A DNA stretch of 32,283 nucleotides. Origin: a virus. Positions within the stretch are counted from its first letter, which is position 1. Each line of letters opens with the position of its first letter. The stretch covers positions 1-32,283 of IMG/VR virus record IMGVR_UViG_3300009124_000056, one strand, 5' to 3'. The notes beneath the pieces were generated by a model. That model did no database searches, was not told the DNA's origin, and saw only the letters and a program-made list of their open reading frames with translations. The position numbers and the translations under genes are program-made. Below are positions 1 through 32,283 of the stretch, one piece after another.

Positions 1-50
1 GCCAGCGCACTGTCGCACGTCTGCACCCACCACTGCGGCTGTATGCCGTA
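1..50. repeat. 50-bp terminal overlap, identical to 32234..32283 (circular closure or terminal redundancy of a 32,233-bp unit)
   Basis: Read directly: GCCAGCGCACTGTCGCACGTCTGCACCCACCACTGCGGCTGTATGCCGTA occurs at both ends. A minus-strand ORF is in frame across the join. Confidence 0.95.
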
Positions 51-236
51 ACCCTGCCGGTATCGCTTCGCCTCAATGCTGAATGGAAAGTCAGGCATAT
101 CGACGCAGATCAGATCGCCGTGGTCTGCCTCGCGGTACTGCTCAATGTCGCGCTTGAACGTCAAGCCCAGTTCATCTAACAGGATCTTCGCCAGTTCCCG
201 CTCAAATGCCGCGCCCTTGTTGCGCCCATTAACCAT
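1..236 (-). CDS. Hjc/RecU-like PD-(D/E)XK nuclease (putative Holliday-junction resolvase), N-terminal part. The ORF leaves the window start and continues at 32233..32035 (144 aa in total).
   Basis: The ATG at 236 overlaps the stop of the upstream RHH gene (ATGGTTAA). My translation is MVNGRNKGAAFERELAKILLDELGLTFKRD..GDLICVD..FSIEAKRYRQG, which gives a G-x-x-FE, D, E-x-K order. The frame is continuous with track ORF 32035..32259 through the 50-bp overlap. Confidence 0.7.
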   Translation of the reverse strand, partial: MVNGRNKGAAFERELAKILLDELGLTFKRDIEQYREADHGDLICVDMPDFPFSIEAKRYRQGYGIQPQWWVQTCDSAL

Positions 237-429
237 CGCGCTTGATCCCGCGCAATGCGCCAGCCGCGTCAAACGCTGGCTTTTCTTCCAGCATTTTATC
301 CAGCGCCTTGTCGAGAATATCGTCAGCCAGTGCGGCCATTGAGCGGTGCGCTGATGCGTCGAGTGCGAGCCGCAGCTTGTCCATTGTGGTGTTTCGCAGT
401 CGGAAATGCGCCTGTGTCGTGGGTGCCAT
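229..429 (-). CDS. Ribbon-helix-helix (Arc/CopG/MetJ-like) DNA-binding protein, first gene of the long minus-strand transcription unit
   Basis: This is the internal ATG of track ORF 229..504, chosen because the upstream part lies in the intergenic switch region. The sequence MAPTTQAHFRLRNTTMDKLRLALDASAHRSMAALADDILDKAL fits a beta-strand followed by two helices. It is 66 aa. Confidence 0.6.
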   Translation of the reverse strand: MAPTTQAHFRLRNTTMDKLRLALDASAHRSMAALADDILDKALDKMLEEKPAFDAAGALRGIKRDG

Positions 430-555
430 ATCAACTTTCTTTCGTTTGTTTTCAATCACTTGTACGATTTTGTGCAAAAACATACACAGCCACCCTTGTA
501 CCACACTGGTAGATGTTGTATATAATCATTATTGACACCAAACAGGGAGTTACCG
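430..555. promoter_or_regulatory. Divergent regulatory (switch) region between the minus-strand RHH gene and the plus-strand operon
   Basis: 126-bp AT-rich gap between divergent starts. On the plus strand, TTGTAC (496..501) is followed by 17 nt and then TATATA/TATAAT (519..526), with GGGAG (545..549) upstream of the ATG at 556. CTTGTAC is repeated at 459..465 and 495..501, and related sites are TGTGCA (471..476) and TTGTAT (516..521). Confidence 0.45.
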
Positions 556-768
556 ATGATTAAATTAAAGAAAATGCAGAGCGTAGATTTTCTCGCTTGC
601 AAGGGCGCAGTTTGGGTTGTTGTGGGTCATGAAGATATCCGCGTTCAACAAGTCGGTTCGCGTTGGCTCGCTGATTTGTATGACGCCGATGGCAAGTATG
701 TTCGCAACATAATGAAATGGAGTGACCGCAACGGCTTGGTTGAGGCACTTGCTCACGTCTTAGTTTAA
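556..768 (+). CDS. Hypothetical protein (70 aa), first gene of the plus-strand operon
   Basis: Track ORF 532..768. I prefer the ATG at 556 because GGGAG lies 6 nt upstream. I recognise no motif. Confidence 0.6.
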   Translation: MIKLKKMQSVDFLACKGAVWVVVGHEDIRVQQVGSRWLADLYDADGKYVRNIMKWSDRNGLVEALAHVLV

Positions 769-793
769 TTTTCAAAAACAAGGGAAATCACAA

Positions 794-1435
794 ATGACCA
801 AATACGTTGCTTACTATCGTGTCTCAACCAAACGCCAAGGCCAATCCGGCCTTGGCCTCGAAGCCCAGCAGGCGCTGGTTGCGCCATACGCTGACGGCAT
901 CATCCACTCATTTACTGAGGTTGAGAGCGGCAAGGTTGACGCCCGGCCACAGCTTGACGCCGCCCTCGCGCTTTGCCGCGAGACTGGCGCGTCCATCCTC
1001 ATCGCCAAGATTGACCGCCTGTCGCGTGACGCCGCGTTTCTGCTGACACTGCGTAAGGCTGGCGTCGACATCATCGCCGCCGACATGCCCAACGCTGGCA
1101 CGTTAGAGTTCGGCGTCCGGGCTGTTGTCGCACAGCATGAACGCGAAGAGATCAGCAAGCGCACCAAGGACGCCCTCGCAGCCGCCAAGGCGCGCGGCGT
1201 CAAGCTGGGCTGCCCCAACCCACGCGCCGGCGGTTTGGCATCAGGTGCCGCCCGGCGCGAAAAGACACAGCGCGTTGCCGCCAAGGCGATGCCAATCATT
1301 ACTGCCCTGCGTGACGCCGGTGCGTCACTACGGGCTGTAGCCAGCAAGTTGAATGAGGCTGGCATACCATCCGCTATGGGTGGTGCGTGGCACGCAACCA
1401 GCGTGCGTAACTTAATCAATGCAATGGGAGACTAA
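794..1435 (+). CDS. Small serine recombinase (resolvase/invertase family) with a C-terminal DNA-binding region
   Basis: N-terminal YYRVSTKRQ catalytic-serine motif, IAKIDRLSRD, and EREEISKRTKDAL. It is 213 aa, and AAGGGAAA lies upstream of the ATG. Confidence 0.9.
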   Translation: MTKYVAYYRVSTKRQGQSGLGLEAQQALVAPYADGIIHSFTEVESGKVDARPQLDAALALCRETGASILIAKIDRLSRDAAFLLTLRKAGVDIIAADMPNAGTLEFGVRAVVAQHEREEISKRTKDALAAAKARGVKLGCPNPRAGGLASGAARREKTQRVAAKAMPIITALRDAGASLRAVASKLNEAGIPSAMGGAWHATSVRNLINAMGD

Positions 1436-1437
1436 AA

Positions 1438-1557
1438 ATGGTTAAAGAATTTTTTGGGTTTTTGTTTCTAATGACGGTGGCGATTGCTGGGTTTACCAAC
1501 ATCGTCACTGACGAATACAACGTGTGGGCCTTGATGGTCAAACTAGGGGGGCAGTGA
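1438..1557 (+). CDS. Possible 39-aa hydrophobic peptide
   Basis: My translation is MVKEFFGFLFLMTVAIAGFTNIVTDEYNVWALMVKLGGQ. It fills the gap between two genes in an AT-rich stretch. It is below the track cutoff, so support is weak. Confidence 0.3.
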   Translation: MVKEFFGFLFLMTVAIAGFTNIVTDEYNVWALMVKLGGQ

Positions 1558-1558
1558 T

Positions 1559-1768
1559 ATGAAGATCACTAGACTGAAAAGAGGGTATCGCATCAATATG
1601 TCTGACACAGAATATGAGTTGTATTTGCGTTTTGTTGATGCTGGCAGTTGCGATATGGCGAATATGGATGATGATCCAACCGATCCAATTGATAGATATT
1701 TTAATCGTATCAATGGAACGGAAAAAATTTCAGATTGGTCAACAATAGCTGATGACAGGAGAAACTAA
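1559..1768 (+). CDS. Hypothetical protein (69 aa) in an AT-rich block
   Basis: Track ORF. Its stop overlaps the next start (TAATG). I recognise no motif. Confidence 0.55.
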   Translation: MKITRLKRGYRINMSDTEYELYLRFVDAGSCDMANMDDDPTDPIDRYFNRINGTEKISDWSTIADDRRN

Positions 1769-2724
1769 TGGTTGGAAAACTTACACCAGATTGGATGCTG
1801 TCGGCATCCCGCATACCAGTGTTGCTGAACGCATCACCGTATCAAACGCAGAATGATCTGTTGGCTGAGATGATCAAGATCGATGAGGGCGGCGAGCCAA
1901 CGCGCATACCGCAGAATGAACTGATGGCGTGGGGCGACAGGCTGGAACCCATCGTGTTGACCGAAGCCGCAGCCCGGCTTGGCCTGACCAACGTCGAGTT
2001 GGATTTCACTGAGGCGGTCAAGCACGATCACTTGCCACTGGCTGCGTCGCTTGACGGCGTCGGCTGTGGCAAGGGCGACATCATCGCGGATCTAAACAAG
2101 GGCATCTACACGCCGTTTGCATCCCGCGTCGACATCTCTGGCCTTGGTTGCCTTGAGGCCAAGACGACACAGGCAATGGCTGAAGACTTGCCGCCCAATC
2201 ATCGCGGCGTGTTTCAATTGCAGGCACAGATGATGTGTACCGGGTACAAGTGGGGCGCTGTCTGTGTACTGTACCGGGGCAGTGAGTTACGCATATTTGT
2301 TTATGAGGCTGACCTTGAATTGCAGATGCGTATCATGCAGGCGGTGCATGACTTTGAGCAGCGCCGCAAAAACAAAGACTGGTATGAGCCAGTCAGCGCC
2401 GAAGATGCGGCAACCGCATACAGCCGGGTGGACGATGGCGCACCGCCCATCGAACTCGCCAGCGAGCAGGCGCGTGACTGGCTGAACCAGCTAGTCGTCG
2501 CCAAGCGCAACAAGGCCGTGGCTGAACAGGACATCGATGAGGCAAGCGCCGCAATTATGCAGATTATGGGCAGCCACAAAGAGGCCGTCGGCACAGTGGG
2601 CAATCAAATGATCAAGGTCACTTGGCCGGAGCGCCGGTTCAAGGCACAGCCAGAGCGCATCGTCCCGGCCAAGCCTGAGACTGTCGCACGTCAGAAAACA
2701 TTAACCATAAAGGAACTAAACTAA
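1768..2724 (+). CDS. YqaJ-type (lambda-exonuclease-like) PD-(D/E)XK exonuclease with a C-terminal extension of about 100 aa
   Basis: SRIPVLLNASPYQT, NELMAWGDRLEP, ASLDG, GCLEAKTT (E-x-K) and QLQAQMMCTGY occur in the order typical of YqaJ proteins. GGAGAA lies upstream of the ATG. Confidence 0.8.
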   Translation: MVGKLTPDWMLSASRIPVLLNASPYQTQNDLLAEMIKIDEGGEPTRIPQNELMAWGDRLEPIVLTEAAARLGLTNVELDFTEAVKHDHLPLAASLDGVGCGKGDIIADLNKGIYTPFASRVDISGLGCLEAKTTQAMAEDLPPNHRGVFQLQAQMMCTGYKWGAVCVLYRGSELRIFVYEADLELQMRIMQAVHDFEQRRKNKDWYEPVSAEDAATAYSRVDDGAPPIELASEQARDWLNQLVVAKRNKAVAEQDIDEASAAIMQIMGSHKEAVGTVGNQMIKVTWPERRFKAQPERIVPAKPETVARQKTLTIKELN

Positions 2725-2936
2725 TGGCTCGCCCTCGCGATTACAGCGCCACTGAGCGCGTCTACGATGCGATAGTGTCATACACTGCCAACAATCCCTA
2801 CCCGCCGTCACAGAGCGAAATAGCGGCGATGGTGGGCAGGAGCCGCACGGCAGTCGTCAAACAGCTTGAGCATCTGGTGGCTGCTGGCCGCATTGAGATA
2901 CCGCTAGGCCGCCATCGCGGCATCAAGGTGCTGTGA
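2724..2936 (+). CDS. LexA N-terminal DNA-binding-domain-only protein (winged HTH, 70 aa); no hinge or peptidase domain
   Basis: YPPSQSEIAAMVGRSRTAVVKQLEHLVAAGRIEIPLGRHRGIKVL aligns by eye with E. coli LexA [46 protein letters not shown]. The ORF stops where the LexA DNA-binding domain ends. Confidence 0.75.
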   Translation: MARPRDYSATERVYDAIVSYTANNPYPPSQSEIAAMVGRSRTAVVKQLEHLVAAGRIEIPLGRHRGIKVL

Positions 2937-3079
2937 TGGGTGTGCCAACGAAAGAGGAAATCAAGCAGGCGTTGCAGATACCCAAGGCGACGCCGCCGCT
3001 TGACAGCCTTGGCCGGACGAACAGGCCAACCACCACAAAAAATATGATGCTAAAGATAAAAGAGAAGGGGCAGCGCTAG
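2936..3079 (+). CDS. Possible 47-aa protein, last ORF of the plus-strand operon
   Basis: The ATG overlaps the preceding TGA (GTGATGG). My translation is MGVPTKEEIKQALQIPKATPPLDSLGRTNRPTTTKNMMLKIKEKGQR. The stop lies inside the terminator hairpin. Confidence 0.35.
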   Translation: MGVPTKEEIKQALQIPKATPPLDSLGRTNRPTTTKNMMLKIKEKGQR

Positions 3080-3093
3080 CTGCCCTTTTTCTT
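3067..3093. terminator. Bidirectional intrinsic terminator at the convergence of the plus-strand and minus-strand units
   Basis: GGGCAGC-gcta-GCTGCCC (3068..3085) is followed by TTTTTCTT on the plus strand and preceded by an A-rich run that gives a U-tract on the minus strand. Both convergent ORFs stop within it. Confidence 0.8.
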
Positions 3094-3444
3094 ATTCTGG
3101 AAACTTTCCAGCGCACCGGCACCAAAGTAAAAGCCCAAGATAATCATCATCGCGTAGTTAATACTGAACTGTTCCATCACCTTGGTCACAGCGTCCGGGT
3201 CACCCGTGCCAATGATGGTCATAGTCAACACGATGATGTAGCTGGCTAAGAACGTGAAGCCAAACATCAGGGCAAGGTAACGCTGCGCCAATTTGAATGG
3301 CGCGTATGCGTTCATCAAATCTATCCGCGCCTTGCTCTTGGCCGCGATCTCTTCCTCTGTTGATGTATGCATGTCGTCAATCAGCTTGATGCCTTGTTTG
3401 ATGACACTGTCAGATCCTAAGATTTTTCCTAATACGCCTAGCAT
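3076..3444 (-). CDS. Holin-like membrane protein
   Basis: It has at least two hydrophobic helices (YLALMFGFTFLASYIIVLTMTII and NYAMMIILGFYFGAGAL) and a charged C-terminus (NKKKGS). It lies immediately downstream of the endolysin. Confidence 0.6.
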   Translation of the reverse strand: MLGVLGKILGSDSVIKQGIKLIDDMHTSTEEEIAAKSKARIDLMNAYAPFKLAQRYLALMFGFTFLASYIIVLTMTIIGTGDPDAVTKVMEQFSINYAMMIILGFYFGAGALESFQNKKKGS

Positions 3445-3816
3445 CTAATAACTCCATACGTTGGGGCGTGGGCCGCCCTTGAATGTATCCAAATGCAGGA
3501 ACCGGCCTGACCCTTTTTGAGCCACGCCAATGCCGGTAAAGCCGTGCTTGAATGCCAGCTTCATCAGGTCATAGCAGTCAGTGCCAGCCACAGCCACGTC
3601 AACAGCAATGCCTCTGGTATGCACACCCGGCGCTGCCTTGCTGGCCTCGACGCTGTGTTGCGGCGAGCGGTAGGCGCTGGTGATTGTCATCGGCTTGCCA
3701 TAATCATCGCGCAATGCCTGCAATTTCTGCATAAAAATTTCAGACATCTTGCAGTCGCCGGTTTCACTGCACCGCATCTCTGCCTCGCTAAAACTTGGGT
3801 AATCTTTCCAGTTCAT
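3445..3816 (-). CDS. Endolysin, peptidase M15 (zinc D-Ala-D-Ala carboxypeptidase-like) family
   Basis: SAYRSPQHS, GVHTRGIAVDV and RFLHLD give the H, D, H metal-ligand pattern of M15 peptidases. It is 123 aa. Confidence 0.85.
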   Translation of the reverse strand: MNWKDYPSFSEAEMRCSETGDCKMSEIFMQKLQALRDDYGKPMTITSAYRSPQHSVEASKAAPGVHTRGIAVDVAVAGTDCYDLMKLAFKHGFTGIGVAQKGSGRFLHLDTFKGGPRPNVWSY

Positions 3817-4226
3817 GATCTCATCTCCAAAACGTCAGCAACCATTTTATCCCAGCTATCCATCTCAGCCCGGCGCGAGAACGCCGACGGCACGATGCGT
3901 CGTGTCTTGAACGACACTGCTGTGATGGGCAGCCACAATACCAGTCGCTCATCGGGGTTACACAAGGCCAAAGCATCTGCGTCGCTCCTGTTTATCAATC
4001 GTTTTTCGCCGCCGCCCTTGGCGCAATTAAAGTGATACGACGGTGTGCGGTATCTTTTCTCTTTGTGAATATTGGCCGTCTTTACCTCAATCCTAATAAA
4101 GCAGTCATCCTTAAACGCCAACAGATCAATGCCGTCTTGTGGGCAATGCGACACGCCCCAGCCATTGTCGATCACTGATGCTGCGGCGATCATCTCACCC
4201 ATAAGGCCGGTTGCGGTTGCTGTCAC
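3813..4226 (-). CDS. Small PD-(D/E)XK endonuclease-like protein (resembles the PDDEXK_5 / intron-encoded endonuclease type)
   Basis: GLMGEMIAAASVIDNGW, then GIDLLAF, then FIRIEVKT, giving G-x-x-GE, D, E-x-K. The GTG start overlaps the upstream stop. Confidence 0.6.
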   Translation of the reverse strand: MTATATGLMGEMIAAASVIDNGWGVSHCPQDGIDLLAFKDDCFIRIEVKTANIHKEKRYRTPSYHFNCAKGGGEKRLINRSDADALALCNPDERLVLWLPITAVSFKTRRIVPSAFSRRAEMDSWDKMVADVLEMRS

Positions 4227-4696
4227 CTAGTTGCCAGCCAGACTATAGCTATCAACACAGCCACTGTCGCAGTACTCAATACGACAGCCCCAATAATCTC
4301 TATAACTTTTTGCCTCATCTCTTGTTGCTTGTAAATCATCTCTTGCCGTTCCCGGCGTATGCGCCCCTCAAGCTGTATCAGGTCAGCCCAAGCCTGTGGG
4401 CCGTATGTCATGTTGAGGAATGTCTTTAACTCTTGCCGCTGTGCCTCTAATCGCTTTTTGGCGGCGAATGCGTTTAGTGCGGTTGCCTCAATGCTGTCGC
4501 CTGACACTATCTTTTTAAACAGCGGCGGGTTCTGTGATTGCTTGACGGCCTGATCAATGTCACTGGCACACTTCATCCAGCGCGACACGTCGCCAATGCA
4601 GCTTTCCAAATCCCGGCCTGCCGCACACATTTGTTTGATTGTATTGAACGCTGCTGTGGCTCCGCTGATGGCTGCGCCTATGGTGATGGGATCCAT
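4223..4696 (-). CDS. Tail-anchored coiled-coil membrane protein (157 aa), lysis-region protein of unknown role
   Basis: I prefer the ATG at 4696 because GGAAGG lies 8 nt upstream. It has a charged helical middle (RLEAQRQELK, RIRRERQEMIYKQQEMRQK) and a C-terminal hydrophobic helix (IIGAVVLSTATVAVLIAIVWLA). Confidence 0.6.
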   Translation of the reverse strand: MDPITIGAAISGATAAFNTIKQMCAAGRDLESCIGDVSRWMKCASDIDQAVKQSQNPPLFKKIVSGDSIEATALNAFAAKKRLEAQRQELKTFLNMTYGPQAWADLIQLEGRIRRERQEMIYKQQEMRQKVIEIIGAVVLSTATVAVLIAIVWLATR

Positions 4697-4902
4697 TGTG
4701 TGAGCCTTCCGGGTTTCAGCGTCTGGCATCGCCACGCCTTTGCGACTAAGCCGTTGTCAATCTCACCAATATCTCGCGCCATTTCCATACAGCGCCGCTT
4801 GCAACTTTCCCGGTCAGGCCAAGTCGGCCCCCTAACATCCCAGAACTCGACACATTGTGATGGGTCAGCAATCATGCAAGCCAACACGATTGCCTTAAAC
4901 AT
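4678..4902 (-). CDS. Small Cys-rich protein with a possible short lipoprotein-type signal (MFKAIVLAC)
   Basis: Track ORF with five Cys residues. Its ATG overlaps the upstream stop (GATGTTTAA). It overlaps the next gene by 19 nt. Confidence 0.5.
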   Translation of the reverse strand: MFKAIVLACMIADPSQCVEFWDVRGPTWPDRESCKRRCMEMARDIGEIDNGLVAKAWRCQTLKPGRLTQWIPSP

Positions 4903-5062
4903 CTTTTCCGATTAGCTTCTGAACGGTCTTGGTTTCCCATATCCGTATCAAAACCCACACACCAGTAACCAAAGCCACCGCATCAGGTGCCATCTCAAGC
5001 CAAGCAGCTACGGTGCCTGTGCCAGCCGCAACGTCAACGATGACTTTGTTTTCTTCGTTCAT
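4895..5062 (-). CDS. Small single-pass membrane protein (55 aa)
   Basis: My translation is MNEENKVIVDVAAGTGTVAAWLEMAPDAVALVTGVWVLIRIWETKTVQKLIGKDV. It is below the track cutoff but fills the 4903..5074 gap. Confidence 0.5.
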   Translation of the reverse strand: MNEENKVIVDVAAGTGTVAAWLEMAPDAVALVTGVWVLIRIWETKTVQKLIGKDV

Positions 5063-5074
5063 CTCTGAACATCC

Positions 5075-5434
5075 TTATGCGTAAGGGCTATCACCACAGC
5101 AAGAAGGCCAAGCCGCCTTTAACTCAGCAATAGTTGTTGCACTATCACCAGCAGTCGGCGCATCGCGCAATGCTTGCTTGTCAGCCACAATCTGTGTAGT
5201 GTCTGCGCCAGTCTCTTGCGCTTTCATAAAGTCAGTGTCCAGTGCCTCAAGCAGTGGCTTGCGAGCCTCACGAACCTTGTCAGCAAAGATTTCTTTTGCC
5301 TTGGTCAAGTCCTCGCTAATCACGCTGCCGGACAGTGTCCAAGCACCACGAAAGTCACGATTTGCAGGAACGGTAGCAGTTGAGGCATCAATCTGATTAC
5401 CGTCCTTATCCACGATATAAGTTGAAACAGCCAT
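5075..5434 (-). CDS. Hypothetical protein (119 aa), helical, with an N-terminal NRDFRGAW motif
   Basis: Track ORF, tightly packed behind the fibre region. Confidence 0.7.
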   Translation of the reverse strand: MAVSTYIVDKDGNQIDASTATVPANRDFRGAWTLSGSVISEDLTKAKEIFADKVREARKPLLEALDTDFMKAQETGADTTQIVADKQALRDAPTAGDSATTIAELKAAWPSCCGDSPYA

Positions 5435-5443
5435 TATAATCTC

Positions 5444-5908
5444 CTAAGCGGCTAAGTTTAGTTCATCAGATATGCGCCAAGCATTGCGCCATTCTCTTGT
5501 CTGCGGTAACTGTTCCTTGCGGCATATTACCATAGTCGGGCGGTTGCCCTCATCCCAATTCTGCCAGACGTGCTGTGGCACATCCTTCTGAATTAGGTAT
5601 TCAATCGCTTCTTCTTCAGTCATCGGGCCAACAGGCTCTGTCTCGTGCAACAGATAGCCGCGTGTGTGCTTTTTAAAGTCAGGCTGCGCTTCGTCCTTTG
5701 CCAGTTCCCAATACACCCACACAGGCGGCAGTATACCGCCCTGCAATGCACACGCCATCCAGTTAGGGTCAGGCACAAGTATTTTAGCGCACTCATCAAT
5801 GCTGTCCTCAAAGACAACACGATAGTCTGACTGCACACCGTCTAGGTTTTCCTTTGCCCAGCACAGACGGTCAAACAGGTGAGTGCCTTTGAACTCTGGT
5901 GTCTGCAT
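5444..5908 (-). CDS. Hypothetical protein (154 aa) with a C-terminal TREWRNAW motif
   Basis: Track ORF. Its start uses the same GGAGACTTAGCGTAATG junction as the fibre-tip paralogs. Confidence 0.7.
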   Translation of the reverse strand: MQTPEFKGTHLFDRLCWAKENLDGVQSDYRVVFEDSIDECAKILVPDPNWMACALQGGILPPVWVYWELAKDEAQPDFKKHTRGYLLHETEPVGPMTEEEAIEYLIQKDVPQHVWQNWDEGNRPTMVICRKEQLPQTREWRNAWRISDELNLAA

Positions 5909-6291
5909 TACGCTAAGTCTCCTTGAACTTGATTATTTAAATTGTCGTAATCTACAATAGTGCCACCATCGTTACAGGTGTTAATTCTGTATTCCCCTGT
6001 GGTTTGTAGAGCATTACTCCCAAGATGTGAAAACAAATTAGAACCGTTTACAGCACAACTAGAAGCAATAGCATAACGAATATCGTTCATGTTATTTGTA
6101 AAAAGCGTATCTGTTCTCCCGTCACCATCATCAGATAATGAACTTACGTTGAAACTTCCCTGTATCGTATGTGTATTACTATCTATTGTTGCGTTAAGCC
6201 AACTTTTACAAGTGCCTTTAACCACATACTGCGTATCAAGTGACCCAGCGGTGCTGTGTTCCATCGTATCTGCTATAATTTTACCAGCCAT
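5908..6291 (-). CDS. Small fibre-tip / receptor-binding-like protein, paralog 3 (127 aa, ends GDLA)
   Basis: N-terminal IIADTM, then NVSSLSDDGDGRTDTLFTNNMNDIRYA, then C-terminal QGDLA. It is visibly AT-richer than the flanks. Confidence 0.65.
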   Translation of the reverse strand: MAGKIIADTMEHSTAGSLDTQYVVKGTCKSWLNATIDSNTHTIQGSFNVSSLSDDGDGRTDTLFTNNMNDIRYAIASSCAVNGSNLFSHLGSNALQTTGEYRINTCNDGGTIVDYDNLNNQVQGDLA

Positions 6292-6713
6292 TATGCTAAG
6301 TCTCCGTGTACTGACATACCAAAATAAATAAGGTCTCTCGCGCTACTATCACTTGCGCGGTTATCAGTGTGAAAATCTGATGATGTCATCTGACGGCTAT
6401 TTGTCGTTGACCTTCCCCACATTCCAAAAATTCCCCCAGCTTCATCTTGTGCTTGTCCAGCACCAGACACAGCATAAAATGAATTAGAAAAACCATTTGT
6501 AAATGTTATTTTGGTAACGCCAGTAGCAATATCTGCGGTTGAAGCAATGTTGAACGCATCTAATGTTGGATGGTCTGTTGCGTCTGCGTCAATGGATGCC
6601 CACGCCTTTGCCAACCCCTGTTCCAAAGACTGTGTAGCAGTAGCACCAACAGTCACAGTGATGTCTTTGGTGGTGGTCTTGCCTGTGAGGGTATCTACTT
6701 TTATCTCACTCAT
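6291..6713 (-). CDS. Small fibre-tip / receptor-binding-like protein, paralog 2 (140 aa, ends GDLA)
   Basis: MSEIKVDTLTG, LAKAWASID, NIASTADIATGVTKITFTNGFSNSFYA, then C-terminal HGDLA. Confidence 0.65.
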   Translation of the reverse strand: MSEIKVDTLTGKTTTKDITVTVGATATQSLEQGLAKAWASIDADATDHPTLDAFNIASTADIATGVTKITFTNGFSNSFYAVSGAGQAQDEAGGIFGMWGRSTTNSRQMTSSDFHTDNRASDSSARDLIYFGMSVHGDLA

Positions 6714-7093
6714 GCTAAGTCTCCCAAAACTGCCATACCCGCTTGTGAATCATCCTCTGCGGTGGATGACCCATAAGCATACCGCATATCAGCCGCAGTT
6801 GTTGTAAACGTGCCATCTGGCATTACAGCCCTGATAGAGCCAGTGGTGGCATTTCTATTCCCGCAACAGCCTTGCAAGCATAAATAAACTATGTCAGAAA
6901 ATGCGTTTGTAAAATTATGTATTTTATGCCCAGTAGCCGTGTCCGTGATTGAACTGTGATTCAGTGATTTATTAGGCGGATTGGGGCTATCATTGTCTTG
7001 TTCAGAAAATGCTTTTATTCCCGCCTGACCAGTCAGCGTGACAGGACTTGTGCCATCACTTGCTGTAATTGTGTCTGCTCTTAACTCGCTCAT
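6710..7093 (-). CDS. Small fibre-tip / receptor-binding-like protein, paralog 1 (127 aa, ends GDLA)
   Basis: MSELRADTITASDG, IKAFSEQ, SSITDTATGHKIHNFTNAFSDIVYL, then C-terminal LGDLA. Confidence 0.65.
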   Translation of the reverse strand: MSELRADTITASDGTSPVTLTGQAGIKAFSEQDNDSPNPPNKSLNHSSITDTATGHKIHNFTNAFSDIVYLCLQGCCGNRNATTGSIRAVMPDGTFTTTAADMRYAYGSSTAEDDSQAGMAVLGDLA

Positions 7094-8754
7094 GCTATCA
7101 CCAGATTACCGTTAACAGTCACAGTAACTCCCGTTGCTACAGTTAATGGGCCAGCGCACAAAGCATTGTTGTTAGCCGCGATGGTTACATTAGTGTCAAT
7201 CTGGTCTTCATGCACCCTAAAGATGTCGCCTAGACCATTCGTTGTGTCGCCGGTTGCACCGTTCTCACCTTGAAAATAACCAGCACCACCACCAGCAGCC
7301 GCAGCACCAAACGACAGTGTGCCAGCACCATCTGTCTTTAGCACTTGGTCAGCCGTGCCATCAGATGTTGGATACGACAGGCTGGCTATTGTTGCTGTGT
7401 CAGCGTTAATACCGCCGGTAAACCTAGTCGTGCCACTCTCGATAGCCAGTCTCTCACTGCCTTGATAATACAGTGTAGCGGCTTTGGTTGCGCTAGGGCT
7501 TATCTTAAATGTAAGATTGGCGTTGGCCTTGCTTTTAAACTCAATACTATCTGACTTAAACAGTGTGTTGTTTACACCGCTGTCATGTAAAATAGTTAGG
7601 TCAGTGTCATCACCAAACTTGGCTGCGGCATCATCGCTGTAAACAATGTCGCCGGTCATCGTGCCGCCGGTTGTGGTTAGGAAACCAGTGCCAGATACAT
7701 ACGCCGCAACCCAAGCACTGCCAGTATAAACCTTCATAGAGCCGTCTGTGCTATTAAAATATAGCGAACCAGCAACCAACGGGTCGCCATCGTTATCAAC
7801 AGCAGGCTCTGATGCTGTGCTAAAGACGCCAAGGTAACGGTCATCGAAATTATCATACGCCAACAGCGTTGCGTCACGCGCAGCCTCTGCTGCAGTTTGC
7901 GCTGTCTCTGCGCTAGTCTTGGCTGTCTCTGCGCTGGTCTGCGCTGTCTCAGCAGCGGTCTGGGCAGTCTCTGCTGCTGTCTGTGCGTTGCCTGCGCTAG
8001 TGGCAGATGTTGCCGCCGCAGTGGCGCTGTTGGCCGCGTTAGTCTCAGCCGTTTGCACAATTGATAAATCAACAACCAAATCATAGTAGGCGCTGTTGGC
8101 GTTGGTGCTAAGTGGCACTGTGCCGCTTGATGTGTGTGCGTTGTTCACGCGGTAGATGTTAGAGTTGCTGGTATCAACAACCTGATCGCCAACCTCATAA
8201 GCGACACCAGCCGCCCAGTCGCCTTCCCACTCGCCAACGTCAGATGACGCAACCGGGTTGCCGTCAGCGTTAAAGGCCAAAAACTTGCCAGCCCGGTCAG
8301 CCTTGGCTGGCAGTGTCATGTCAACAACGCCGCCATCCTCAACCAACGCCGGGTCATATACTGGCGCTCGCATGCCGCGCTTGTTCTCTTCGGCAACTTG
8401 CTGGTCAAAGATTGTCAGCGCGTCTAGCTGCTCATTGAGGCTCGACGCCAGCAGATCCCCGGCGGTCACAAAGTCAGTGACGCGCTCAATGTCACGCGCA
8501 CCAACTATGATAACCTGATCAGACGCAGTTGGCGTTGACGGCACGTTGGTGCCGGTCACGATTGTAACTGAGCCGGTGCCATTCGCGTTAATGGTGACGG
8601 TAAAGTCTGTGGTCAGTGTCAGCTTGGTGGCGTTAAAATAAACAGCCACGTCGTTTTCATCTAACACCTCAAACGAAAAGGCATACGGCCCAACACCCGC
8701 CGACCCGGTAAACACGACACGTCGCGTCACTGCATTGATATTATAGTCTGCCAT
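7090..8754 (-). CDS. Tail fibre protein (554 aa)
   Basis: It sits directly after the internal virion protein genes (T7 gp17 position). It has a central A/T/Q/E heptad-repeat shaft and a Gly-rich C-terminal part. Confidence 0.75.
   Translation of the reverse strand: MADYNINAVTRRVVFTGSAGVGPYAFSFEVLDENDVAVYFNATKLTLTTDFTVTINANGTGSVTIVTGTNVPSTPTASDQVIIVGARDIERVTDFVTAGDLLASSLNEQLDALTIFDQQVAEENKRGMRAPVYDPALVEDGGVVDMTLPAKADRAGKFLAFNADGNPVASSDVGEWEGDWAAGVAYEVGDQVVDTSNSNIYRVNNAHTSSGTVPLSTNANSAYYDLVVDLSIVQTAETNAANSATAAATSATSAGNAQTAAETAQTAAETAQTSAETAKTSAETAQTAAEAARDATLLAYDNFDDRYLGVFSTASEPAVDNDGDPLVAGSLYFNSTDGSMKVYTGSAWVAAYVSGTGFLTTTGGTMTGDIVYSDDAAAKFGDDTDLTILHDSGVNNTLFKSDSIEFKSKANANLTFKISPSATKAATLYYQGSERLAIESGTTRFTGGINADTATIASLSYPTSDGTADQVLKTDGAGTLSFGAAAAGGGAGYFQGENGATGDTTNGLGDIFRVHEDQIDTNVTIAANNNALCAGPLTVATGVTVTVNGNLVIA
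7882..7986 (-). repeat. Five tandem 21-bp (heptad) repeats inside the tail fibre gene
   Basis: They encode QTAAETA QTAAETA QTSAETA KTSAETA QTAAEAA (aa 257..291). The repeat units are visible in the DNA (GCTGTCTCTGCGCT-type units). Confidence 0.85.
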
Positions 8755-8790
8755 TTAATGCCTCACAGTCTGATGTGAATAATACACTAT

Positions 8791-11673
8791 TTACTTCGCC
8801 GCCTCAATACGGTCAGCCAAATCAGGATATTCCTCTAACAAGCGGAACTTTGCCTCAGACTTGGCTATACGCACAATATCCTTCAGCCTGTACAGCTTGT
8901 CCTCTTTCATTTCATCCTGATAGTCAGGCTTATATATTTCGTTGTTTAGACTATCCAACAATGTCTGGCCGCGCTGATAATCCTCATCGCCGGGCATGTT
9001 GCCCCTAAAGTCCATCTGGTTCATCAGCGTGAGCCAGCGGTTATACTGAGCCGCGTTAAGCAAAATGCCGCCTATCTTTTTGTTTGGCATTGTGACGCCG
9101 TCACCCAATTCCATAAACTCACGGTCAACGTCCTCATACGCGGCGTCCATAATTCTTACCGGGTTAAACCACTCATAGCCAACGCCCCGGCCTTGCTTCA
9201 CAACCTCGCCCCACAGGTTTAACTTAGGCTCAACCTGATCGCTGAAGAATGGATTGCGGCCTTTCGCTTTTTGTAATGCCGAATAGAAACCGCGAAACTC
9301 TGGCGGCATTTGTGTTGGATCTTCGCCAAACAAACCAACCTCTGGCATCATCGGGCTTGTCGCGCCCGGCTCTGCAACGCGCTCCGCCGTGGCAGAGAAT
9401 GATGACACGCTAGGTAGGGCAGACATAACCGCTGTCGTTGCGCGTTCAGTCAGCAATTGCCGGACTAGTTCAAATCTTACAGCCGGGTCTGGGTTAACAA
9501 GCGCCGCAGACAAATCAGACACACCCTGCAAGAATGGCATTTCCATAGAGTAATTGTACAGTGCCAAGCCACTGTGTGCGGCAAGATCTGCTAATTCATC
9601 TGGGTTATCTGAATACTGAGCATAAAAACCAAAGTCAGCCGCCATAGCCAGCATTCCAGAAATAGGATCAAAGCGGGAATAGGTAATGCTTTTGTATTCG
9701 CCGTTGGCCTGTTTGATGTTAATTGAGAACGGCTGTATTTTCATACGTTGCATAGCCTGACGCGCCTCTGGGTCAGTGGGGCCAGAGCCTGTAATAATGA
9801 CGCTCTTATCCGGGCTATCAAGCCCCATAGCCGTGTAGGCAAACAGGGACATAATCCCGGTGCCAGTAGCCACACGCGCCAATGCCAAGTCACCTTCCCG
9901 GCCACCCTTGTTGATGGCGGTGTAAAATGCGTGACCGGCGGCAAATGGTGTGCGCCGGAATGTTTCCTTCATAATATTGACTGGCGTCTTAAAGAACGGC
10001 ACACCGAATATTTTGGTGAGTGGGTGAGACATGAACCCTTCCATACCACCAGTAAACTTTCCAAGGTCACCCTGAAACGTCAATTCCTTTGCCGCCTCAG
10101 TAGCTTTCATCTTTATTGGCTTTGGCGGGTTGGCTATCACTTGCGCTTCGGCTTCGGCTTGTGCAATGCGCGCCTCATCGACAGAGCCGCCGCGCCGGAT
10201 AACGGCGTCATACATTGACGCGCCTTGTTGCAGTGCCTGCTTTCTGACAGATGCGCGGTATGCAATGCCCTTAAAAAACTCATCCTCTGCCATTAAGAAC
10301 CTAAAGCCCATACGATTGTAAATGCCAAACGTATTGACCATAGCCGCGCCAAAGTTGCCTTGGCGGTACATGTTGAACACCTCGCCAAAGTCGTCAGTAG
10401 TGCCAATGGCGCGTCTGTTTCTTACGTCAATCTTTGTGCCGCGTGACGCCTCGCCAGTCACAAATGTTTTTCCGGCCACTAGTGTCGCGTCTTTAAATCC
10501 GCTGAATAGGCTGCCTAGCTGTATCAGCCCCTCGCGTACATGCGCCCGGTCTGTGTTGCCAGTAATGGCTGATCGTGCCAAACCAATGCCGCCAGCCACA
10601 GTTTCCTCAACACCTTTTTGGATCATAAACGCGCTGTTGCCTGCAATGTTTACGGCGTGTGTCACGGGGCCAGTCAGGATTGAATTAAGAAAACTCTCAG
10701 CCACAAAATCCGCTGGCTTGTTCCACCAGCTTGACTGCACAAAGCGACCCCTAGCGGCGTCATCTGGCAGTGCGTCATACGCATCAAAGTAGCGCTCATA
10801 ATCCATAATCTTGCCCTGCTCAATCAGGGACATCAGCGCGTCTTCGCGACCATACATAGGCAAGCCAAGGTTTTGCGCCTCACGCGCCGCAAACAATAGA
10901 CGGCCGCCCTCAGAGACAGCGCCAGATATGTTGGCATACAAACGCGCCTCGCCTTGCACTAGCTTTGCCGCCATTTCAAATTGCTGACGCCGGGCCTCTG
11001 GGTCTTCGTTTTCACGCGCTGTCTTGACCAGCGCCTTGATGCGCTTGTTTAACATCTTGGCACCCATCAACCCGGCAAGCACATCTTCGGCCACGGCTGG
11101 GTCACCGGGCTTGCGCTTCATAAAGTCAATGACCAAATTGTCTATGCCGTTTTTAGCGGCCATTGCCAGCAGGTTGTCGTATGAGATAGTTCCGCGTCTG
11201 GCTTTTTCAAATAGCGCCGCGTTGTCGTCTTTAATTTTTTGCAGATAGTCGGCCAGATCTAATTCGCCTGCGGCCTCTGCTATTCGGGGGAAGTTCAGCC
11301 CCTTGGTGTATTCCTCAGTGACGCCAAGGTCAGATGCAAACTCAGTCTCTTCCTCTGGGCTTGCCTTGCGAATTACGGTTTCCTCGCCCACAGGCTCAAC
11401 AATCTCTGCTGGGGCTTTGTCTGTTACTCTGGCTTCGGCCTCGCGTGTTGCCTTCTGCAAGGCTTTAGCGCCGCCAATAAACACATCCTTTAGGCCAGCC
11501 ACTTGCACAGGCTCACCAACGGCAATGACATCAGACGGCTCTGACAGCGTTTGCTGCGGGGCTTCATCAACAATCGGCTCTTCTGGCGGCTGCTCAAACT
11601 TTATCTGTTGCAAGTCACGCTGCGCGTTTTCTTGATCTAGCAGATCGTCTAAGCCTCTTGGTGGTCTAGCCAT
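8791..11673 (-). CDS. Large internal virion / ejection protein (960 aa, T7 gp16 position)
   Basis: Assigned by size and synteny, as the last of four genes between tubular protein B and the fibre. I recognise no catalytic motif. Confidence 0.6.
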   Translation of the reverse strand: MARPPRGLDDLLDQENAQRDLQQIKFEQPPEEPIVDEAPQQTLSEPSDVIAVGEPVQVAGLKDVFIGGAKALQKATREAEARVTDKAPAEIVEPVGEETVIRKASPEEETEFASDLGVTEEYTKGLNFPRIAEAAGELDLADYLQKIKDDNAALFEKARRGTISYDNLLAMAAKNGIDNLVIDFMKRKPGDPAVAEDVLAGLMGAKMLNKRIKALVKTARENEDPEARRQQFEMAAKLVQGEARLYANISGAVSEGGRLLFAAREAQNLGLPMYGREDALMSLIEQGKIMDYERYFDAYDALPDDAARGRFVQSSWWNKPADFVAESFLNSILTGPVTHAVNIAGNSAFMIQKGVEETVAGGIGLARSAITGNTDRAHVREGLIQLGSLFSGFKDATLVAGKTFVTGEASRGTKIDVRNRRAIGTTDDFGEVFNMYRQGNFGAAMVNTFGIYNRMGFRFLMAEDEFFKGIAYRASVRKQALQQGASMYDAVIRRGGSVDEARIAQAEAEAQVIANPPKPIKMKATEAAKELTFQGDLGKFTGGMEGFMSHPLTKIFGVPFFKTPVNIMKETFRRTPFAAGHAFYTAINKGGREGDLALARVATGTGIMSLFAYTAMGLDSPDKSVIITGSGPTDPEARQAMQRMKIQPFSINIKQANGEYKSITYSRFDPISGMLAMAADFGFYAQYSDNPDELADLAAHSGLALYNYSMEMPFLQGVSDLSAALVNPDPAVRFELVRQLLTERATTAVMSALPSVSSFSATAERVAEPGATSPMMPEVGLFGEDPTQMPPEFRGFYSALQKAKGRNPFFSDQVEPKLNLWGEVVKQGRGVGYEWFNPVRIMDAAYEDVDREFMELGDGVTMPNKKIGGILLNAAQYNRWLTLMNQMDFRGNMPGDEDYQRGQTLLDSLNNEIYKPDYQDEMKEDKLYRLKDIVRIAKSEAKFRLLEEYPDLADRIEAAK

Positions 11674-13499
11674 TACATTTCCTCGCCGTCTTGATCATCT
11701 ATTGTTGCGCCTGTGTCTAATAAAGTTAGGCCGCCAAGAGACAATAGCGGTATCTTACCAGAGAAGAAATCAACAAACACTTCTTCTTTTGGTCTGTTAA
11801 GCGCCTGCGCCGTCACGTCAATACGCTCCTCAATAATGTCAATTATTGTCTTTGGCTCACTTACAAGGCCAGTCCTTTCGCCTTGCGTAAACCAATGTAA
11901 TGCTTGAGCCTCGGCTGGGGTAATGCCTAATTTTTCTGCTGTCATTTTGTACAAGTCTGAAATAACAGCATATTCTGTTTGTTTGCTTACGCCATCAATT
12001 TTCTGGCTTGCCAAACTTCCCGGCAAAGTATCTTTTTCTGGTTTTAATTCAGCCGGGTTTTTCTTATACGCCTCATAAAGTTTGTTTTGTTTTTGAATAG
12101 TATCGCCAAACCATTCCTTTGGGATACTGCCCGGCTCAGCTTTATTTAAAGCATCTAATACACCGCGAATGGCGTGTGTGTCTGCCGTTACACCCTGCAA
12201 GTTACCGGCAACATTTTCAGCAAATGTGGCTGGCTTTGGGTTTGTATCAAAGTCAATTCCGCCAGCCCTTACCGCGTCAATAAGTTTTGCGTGAATGCCG
12301 CCGGGGTTAACCATCATTGGATAACCAGCCTCACTAACGCCGCCTGTTCCGGGGCCGACAATATCCCTGTAATCAATCCCGCGACTTTCTTTTGCAGACA
12401 CTACAGAGGCAACCCTGAGATTTTCTTCTGTTGGTTTTCTTGGGCTGGTTGCCGCGTAATTTAAAGCAAACTTTTTAAGCTGGTTTCTTGCAATATCTTC
12501 TGGAACGCCAAGTTCTTTGGCTTTATCAATTAATGGGCCAGTGTGATAAAAATACCTAACCTTTGAACCAAGATGCGGCCTAATGTTCTTTGCCATTTGG
12601 TCTGTAATTTTGTCAGCTTTCTCAACTAAAACAGCCGCTCTATTTCCCTTTGGCAAAGCCTTGCCCTCTGGGGCGCGAGGCACTGGCGTTTCTTTTTGCT
12701 CAAGAATTGTGCGTTCATAACCCTCTGGGGTTGCGTCAAATAGTGGGTTTTGCCCAGATGGTTGTATTCTTTTGTCTGGCGAAAGTTCCATTTGTTTTGC
12801 TTTGATGTTTAATATATTTACCAAATCATCTGGCGTTTTAGATGGTGTCTTTTTTGACATAGCCACAATAGCCTCATCAATCGGTGCCATAGGATCAACG
12901 CCCATACCAAGCGTAACGCCCTCACCGCGCTCTGCTATACGCGCTGGCGCACCCTCTGCCACGGCCTTGCCTGCGGCTGCAACGCCCTTGCCAGTAGCTA
13001 CAGCGCCTTGACCAAGGCCAAAGAAACTGCCAACCTCTGCGCCTTGCATAAGGCCCTGCTTAACATCCTCTGGAATACCGGCCTTAGTAGCCATATCATC
13101 TAGGAAACCCAGCGTTGCGCCGGAGCCAAACTTGTTCGATACCTCTTCAACTTGCTGAATAAACGCATCAAGCCTGCCCTGATCTGCGTCAGGGAATGCG
13201 GCCTTATACAGACCAGTCGCCAATGCGGCAATGTCACCCGGCGCACCAACGACACCGGCAACCTTGCCCGGCCCAAAGCCAGCCATAGTGCCGCCAATCT
13301 CCGCCTCAGTCACTGGCGCACCAGCCGCCTCAGACATAGCGTAAATATCACGATAACCAGCCGGGCCTACATCGGCGCTGTCTTCCATAAATTCTTGCAG
13401 TCTGGAATAGCGCATTCCCGTTTCGTCTTCGGCCACCTCAATGGGTGCGCCCGACTGATGAAAACCAATGGATGTGCCTATTTCTTTGCTTATATCCAT
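11673..13499 (-). CDS. Internal virion protein (608 aa)
   Basis: Assigned by synteny. It has a Gly/Ala-rich N-terminal third, and start and stop overlaps with its neighbours (ATGA-type). Confidence 0.55.
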   Translation of the reverse strand: MDISKEIGTSIGFHQSGAPIEVAEDETGMRYSRLQEFMEDSADVGPAGYRDIYAMSEAAGAPVTEAEIGGTMAGFGPGKVAGVVGAPGDIAALATGLYKAAFPDADQGRLDAFIQQVEEVSNKFGSGATLGFLDDMATKAGIPEDVKQGLMQGAEVGSFFGLGQGAVATGKGVAAAGKAVAEGAPARIAERGEGVTLGMGVDPMAPIDEAIVAMSKKTPSKTPDDLVNILNIKAKQMELSPDKRIQPSGQNPLFDATPEGYERTILEQKETPVPRAPEGKALPKGNRAAVLVEKADKITDQMAKNIRPHLGSKVRYFYHTGPLIDKAKELGVPEDIARNQLKKFALNYAATSPRKPTEENLRVASVVSAKESRGIDYRDIVGPGTGGVSEAGYPMMVNPGGIHAKLIDAVRAGGIDFDTNPKPATFAENVAGNLQGVTADTHAIRGVLDALNKAEPGSIPKEWFGDTIQKQNKLYEAYKKNPAELKPEKDTLPGSLASQKIDGVSKQTEYAVISDLYKMTAEKLGITPAEAQALHWFTQGERTGLVSEPKTIIDIIEERIDVTAQALNRPKEEVFVDFFSGKIPLLSLGGLTLLDTGATIDDQDGEEM

Positions 13500-15217
13500 T
13501 ACTGGCCTCGCAATTCTTGTAGTTCTCTTGCGTCACTTAGCAACTCAGCAAGCGCTTCCATATCTGTGCCGGGTGAGAAAAAGCCACCCTTTTCAGGATT
13601 GGCTTGTAGCCTTTGCGCCTCTGCAATCAATTCATCTAAATCAACAATGTTTTTACCAAAGAATGATTTCGATGCTTTGCCGACAGTTCTGGTCAAAGTT
13701 GTAATTGAGGCCTGTTTTTCTGGGTTTACTGTCGGGTCTGTCTTTTCTTTTGCTATGATATCATTTGCAAATTGTATCGGATCAAATTCTGGGTCTTTGT
13801 CCATTTTTAAAATCATATCACTGCGATGCTTGGCAAACTGCCGCAAATTTTCTGGTGCCTTACCATACTTGCCACGCGCCAACAATTCCGGCCTGCCGTA
13901 AAAATCACTCAACACATCAACAGCAGAATTAAAGCGCTTGTCCATTTGCGCTCGTAAATCACCCATCAGACTGTCCATTGTCCCAGCAGTAATTTCACGA
14001 TCTGTAAATGCGTCAAGAATGTCTGTGTCGGTAAGTTCGCGGCGCATAGCCAGTGTGTTTAGTTCAGCCACGCGGTCAGCATTATCAATGCCGCCCTCTG
14101 TTTCCATTACCTTAAAAAACTTGGCCGCTTTTTCCGGCTCAAATTTTTGCAATTGCTCAACTAGCGGCGTTGCCGACTCAAAGTCTCTGTTTCTAATTGC
14201 CTTGTAAATATTAGGCAGCAAGACGTCGACCTTGTCCTTTACCCGGCGGTCATCGGCGCTGTCTTGTGCGCTTTCCAAAGACAGTAATTCTTTTGCGCCA
14301 TCAATATATGTTTTGCGGAAAAGTGCCTTTTCTTCATCACTCAGTGTTGAATACAAAACATTATAGCGATCACCAAAGTTGCCTGCCAAAGCCTGACGCC
14401 CATTGCCGGGCTTGTTTGCAAAATCCAACAACACGCCAATTTTAGCTTTGGATAGTTCCTCTTGTACTTCTTCTGACTTTTTTAAAGCGTATGTTTTGTC
14501 GCCAGTGTTAATTGCAAAATCAACATACTCGGCACCCTTTTGAGCGAGGCGCAACAGTATGTCACCTGTGTCAGCGTCACTCTCTATGTCTTGCAAAATG
14601 CCTTTAAATTTGTTTGGCATCTCAGCCAAAGCCATATCGGCTCTTGCAATTTTTTGCGTTTGAATAATTTTCAATTTATTTTGCAACGCTGACTTGTAAA
14701 CAGCGGACGCGCTTGTATTGGCACTGGCGTTGTATTTTAAAGCCTGCCCCGGATCAATGCCGGCAATAAGATCAGTGTGACCATCAATCATAGCCCTCAT
14801 GTCTTGCTGCATTTTTGGTATGTCTATATCCATACCAGCGTCAATCATAGCTGAGTAACTTGACGTCGCTTTGTCGGCTTCCATCTGCAATTCAGTCGTC
14901 AATTGCTGTGCCGCAGTCGCAGTCGTCACCGCGCCGAATACTGTGTCTGGATCGCCGACAATCTCATCTAAGTCGCGGCCTTGCGATATGGCGTCTTGTA
15001 TCTGTTCAGCCGTCACCGGGTTTTCAAATGCGTACTTGGCCGCCTCGCGCTCAGTTTGCTTGACCGCTTTTTTGTAGGCGTATTCGCTCATCGCATTAAG
15101 AGCATTGCCTATAGCGTCATAACTACGCGCTCTGGCGTTGGCCGCAGTCGTAAAGTCAACACCCGGCACTGACGGTATGGCTGCGCCTAATGGGCGATAT
15201 CTTAAATCTTTTGCCAT
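13499..15217 (-). CDS. Internal virion protein (572 aa, T7 gp15 position)
   Basis: Assigned by synteny. The sequence is highly helical and charged. Confidence 0.55.
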   Translation of the reverse strand: MAKDLRYRPLGAAIPSVPGVDFTTAANARARSYDAIGNALNAMSEYAYKKAVKQTEREAAKYAFENPVTAEQIQDAISQGRDLDEIVGDPDTVFGAVTTATAAQQLTTELQMEADKATSSYSAMIDAGMDIDIPKMQQDMRAMIDGHTDLIAGIDPGQALKYNASANTSASAVYKSALQNKLKIIQTQKIARADMALAEMPNKFKGILQDIESDADTGDILLRLAQKGAEYVDFAINTGDKTYALKKSEEVQEELSKAKIGVLLDFANKPGNGRQALAGNFGDRYNVLYSTLSDEEKALFRKTYIDGAKELLSLESAQDSADDRRVKDKVDVLLPNIYKAIRNRDFESATPLVEQLQKFEPEKAAKFFKVMETEGGIDNADRVAELNTLAMRRELTDTDILDAFTDREITAGTMDSLMGDLRAQMDKRFNSAVDVLSDFYGRPELLARGKYGKAPENLRQFAKHRSDMILKMDKDPEFDPIQFANDIIAKEKTDPTVNPEKQASITTLTRTVGKASKSFFGKNIVDLDELIAEAQRLQANPEKGGFFSPGTDMEALAELLSDARELQELRGQ

Positions 15218-15226
15218 CTAACAACT

Positions 15227-15775
15227 CTATCTAAATGTAGGGCCATATCCAAATGTACTTCCCGGTGCGCCTCCGCCCATTGTGGTGTGAGTTGGCGATG
15301 CAGCCGTACCACCGCCAGCAGGCGCACTACCCATTGCTGCATAACCAACGGCAAACTGTGTCAGGGTGCCAAGCGCCTGCATTCTGCCAGCGGCCATAGT
15401 AGACTTTGCCGCAGACGCATACTGATGCGCTTGTATATCGCCCATAGCCAGTTGAATGGTGCCGCCGTCAGCGGTGTTGTAAAACTCTAACGCGCCTTTT
15501 CTCTCAGCTAGTATAGACAATGTACGCGCACTGCCGCTGGATGGGTCAATGTTGCCAGCGCCAGCACGGCTATTAATAGCCGCCTGATGCGCGTTGATGT
15601 TTTCCAAAACAGCCACGCCCTGTTGTTTAAATTTTAAAGCCTCAGAACGCGCCTGCACTTGTGCCATAGCGCCCTGCATCATCAGCCCCTTGGCAGACGC
15701 CTGTGCAGACTTTAGCTGTGAATACATTGTTAAAGCGGTTAACCCTGCCGCTATTGGTAATGCCGCTGCGCCCAT
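15227..15775 (-). CDS. Small internal virion protein (182 aa, Ala/Gly-rich, hydrophobic N-terminus)
   Basis: MGAAALPIAAGLTALTM N-terminus and Gly-rich C-terminus. It sits directly after tubular protein B (T7 gp13/14 position). Confidence 0.55.
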   Translation of the reverse strand: MGAAALPIAAGLTALTMYSQLKSAQASAKGLMMQGAMAQVQARSEALKFKQQGVAVLENINAHQAAINSRAGAGNIDPSSGSARTLSILAERKGALEFYNTADGGTIQLAMGDIQAHQYASAAKSTMAAGRMQALGTLTQFAVGYAAMGSAPAGGGTAASPTHTTMGGGAPGSTFGYGPTFR

Positions 15776-15776
15776 C

Positions 15777-17984
15777 TTACTGTCCTATGCTCACTTTGTA
15801 ATCAATGCCAAGCAGTGTCATTTTAAGTGGCACCTCTTGGCCGATTGTAACTTGTCCATCATATGTATAGCCCAACATGCTAGGCAATGTTTTAATGCCG
15901 GTATACTCAGGCACCGCACCGCCAAATACGCCAGTGCCAAACTGTCTGAACGGCACCAGCTTGCCATCGATGGTCAATGACTGTGTCTCAAACAATTCCG
16001 CATTAACTTCCAATATACGCTTTTTAAAACCTTTTAGCGACCCACTTGGTAAGTTTGGCTCAAATGGCAGCGTCTTGACCTCTGGCGTAAAATTCAAACC
16101 AACCTCGTGGCTAGCCGTTGACGCGCTGACAAACGTCACTGTAAATGGTGAGGCTGGAACAATTTGATCCGGCTCAATAATGCCGTCGCGGATGATCTTG
16201 ACTGTCTCGCCCTCAAGGTGATCCATAGTGACACTGGCCGCCGCGCCGCCGGATTTAACACTGTCGAGCAGTGTGTCACTGTCAAACAACTCAACATAAT
16301 AAACATCGGCACTATTTACCGTGCGCTTTACCACAGTATAGATATCGTCAACATCAACGCCTATGTTTAGAAACTCGCCGTCTGTTGTCCACTCTGACGG
16401 CGCAATTACGTTCTGACTACGCAGCAACGTATAGCAGGCAATGCTGCCGTCGCCGTCATTTACGATCAGCAGCCGGTCACCCTCATCAGTGCTAGTCGAA
16501 ACACGCACGGCCATCTCGCCGGGCGACTTTAACAGATGCGAGGACAACAGTGATATTTTGGCTGATGTGTAAGCCTGCACCGCGTCACTGTAAATAAACT
16601 CTTGCAGTGACTTTCCCTGCCGCTGCACAAATAATGTGGCACCGTCAACATTCTGCAATCTAACGCCGGGGCGGGTGCCGAATGATGTCTGGTGCTTAAC
16701 AATCAAATTGCTTGGCGTAATTGGGCTGTCCAATGTCTGCGGCACATAGAACTCAGACCCGGTTGTAAAGATTTGCAAGTGGCGGCCAGAGTAAATATCG
16801 ACAATGGCGTTAAACGTGCCGGTGTCCAATGTGGCCTCAACAGCCGCATCATCAAGACTTTCGCCGGGGTTAAAATTAAAAAAGTCTGACACACGACTGC
16901 CATACAAGGTTGACGGTCTGTTCTTTAGGCCGCCAAAGAACAAGCGCCCCTCGTGGAACGTCACTGATCGCGGGTAACCTCTGTCGGCTGACCACGCATC
17001 TTCGTAGCCGTATTCAAGTTCCCAGTCGCCTGACGCCAGTGCGCTTGTGTCAAAAAATGGTATTTCAACATATGCTTTAACAGATGTGTCAGACACATAC
17101 TCTGTAACCCTGACGCGGCCAAAACCGTTTATAGCATTGAAATACTCATCAACACTGTCCTCTCCAAACGCCTTGATAGAGTATTGCGTCGTCGCATCCG
17201 GGGCTGTGTCAAACGCCGGGTAAACTGTCGCCACCTTAGTAGTCGCATCATAGTCGCTTATGTGACGGTGTTGACCAGACCCGGTGCCAGCGGTCAAATG
17301 AATTGACAAACCATTACACTGGTCATCTGACGTATAGCTGGTTGCGGCTTTCAGCGTTATGGTGGTTGTGCTTCCAGCCTGCGCCGTGCCAGTATCTGTC
17401 GTCACAGACGATGCCGTGATTGTTATGTTGCCAGATGTGGCACTTGGCGTGATGGTGTATTGTGGGCTGTCTGTGTTTAGGGTATATGCGTATTTGGGAA
17501 TAAACACAAAATCCAAATCGCTAGCCGTCCAATCACTGTCACCAGCGCCACGCAAAATCTTTAGCGGTGCCAAATCCTCATGCACGACAATCACTGTATC
17601 CGCTGACTGCACCCAATTCATTGTCGGTATGATTGCGCTAGTCAGCGCCGCAACAGTCAGGAAGTCATTGCCACTGCCGTTTATGTCGGTAATTTGTGCG
17701 CCGTCTTTAAAGACATACATTTTGCCGGGCGTGAAAACCAGCATGTAACTGTCGTCAATGCTAAACTCAAACGACACCATACGCACAGCCGTTCCAGCGC
17801 CGCTGTCTAACTCAGCAACAAACTTGGTGCCGTCCCGGCGTTTAGCGCCGCCTTGGGGCTGGATGCTGACGTTCCGCGCTGTTGTCAGGCCAGACTTATA
17901 TTGTGCAATGTCTGTCCGGGCGCGTAGCTTTGGATCTAACTCGCCAGCCGTAAAATCATTTTGAATACTGATGATCCGGCTCAT
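15777..17984 (-). CDS. Tail tubular protein B (nozzle, T7 gp12-like)
   Basis: 735 aa, directly downstream of the gp11-like gene. Its size and position are as in T7-like podoviruses. Confidence 0.7.
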   Translation of the reverse strand: MSRIISIQNDFTAGELDPKLRARTDIAQYKSGLTTARNVSIQPQGGAKRRDGTKFVAELDSGAGTAVRMVSFEFSIDDSYMLVFTPGKMYVFKDGAQITDINGSGNDFLTVAALTSAIIPTMNWVQSADTVIVVHEDLAPLKILRGAGDSDWTASDLDFVFIPKYAYTLNTDSPQYTITPSATSGNITITASSVTTDTGTAQAGSTTTITLKAATSYTSDDQCNGLSIHLTAGTGSGQHRHISDYDATTKVATVYPAFDTAPDATTQYSIKAFGEDSVDEYFNAINGFGRVRVTEYVSDTSVKAYVEIPFFDTSALASGDWELEYGYEDAWSADRGYPRSVTFHEGRLFFGGLKNRPSTLYGSRVSDFFNFNPGESLDDAAVEATLDTGTFNAIVDIYSGRHLQIFTTGSEFYVPQTLDSPITPSNLIVKHQTSFGTRPGVRLQNVDGATLFVQRQGKSLQEFIYSDAVQAYTSAKISLLSSHLLKSPGEMAVRVSTSTDEGDRLLIVNDGDGSIACYTLLRSQNVIAPSEWTTDGEFLNIGVDVDDIYTVVKRTVNSADVYYVELFDSDTLLDSVKSGGAAASVTMDHLEGETVKIIRDGIIEPDQIVPASPFTVTFVSASTASHEVGLNFTPEVKTLPFEPNLPSGSLKGFKKRILEVNAELFETQSLTIDGKLVPFRQFGTGVFGGAVPEYTGIKTLPSMLGYTYDGQVTIGQEVPLKMTLLGIDYKVSIGQ

Positions 17985-17985
17985 G

Positions 17986-18600
17986 CTAGAACCTTATGTC
18001 GGATATTGGGAACTCTTGTATAGTTTGGGCTGGGCGATCAGCGCCGTCAATGTTGATGGCAACACGCATCAGGCCGCCGCGCATATTCTCTGACGGCGCA
18101 CCGTATGCCTTTTGGTGGTAATAGTCGCCCTTGGTAATCTGATCTGTGACCGGCTCTGCAAAGTCAGCGGCCAGCGCCATTTTTAACAACCGCACAAAAT
18201 ATGGCGGGAAGATGGCCTCAGTTGGCCGGAACTGGTAATCAATCCAAACGTCTTCGTAATTTGTAAAAAGACCCAGATTGTAAATCTCAAAATCACGCAC
18301 TGGCTGTGCGGCAACAGCACCAACATTGAATACTGCTTTTGGGTTGCCTAAAATATCGCCGGGCAGCGCATAGGTGTATTTCCATTCATTAATGGGTGTG
18401 CTTGCCAGCCGTGCCAGTTTTACCTTTTTGACAGACCAACTAAATGGATACTGCATTAAGATAGTGTCGCGGATGTCATCATACAGCCTGTCGGCGACTT
18501 GCGCCTCATCTGTACCCGTTGCAAATGACGAAAGGGGCGCAGCCCCCAGCATAATCAATGCCTCAGAACATATAGATAGTTTAGTATCGCCCTGCGCCAT
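17986..18600 (-). CDS. Tail tubular protein A (adaptor, T7 gp11-like)
   Basis: 204 aa. The N-terminal CSEALIMLGAAPLSSF..DEAQVADRLYDDIRDTIL..FSW pattern is what I recall for gp11-type adaptors. It lies after the capsid unit. Confidence 0.7.
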   Translation of the reverse strand: MAQGDTKLSICSEALIMLGAAPLSSFATGTDEAQVADRLYDDIRDTILMQYPFSWSVKKVKLARLASTPINEWKYTYALPGDILGNPKAVFNVGAVAAQPVRDFEIYNLGLFTNYEDVWIDYQFRPTEAIFPPYFVRLLKMALAADFAEPVTDQITKGDYYHQKAYGAPSENMRGGLMRVAINIDGADRPAQTIQEFPISDIRF

Positions 18601-18610
18601 TAGCTACTCC

Positions 18611-18643
18611 AATAAGGATAAGAGGGGCGGGTTTCCCCGCCCC
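18611..18643 (-). terminator. Intrinsic terminator after the capsid and small-protein gene pair
   Basis: Minus-strand RNA reads GGGGCGGG-GAAA-CCCGCCCC (18643..18624), an 8-bp GC stem with a GNRA loop, followed by UCUUAUCCUUAUU. Confidence 0.75.
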
Positions 18644-18650
18644 ACTAGGA

Positions 18651-18923
18651 TTAGTCGCTGTCAGTCATTGCGACGGCAGTGCCGTCGGTGACATCAACAA
18701 CACCAGCCGCGTTTGACGCAACCATAACAATTGACATTGTTGGTGTCGCGCTGTCGTGAACAAAGATGATATCGCCGACTGCCAGTGTGTCTGACAGGTC
18801 ATTGAAATAACCTTCGGTGTTCACAGTCGCAATAGCGTCTGCTGATGTGTAGGTGTACATGCTAGGTGCATTGCCTGATTTGGCTGCACCGATAACATTA
18901 AAGCCTGCTGATGAATAAGCCAT
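18651..18923 (-). CDS. Small virion-associated protein (90 aa), possible head decoration protein
   Basis: It lies 15 nt downstream of the capsid gene and inside the same terminator-bounded unit. I cannot name a family. Confidence 0.45.
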   Translation of the reverse strand: MAYSSAGFNVIGAAKSGNAPSMYTYTSADAIATVNTEGYFNDLSDTLAVGDIIFVHDSATPTMSIVMVASNAAGVVDVTDGTAVAMTDSD

Positions 18924-18938
18924 TAGTCAGTCTCCTTT

Positions 18939-19772
18939 CTATTCGGTGCAAGAGATCTTGACGATGCCTTCATCGTCAATGGCAACCGCGCCAGCGGAGA
19001 ACATTGAAGACACAAGGAACGACGTTTTCTCAGGAACGTAGTTGATCTCAGACTTTTGGTTCATGCCAATGCCCATACCCATTGCATCCTTGTGGAATGC
19101 AAAACAGGTGCGGGTTGATGGGATGGGCAAGCCACCTTCATCACGGTCACCAAGAGTAATGAACTTGAAGCCCATAAAGGTGTCAACCTCACCAGAAACC
19201 AGAGCCTTTACGGTTGCAAAGTCACTGCTTGTGATTTCGGTTTCGCCCAACATGCCAGCCAAGTTATTAGCGTGGATGATCATGCAACGGCCTTCAGATG
19301 GAACATTGTTGGCGTCAAGCAGCTTCTTAGCTTCAATCAGCTTTTCAATGTTCATGTTTGTGCCAGCGCCACCAATGGTAGTCGCAACGGTCAGTGTTGT
19401 TGCTGATGCGTTGAGGGCATCAATAACAAGCTGATCCATACGGCGGCCAATGGCGTTACCAACTACTTGTACCAACTCACGGCGCTCGTCAAAGTTGACT
19501 TTTTGCTGTGAGAAGATATCGCTGTATTCAGCAGCGATGTAGTCAGACATTGTGGCTGTGACTTGTGAGTAAGTCACGTTTAGTGGTGTTACGTCAGTTT
19601 GTGGAACACGAACTGTTGCGGTGCCTTTTCCGATTTTCGGAAACTTCACCTGATTTCCTTCAACATTTGTACGCTCGCGAGTTAAGCCAGCCAGTGCGCG
19701 TGAGGACTGAAAGGCTTGCTTCACTTCTGCGTCAAAAAGCTGAACGAATGCGTTGGAAATGCCTACGGCCAT
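18939..19772 (-). CDS. Major capsid protein (277 aa)
   Basis: It follows the scaffold gene. The N-terminal FVQLFDAEVKQAFQSSRALAGL..VKFPKIGKGTA resembles the P22-coat-like/HK97-fold capsid families I recall. RBS AAAGGAATAGGAAA lies upstream. Confidence 0.8.
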   Translation of the reverse strand: MAVGISNAFVQLFDAEVKQAFQSSRALAGLTRERTNVEGNQVKFPKIGKGTATVRVPQTDVTPLNVTYSQVTATMSDYIAAEYSDIFSQQKVNFDERRELVQVVGNAIGRRMDQLVIDALNASATTLTVATTIGGAGTNMNIEKLIEAKKLLDANNVPSEGRCMIIHANNLAGMLGETEITSSDFATVKALVSGEVDTFMGFKFITLGDRDEGGLPIPSTRTCFAFHKDAMGMGIGMNQKSEINYVPEKTSFLVSSMFSAGAVAIDDEGIVKISCTE

Positions 19773-19912
19773 TTTCCTATTCCTTTCGTTGCAAAATTAA
19801 AACGATTTAACGCCAAACAGGTATCCTTACGGGCTGCGGCTTGGGCATATACGCTACGCCCCCAAGCGTTTGCGACAGGTCAAAGGCTTGATTGTCTGTC
19901 AAGGGTGATTTT

Positions 19913-19947
19913 ATAGAAAAACACGGCAATTGTAAACAACTGCCGTG
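19913..19947 (-). terminator. Intrinsic terminator between the scaffold and capsid genes
   Basis: Minus-strand RNA reads CACGGCAGUUG-UUUA-CAAUUGCCGUG (19947..19922) followed by UUUUUCUAU. The single A/C mismatch on the plus strand becomes a G-U wobble only on the minus-strand transcript. Confidence 0.7.
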
Positions 19948-19953
19948 CTTAGA

Positions 19954-20757
19954 TTAAATGGCTGAGTATTCTTGGGTGCCGTACACCTGTTCAAACATTT
20001 TCTCAACCTTGGCACGATATGCCGGATCATTGTTATACTCAGGCTTGCCAACCATCGCCATCAGTTCTTCTTTTGATGGTGCGCCGTCAATTGGCCCGAC
20101 CTCAACCGGGATGGGCTTGTCGCCGTAATAACTGCGAACTTTTTGCAAGGCGCGTAAACCTTGAGCCGTACCGCCCATTATTTTGAACTCTTCAAAGTCA
20201 GCGTCTGACCATACGCCTTTGCGTACTAGGCTCGACGCCCAGTCAGTCATCGACTTAATAGTTTGGTCAGCATTGTTGCCCAGCTTTTCATATTCTTCTT
20301 TAAATGAGACCTCGCCTGCGTCAGCCTCTTCGCCAGCCATTTGTATAAATGTGCTAGCCAATTGCTCATACGCTGCCTGACTGATGCCATTTTCTTTTGC
20401 CCACTCTGAGTAAGCATTATACAGAGGGTCATCGTTACCAATCCCGGCCTCTTCAAAAAGGCTCGTGTCATAATTATCAGGGGCTTTATGTTTTCCCTGA
20501 CTAAACTTTTTTTGCAGTTCGTTATATGACTTAACAAGGTTTTCAAGATCTGGCCCATCGTCCTCATTCCAAAACTTTTCGGGATACCATTCTGGCCGCG
20601 CCAGTTCTATTTCTTCACCCTCTTTAGCAACAGTCACGTCATCGAGTGACGGCTCATTGTCAGGCAGTTGATGTGAAATAGTTGCCTCTTCAGCTTGCTG
20701 CTGGTTGTCGTCGCCCTCAACTTGGGCTTCGGCCAACAGACCATCTGTATCGTTCAT
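19954..20757 (-). CDS. Scaffolding protein (267 aa, strongly acidic)
   Basis: It lies between the portal region and the capsid gene. It is E/D-rich and helical. Confidence 0.7.
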   Translation of the reverse strand: MNDTDGLLAEAQVEGDDNQQQAEEATISHQLPDNEPSLDDVTVAKEGEEIELARPEWYPEKFWNEDDGPDLENLVKSYNELQKKFSQGKHKAPDNYDTSLFEEAGIGNDDPLYNAYSEWAKENGISQAAYEQLASTFIQMAGEEADAGEVSFKEEYEKLGNNADQTIKSMTDWASSLVRKGVWSDADFEEFKIMGGTAQGLRALQKVRSYYGDKPIPVEVGPIDGAPSKEELMAMVGKPEYNNDPAYRAKVEKMFEQVYGTQEYSAI

Positions 20758-21023
20758 AGGTTTCTCGCTCTCTTGATACGCCGCTCAATTTCCCTGACCA
20801 GACTGTTCTGGCCTTCTCTAGCATAGCCGTGGCTGGCATCCTCGCCGGGATACCAACTAGGCTGCTCTATCGTTAGTGATCGCAAATGGGTGAGCAGCTT
20901 TGCCCCATCATCACTAGCGAACACACGCAGATAAAGACGATCAATATCGTCCTTATCAACTTGCTGTTTTTCTGCAATCTCAGGATCTACAGTTTGTAGA
21001 CCATCCCACCCGGACGGGTTCAT
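20754..21023 (-). CDS. Conserved small protein downstream of the portal gene (89 aa)
   Basis: Track ORF, with overlapping start and stop with both neighbours. Confidence 0.65.
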   Translation of the reverse strand: MNPSGWDGLQTVDPEIAEKQQVDKDDIDRLYLRVFASDDGAKLLTHLRSLTIEQPSWYPGEDASHGYAREGQNSLVREIERRIKRARNL

Positions 21024-22588
21024 TACATCATCCCTTCTGGGGGTGCCTCACCTTCTGCTGGTGCGCCACCCTCTGCCTGCGCTTGAGCCTGCATCATCTG
21101 TGCGGCCTGTTCCATCATTTGCTGACGCTCCATAGGCGTTGTGCGTAAATCCGCTGGCACACCTAGTTTGTCAGCCACATAATCTGCAATGCTTCCCATC
21201 TTCACCGCCATCTGGCCTTCCGGGCCAAGCGCTGACGACATCTGCACCCACTGCATAATCTTTTCTATGTCGCCCATATTCTGTGCCTGTGCAATAGGGC
21301 TGACCGGCGTAACCTTTACCTCAAGGCCATTGACGCGCAACGGCATCTCGATCAGGCCGCGCTCATCCATCACATACAGGACACGCGATACCAGTGGCAC
21401 CATAGTCTCAGTAATCAACCGGCCAAACGCTGAACCAAGGTTCTGTGCCAGTTCTTTCATCCGCTCTGCAATTTCTGTGGCAGACCGTGCTGACATGTTG
21501 TCAGGCGGCAGTGTGTCATCAAGCAAGATCTTTTTGACGTTCATGCGTAAGTCATTGATCACTATCTGCGACACATTGAAATCACCAGAGCGCGGCATCT
21601 GACGCAGGCTCTCGCCCTGTGGGCCGCCGTTACGCGCAACCGGGATAATAGCACCCGGCTGGATGCGGATGTTTTGCGGGTTCAACACGCCATCGTCAGC
21701 CGCCGTGTAAACGCCGGCAATAGACAGGCTGGCATTCTTCAACAGCAATTCAAGCGTCTTGTTCAGCGTCTTAATGTCTGGGATTGCTGTGACCAGTGGC
21801 CCCCGGCCATAGACCTCACCCGCCACTTTCATATACCGGGCGACGATCCAAGGCGATGATTTCATGCGGCGCATAAGCAGACCGGCTTTGCCCTCTGCCC
21901 AAATCACATGATAGCAATAGTCACCCTGATCTGGGTCATACAGTGTGGCCTCAACCAGATCTATTTCCTGAGTAGGCTTTTCGTCGATCATGCGCTGCAA
22001 GCGGTCAGGTATGTCGGCGTCAGTCCAATGCTGCTTGATGGCCTCACCTTTCAGACGCATGCGGCGATAGACGTTGTCGACCTTGCCGTGTGCGCCCTCT
22101 TCAATGCTGACCAGATACTGCGGCACAGCGGTAAAGCGAATAGGCGTCATGTCATCGCCGGGCTGTACCAGCATGACGGCTGTGCCAACGGCAAGGTCAA
22201 GCAAAAACTCACCCATAGCCAAATCAAAGTTAGACTGACGCAACAGGCTAAACATTGTGTCGGCGTACATGTCCAGCGCCATTTGTGCTTCGAGGCGGCG
22301 ATCCTCTGGGATCTCTGGCCCCGGCTCTAAGCGGCACCAAGGCGCGTATGGCGGGAACAAGCCAGACTGAATGCGATTGGCAAAGCGCTGCGTCGCATTG
22401 ATGGCGGTGCTGTCGAACACACGCGCCATTTTATTCTGACCCGGTGAGCCGCCGCCTTCGTAATAGCCGTCATAGAGATTGCGCTGCGGCAGGCCAAACT
22501 CGTAGCAGTCTTCATAGATCTGACGCCAGTTGTCTTTGCGGCGCTGCGCCACGTCGTGACGCTTTAGGATGTCCTCAACACTATGCAC
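21023..22588 (-). CDS. Portal (head-tail connector) protein
   Basis: 521 aa, upstream of the scaffold and capsid genes. It has an N-terminal RRKDNWRQIYEDCYEF region and a Q/A/E-rich C-terminal tail, as in T7 gp8-type connectors (from recollection). Confidence 0.8.
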   Translation of the reverse strand: MHSVEDILKRHDVAQRRKDNWRQIYEDCYEFGLPQRNLYDGYYEGGGSPGQNKMARVFDSTAINATQRFANRIQSGLFPPYAPWCRLEPGPEIPEDRRLEAQMALDMYADTMFSLLRQSNFDLAMGEFLLDLAVGTAVMLVQPGDDMTPIRFTAVPQYLVSIEEGAHGKVDNVYRRMRLKGEAIKQHWTDADIPDRLQRMIDEKPTQEIDLVEATLYDPDQGDYCYHVIWAEGKAGLLMRRMKSSPWIVARYMKVAGEVYGRGPLVTAIPDIKTLNKTLELLLKNASLSIAGVYTAADDGVLNPQNIRIQPGAIIPVARNGGPQGESLRQMPRSGDFNVSQIVINDLRMNVKKILLDDTLPPDNMSARSATEIAERMKELAQNLGSAFGRLITETMVPLVSRVLYVMDERGLIEMPLRVNGLEVKVTPVSPIAQAQNMGDIEKIMQWVQMSSALGPEGQMAVKMGSIADYVADKLGVPADLRTTPMERQQMMEQAAQMMQAQAQAEGGAPAEGEAPPEGMM

Positions 22589-22883
22589 TGGCTTTATTCC
22601 TCTTGCTTATCGCCGCCGCTTTCGACTTGGCGTCTGCTTTTGAACTCGCGCCCCAAGCGCGAAGTGATAAAAGCAGGCGCGTTGGCTTGCCCTTTTCGTC
22701 ACGCTCCGGCCCCGGCATGTTTCCCATACGCGCCAAGAACGATGCCCGTCGTGGGTTGTCGCCCTTCTTGACCGGCGCTTTCAAGTTCATGCCCTGCTTT
22801 TTGGCAGACGCACGGCCTGCGGCATTCAAACCGCCTGATGGGTTCTTGCCCTCAGATCTCTGCCAAGCCGGTGTTTTAGCCAC
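22581..22883 (-). CDS. Small very basic protein (100 aa)
   Basis: Track ORF with a GTG start overlapping the upstream stop. It is K/R/A/G-rich (AWQRSEGKNPSGGLNAAGRASAKKQG). Confidence 0.65.
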   Translation of the reverse strand: MAKTPAWQRSEGKNPSGGLNAAGRASAKKQGMNLKAPVKKGDNPRRASFLARMGNMPGPERDEKGKPTRLLLSLRAWGASSKADAKSKAAAISKRNKASA

Positions 22884-23031
22884 GCGCCGCTCTCATGTTG
22901 TCAATTAGATTAGGGTATGGGCGGCCAGCTTTTTTGGCCGCTCGCATCGCACTGCGTTTTTTAGCCGGGCTTAGACCTTTTGGTTTAGGCAATCCCTTTG
23001 GACGTTTTTTGTCCCAAACTTGTTTCGCCAT
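22876..23031 (-). CDS. Small very basic protein (51 aa)
   Basis: My translation is MAKQVWDKKRPKGLPKPKGLSPAKKRSAMRAAKKAGRPYPNLIDNMRAARG. It is below the track cutoff but fills the gap, and purine-rich AAGGGAAGGG lies upstream. Confidence 0.6.
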   Translation of the reverse strand: MAKQVWDKKRPKGLPKPKGLSPAKKRSAMRAAKKAGRPYPNLIDNMRAARG

Positions 23032-23058
23032 TACTTGCCGTAACCCTTCCCTTTTTTC

Positions 23059-23214
23059 TTAGGCATAACTTTTCTTCTTTGCCATTTTGGTTTTCATATT
23101 CGCCTCAGTTACCCGGCCACCAGTCTGCCGTGCGTATTCTTTGGCCGCCTTCATACCAGCCTTGCTGTAAGCAAAGTGGCGGGCCTTACCGTCTTTGGAT
23201 ACTACCTTTGGCAT
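23059..23214 (-). CDS. Small very basic protein (51 aa)
   Basis: My translation is MPKVVSKDGKARHFAYSKAGMKAAKEYARQTGGRVTEANMKTKMAKKKSYA. The ATG directly abuts the upstream TAA. Confidence 0.6.
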   Translation of the reverse strand: MPKVVSKDGKARHFAYSKAGMKAAKEYARQTGGRVTEANMKTKMAKKKSYA

Positions 23215-23469
23215 TTACGCCCCCAATGTTGTTTGTGTGCCTTCATCCTCAGCAGCAGCGCCAAGTCTGCCACCGCTTAACAATGACCGACTGCCAATGC
23301 GGCGAGCGCGGCGTCTGGCCGCCGCTTGTTTTTCAGCCACAGTTGCCATAGCAACTTTTTTTTCAGGCTTTTCCAAACCTAAATTTTGTGCCGTTACAGG
23401 CTTCCCTTGTTCTTTTATGGCACCAATTTCTTGACCCACTTTTAAAATTGCTTTTCTCGCAGCGCCCAT
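23215..23469 (-). CDS. Small basic protein (84 aa) ending ..RRRARRIGSRSLLSGGRLG..TQTTLGA; paralog of the next gene
   Basis: Track ORF. It shares a C-terminal motif with 23472..23696. Confidence 0.7.
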   Translation of the reverse strand: MGAARKAILKVGQEIGAIKEQGKPVTAQNLGLEKPEKKVAMATVAEKQAAARRRARRIGSRSLLSGGRLGAAAEDEGTQTTLGA

Positions 23470-23471
23470 AA

Positions 23472-23696
23472 CTATACTCCTAATGTGGTTTGATCATCGG
23501 CGGTGCCGCCGCGAACACTGGCTAATAATTGACGCGAACCGCCCCTGCGCCGGGCGCGTTGCCGCGCCGCCATCTGGCGCTGCTGCAAATCTTCTTGCGC
23601 CGCCAGACGCTCTTCCTGACGCTTTTGCGCCTCAGTCACCTCTGGCGCAACTTGCTGCGGCGTCGGCATTGATGGGGTCTTAAACAATGCGGTCAT
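23472..23696 (-). CDS. Small basic protein (74 aa) ending ..RQRARRRGGSRQLLASVRGG..DQTTLGV
   Basis: Track ORF. It shares a C-terminal motif with 23215..23469. Confidence 0.7.
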   Translation of the reverse strand: MTALFKTPSMPTPQQVAPEVTEAQKRQEERLAAQEDLQQRQMAARQRARRRGGSRQLLASVRGGTADDQTTLGV

Positions 23697-24181
23697 TCGT
23701 AAATCCTCGCAAACATAATATGATCAGCGCCAGTGGGGCCGTAATTACGCAGCAGCCCCTCGCGAGTGAATTGTAACGCATATGCCCACCGCACAGCAAG
23801 TTCATTTTCCGCATTTACCGTTAACTGCAACCGCTTCAATCCCTTTGTGGTAGCAATGTGATTGAAATAACGTCTGGCGCACCGCGTGACTGATACAGCC
23901 AAGGTATCAACTTGCTTGCCTGTCAGCAGCCAGCCCTCGCCCATACCCGGCCACAAAATGTTTGTGCCAAAGCAAGCAAATATTTTACCGCGATACAACG
24001 CCGTGCAGGCGTCCCCCGCCGCTTGAAACGATCTGAGCATGTCGTCGTATTCAGGCACGGCGTCGTAGTATTCGCGGTCAAATGGCCGCAGATCCATCAC
24101 ACGCGGGTGCGCCCAGTGAAATGGCACGATCTGCACATAGCGGTTTGTCGATATTTCGTTAAAAAATTTCAAAGTCTGCAT
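23693..24181 (-). CDS. GNAT-fold (RimJ/RimL-like) acetyltransferase-like protein
   Basis: C-terminal LQLTVNAENELAVRWAYALQFTREGLLRNYGPTGADHIMFARI fits the GNAT beta4-alpha3-beta5 region. It is 162 aa and lies between terL and the basic-protein cluster. Confidence 0.55.
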   Translation of the reverse strand: MQTLKFFNEISTNRYVQIVPFHWAHPRVMDLRPFDREYYDAVPEYDDMLRSFQAAGDACTALYRGKIFACFGTNILWPGMGEGWLLTGKQVDTLAVSVTRCARRYFNHIATTKGLKRLQLTVNAENELAVRWAYALQFTREGLLRNYGPTGADHIMFARIYE

Positions 24182-25712
24182 TGGCCGTTAGCTGCTTGAA
24201 CTGTTTACTGAACTGGCTGTTGCGCGTAATGCTCCGCACCTCACCGGCACCCAGCATCAAATAGCCAAACGCATCGCCGACGTGCGAATGTTCATTCTTA
24301 TTCGGCGCATCCCGGAACCGCTCATACCCGGCACCAACGGCGACGCGCTTAAAGTGATAGCCGCCAGCCAGTGACTTGCGGGTGCGGGTGCATTTGCTGT
24401 TGACGATCAGCCCGGCCTTGCCGTCAACCATTCTATTCATCGGCATAGCACCTGCCTCGCGCCGCACCTTAAAGTCGTTGGTGCTAGTTGGCCGGGCATG
24501 TAAACCCATCGTCTTCAAATGCTCAAACGCGGTGACCTCAAATATCTCATCGCGCTTGACGCCTGCCGGGTCACCCCAGACCAACACGTCAGACTTTGGA
24601 AACATCGTCTGTATGTCAGCCAGCAAGTGATGGCAGAACCGCTCAAGCCCCATATCAAACGCCACCAACTCATGCACGACATTCCATCGCCCGTTCTGCA
24701 TTTTCTGCCCAAACACCGCCGCCGGGGTCAGGCCAAAGTCAAGGCCGATATGCACAGGCCAGCCGGGTTCTATCTCGACATCGCCGGACATGACGCTGTC
24801 ACTATACTCAGGCCAGACCGGCTTGCCGTCCTGCACATAGACATACTGCGCCCCGGCGTAGCACTGTATCCAGTCGAGCGTCTTACCGGCCAACTGCTGT
24901 TCGTAGTATCCGACTGGCAGATTGTTGACGTTCTCAGCCTTGGGATTGTTGAGCCAGTGCTTGCCAGCGGCAAACATAGCGTCCTCATGCTCAGCCGTAC
25001 CCTCGACCACGCCGCCGGGTTGCTTGTAAAACTTCCAAGGGTACTTGCCCCGGATAGGGTTTTTCTCCGCTAGGTTCGGCCACCAGTGGTCACTGTCCAT
25101 CGGGTTGGTTGACATCCACACGCCGCGCCAAGTGCAGCCAGCGTTGGCCTTAGTGGGGTAGCGTCCGACACGCGATGTCAGGCCGTCAACCACCGCCTTT
25201 GGCAGTTCTCGCGCCTCATCAATAAAGCCGCCGGTCAATTCCAGTGACAACAGCTTACGCACGTCGCGGGGCTGATCCAACGCCAGAAATATAACCTCGC
25301 AGTCGATGCCAGCGGCACCGTCACGGGGCGGTAGTTTTATGTGGTGCGTGATCGGCGGTGACCACCGCATCGGCCCCCACACATTCTCCGGGAAGATCTC
25401 TTGCCACGTCTTGATTGTGGTAGTCCGCAGTTCCGGGTAACTGTTTCGGATAACTGCAAATCGAGTATATCTGATCCCATCTATCGGCGAAGGCTCTTGC
25501 TTCACCGCCCGCAGCATCACTTCCGCCAATGAAGCAAACGTCTTGCCAGAGCCGACTGGCCCCATCAAGCCACGCACAAAACTGTCGTCGTTTAAAAATT
25601 GCCATACCGTCGGGCTTGTCTCAAAGTTAAGGTTTAGACCGGCAAGCGCCTCAGTCGTCGGCTGCTTGCGGCGGCGGGGTGATCTGTCAGTAGCACGTTG
25701 CGCCCTAGCCAT
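24159..25712 (-). CDS. terL: Terminase large subunit
   Basis: Walker A motif GPVGSGKTF, with an acidic Walker-B-like FIDEAREL. It is 517 aa from the ATG at 25712, which overlaps the upstream TGA (TGATG). Confidence 0.9.
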   Translation of the reverse strand: MARAQRATDRSPRRRKQPTTEALAGLNLNFETSPTVWQFLNDDSFVRGLMGPVGSGKTFASLAEVMLRAVKQEPSPIDGIRYTRFAVIRNSYPELRTTTIKTWQEIFPENVWGPMRWSPPITHHIKLPPRDGAAGIDCEVIFLALDQPRDVRKLLSLELTGGFIDEARELPKAVVDGLTSRVGRYPTKANAGCTWRGVWMSTNPMDSDHWWPNLAEKNPIRGKYPWKFYKQPGGVVEGTAEHEDAMFAAGKHWLNNPKAENVNNLPVGYYEQQLAGKTLDWIQCYAGAQYVYVQDGKPVWPEYSDSVMSGDVEIEPGWPVHIGLDFGLTPAAVFGQKMQNGRWNVVHELVAFDMGLERFCHHLLADIQTMFPKSDVLVWGDPAGVKRDEIFEVTAFEHLKTMGLHARPTSTNDFKVRREAGAMPMNRMVDGKAGLIVNSKCTRTRKSLAGGYHFKRVAVGAGYERFRDAPNKNEHSHVGDAFGYLMLGAGEVRSITRNSQFSKQFKQLTANADFEIF

Positions 25713-25927
25713 CAATCATTCTCCGGGCTAAAAATAATCGTCGTGACGTTCTCATACTCGCTGCTGTTGATCTCCAACATTACGCCCTCGCACGATGTGC
25801 AGACGACTTGCTCACTGCGGTCAGCCACCCGACCGTGGGTGTCAGAGCCACACCAGCCGCATATGACCTCAGTTTTAAAAAACCTGACCGACTGAAAATC
25901 CTTAATGTTAATCACTTCCGCTGTCAT
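25712..25927 (-). CDS. Small zinc-ribbon-like protein (71 aa) between terS and terL
   Basis: CGWC..(x21)..CTSC gives four Cys in two CxxC pairs. I prefer the ATG at 25927 to the TTG at 25936. Confidence 0.6.
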   Translation of the reverse strand: MTAEVINIKDFQSVRFFKTEVICGWCGSDTHGRVADRSEQVVCTSCEGVMLEINSSEYENVTTIIFSPEND

Positions 25928-26318
25928 CGCCGTCAATCTCCACTATGCTAGTCGTTGGCCCGGTAATGTTAATGCCGATCATGCTGGGCTTCTGATCCCC
26001 GGCATTCGGCTCCAGCAAGCCGCGATGCTTCGCCAGTAGTCGCAACGCCGACAACTTGTCGTGCATTTCAACCTCAATGCTGTTGCCAAACTGGTTGGGC
26101 GTGACCTTGACCTTCTTGACAGAGCGCTTGGCGCGATCCGACAACTGGTCACTGGGCGTCAGCGTCACACGCCCCATATCGTCCCACTGGATAACGTCAG
26201 TCGCCTCACCGGCACCAATGGCCTCTAACTCTTGCACAACAGCCTCGCGCCTAGCCTCATCGCTTGAGGCCAGTGCGGCGCGTTGCTGTCTAATCGTTGG
26301 CGTTTTGTTTCCTGACAT
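25908..26318 (-). CDS. terS: Terminase small subunit
   Basis: VEMHDKLSALRLLAKHRGLLEP matches the C-terminal signature I recall for Terminase_2-type small subunits. The ATG at 26318 has GGAG 7 nt upstream. Confidence 0.7.
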   Translation of the reverse strand: MSGNKTPTIRQQRAALASSDEARREAVVQELEAIGAGEATDVIQWDDMGRVTLTPSDQLSDRAKRSVKKVKVTPNQFGNSIEVEMHDKLSALRLLAKHRGLLEPNAGDQKPSMIGINITGPTTSIVEIDGDDSGSD

Positions 26319-26571
26319 GCAGGCACTCCGATCCTGTTGCGGCATAGCCAGCCAGATCCACCCAGCTATCCTGATGATCCGGCGTCGCCGACAGCCGCGC
26401 CAATTTGACCCCGGCCATCATCATCGCCACATGCTCCGGCTGAAACTCAATGCCAACCAGCGCCGTCCATATAACGGCGATGCGCTCGTGATTGTCCCAA
26501 ATACTACCATACTCTTCGCCGCGATCAGCTACGGTTTCTTTTGCGGCATCCAATAATTCATTGCGGTTCAT
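26290..26571 (-). CDS. Conserved phage protein (93 aa)
   Basis: AKETVADRGEEYGS..VAMMMAGVKLARL..DSWVDLAGYAA is a pattern I recall from a widespread phage DUF. The function is unknown. Confidence 0.6.
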   Translation of the reverse strand: MNRNELLDAAKETVADRGEEYGSIWDNHERIAVIWTALVGIEFQPEHVAMMMAGVKLARLSATPDHQDSWVDLAGYAATGSECLHVRKQNAND

Positions 26572-26741
26572 TCGCTTTCACCCTTTACGTCAATAATCTT
26601 TAGCTTGCAGGCGCAACACTCGTATTCAACTTTATGCGCCCATTCCCCTTTTAATTCAATCGTGCATCGGCAGCGGGGGCATTGACCGTTGTTCAATCGC
26701 CGCTGGAACGTGCCGTCGCCCTCATAAATGTGATCGTTCAT
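26568..26741 (-). CDS. Small zinc-ribbon protein (57 aa)
   Basis: This is the C-terminal part of track ORF 26568..26927. The ATG at 26741 has GGAG 6 nt upstream. MNDHIYEGDGTFQRRLNNGQCPRCRC..CCACKL. Confidence 0.55.
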   Translation of the reverse strand: MNDHIYEGDGTFQRRLNNGQCPRCRCTIELKGEWAHKVEYECCACKLKIIDVKGESE

Positions 26742-26976
26742 GCAAAACTCCATCGCCACCACAACGATAGCACAACGTCTTCTCGATGCAACCGTAGCCG
26801 TCTGGCTGCGTGATCCAACCGTCATCGCAGTCGGTGCAGGGTTTTGTGCGAAAATTTTGTGTGACACCCCCATATACGATAGTAGCGGGGCGGGGGGCAA
26901 GGGGTGCCTTTTTTTGTATGCACACACACAAATCTTGCGCTGTGCAAAAGCATACGTCGGTCTGTTCGTTGCACAT
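26722..26976 (-). CDS. Cys-rich protein with DnaJ-type CxxCxGxG zinc-finger repeats (84 aa)
   Basis: CTDCDDGW..(x13)..CYRCGGDG, plus an N-terminal CxxxxxxCxCxxxxxCxC cluster. The ATG overlaps the upstream TGA. Confidence 0.6.
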   Translation of the reverse strand: MCNEQTDVCFCTAQDLCVCIQKKAPLAPRPATIVYGGVTQNFRTKPCTDCDDGWITQPDGYGCIEKTLCYRCGGDGVLHERSHL

Positions 26977-27635
26977 CACAGCATGCCCCCTGCCACGTCG
27001 TACAGCGACGGCACCCCTGCCCTTCGCTCAATGGCTTGATCACACACGTTCAGCGTGGCTGCCCTCACGTCCGCCGCAGTAAAGCCAGCGACAGCCAGAC
27101 GCCGGGCGTGTGCTATCTCGTTATCATACAGCCGCACTTGCCCGGTGGCCTGCTGCACTGCCCGGATGTAGGCGTGAGCGATGGCGCTGGCTTCTGGTTG
27201 ATCGGTTGTGTGGGTGTTTAGTTGTCCATCCCCCATACCCCCTATTACATTTGCGGGTGCGTCATCATCGTCCTCGCGCACCTGCAATGGCTTGGCAATG
27301 TGTATCTCTTCGTATGTGGGCAACGGCTCGTCGCCATCCCACAGCACCTGATAGCGGTTGCTGTGCCATCCGCTGGCTGTCTCTTGATAGTCCTTGGGCG
27401 ATAGCTGCCGCACATACTTGCGCCGCTTCAGCACCTTCATAGCGTTATGTATCGTCACACGCTCAGCGTAGCCTGTGATCTCACACAGCGTCTGCATTGC
27501 AGGCCAGCACACGCCAGCCCTGTTGGCGAAGATGCACAGCGCACCAAGCACCCGCAACTCGCGTTCTTTCAACTGCCGGTCACCCGCTGCCCTCGCTGGC
27601 ATCACCGACCACTTCCTAAAATGGTATGTCGTCAT
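26976..27635 (-). CDS. Winged-HTH DNA-binding protein, putative replication initiator or organiser
   Basis: RELRVLGALCIFANRAGVCWPAMQTLCEITGYAERVTIHNAMKVLKRRKYV is a typical wHTH. It lies in the replication module. The ATG at 27635 overlaps the last 20 nt of the upstream gene. Confidence 0.55.
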   Translation of the reverse strand: MTTYHFRKWSVMPARAAGDRQLKERELRVLGALCIFANRAGVCWPAMQTLCEITGYAERVTIHNAMKVLKRRKYVRQLSPKDYQETASGWHSNRYQVLWDGDEPLPTYEEIHIAKPLQVREDDDDAPANVIGGMGDGQLNTHTTDQPEASAIAHAYIRAVQQATGQVRLYDNEIAHARRLAVAGFTAADVRAATLNVCDQAIERRAGVPSLYDVAGGML

Positions 27636-28173
27636 CAATCAAATCCTTTGTTGCTATGCTCTCAACTGCCGCACCCGGCCACATCTGTTTCGCCACATCC
27701 GTTATCTGACCGGCCTTGTCCTTGCGCCACTTGCCAATGATCACGGCCACCTCTTCGATGCTGTACACCACCATATCCCTGTTGTCCGCTGCCACCTTGC
27801 CAGCCTCATAACCATTGCGCGTGATCGCCAGCACCTTGCCATCATCCATCGGCGCTTCCCAATACTCGCCAGTCAGCGGCTTATGCCCCGCAGCCTTGGC
27901 CGCATTCACCATCGCCTCGACGCCTCGCAATGTGACCTCAACCTGATGCTCAACGTCTTGCATCTCATCAATGGCCTTGTTCAGCAAATCCATCTGCGCC
28001 TCGAACCTACCTCGCAGCGCCTCATCCACCAGCCACGGTAAACGATCCACGCCCCATTCAGCTTCGACTGCCCTGACCCTGCGATCATACTCATGCAGCG
28101 CATCCTGCTGACGACGCATCACTGCCTGACTAGGCGCATAGTGTTGCTTTGTTGGTTTCCTAACTCTTGCCAT
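27616..28173 (-). CDS. Replication-module protein of unknown fold (185 aa) ending in the SSB C-terminal tip motif DDDIPF
   Basis: Track ORF. I re-translated the last 8 codons by hand as TTG ATT GAT GAC GAC ATA CCA TTT TAG, which gives LIDDDIPF then stop. Confidence 0.75.
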   Translation of the reverse strand: MARVRKPTKQHYAPSQAVMRRQQDALHEYDRRVRAVEAEWGVDRLPWLVDEALRGRFEAQMDLLNKAIDEMQDVEHQVEVTLRGVEAMVNAAKAAGHKPLTGEYWEAPMDDGKVLAITRNGYEAGKVAADNRDMVVYSIEEVAVIIGKWRKDKAGQITDVAKQMWPGAAVESIATKDLIDDDIPF

Positions 28174-28197
28174 TACCTATACCCTCATGCCGGGGAC

Positions 28198-28301
28198 TAT
28201 GAGAAGAGATCCCCCTATAGTGGGGATCTCATCTCCGTCATATCCGGTCACCTGTCCGATTAGTATGAGATTAGTATGAGATTTACAGTTTATCATCTCA
28301 C
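28198..28301. promoter_or_regulatory. Repeat-rich intergenic element: perfect 9-bp hairpin, tandem 11-mers and five ATGAGAT-like 7-mers (candidate origin, operator or processing site)
   Basis: Hairpin GAGATCCCC-ctatagt-GGGGATCTC at 28206..28230. GATTAGTATGA occurs 2.4 times at 28258..28283. ATGAGAT-like motifs are direct at 28199, 28265 and 28276 and inverted at 28226 and 28295. Confidence 0.5.
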
Positions 28302-30110
28302 ATTCTCGCCTAACTCTTTGTTAATCCACACTTTGCCGCCATCATTGACGACAACGCCCTTCAATTGCAGTGCCGCACGGTCATCTGACCGCTTTCTGGA
28401 TGTCATATCTGGGCATTTTTGCTTGTGCAGATCGTTCCATCTGTCCGCTGACATCTGCGTCACCTCTGCATCAATCAGGCCATTCTGCAACGCCTGCAAC
28501 GCCAGCAATTGACCCGGCGTCAGCTTTGCACCGCGTTTCTTTTCTGCCGCCTCTACAGGCAATAGAACCGCACTGCTGCCATCAATCAATGCGACTGGCG
28601 TCAACTCATACTGCTCATCAGCTATTGGCTCTGCGTCCTTTTGCTTTTCCATTTTCAGCGTCACGCGCCCCTCACTGCTTGACAGTGCCAACACAGTATC
28701 GCTCAGACCCAACAGGGAACTGCTGCCTCGCATGCCCCTCGCAGCGTCCTTGCCAGAGTGATGAACGGCCAACACGGCACAGTCGGCGTGTCGCTGTATG
28801 ATGCCGCACATCTCGCCGAACTGACCCATAGCCGTAGCGTCGTTCTCATCTGACCCAGTCGCCGCCAGTGTCCGGGCAACCGTGTCAATGACAATCAGGC
28901 TGAAATCTTGCTTGAAGCTGTCGATAGTCCGCAGCAGCTTTTCCAGATCCGGCGGGTCAAGCAGCTTAACCGCCATCGGCAACACATAGAATGGCGCGTC
29001 GCCGTGGCTGTCGTTGTATTCTTGCCACGCTCTGATCCTGATCCCCAGACCACCCACACCCTCTGCTGCTATGTAAAGCACAGCGTTTTGCTTTGTAGCC
29101 CGGCTGTGCCACTGCCGCCCATACGCCACTGACAGCGCCCAGTCGATTGACAGGAACGATTTACCAATGCCCGGCGCACCATACAGCACAGAAAAGCCGT
29201 GCTTGGTCAGGACGCCATCCAGCAGCCATTCGACCGGCGGCATGTTCTTGAGGTATTCAATGCCAAAAGTCTCAAACACATCCGGCCTGTCAACCGGCTC
29301 CGCCTTGTCCGGCTCAGTCTCAATAGCTGGCGTCTCTTTGACTAGCGCCATCAATTCAGCCGGGCTGTGATCATTCAGCCAGTCGAACACGTCTTGCTTG
29401 TCAGTCAGCCCCGGCAGGCTCACGCGCTTGATGCGCTTCGCCAGCGGGTATAGCTGACTGACCACCACATCAGCGTGTGCCTGCCCGGCGTCGTCTGCGT
29501 CAGGCACGACAATGACATTGCGCCCCTCAAAATACTTATTGATCTCAGGCTTCCAGTTCTTTGCGCCGCCGTGGTTCGTCGTCGCCACCACGCCCAGATC
29601 ACTCAACCTGTCGGCACATTTTTCGCCCTCGACCACAAACAGTGGCGCGTCCGGGTTCAACATTATATCCGGCAGGTTGTATGGCACCGGCGTCACGCCA
29701 TCCATATTATACAGCCAGCCACCATTGCCATCAGGCCGCCGCTGTCTGAACGTCTTGGGCTCGAAGCGCTGCACCTGAAACACAACCTCACCGTCCTGAT
29801 CGATGTAGTCATACTGCCGCGCCAGATACTTGGCCGGTGTCAGCGTCTGCTGCACTCGCTTGGCTATGCCAAACTTCTTTTCCAATACGTCTGGGATGTT
29901 GCCATTGATGCTGGCAGGCTCGAACATGCGAACCAAGTCGATCACGCCGCCACCCACGCCGTTCTCATGATCAAACCAAGTGCCGCGCTTGCTCACACTA
30001 AATGAGCCGTGTGTCCCCCAGCGTAATTCATTCCCTTTTGACAGCTTGGCGTTCGGCTCACCCAAATAGTGACGTGCCACCTGTTCTATGTATGCTGCTA
30101 TATTTGTCAT
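28293..30110 (-). CDS. Bifunctional primase-helicase (TOPRIM domain plus RecA/DnaB-like NTPase)
   Basis: TOPRIM motifs FVVEGEKCAD and VIVVPDADDAGQ. Walker A YGAPGIGKS and Walker B LIVIDTVART. The ATG at 30110 has GAGGG 6 nt upstream. Confidence 0.85.
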   Translation of the reverse strand: MTNIAAYIEQVARHYLGEPNAKLSKGNELRWGTHGSFSVSKRGTWFDHENGVGGGVIDLVRMFEPASINGNIPDVLEKKFGIAKRVQQTLTPAKYLARQYDYIDQDGEVVFQVQRFEPKTFRQRRPDGNGGWLYNMDGVTPVPYNLPDIMLNPDAPLFVVEGEKCADRLSDLGVVATTNHGGAKNWKPEINKYFEGRNVIVVPDADDAGQAHADVVVSQLYPLAKRIKRVSLPGLTDKQDVFDWLNDHSPAELMALVKETPAIETEPDKAEPVDRPDVFETFGIEYLKNMPPVEWLLDGVLTKHGFSVLYGAPGIGKSFLSIDWALSVAYGRQWHSRATKQNAVLYIAAEGVGGLGIRIRAWQEYNDSHGDAPFYVLPMAVKLLDPPDLEKLLRTIDSFKQDFSLIVIDTVARTLAATGSDENDATAMGQFGEMCGIIQRHADCAVLAVHHSGKDAARGMRGSSSLLGLSDTVLALSSSEGRVTLKMEKQKDAEPIADEQYELTPVALIDGSSAVLLPVEAAEKKRGAKLTPGQLLALQALQNGLIDAEVTQMSADRWNDLHKQKCPDMTSRKRSDDRAALQLKGVVVNDGGKVWINKELGENVR

Positions 30111-30145
30111 CACTTACCCTCACTCCCTCATCCACCCGATAGACA

Positions 30146-30180
30146 CGTCCCGGCGGGACGGGAGGTTACCCGCCGGGACG
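30146..30180 (-). other. Perfect 12-bp GC-rich stem-loop between the SSB-like and primase-helicase genes
   Basis: Minus-strand RNA reads CGUCCCGGCGGG-UAACCUCCCGU-CCCGCCGGGACG. No U-tract follows it. Confidence 0.6.
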
Positions 30181-30189
30181 CTAACCGCA

Positions 30190-30819
30190 TCAGAACAAGT
30201 CTGCGCCTGCTGCTGCGGGTGGCACAGGCGGCGCTGGTTGCGCTGCTGCGGGTTCTGCTGGCGATGACGCGCCTTGCGTCATGCCCTCTGGACGCTCAAT
30301 CCAGCCGCTGATCGACCAGTTAGGCGAGCGGAAAGTCTGCGTACCTTGCGCCTTGGTTTCGATCTGGATGCGGTCACTGCCAGTGATCTCCACGACTGGC
30401 AGTTTGCCGGGGTTGTCGGCCTTGCCAGCCAAGAATGCGTCGTGCAGATCATTCATCTGATTACGCACAATCTTGCTGCTGCTGCTCATCTCACGCAGGC
30501 CGATCTCTTTGTTGTAGAGCCGGATGCGGAACCCCTCTTTGTGATCCGGCGATGGCTGTTGTGGCATTGGCTCGCCAACCTGCACCATACGAAAGTCAGG
30601 GCCAGATGTGGTAAACGCAATGAAGCCAACCTCAATCGCGTCGATGTCCATCACCACCTTGATGGGTGTTTCCATCTCAGTCTCGCTCTTTTCCCAAGTG
30701 CCATCAGGCGCTTGATGCCGATCCTGCCGGACGAATGAACCGTCCTTGGCTGAGTATTTAACAATCGGCAAGAAATCCCCGCCACCCGAACCTGTAGTCT
30801 CTGTAAAACCTAAAGCCAT
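30190..30819 (-). CDS. Putative ssDNA-binding-like protein (209 aa) with a Pro/Ala-rich linker and a C-terminal ..GADLF tip
   Basis: This is the internal ATG of track ORF 30190..30987, with GGAGAA 5 nt upstream, which avoids overlap with 30845..31258. The tail SSPAEPAAAQPAPPVPPAAAGADLF resembles a disordered SSB tail with an acidic/aromatic tip. The fold assignment is inference. Confidence 0.4.
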   Translation of the reverse strand: MALGFTETTGSGGGDFLPIVKYSAKDGSFVRQDRHQAPDGTWEKSETEMETPIKVVMDIDAIEVGFIAFTTSGPDFRMVQVGEPMPQQPSPDHKEGFRIRLYNKEIGLREMSSSSKIVRNQMNDLHDAFLAGKADNPGKLPVVEITGSDRIQIETKAQGTQTFRSPNWSISGWIERPEGMTQGASSPAEPAAAQPAPPVPPAAAGADLF

Positions 30820-30844
30820 TTCATTTCTCCATTGAACTTTAGAA

Positions 30845-31258
30845 CTACCGCAAAACGGTTGCGGCACCGACTGGGAAATAGGCACACACGTCTGCGTCTT
30901 GGGCATCGCCCCGGTCAGATCTGCCGCCCTTCCCCAATTCATAATCGCCAGAGAAATCAAACCTGACGATATTGTCTGTGTAAACATTTAATAGATAGCT
31001 GGGCAGGCCAGTGTGTTGCGTCAGCAGTCTCGCCTGCAACACTTTTGACAGGCTTACCATCGCCGTTGGGTATTTGTACATCGTGCATGTGCGGTGCTTG
31101 ACCTCAACAAACGCCTTCGGCTGGCCGTCCTTCGACACTAAAAAGTCCAGCCGGTATTGCAGCGGCAGCTTGTAAAAGTCGTAGCCGTGCGCGGCGAATG
31201 CCTCAGCCAGCGCGTGTTCTTTGACCCGGTCAGCGTCTGTCTCATACATCTTACGCAT
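30845..31258 (-). CDS. PD-(D/E)XK nuclease, possibly T7 endonuclease-I-like
   Basis: YRLDFLVSKDGQPKAFVEVKHR compares with T7 endonuclease I YTPDFLLPNGIFVETKG (from memory). It is 137 aa. Confidence 0.5.
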   Translation of the reverse strand: MRKMYETDADRVKEHALAEAFAAHGYDFYKLPLQYRLDFLVSKDGQPKAFVEVKHRTCTMYKYPTAMVSLSKVLQARLLTQHTGLPSYLLNVYTDNIVRFDFSGDYELGKGGRSDRGDAQDADVCAYFPVGAATVLR

Positions 31259-32042
31259 CGTGCGCCTCTTTAATTGCCCACAGTATCCGCGCCGCCACTT
31301 GCGGCACGATGCTATTGCCTAATTGTCTAACTCTGTATACCCGACCGGGTATCCCATAAGCCACTCGACCCACTGCGGGTTCAGGCTCCCAGAACTGTGG
31401 GGCTTGCCATCTGCCTGTGTTGCGACTGCCGTCAGACTTGGGGTGTTGCGGTTGTATTCCGATGGGAACCCCCCCTCTTTGTGAATGTGCGCTGTCGGCG
31501 TTGGAAACCATCCGCTTTTCATTGATGGTGCCATTTCGTTCGCCGTAGCTGTTGGCGTGTGCAACAATCCAGCATCTGTCTCTGCGGTGGTAGGCATCTG
31601 CGGCGACAGCCGGAATAACAAAGCACCTTGTTTGGTATCCTTCGGCTTCCAAGTCAGAAAGCACCTCGTCGAGGCCCATAGAGATGTGTCCAGCAACATT
31701 TTCTCCAATAACCCAAGTCGGCCTGACAGCTTGGATAATTCTAAGCATTTCCGGCCAGAGGTGTCTGTCATCTTTATCGCCTCGTCTGACCCCGGCAAGC
31801 GAGAATGGCTGGCAGGGGTATCCCCCGACAACGATGTCAACCAATCCTCTAAATCTATCTGCGTCATTCGCTAACTCCCTCACGTCATCAATTATCTCTG
31901 TTTCAGGCCAATGCTTTCGCAATACTTTCTGCGCGTGTTTATCATATTCGCAAAACGCTACTGTCTCATAGCCACCCACCAGCTTTTCGCCGGCATAACT
32001 AAAACCGCCAATGCCGCTGAATAAGTCAAGCATTCTAAGCAT
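31251..32042 (-). CDS. DNA (cytosine-5)-methyltransferase
   Basis: Motif I LFSGIGGF, motif IV GGYPCQPFSLAG, motif VI VIGENV, motif VIII QTRCFVIP..RRDRCWIVA and motif X QLGNSIVPQVA. The ATG at 32042 overlaps the upstream stop (GATGCTTAG). Confidence 0.9.
   Translation of the reverse strand: MLRMLDLFSGIGGFSYAGEKLVGGYETVAFCEYDKHAQKVLRKHWPETEIIDDVRELANDADRFRGLVDIVVGGYPCQPFSLAGVRRGDKDDRHLWPEMLRIIQAVRPTWVIGENVAGHISMGLDEVLSDLEAEGYQTRCFVIPAVAADAYHRRDRCWIVAHANSYGERNGTINEKRMVSNADSAHSQRGGVPIGIQPQHPKSDGSRNTGRWQAPQFWEPEPAVGRVAYGIPGRVYRVRQLGNSIVPQVAARILWAIKEAHDA
31319..31867 (-). CDS. Nested +1-frame ORF (182 codons) entirely inside the methyltransferase gene; candidate overprinted gene or frame-switch product
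   Basis: The ATG at 31867 is preceded by GAGGGAG (31881..31875) with a 7-nt spacer. It is the longest same-strand out-of-frame ORF in the window. The translation contains LLHTPTATAN, WFPTPTAH and LNPQWVEWLMGYPVGYT. Confidence 0.35.
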   Translation of the reverse strand: MTQIDLEDWLTSLSGDTPASHSRLPGSDEAIKMTDTSGRKCLELSKLSGRLGLLEKMLLDTSLWASTRCFLTWKPKDTKQGALLFRLSPQMPTTAETDAGLLHTPTATANEMAPSMKSGWFPTPTAHIHKEGGFPSEYNRNTPSLTAVATQADGKPHSSGSLNPQWVEWLMGYPVGYTELDN

Positions 32043-32283
32043 CAGCCAAATGCTCCCGCACAATCATCATCGCCGTCACTTGGTCACACTCGACAGCGTA
32101 GCGCCAGTCGTATTGCTCCGCTATGTCACCGGCTGGCACGTTGCCATCCATATTGACTACTGCCGCCACCGGGAAGCGCCACCGTATTGGCAGGCGGTCA
32201 TATTTATAGACTAGCAGTGGTAGTTTGTTGGTTGCCAGCGCACTGTCGCACGTCTGCACCCACCACTGCGGCTGTATGCCGTA
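32035..32283 (-). CDS. C-terminal part of the Hjc/RecU-like nuclease that starts at 236 across the circular junction
   Basis: The frame is continuous through the 50-bp overlap (position 2 equals 32235). The sequence ..WWVQTCDSALATNKLPLLVYKYDRLPIRWRF.. runs to the stop at 32035. Confidence 0.7.
   Translation of the reverse strand, partial: YGIQPQWWVQTCDSALATNKLPLLVYKYDRLPIRWRFPVAAVVNMDGNVPAGDIAEQYDWRYAVECDQVTAMMIVREHLADA
32234..32283. repeat. Second copy of the 50-bp terminal overlap (identical to 1..50)
   Basis: Direct comparison of the two window ends. Confidence 0.95.

Follow-up and report, generated by a model that had tools for sequence, protein, structure and literature searches.

A phage protein outside the known SSB families that ends in the bacterial SSB tip: a candidate replisome adaptor

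The C-terminal tip of bacterial SSB is a hub for more than 12 replication, repair, and recombination enzymes, and its known carriers are SSBs, encoded by cells or by mobile elements. In the viral DNA analyzed here (IMG/VR record IMGVR_UViG_3300009124_000056; "the window" is the whole stretch of 32,283 nucleotides), the same tip closes a protein of the replication module whose sequence and predicted fold are not those of an SSB. What would such a protein do with it? We suggest, at a probability of roughly one half, that this tip protein is a replisome adaptor, which by SSB-tip mimicry would bring host SSB-interacting proteins to the phage helicase or origin.

Results

The tip and its gene

27616..28173, minus strand: tip-protein gene, 185 aa, ATG start (ORF and translation)
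27619..27681, minus strand: codons of the flexible tail, residues 165-185, which carries the tip (AF2 pLDDT 52-55, alignments)
27619..27636, minus strand: codons of the hexapeptide D-D-D-I-P-F, an SSB-Ct-like short linear motif (sequence)

The C-terminus of the protein reads ATKDLIDDDIPF, followed by TAG, and its last residues are KDLIDDDIPF by translation of 27616..28173; the hexapeptide is written GAT GAC GAC ATA CCA TTT at 27636..27619, and the stop codon occupies 27618..27616. ORF, translation, and profile matches bear out what a sequence-only reading had described, namely, a 185-aa ORF that lies between a primase-helicase gene and a wHTH gene and ends in DDDIPF. The window tail, L-I-D-D-D-I-P-F, when compared with FDDDIPF and DLDDEIPF (PMC13490951), falls into the SSB-Ct motif class by its position at the extreme C-terminus, its hydrophobic-Pro-Phe-COOH ending, the 2-3 acidic residues before it, and its hydrophobic residue at -7, and an acidic D-D-D-I-P-F tip on a disordered tail is of the SSB type. 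E. coli SSB ends in DFDDDIPF, R. sphaeroides SSB in DLDDEIPF, and the phage protein Bas52_0087 in FDDDIPF, the same or nearly the same C-terminal motif as in the tip protein. Like the tip protein, SSBs with an SSB-Ct carry the motif at the very end of a flexible tail and in a replication-module setting, and the docking pockets in the host are presumably common to both.

An ending of the form [ILVM]P[FW] is unique to the tip protein among the 404 ORFs of the window (stop-to-stop, at least 40 aa). Across 163 related loci with 14,536 ORFs, the strict tip, [DEN][DE]x[ILVM]P[FW], occurs on 102, of which 101 are homologous to the tip protein. A chance origin of the tip is excluded.

Predicted fold

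Regions of the tip protein in the AF2 model: basic N-terminal arm, residues 1-15; helices, residues 16-94; small alpha/beta domain, residues 104-164; disordered tail, residues 165-185

The AlphaFold (AF2) model, with a pLDDT of 77.9 and a pTM of 0.57, consists of three long helices and a small alpha/beta domain with three short strands only, and it contains no OB barrel; given this pTM, the arrangement of the domains is uncertain. Beyond residue 164 the model has no secondary structure (pLDDT 52-55), and the predicted disorder of the tail is as expected of a docking motif. The folded core is acidic, the net charges of its two domains being -5 and -1.

The protein had no meaningful match in Pfam, PHROGs, NCBIfam, or PDB sequences, and nothing of the OB-fold SSB kind (PF00436 type) appeared even at E<=1 or 10 in Pfam, NCBIfam, and PDB sequences. 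The Pfam search gave no match to the T7 gp2.5/Enc34-type profiles PF21265 and PF10991, no helicase-loader family of Pfam or PHROGs was found at E<0.07, and no nucleotide-binding motif was seen in the sequence. A Foldseek search of the model against the PDB reached a best E of 0.66 and returned no OB protein; against BFVD, the sole structural neighbors were uncharacterized phage proteins plus one protein labeled 'Terminase small subunit'. The sequence-only reading had recognized no OB-fold SSB here, and it is upheld both by the negative profile searches and by a model that is helical plus alpha/beta. Judged from sequence and model together, the tip protein is not an SSB: unlike the OB-fold SSBs, it has a short linker, an acidic helical core, and no indication of ssDNA binding.

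The family and its tails

At E<=1e-3, the tip protein belongs to a large, unannotated phage family of 1069 clusters at 50% identity, whose hallmarks are a length of about 185-200 aa and, between helices 1 and 2, a motif of the WGVDRL type. All 74 sequences compared share W40, G41, and L45. The window protein has this motif and size, and an AAA_25-type primase-helicase is encoded directly upstream of it. A profile search with the 74 sequences turned up no homologue that carried a Pfam domain, was fused to another protein, or bore an informative name, and cluster look-ups gave 'hypothetical protein' only.

When 48 homologues are aligned, they match the tip protein from residue 1 onward; the linker before the tip varies and is rich in indels, and within the tail D181, P184, and F185 are invariant, with L179 conserved in at least 90%. 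Among 144 full-length representatives taken from the 50%-identity clusters, 94 keep an [ILVM]P[FWLI] ending, and these 94 tails have P at -2 without exception, D at -5 in 88, F at -1 in 84, and L at -7 in 39. The commonest family tails are identical to bacterial SSB tails over 6-8 residues, the Leu/Phe at -7 included; DLDDEIPF, NLDDEIPF, and ELNDEIPF are frequent. These agree with the alpha-proteobacterial SSB tail, LDDEIPF/DLDDEIPF (PMC13490951), and the match of the tip to the SSB tail of the phage's own host is indirect.

The sequence-only reading had set store by the fate of the tip in homologues: it is kept down to about 30% identity and is not universal among distant members. About two thirds of the distant representatives end in [DN]-D-[ED]-[ILV]-P-[FW]. 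In about one third, D-[DE]-[IL]-P is followed by 4-10 extra residues, the protein ends in PxFG(G)A, or there is no motif, so the family as a whole does not keep the tip strictly at the C-terminus. Canonical SSB-Ct pockets require the carboxylate of the terminal Phe, and members without a terminal tip therefore cannot act as those with one would.

The overlap with the wHTH gene

26976..27635, minus strand: wHTH initiator-like gene (HTH_36; PHROG replication initiation / O-like / DnaD-like)
27616..27635, minus strand: 20-nt overlap of the tip-protein gene and the wHTH gene (sequence, junction comparison)

The wHTH gene starts at an ATG (27635-27633) that falls within the tip's D-D codons and is read in a different frame, with a further TTG at 27638, and an AAGGA contributed by the K-D codons stands 8 nt upstream of that ATG. 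Independent gene callers place the same 20-nt overlap in loci L002, L164, and L165. The W-S-V peptide of the wHTH frame is kept in 39 of 41 distinct junctions through nine synonymous codon combinations, and the conservation of this peptide across junctions confirms the earlier observation that the tip codons are shared with the beginning of the next gene. Upstream of W-S-V, this frame offers no start codons other than ATGs that precede the end of the tip-protein stop codon by 20 and/or 17 nt and lie inside the N/D-D-E/D codons of the tip. A later wHTH start (GTG at 27605 or ATG at 27602), which would abolish the overlap, was rejected because W-S-V, upstream of it, is conserved with synonymous variation; it is also disfavored by the replacement of the Met by Leu, Val, Ala, or Thr in several lineages. 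The junctions suggest that the wHTH gene is probably translationally coupled to the tip-protein gene.

Inside the overlap, synonymous changes spare the tip and residues 2-7 of the wHTH protein vary; the tip is retained, too, at loci without such an overlap. By this comparison of sequences, the conservation of the tip is not a by-product of the gene overlap.

Helicase, spacer, and genome

28293..30113, minus strand: primase-helicase gene (AAA_25 RecA-type helicase, E=1e-39; weak Toprim-like N-terminal part; PHROG DNA primase/helicase)
28174..28292, minus strand: spacer between the helicase and tip-protein genes, a candidate origin or operator (repeat analysis)
28258-28279: 11-nt direct repeat in two copies, within the spacer
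28201-28235: palindrome with 14-nt arms, within the spacer

An AAA_25 helicase ORF ends no more than 600 bp upstream of the tip-protein gene in 102 of 119 assessable loci, which are not phylogenetically independent; in related loci this helicase is fused to Toprim or Prim-Pol. The wHTH gene is absent beside the tip-protein gene in distant relatives, and in many loci the latter lies just upstream of packaging genes. As far as gene order can tell, the firmest linkage of the tip-protein gene is with the upstream AAA_25 helicase and the iteron-bearing spacer, not with the wHTH gene. The spacer further contains three copies of TCTCATA. Its architecture is kept in relatives, Roseobacter phage CRP-821 among them, and its repeat words are lineage-specific. 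A scan of 26800-28500 for sigma-70 promoters found none, and a hairpin flagged at 28211-28226 is the center of the palindrome, without a T tract.

Bases 1-50 of the window are the same as bases 32234-32283, and with its ends thus matching, the window represents a circular genome in full, about 32.2 kb long. Neither a DNA polymerase nor a canonical SSB was found among the scanned ORFs of the window, the few unscanned ones all being shorter than about 175 aa. That the phage has no DNA polymerase gene, as had been supposed, agrees with a complete circular genome and with its absence from the scanned ORFs.

A companion protein

30190..30819, minus strand: gene for p209, 209 aa (beta-rich core, disordered Pro/Ala-rich linker of 30 residues, acidic-Phe tip GADLF)

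A second unannotated protein of the module, p209, has an SSB-like architecture and is possibly the ssDNA-binding or annealing protein of the phage. It has no match among Pfam, PHROG, NCBIfam, or PDB profiles, and Foldseek against the PDB gave only weak OB/SSB matches (E>0.1). Its assignment to the T7 gp2.5-type SSBs was considered and dropped: BLAST finds no similarity to CRP-821 gp8, and no Pfam or PDB profile matches. The tips of the p209 family are acidic-aromatic and lineage-specific (GADLF, DDFG, EALF, EEF), and they change in step with the type of tail on the tip protein. We speculate that GADLF might serve as another motif for hijacking the host, perhaps one that is clamp-binding-like.

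Discussion

A proposed role

We suspect that the tip protein belongs to the phage replisome, as an accessory subunit or adaptor. The folded part would bind a phage component, be it the AAA_25 primase-helicase, the wHTH initiator at the iteron region, and/or p209, and the flexible tail would present the SSB tip of the host in imitation (...L-[DN]-D-[DE]-I-P-F-COOH). Since the phage encodes a helicase-primase and neither a DNA polymerase nor a canonical SSB, we infer that SSB-interacting proteins of the host dock on the tip at the fork or origin of the phage. Of these, the Pol III clamp-loader complex is the most plausible, through its chi subunit, and PriA, RNase HI, and further proteins might also be bound. 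Docking of chi by the tip would replace the tau-DnaB link, which a foreign helicase lacks. According to a review (PMC11139829), the clamp loader is joined to SSB by chi and to the helicase by tau. Against this role stand the distant members without a strictly terminal tip, the tipless family member of CRP-821, the acidic core, and the uncertain arrangement of the domains. Both roles contemplated in the sequence-only reading, the recruitment of host Pol III or primosome factors and competition with host SSB, fit the conservation of the tip and its gene neighborhood.

A more elaborate version of the proposal is possible, although we hold it with considerably less conviction. A widespread class of polymerase-less phages may possess a 'plug-in' replisome, made up of a primase-helicase, an unconventional SSB-like protein such as p209 with an acidic-Phe tip of its own, and an adaptor that tethers chi-psi to the helicase or origin in place of the tau-DnaB link. 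This would be the first natural SSB-Ct mimicry on a non-SSB scaffold that hijacks the bacterial replisome.

Other explanations

The same tip evidence could be read as that of a decoy, an abundant protein that titrates ExoI, RecJ, RecQ, PriA, Ung, and chi off host SSB, with the result that host replication and repair are shut down, phage ssDNA intermediates are protected, or nuclease-dependent defenses are blunted. The core has no recognizable DNA-binding or enzymatic domain, as might suit a decoy, and there is a precedent in a phage SSB-like protein with the ending FDDDIPF, proposed to compete with SbcB/ExoI and found to trigger DRT10 (bioRxiv 10.64898/2026.04.29.721553). A decoy requires no fixed locus, however, and this gene is locked between helicase and initiator near a candidate origin in lineages of 30-96% identity; its stop codon appears to be coupled translationally to the initiator gene, and a conserved folded domain of 160 residues with an invariant WGVDRL motif exceeds the needs of a decoy peptide. 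We consider a decoy unlikely. To the same degree we doubt that the tail makes a contact internal to the phage, binding the primase-helicase or p209, with its likeness to the host SSB-Ct convergent or secondary. In T7, gp2.5 and gp4 contact the phage's DNA polymerase through acidic tails that end in Phe, and a contact of this sort would accommodate the non-terminal or divergent variants within the family (DELPDxxxx, PxFGGA, DIFAA), the covariation of the p209 tips with the tail type, and the tight linkage to the helicase gene. Unless host pockets have been selected for, an identity of 6-8 residues with bacterial SSB tails is difficult to account for, and the window phage lacks a polymerase of the kind that the T7 tails contact.

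The tip protein might instead be an unconventional, non-OB ssDNA-binding protein whose tip does the ordinary job of an SSB, as once proposed for Deinococcus DdrB. The layout is SSB-like, with a folded core, a flexible tail, and an acidic tip, and it is accompanied by a basic N-terminal arm in a genome without a canonical SSB. But the core is acidic in both domains (net -5 and -1), the linker is only about 20 residues long, p209 is the better SSB candidate in the same module, and in CRP-821 a T7-type SSB coexists with a member of the family; on balance we rate this explanation slightly lower again. The BFVD neighbor labeled 'Terminase small subunit', a label we regard as a positional misannotation, and the location just upstream of packaging genes in many loci raise the thought that the protein acts in packaging or regulation, for instance as a small terminase subunit, and that its tail has nothing to do with replication. 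This is very improbable: the window has a separate TerS at 25908..26345 (phrog_51), a Terminase_2 or Sf6_terminase is present in L002, L164, and L165, the conserved neighbor is the helicase and not TerL, and no TerS profile of Pfam or PHROGs matches the tip protein.

Relation to known systems

The literature searched contained no description of an SSB tip on a non-SSB phage protein, and we judge this arrangement to be novel. The T7 gp2.5/Enc34-type SSBs, CRP-821 gp8 included, are, like the tip protein, replication-module proteins with an acidic tail ending in Phe, which in their case organizes the replisome, but they differ from it in fold and family. DdrB of Deinococcus, a non-OB protein with a disordered C-terminus, was once described with an SSB-like C-terminal motif, which was merely 'purported' and is dispensable for radioresistance (PMC3834827); DdrB is a cellular ssDNA-annealing protein with no relationship in sequence or fold to the present family. 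Lambda P, P2 B, SPP1 G39P, and the DnaC/DnaI-like proteins resemble the tip protein as small accessory proteins encoded beside initiator and helicase genes. They recruit the host helicase, and they match the tip protein in no Pfam or PHROG profile; the window phage brings a helicase of its own, and the motif suggests different factors of the host as targets. Plasmid RK2 TrfA is a replication initiator that docks the host replisome through a beta-clamp-binding motif, QLxLF. It is likewise a replication protein of a mobile element with a short motif copied from host replisome components, but it belongs to another protein family, and its pairing is that of QLxLF with the beta clamp rather than of an SSB-Ct with SSB-interacting proteins.

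If the tip is functional, motif mimicry would let phages that have a helicase and no polymerase capture that of the host, and a role would be found for a family of 'hypothetical proteins' from environmental phages that spans more than 1000 sequence clusters. The protein would then also be a natural, portable SSB-Ct display with which to probe or inhibit the SSB interactome, and a candidate trigger or target for defense systems that monitor SSB-linked processes.

Cultured relatives are few. No cultured phage matched the module in a megablast search, tblastn of the tip protein against such phages found only the Roseobacter phages CRP-821 and CRP-822 (33% identity), and searches with two distant family representatives found no cultured phage. 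The CRP-821 family member, gp6, has no tip at all; it is gp8 of that phage, a protein that matches PF21265 and PF10991, that ends in DLDDALPF. In an otherwise syntenic module, then, the host-type tip is carried by gp8 in CRP-821 and by the helicase-adjacent tip protein in the window lineage. A rule that the host-type tip sits on the SSB or on the tip protein and never on both holds for this pair and is not general; around tipless family members in other loci, no other tip-bearing ORF lies within 10 kb. A genome scan for prophage copies returned a single contig, which had been binned into a Nitrosopumilus MAG.

A Bacterial SSB Tip on a Conserved Phage Protein

Translation of the tip-protein gene gives exactly the ORF and the DDDIPF tail that the sequence-only reading had described.

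27616..28173, minus strand: tip-protein gene; 185 residues, N-terminus MARVRKPTKQHY, C-terminus ATKDLIDDDIPF, then TAG

Only this protein, among the 404 stop-to-stop ORFs of the window, ends in [ILVM]P[FW]. Close homologues in public metagenomes number 173, and a profile search returned 1069 cluster representatives (50% identity clusters). All but two of 120 close homologues end in ...[ILV]PF, the commonest tails being NLDDEIPF (39), ELNDEIPF (32), and DLDDEIPF (8). Endings of the form [ILVM]P[FWLI] persist in 94 of 144 full-length distant representatives (about 30-50% identity), and these 94 tails have D at position -5 in 88 cases, P at -2 in 94, F at -1 in 84, and L at -7 in 39. Across 163 related loci the strict tip is found on 102 of 14,536 ORFs, 101 of them family members; the remaining one is the T7-type SSB of Roseobacter phage CRP-821. 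Since the tip is unique in the window, kept across homologues, and specific to the family, the tail is beyond chance. D181, P184, and F185 are invariant in the alignments, and the 15 residues that precede the tip are variable and rich in indels; a variable stretch joined to an invariant tip is the sequence signature of a flexible tether that ends in a short linear motif. The common family tails are identical to LDDEIPF or DLDDEIPF, the SSB tail of alpha-proteobacteria that PMC13490951 describes from Rhodobacter sphaeroides and thousands of assemblies of this class.

In a distant subgroup (proteins P0147, P0163, and P0202; loci L093, L111, L124, and L140) a D-[DE]-[IL]-P core is followed by 4-10 extra residues, as in DELPDELMAAG and GDELPEGLRA, or the protein ends in PxFG(G)A.

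Predicted Fold

The tip protein has no match in Pfam, PHROGs, NCBIfam, or the PDB sequences, and a 74-sequence profile search found no homologue with a Pfam domain, a fusion, or an informative name. An AlphaFold2 model, built on an alignment of 48 homologues (mean pLDDT 77.9, pTM 0.57, domain packing uncertain), predicts the regions listed below. The folded part is acidic.

Residues 1-15: disordered basic arm
Residues 16-40, 51-70, and 74-94: three long helices
Residues 104-164: small alpha/beta domain with only three short strands
Residues 165 to end: low-confidence tail

The best Foldseek match of this model in the PDB has E=0.66, with no OB-fold protein among the matches, and in a viral structure library it matches only uncharacterised proteins of uncultured phages. 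With no profile match, a non-OB predicted fold, and no OB-fold match in the PDB, the tip protein is without SSB homology, and the earlier view of it as a non-SSB protein stands on the agreement of the profile, model, and Foldseek searches.

Linkage to the Helicase

Pfam and PHROG matches confirm that the gene lies, as had been proposed, between a primase-helicase and a winged-helix, initiator-like gene.

28293..30113, minus strand: primase-helicase, 606 aa, upstream of the tip gene (AAA_25 E=1e-39, weak Toprim, PHROG primase/helicase)
28174-28292: helicase/tip-gene spacer, with an 11-nt direct repeat present twice (28258-28279) and a palindrome with 14-nt arms (28201-28235)
26976..27635, minus strand: winged-helix (wHTH) gene, downstream of the tip gene (HTH_36; PHROG 'replication initiation protein', 'O-like', 'DnaD-like')

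The order p209-like gene, primase-helicase, family protein, wHTH gene is seen in 80 IMG/VR loci from close relatives (52-79% identity). A further 80 loci, from genomes of 38-68 kb, were seeded with distant, partly tipless family members; here the gene immediately upstream again encodes about 700 aa, a Prim-Pol and AAA_25 fusion or occasionally a DUF3987 protein. Of the 119 assessable loci, 102 have a same-strand AAA_25-type helicase ORF whose end lies no more than 600 bp upstream of the family gene (median gap 128 bp), a count that, like our other locus counts, takes in close relatives and phylogenetically non-independent loci; ORFs in related loci were called by a first-start heuristic. The downstream wHTH gene is not conserved in the distant set, and because the helicase persists where the wHTH gene is lost, we regard the helicase as the stable partner of the family gene.

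Three TCTCATA words lie inside 84 bp of the spacer. Its layout of repeats, a palindrome of inverted repeat words, and more repeats is common to relatives including CRP-821, with a word that differs by lineage: ATCACA[CT]A, CCCACAC, ATCGCAC, and, in CRP-821, TTATACA. With this layout the spacer is a candidate iteron-type origin or operator for a lineage-specific DNA-binding protein, perhaps the wHTH protein.

The proposed dual constraint on the tip codons is real. W-S-V is read in the downstream frame at 39 of the 41 distinct junctions, through nine synonymous codon combinations, and gene callers independently called the identical 20-nt overlap in three loci (L002, L164, and L165). Upstream of W-S-V this frame has no start other than the ATGs that arise within the tip's (A/G)AT-GA(x) codons, at a distance of 20 and/or 17 nt ahead of the last base of the tip-protein stop codon. 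Just before the tip, the K-[ED]-L codons create an AAGGA some 8 nt ahead of the embedded ATG, an arrangement that points to translational coupling between tip protein and initiator. Of the two frames, that of the tip is dominant: synonymous variation is seen in its codons (ATA/ATC, CCA/CCC/CCT, TTT/TTC), the downstream protein is free to change at residues 2-7 (TTYHF, MKSPF, MKSLS), and the tip is kept in distant lineages without an overlap of the 20-nt type. In L164 (10560-10745) and L165 (10348-10635) the downstream ORF is short and has no HTH_36 match, yet still starts 20 nt before the tip-protein stop, so the embedded ATG is conserved independently of the downstream gene.

The p209 Companion and CRP-821

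30190..30819, minus strand: p209, 209 aa; beta-rich core (pLDDT above 85), then some 30 disordered, Pro/Ala-rich linker residues, tip GADLF

The listed 265-aa ORF at 30190..30987 (minus strand) is over-extended; homologues and their alignment place the true start at the internal ATG at 30819, which abolishes the apparent overlap with the upstream phrog_7141/YraN-like gene (30845-31258). The p209 and tip-protein families are found together in 102 loci; the tips of p209 proteins are lineage-dependent and always acidic-aromatic (GADLF, GSDLF, DDIF, DDFG, EALF, EEF). Profile searches with p209 gave no match, and Foldseek gave only weak, non-significant ones, several OB/SSB proteins among them. The architecture is SSB-like, and p209 is a putative, unproven SSB or annealing protein. 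The clamp-binding consensus QLDLF also ends in the D-L-F of GADLF, perhaps by chance. In several loci of the distant subgroup with extended or PxFG(G)A tails the p209-like companion ends ...DFG, so that Phe is non-terminal in both proteins.

CRP-821 (PV211011) has a syntenic module in which a T7 gp2.5/Enc34-type SSB ends in DLDDALPF, a host-type tip, and the family member gp6, 33% identical to the tip protein, ends in EGLFQHD and has no tip (the two genes lie at 2727-3338 and 5866-6444). The host-type tip is carried there by the SSB, whereas here it is on the helicase-adjacent protein; it appears to occur once per module, on differing carriers, in these two lineages. A rule placing the tip on either the SSB or the family protein failed for other tipless family members.

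Possible Function

The tip protein, which is not an OB-fold protein, carries a conserved copy of the bacterial SSB tip (SSB-Ct) strictly at its C-terminus, on a flexible tail, and linkage of its gene to the phage primase-helicase and a candidate origin looks obligate. The motif class, and host-like tips on phage and plasmid SSBs, are already known. The phage SSB Bas52_0087, which triggers DRT10, shares such a tip (FDDDIPF), but its two OB folds (bioRxiv 10.64898/2026.04.29.721553) are absent from the predicted fold of the tip protein; DdrB was once reported as a non-OB protein with an SSB-like C-terminus (PMC3834827). In a literature with subscription journals incompletely covered, we found neither an SSB-Ct on a non-SSB phage replication protein nor anything on the tip-protein family. 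What is new is the carrier of this presumed SSB-tip recruitment by motif mimicry, a new, very widespread protein family; specialists would be surprised by that carrier and by the breadth of the family.

The SSB-Ct is a docking site for chi (the link between clamp loader and SSB), PriA, DnaG, RecQ, ExoI, RecO, and others (PMC5872125, PMC10164576, and PMC10018359). The clamp loader is joined to the host helicase by tau (PMC11139829), a contact that a foreign phage helicase would not have. We suspect, with a probability of about one-half and inferring every functional step, that the tip protein is an accessory subunit whose SSB-Ct would hold chi-psi, and with it Pol III*, at the phage helicase or origin; the same subunit could also bring in other SSB-interacting proteins.

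Other explanations seem less attractive. The protein might be a decoy that titrates host SSB partners, but the fixed replication-module position of its gene and its large conserved fold make this unlikely. Binding of the tail to a phage partner, as in T7, is consistent with the non-terminal tip variants in the family and with the co-varying tips of p209; the 6-8-residue identity with host SSB tails argues against it, and we consider it improbable. It is doubtful that the protein is an unconventional SSB, and a packaging role is very improbable.

Genome Context

The first 50 bases of the window recur exactly at 32234-32283, and we therefore take it as a complete genome of about 32.2 kb. Read as an assembly overlap, the repeat shows that the genome, about 32,233 bp long, is circularly closed (or terminally redundant). 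It is a T7-like podovirus genome with recognizable portal, capsid, tail tube A and B, internal virion protein, TerS, and TerL genes, together with a methyltransferase, a serine recombinase, a YqaJ/RecE-type exonuclease, and small PD-(D/E)XK nucleases. The earlier claim that the phage has no DNA polymerase gene holds for the complete circular genome: profile scans found neither a polymerase nor a canonical SSB among the ORFs scanned, the few left out all being under about 175 aa.

794-1435, plus strand: serine recombinase/invertase, opposite to all other genes except the nuclease at 1768-2724
1768-2724, plus strand: YqaJ/lambda-exonuclease-type nuclease with an unassigned 150-residue C-terminal extension
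26568-26927, minus strand: 119-aa ORF with no family match; CPRC...CCAC cysteine pairs, zinc-ribbon-like

Beside the recombinase/nuclease region relatives carry an extra small LexA_DNA_bind-like repressor ORF, a hint that the region may be a temperate or recombination module. Contigs of this phage group (including L083, JAYOXR010000017.1, and those of P0318 and P0330) are binned in MAGs of Alphaproteobacteria, Candidatus Puniceispirillaceae, and Candidatus Nitrosopumilus; the archaeal label, at least, very probably reflects faulty binning, and the alpha-proteobacterial one does not establish the host. The 119-aa cysteine-pair ORF has homologues in 73 of the 82 loci of the first set, where they lie between the wHTH gene and the DUF6378/TerS genes.

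What the first reader, a model, noticed from the sequence alone, without database searches (positions are those of the whole stretch)
31319..31867. 182-codon +1-frame ORF with its own Shine-Dalgarno nested inside the C5-methyltransferase gene; both frames read like methyltransferase sequence
Seen in the sequence: the main frame (31251..32042) carries FSGIGG, GYPCQPFS, GENV, RRDRCWIVA and QLGNSIVPQVA. The +1 frame of the same strand is open for 549 nt. It starts at an ATG preceded by GAGGGAG at a 7-nt spacing. It is by far the longest same-strand out-of-frame ORF in the window; the next longest are 116 codons in a repeat tract and 106 in the acidic scaffold gene. Its translation does not look like junk. 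It has two x-TPTA motifs (LLHTPTATAN and WFPTPTAHIHKEGG). It also has a C-terminal LNPQWVEWLMGYPVGYT that follows the pattern of C5-MTase motif IX (compare R-LTPRE-ARLQGFPD-Y), which I cannot find in canonical form in the main frame. The very same nucleotides give PAVGRVAYGIPGRVYRVRQLGNS in the main frame. Inference, three options: (a) a genuinely overprinted second protein; (b) a methyltransferase made by frame switching, main frame to +1 near 31560 and back near 31330; (c) a fossil showing that one C-terminal MTase subtype arose from the other by frameshift. My recognition of the +1-frame motifs rests on recollection of TPTA/LNPxFVEWLMG-containing phage methylases, not on a search.
Basis: partly seen in the sequence, partly recalled or inferred. 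Interest (0 to 1): 0.72.

Follow-up and report, generated by a model that had tools for sequence, protein, structure and literature searches.

The report
Methylase subunit gene nested inside methylase gene
A phage DNA cytosine methyltransferase gene carries a second, real protein-coding gene in its +1 reading frame. That second protein appears to supply the DNA-recognition part the main protein lacks, as in the two-subunit enzyme M.EcoHK31I, and annotation usually misses it.

Summary
On the minus strand, a 182-codon ORF (31319..31867) with its own GAGGGAG-N7-ATG sits in the +1 frame of the C5-methyltransferase gene (31251..32042).

It is not chance:
- No synonymous shuffle of the main gene (0 of 500) gives so long an open frame.
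- The +1 frame is open in all 42 distinct relatives sampled by the main protein alone.
- Main-frame fourfold sites are much less variable inside the overlap (0.87 and 0.40 bits) than outside it (1.43 and 1.28 bits).

The main protein (alpha) has motifs I-VIII and X, joined by a linker predicted to be disordered. The nested protein (beta) ends in motif IX. A profile of beta C-terminus plus alpha motif X hits M.HhaI motifs IX-X (E = 0.0024). The alpha-frame reading of the same bases hits nothing.

Mycobacteriophage Phasih gp65 carries the same TPxA modules, motif IX and motif X in a single frame.

The best reading is a two-subunit methyltransferase of the M.EcoHK31I type, with beta probably supplying target recognition as well as motif IX. 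Double frameshifting and a dead fossil are not supported. It is a new member of a known but rarely recognised kind, and it appears very widespread.

The parts
31251..32042 (-). alpha gene: the large (catalytic) subunit of a C5 cytosine DNA methyltransferase, 263 aa. It has motifs I-VIII, a linker, and motif X.
   Evidence: PF00145 at 1.5e-38 over res 3-183. phrog_363 at 8e-75 over the full length. The AF2 model is confident for 1-165 and for the 247-262 helix. Foldseek aligns about 167 columns to M.HhaI and M.HaeIII. The JGI protein P0121 is identical.
31319..31867 (-). beta gene: a 182-aa protein in the +1 frame, nested wholly inside alpha. It is the proposed small (target-recognition plus motif IX) subunit.
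   Evidence: ORF. phrog_1008 at 1.4e-27. 895 homologs. 39,034 representative clusters at E<=1e-3. Open in 42/42 relatives. Synonymous-site suppression in alpha.
31875..31881 (-). Shine-Dalgarno GAGGGAG for beta, 7 nt upstream of its ATG (31865-31867). It is built from alpha codons V-R-E.
   Evidence: Sequence. Conserved in the window clade. The Arg codon in this stretch is AGG in 17/20 cases against 14% elsewhere in alpha. SD match of at least 4/5 occurs in 20/29 genes against 21% at random positions.
32004..32021 (-). alpha motif I, FSGIGG (AdoMet binding).
   Evidence: Translation. Pfam alignment range.
31800..31823 (-). alpha motif IV, GYPCQPFS (catalytic Cys). The same bases read DTPASHS in beta.
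   Evidence: Translations. The fused proteins P0030 and P0074 change frame upstream of this motif.
31695..31703 (-). alpha motif VI, ENV.
   Evidence: Translation. Invariant E114, N115 and V116 in alignment A2.
31560..31586 (-). alpha motif VIII, RRDRCWIVA. It overlaps the first TPxA module of beta.
   Evidence: Translation.
31392..31559 (-). alpha linker (res 162-217). It is G/R/S/E/Q-rich, variable in length and sequence, and predicted to be disordered. It occupies the place of the TRD.
   Evidence: pLDDT about 26-30 over residues 171-244. In the variable region of 13 relatives, 67% of residues are G/R/S/E/D/Q/N/K/H. The alignment score per residue is 0.89 in the alpha frame and 1.29 in the beta frame.
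31547..31567 (-). beta module 1, LLHTPTA (res 101-107).
   Evidence: Translation. The module recurs 1-6 times in homologs.
31490..31510 (-). beta module 2, WFPTPTA (res 120-126). P122, T123 and P124 are nearly invariant in the family.
   Evidence: Alignment A1. The same module lies in the main frame in the single-chain Phasih gp65.
31334..31384 (-). beta motif IX, LNPQWVEWLMGYPVGYT (res 162-178). The same bases read PAVGRVAYGIPGRVYR in alpha.
   Evidence: The chimera profile A3 aligns it to M.HhaI KLHPRECARVMGYPDSY at E = 0.0024. The control A4 gives no hit. hhalign to Phasih gp65 motif IX gives probability 95.5%, E = 1.3e-8. Fourfold-site entropy here is 0.40 bits.
31293..31325 (-). alpha motif X, QLGNSIVPQVA. 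The beta stop codon TAG (31319-31321) overlaps its Leu-Gly.
   Evidence: Translation. The beta stop lies 1 nt before the alpha xGN triplet in most of the 42 genes. It aligns to M.HhaI KQFGNSVV.

Best explanation
The locus encodes a two-subunit phage C5 cytosine DNA methyltransferase from one stretch of DNA read in two frames.

[quoted passage not shown] These are joined by a disordered linker where a monomeric enzyme has its small domain.
- Beta (31319..31867, +1 frame) is started independently at its own SD-ATG inside alpha.
- The first ~100 residues of beta overlap alpha motifs IV-VIII. By analogy with M.EcoHK31I, they probably help beta dock on alpha.
- The second half of beta carries TPxA modules and motif IX. 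These are the elements that form the target-recognising small domain in monomeric C5 methyltransferases.
- Alpha and beta are proposed to assemble into the active enzyme, which methylates phage DNA.

Shown here:
- both frames are conserved and under selection;
- alpha has motifs I-VIII and X;
- beta has motif IX;
- the same modules are in one frame in single-chain relatives.

Inferred, not shown:
- that beta is translated from its own start;
- that the two chains assemble;
- that beta rather than alpha reads the target sequence;
- the target sequence itself.
For: (1) The +1 ORF is real and selected.
- 0 of 500 synonymous shuffles reach its length.
- It is open in 42/42 distinct alpha genes sampled by alpha similarity only, down to 34% alpha identity. 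The +2 frame is at its null.
- Fourfold-site entropy in alpha is 1.43 bits upstream of beta and 1.28 after the beta stop. It is 0.87 in the overlapped core and 0.40 under beta's C-terminus (Mann-Whitney p = 2e-5).

(2) Independent initiation is likely.
- The ATG sits at alpha codon 58 with GAGGGAG, conserved in the clade.
- The Arg codon in the SD stretch is AGG in 85% of cases against 14% elsewhere.

(3) Beta is a large family.
- 895 hits and 39,034 representative clusters at E<=1e-3.
- It is nested in the +1 frame in phages of Paenibacillus and Lactobacillus, in a metagenome-assembled bacterial genome (L004) and in an E. coli prophage.
- GenBank annotators of Paenibacillus phage Shelly noted 'g55 internal gene'.

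(4) Division of labour.
- Pfam sees only profile positions 2-182 of 324 in alpha.
- AF2 gives a confident Rossmann domain and C-terminal helix, with residues 171-244 at pLDDT about 28.
- Foldseek aligns about 167 of 327 M.HhaI columns.
- The profile of beta C-terminus plus alpha motif X matches M.HhaI motifs IX-X at E = 0.0024. The alpha-frame control gives nothing.
- Among distant pairs, the region after beta residue 100 scores 92.7 in the beta frame, 48.2 in the alpha frame and 38.2 in the third frame.

(5) Single-chain relatives.
- Phasih gp65 has motifs I, IV, VI and VIII, then LLPTPSAAD and LLSTPQARDYKG, then RLHPAFPEWMMGWPAGWVT, then IIGNGVVPQQ, all in one frame.

(6) Precedent.
- In M.EcoHK31I, beta is encoded entirely in another frame of alpha, carries motif IX, and both chains are needed (PMC2836561, PMC3404938).
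Against: - No expression, proteomic or activity data exist for this locus.
- Beta alone gives a poor AF2 model (pLDDT 49.5), so its fold was not compared with the M.HhaI small domain.
- Pfam PF00145 does not score an alpha-beta-alpha chimera higher than alpha alone (130.5 against 133.5 bits).
- Single-sequence phmmer of the IX-X chimera finds no methyltransferase.
- The M.HhaI match is modest (20 bits).
- The literature places the predicted TRD of M.EcoHK31I in alpha, not in beta.
- The low pLDDT of the alpha linker may partly reflect a gappy alignment of close homologs.
- Some conservation of beta's N-terminal half is forced by alpha. Its score is 145 against 104 in the third-frame control.
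Confidence: 0.8

Rival explanations
1. One polypeptide is made by two programmed frameshifts. It reads alpha motifs I-VIII, shifts +1 into the TRD and motif IX, then shifts -1 back into motif X, recreating a canonical monomeric methyltransferase.
For: Read in that order, the gene gives motifs IX and X with canonical spacing. That chimera, unlike alpha alone, matches M.HhaI 264-318 and Phasih gp65 354-398 contiguously. The beta stop sits exactly at the start of motif X in most relatives.
Against: - The +1 frame is open and constrained for about 100 codons upstream of any possible shift point. It has a conserved ATG and SD there.
- Beta's conserved hairpin and first TPxA module overlap alpha motifs VI-VIII, so a shift would lose one or the other.
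- The junction after motif VIII is the most variable part of the gene, and the residues before the beta stop vary (TELDN, TDLNS, TDCDN, TALDN).
- The bases there did not look slippery by eye. No slippery-site scan was run.
- In some relatives beta reads through motif X or spans the whole gene.
- M.EcoHK31I makes two polypeptides (PMC2836561).
Confidence: 0.04
2. The +1 ORF is not translated. It is a passive by-product of the amino-acid and codon constraints of a conserved methyltransferase gene, or a dead fossil of an ancestral frame.
For: - Conserved main-frame motifs automatically conserve two of every three bases of the +1 codons.
- The shuffle null for the +1 frame is already long (mean 84 codons).
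- The third-frame control also shows substantial similarity.
- There is no Pfam or NCBIfam family for beta.
Against: - The shuffles keep the protein and codon usage and still never reach the observed length. The +2 frame behaves as null.
- Alpha wobble positions, free under this model, are strongly constrained only inside the overlap. Several are invariant across 21-28 sequences.
- In the region where alpha is poorly conserved, the beta frame is the better conserved one.
- There is codon choice for an internal SD.
- Beta's motif IX is homologous to in-frame motif IX of monomeric enzymes, and alpha lacks one.
Confidence: 0.05
3. Beta is a real protein but not a methyltransferase subunit. It could, for example, be a regulator of alpha or an independent DNA-binding or anti-defence factor that merely shares DNA with alpha.
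For: - Beta's N-terminal 100 residues have no recognisable methyltransferase counterpart.
- Beta folds poorly alone.
- The whole-beta profile finds no methyltransferase in the PDB.
- Some homologs carry long unrelated extensions, such as P0463 at 869 aa.
Against: - Beta is always found with an alpha that lacks motif IX and a folded variable region.
- It carries exactly the missing pieces.
- Those pieces are in frame in monomeric relatives.
- The characterised precedent needs beta for activity (PMC2836561).
Confidence: 0.08
4. The double reading frame is an assembly or sequencing artefact: a pair of compensating indels in a metagenomic contig.
For: The window is a metagenomic contig. Frame-hybrid proteins that look like indel products exist in metagenomes (P0030, P0074, P0392, P0401).
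Against: Both ORFs are intact here. The same layout is found in 41 independent loci, including finished genomes of isolated phages and an E. coli chromosome.
Confidence: 0.01

Closest known systems
M.EcoHK31I (E. coli HK31; Lee, Kam and Shaw 1995, as described in PMC2836561 and PMC3404938)
   Same: It is a C5 methyltransferase made of two polypeptides. Beta is encoded entirely inside the alpha gene in a different reading frame. [quoted passage not shown] Sizes are similar, from memory: alpha 309 aa and beta 176 aa, against 263 and 182 here. The N-terminal part of beta influences association with alpha.
   Different: It belongs to a type II restriction-modification system, whereas this gene sits in a phage replication module with no recognisable restriction enzyme. 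The literature places the predicted TRD in alpha. Here the alpha segment in that position is predicted disordered, and the conserved modules are in beta.
Paenibacillus larvae phage methyltransferases with an annotated 'internal gene' (e.g. Shelly gp55/gp56, NC_041909), and PHROG families 363 and 1008
   Same: The nested +1 ORF is homologous: tblastn gives 35% identity over 95% of beta. The annotators called it as a gene, and phrog_1008 collects such proteins as 'DNA methyltransferase'.
   Different: No function or subunit role is stated in the records. The comparative papers on these phages that I read do not discuss it. In most other records, including RefSeq E. coli PT62 and the JGI source contig, beta is not annotated.
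Single-chain actinophage C5 methyltransferases, e.g. Mycobacterium phage Phasih gp65
   Same: The catalytic motifs are 40% identical over residues 1-169. It has the same TPxA modules, the same motif IX variant (L-x-P-x-F-x-E-W-M-M-G-x-P-x-G-W-x-T) and the same motif X (G-N-x-V-V-P-Q), in the same order.
   Different: Everything is in one frame in a 409-aa monomer. There is no nested gene.
M.AquI (Agmenellum quadruplicatum), as described in PMC3404938
   Same: It is a naturally split C5 methyltransferase whose two chains assemble.
   Different: The split is linear. [quoted passage not shown] Here motif X stays in alpha and beta is nested, not downstream.
Streptomyces phage Darolandstone gp38 (found here)
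   Same: Alpha has a long R/G/A/E-rich linker. A nested +1 ORF carries six LPTPxA modules.
   Different: Motif IX is in the alpha frame, so only the modules are displaced. It is an intermediate layout.

Membership tests
C5 cytosine DNA methyltransferase (PF00145) | Motifs I (FxGxG), IV (PCQ), VI (ENV), VIII (RxR) and X (GN), with a score above the Pfam gathering threshold | tested here: met
   Alpha scores 133.5 bits against a cutoff of 22. The motifs were read in the translation. TIGR00675 scores 106.6 against 100.65. The fold matches M.HhaI, M.HaeIII and DNMT1.
C5 cytosine DNA methyltransferase (PF00145) | Motif IX and a folded variable (TRD) region in the same chain | tested here: not met
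   Pfam matches only profile positions 2-182 of 324. Alpha 171-244 has pLDDT below 50. The alpha-frame C-terminal profile finds no methyltransferase. The enzyme is therefore complete only if beta is counted.
M.EcoHK31I-type two-subunit methyltransferase | The beta ORF lies wholly inside the alpha gene, on the same strand, in a different frame | tested here: met
   31319..31867 lies within 31251..32042 in the +1 frame. This is conserved in 42/42 relatives.
M.EcoHK31I-type two-subunit methyltransferase | [quoted passage not shown] | tested here: met
   for alpha. for motif IX in beta and its absence from alpha.
M.EcoHK31I-type two-subunit methyltransferase | Both polypeptides are made and both are required for methylation | not testable with these tools
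   Only indirect support is available: the internal SD-ATG and selection on both frames.
M.EcoHK31I-type two-subunit methyltransferase | Sequence homology to M.EcoHK31I alpha and beta themselves | not tested
   The 1995 paper is not held. No close relative of the window gene is in E. coli complete genomes.
M.EcoHK31I-type two-subunit methyltransferase | TRD located in alpha. This is a predicted property in the literature, not a defining one. | tested here: inconclusive
   The alpha linker is disordered and poorly conserved. The TPxA modules lie in beta and lie between motifs VIII and IX in monomeric Phasih gp65. No structure of beta was obtained.
M.AquI-type linearly split methyltransferase | The small subunit carries motifs IX and X and is encoded downstream of the large one | tested here: not met
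   Motif X is in alpha, and beta is nested.
Programmed ribosomal frameshift gene | A conserved slippery site at the frame junction, and no independent start for the second frame | tested here: inconclusive
   The second frame does have its own conserved SD-ATG about 100 codons upstream of any junction, so that half of the criterion is not met. Slippery sites were judged only by eye, on the window bases at the two junctions and on the variable beta C-termini of relatives. No scan was run.

The most novel reading that the evidence does not exclude
In this very large family of phage and prophage C5 methyltransferases, the whole target-recognising small domain (a variable string of 1-6 TPxA modules plus motif IX) is made as a separate, exchangeable protein from the +1 frame of the catalytic subunit's gene. 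The catalytic subunit's conserved-looking 'EPxVGRVAxGxPxRVxRL' tail and its 'variable region' would then be only the shadow of that frame. The layout would have arisen from a monomeric enzyme by moving a gene segment into another frame. The moved segment differs between lineages: none in Phasih, modules only in Darolandstone, modules plus motif IX here, and the whole gene in some prophages. Each frame would thus be ancestral in one half of the gene and overprinted in the other. This would also revise the textbook description of M.EcoHK31I, in which beta supplies only motif IX.
Probability: 0.5. Interest if true: 0.75.

Novelty: new member of a known kind. Interest (0 to 1): 0.6.

Why it matters
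- Long same-strand overlapping genes are rare and contested in bacteria and their viruses. Here is one with strong comparative support, a clear biochemical rationale and a characterised precedent.
- It appears to be present in tens of thousands of sequence clusters, yet it has no Pfam or NCBIfam model. It is missing from the source annotation of this contig and from RefSeq annotation of an E. coli prophage.
- Phage methyltransferases annotated as short 'orphan Dcm-like' enzymes may therefore be incomplete as annotated. Their specificity may reside in an unannotated protein.
- This affects prediction of phage methylation patterns, of escape from restriction, and of methylome data.
- The modular beta subunit could be a natural platform for swapping target specificity. 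The precedent enzyme has already been used to build targeted split methyltransferases.
- The series from monomeric to nested layouts offers a concrete case for studying how a gene segment changes frame without loss of function.

Tried and rejected
- Pfam and NCBIfam on beta gave no family at E<=1.
- A beta family profile against PDB sequences gave only a chance GerE hit.
- AF2 on beta with 66 homologs gave pLDDT 49.5, unusable for fold search.
- An alpha(1-163)+beta(105-178)+alpha(236-263) chimera against Pfam did not beat alpha alone, so PF00145 does not recognise this motif IX variant.
- Single-sequence phmmer of the IX-X chimera and of the alpha control against the PDB gave nothing. Only the 15-sequence profile worked.
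- The third homolog search, with a beta-C-terminus plus alpha-motif-X chimera, returned only short beta-like proteins and no single-chain relative. This was probably a limit of the word index. Single-chain relatives were then found by tblastn with a remembered actinophage motif.
- The original M.EcoHK31I paper is not held. E. coli complete genomes hold only a distant prophage relative.
- A literature search for the motif strings and for overprinting in cytosine methyltransferases found nothing.
- My regex-based region analysis kept only 13 close relatives. I therefore repeated it on 11 distant genes.
- I considered and rejected that the downstream PDDEXK gene is a restriction partner. Resolvase-type nucleases sit next to these methyltransferases in several unrelated phages.
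Full report
**1. The observation**

The gene is on the minus strand.
- The main frame (31251..32042, 263 aa) carries FSGIGG, GYPCQPFS, ENV, RRDRCWIVA and QLGNSIVPQVA.
- Its +1 frame holds a 182-codon ORF (31319..31867).
- That ORF's ATG is preceded by GAGGGAG with a 7-nt spacer.
- It is the longest nested same-strand ORF in the window.
- In 500 shuffles that keep the main protein and its codon usage, the longest +1 open stretch averaged 84 codons and never exceeded 152, against 183 observed. The +2 frame is at its null.

**2. Both frames have real homologs**

- The main protein matches PF00145 at 1.5e-38, but only over profile positions 2-182 of 324. It matches phrog_363 over its full length.
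- The +1 protein has no Pfam or NCBIfam family. It matches phrog_1008 at 1.4e-27.
- By tblastn it matches 77 phage records under annotated methyltransferase genes.
- In each record I opened, the match is in the +1 frame of the annotated gene: Phage C72C1, Lactobacillus phage Lc-Nu and Paenibacillus phage Shelly.
- In Shelly the depositors annotated it as 'g55 internal gene'.
- A search of 5.8 billion proteins found 895 homologs of 163-308 aa, almost all without Pfam domains.
- A profile search of 1.84 billion cluster representatives found 39,034 at E<=1e-3 and 21,145 at E<=1e-10. Some of these may be single-chain methyltransferases that match the shared modules.
- No hit is identical to the window's +1 protein. 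JGI called only the main frame on this contig (P0121).

**3. Is the +1 frame selected, or only carried along by the main frame?**

I sampled relatives by the main protein alone, so the sample is not biased towards an intact +1 frame. This gave 41 further distinct genes at 34-98% identity.

- Openness: in all 42 genes the +1 frame is open from about codon 57 to about 24 codons before the main stop. Individual p-values were 0.018 or lower, and 0 of 500 shuffles reached the observed length in most genes. The +2 frame is never unusual beyond chance.
- Synonymous sites: I measured entropy at fourfold-degenerate sites of conserved main-frame residues.

| Region of the main gene | Entropy (bits) |
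|---|---|
| Upstream of the nested start | 1.43 |
| Downstream of the nested stop | 1.28 |
| Overlapped core | 0.87 |
| Under the +1 protein's C-terminus | 0.40 |

  The difference is significant (Mann-Whitney p = 2e-5). Several sites are invariant in 21-28 sequences. A main-frame third position is a +1-frame second position, so this is what selection on the +1 protein predicts.
- Distant pairs: the region after +1 residue 100 scores 92.7 in the +1 frame, 48.2 in the main frame and 38.2 in the third frame. Before residue 100 the main frame leads (251), with the +1 frame (145) above the third-frame control (104).
- Start signals: the ATG sits at main codon 58 with the GAGGGAG across the window's clade. 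The Arg codon inside the SD stretch is AGG in 17 of 20 cases, against 14% of Arg codons elsewhere.

**4. What each protein is**

I call the main protein alpha and the nested one beta.

Alpha:
- AF2 gives a confident Rossmann domain (1-165) and a confident C-terminal helix (247-262).
- Residues 171-244 have pLDDT of about 28.
- Foldseek aligns only about 167 of 327 columns of M.HhaI.

Beta has three parts:
- a conserved N-terminal ~100 residues that overlap alpha motifs IV-VIII;
- a variable middle with one to six [hydrophobic]-x-T-P-x-A modules;
- an almost invariant end, GSLNPxWVEWLMGxPxGxT.

Each joins the last 32 beta residues through the GxT to the alpha residues encoded from the next base onward.
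- The chimera profile hits M.HhaI 264-318 at E = 0.0024. It aligns klnPafvewLMGfPvgw to KLHPRECARVMGYPDSY (motif IX) and KaLGNaiVPQv to KQFGNSVVINV (motif X).
- The control profile, made from the alpha reading of the same bases, hits nothing at E<=10.

According to PMC3404938, the large domain of a C5 methyltransferase holds motifs I-VIII and X. The small domain holds the variable region and motif IX and makes all the specific DNA contacts. Alpha and beta divide the enzyme almost exactly along that line.

**5. The precedent**

M.EcoHK31I consists of alpha and beta chains that must associate (PMC2836561, PMC3404938).
- Alpha has motifs I-VIII, X and the predicted TRD. Beta has motif IX.
- Deletions at the beta N-terminus weaken association.

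The window's locus has the same layout. I could not obtain the M.EcoHK31I sequence, so homology to it is untested.

**6. Single-chain relatives and an intermediate**

- A motif string I remembered from actinophage methylases matches 584 phage records in one frame, covering both the motif IX variant and motif X.
- Mycobacterium phage Phasih gp65 (409 aa) has, in one frame: motifs I, IV (GYPCQPFS), VI and VIII; then LLPTPSAAD and LLSTPQARDYKG; then RLHPAFPEWMMGWPAGWVT; then IIGNGVVPQQ.
- The beta family profile matches its motif IX with probability 95.5% (E = 1.3e-8).
- The window's alpha-beta-alpha chimera aligns to its motifs IX-X without a break.
- Streptomyces phage Darolandstone gp38 is intermediate. 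Its main frame has motifs I-VIII, a ~170-residue R/G/A/E-rich linker, and then motifs IX and X. A nested +1 ORF of 289 aa carries six LPTPxA modules and no motif IX. hhalign of the beta profile to that ORF gives probability 90.9%.
- In a metagenomic phage (L067) and an E. coli PT62 prophage (L068), the two frames are co-extensive over the whole gene.

The modules therefore belong to the region between motifs VIII and IX of a monomeric enzyme. Different lineages have different stretches of it displaced into the +1 frame.

**7. Mechanism proposed**

- Alpha and beta are translated separately from one mRNA, beta from its internal SD-ATG.
- Beta's C-terminal half supplies motif IX and probably the target-recognition modules.
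- Beta's N-terminal half, overprinted on alpha's catalytic motifs, probably helps docking.
- The heterodimer methylates phage DNA.

Shown: selection on both frames, the motif content of each chain, and homology to monomeric enzymes. Inferred: expression, assembly, beta as the TRD, and the target sequence.

The gene sits in a replication and recombination module, and no restriction enzyme was recognised. The module comprises:
- a PDDEXK_14 nuclease immediately downstream;
- an AAA_25 protein;
- an HTH protein;
- the small terminase subunit further on.

This looks like an orphan, self-protective phage methyltransferase.

**8. Rivals**

- Double programmed frameshifting is attractive because the chimera looks canonical, but three points count against it. 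The +1 frame is constrained and has its own start 100 codons upstream of any shift point. Beta's conserved hairpin and first module overlap motifs VI-VIII. The junctions vary between relatives and did not look slippery by eye, although I ran no formal scan.
- A passive or fossil ORF is excluded by the synonymous-site data and by the shuffles.
- An assembly artefact is excluded by the finished genomes.
- A beta with a role unrelated to methylation cannot be excluded, but it fits the data less well.

**9. Caveats**

- The M.HhaI match is modest (20 bits).
- Pfam does not reward the chimera.
- Beta alone could not be modelled.
- The alpha alignment used for AF2 contains only close homologs.
- The entropy test uses related sequences, although it compares regions of the same genes.

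**10. Verdict**

This is a real overprinted gene. It is a new member of the M.EcoHK31I kind of two-subunit C5 methyltransferase. The kind is far more widespread in phages than the literature suggests, and annotation usually misses it.

The more novel reading has about an even chance of being right and is directly testable. It holds that beta is the whole, modular target-recognition domain, and that the layout arose by moving a segment of a monomeric gene into another frame.

Noticed in passing
L069:98-1792 (alpha) and L069:738-1607 (+1 ORF), Streptomyces phage Darolandstone gp38: This is an intermediate layout. The annotated 565-aa methyltransferase has a ~170-residue R/G/A/E-rich linker but keeps motifs IX and X in frame. 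An unannotated nested +1 ORF of 289 aa carries six LPTPxA modules and no motif IX.
   Followed up: partly
L068:1891-2628 and 1895-2650 (E. coli PT62 prophage); L067:2497-3459 and 2501-3472: The alpha and beta frames are co-extensive over the whole gene (245/251 aa and 320/323 aa). The RefSeq PGAP annotation of the E. coli prophage lists only alpha. In L067 and L004 the gene caller chose beta and dropped the longer alpha.
   Followed up: partly
P0030, P0074, P0337, P0392, P0401 (metagenomic proteins): These are frame-hybrid proteins. Some join alpha motif I in frame to beta. One (P0401) joins the beta N-terminus to the alpha C-terminus. They could be indel errors, pseudogenes or natural variants. 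They are a visible minority among the best beta hits.
   Followed up: no
P0463 (869 aa): A beta-like protein with about eight xTPxA modules and motif IX continues into a ~550-residue C-terminal extension of unknown nature.
   Followed up: no
window 30845..31258 (-): The gene immediately downstream is a PF24579 'Phage putative PDDEXK endonuclease' (7e-30). Its ATG overlaps the alpha stop by 8 nt, which suggests translational coupling. It is probably a recombination nuclease rather than a restriction partner.
   Followed up: partly
window 30190..30987 (-) and 30845..31258 (-): Two same-strand ORFs overlap by 143 nt. The 265-aa ORF has no Pfam or PHROG match, and its listed start may be too far upstream.
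   Followed up: no
window 32035..32259 (-) and 32040..32042: The upstream 74-aa ORF ends in ...GATGCTTAG, which overlaps the alpha ATG at 32042. This is a layout typical of translational coupling. JGI starts alpha three codons later, at 32033.
   Followed up: no
window 7734..8084 (-) and 20247..20567 (-): These are the next-longest nested +1 ORFs in the window, at 116 and 106 codons. They lie inside 554-aa and 267-aa ORFs. I did not examine them.
   Followed up: no
whole window: The window equals an entire 32,283-bp JGI metagenomic contig (the longest contig of P0121). It carries a small terminase subunit gene at 25908..26345 and a replication module, so it may be a complete or near-complete small phage genome.
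   Followed up: no
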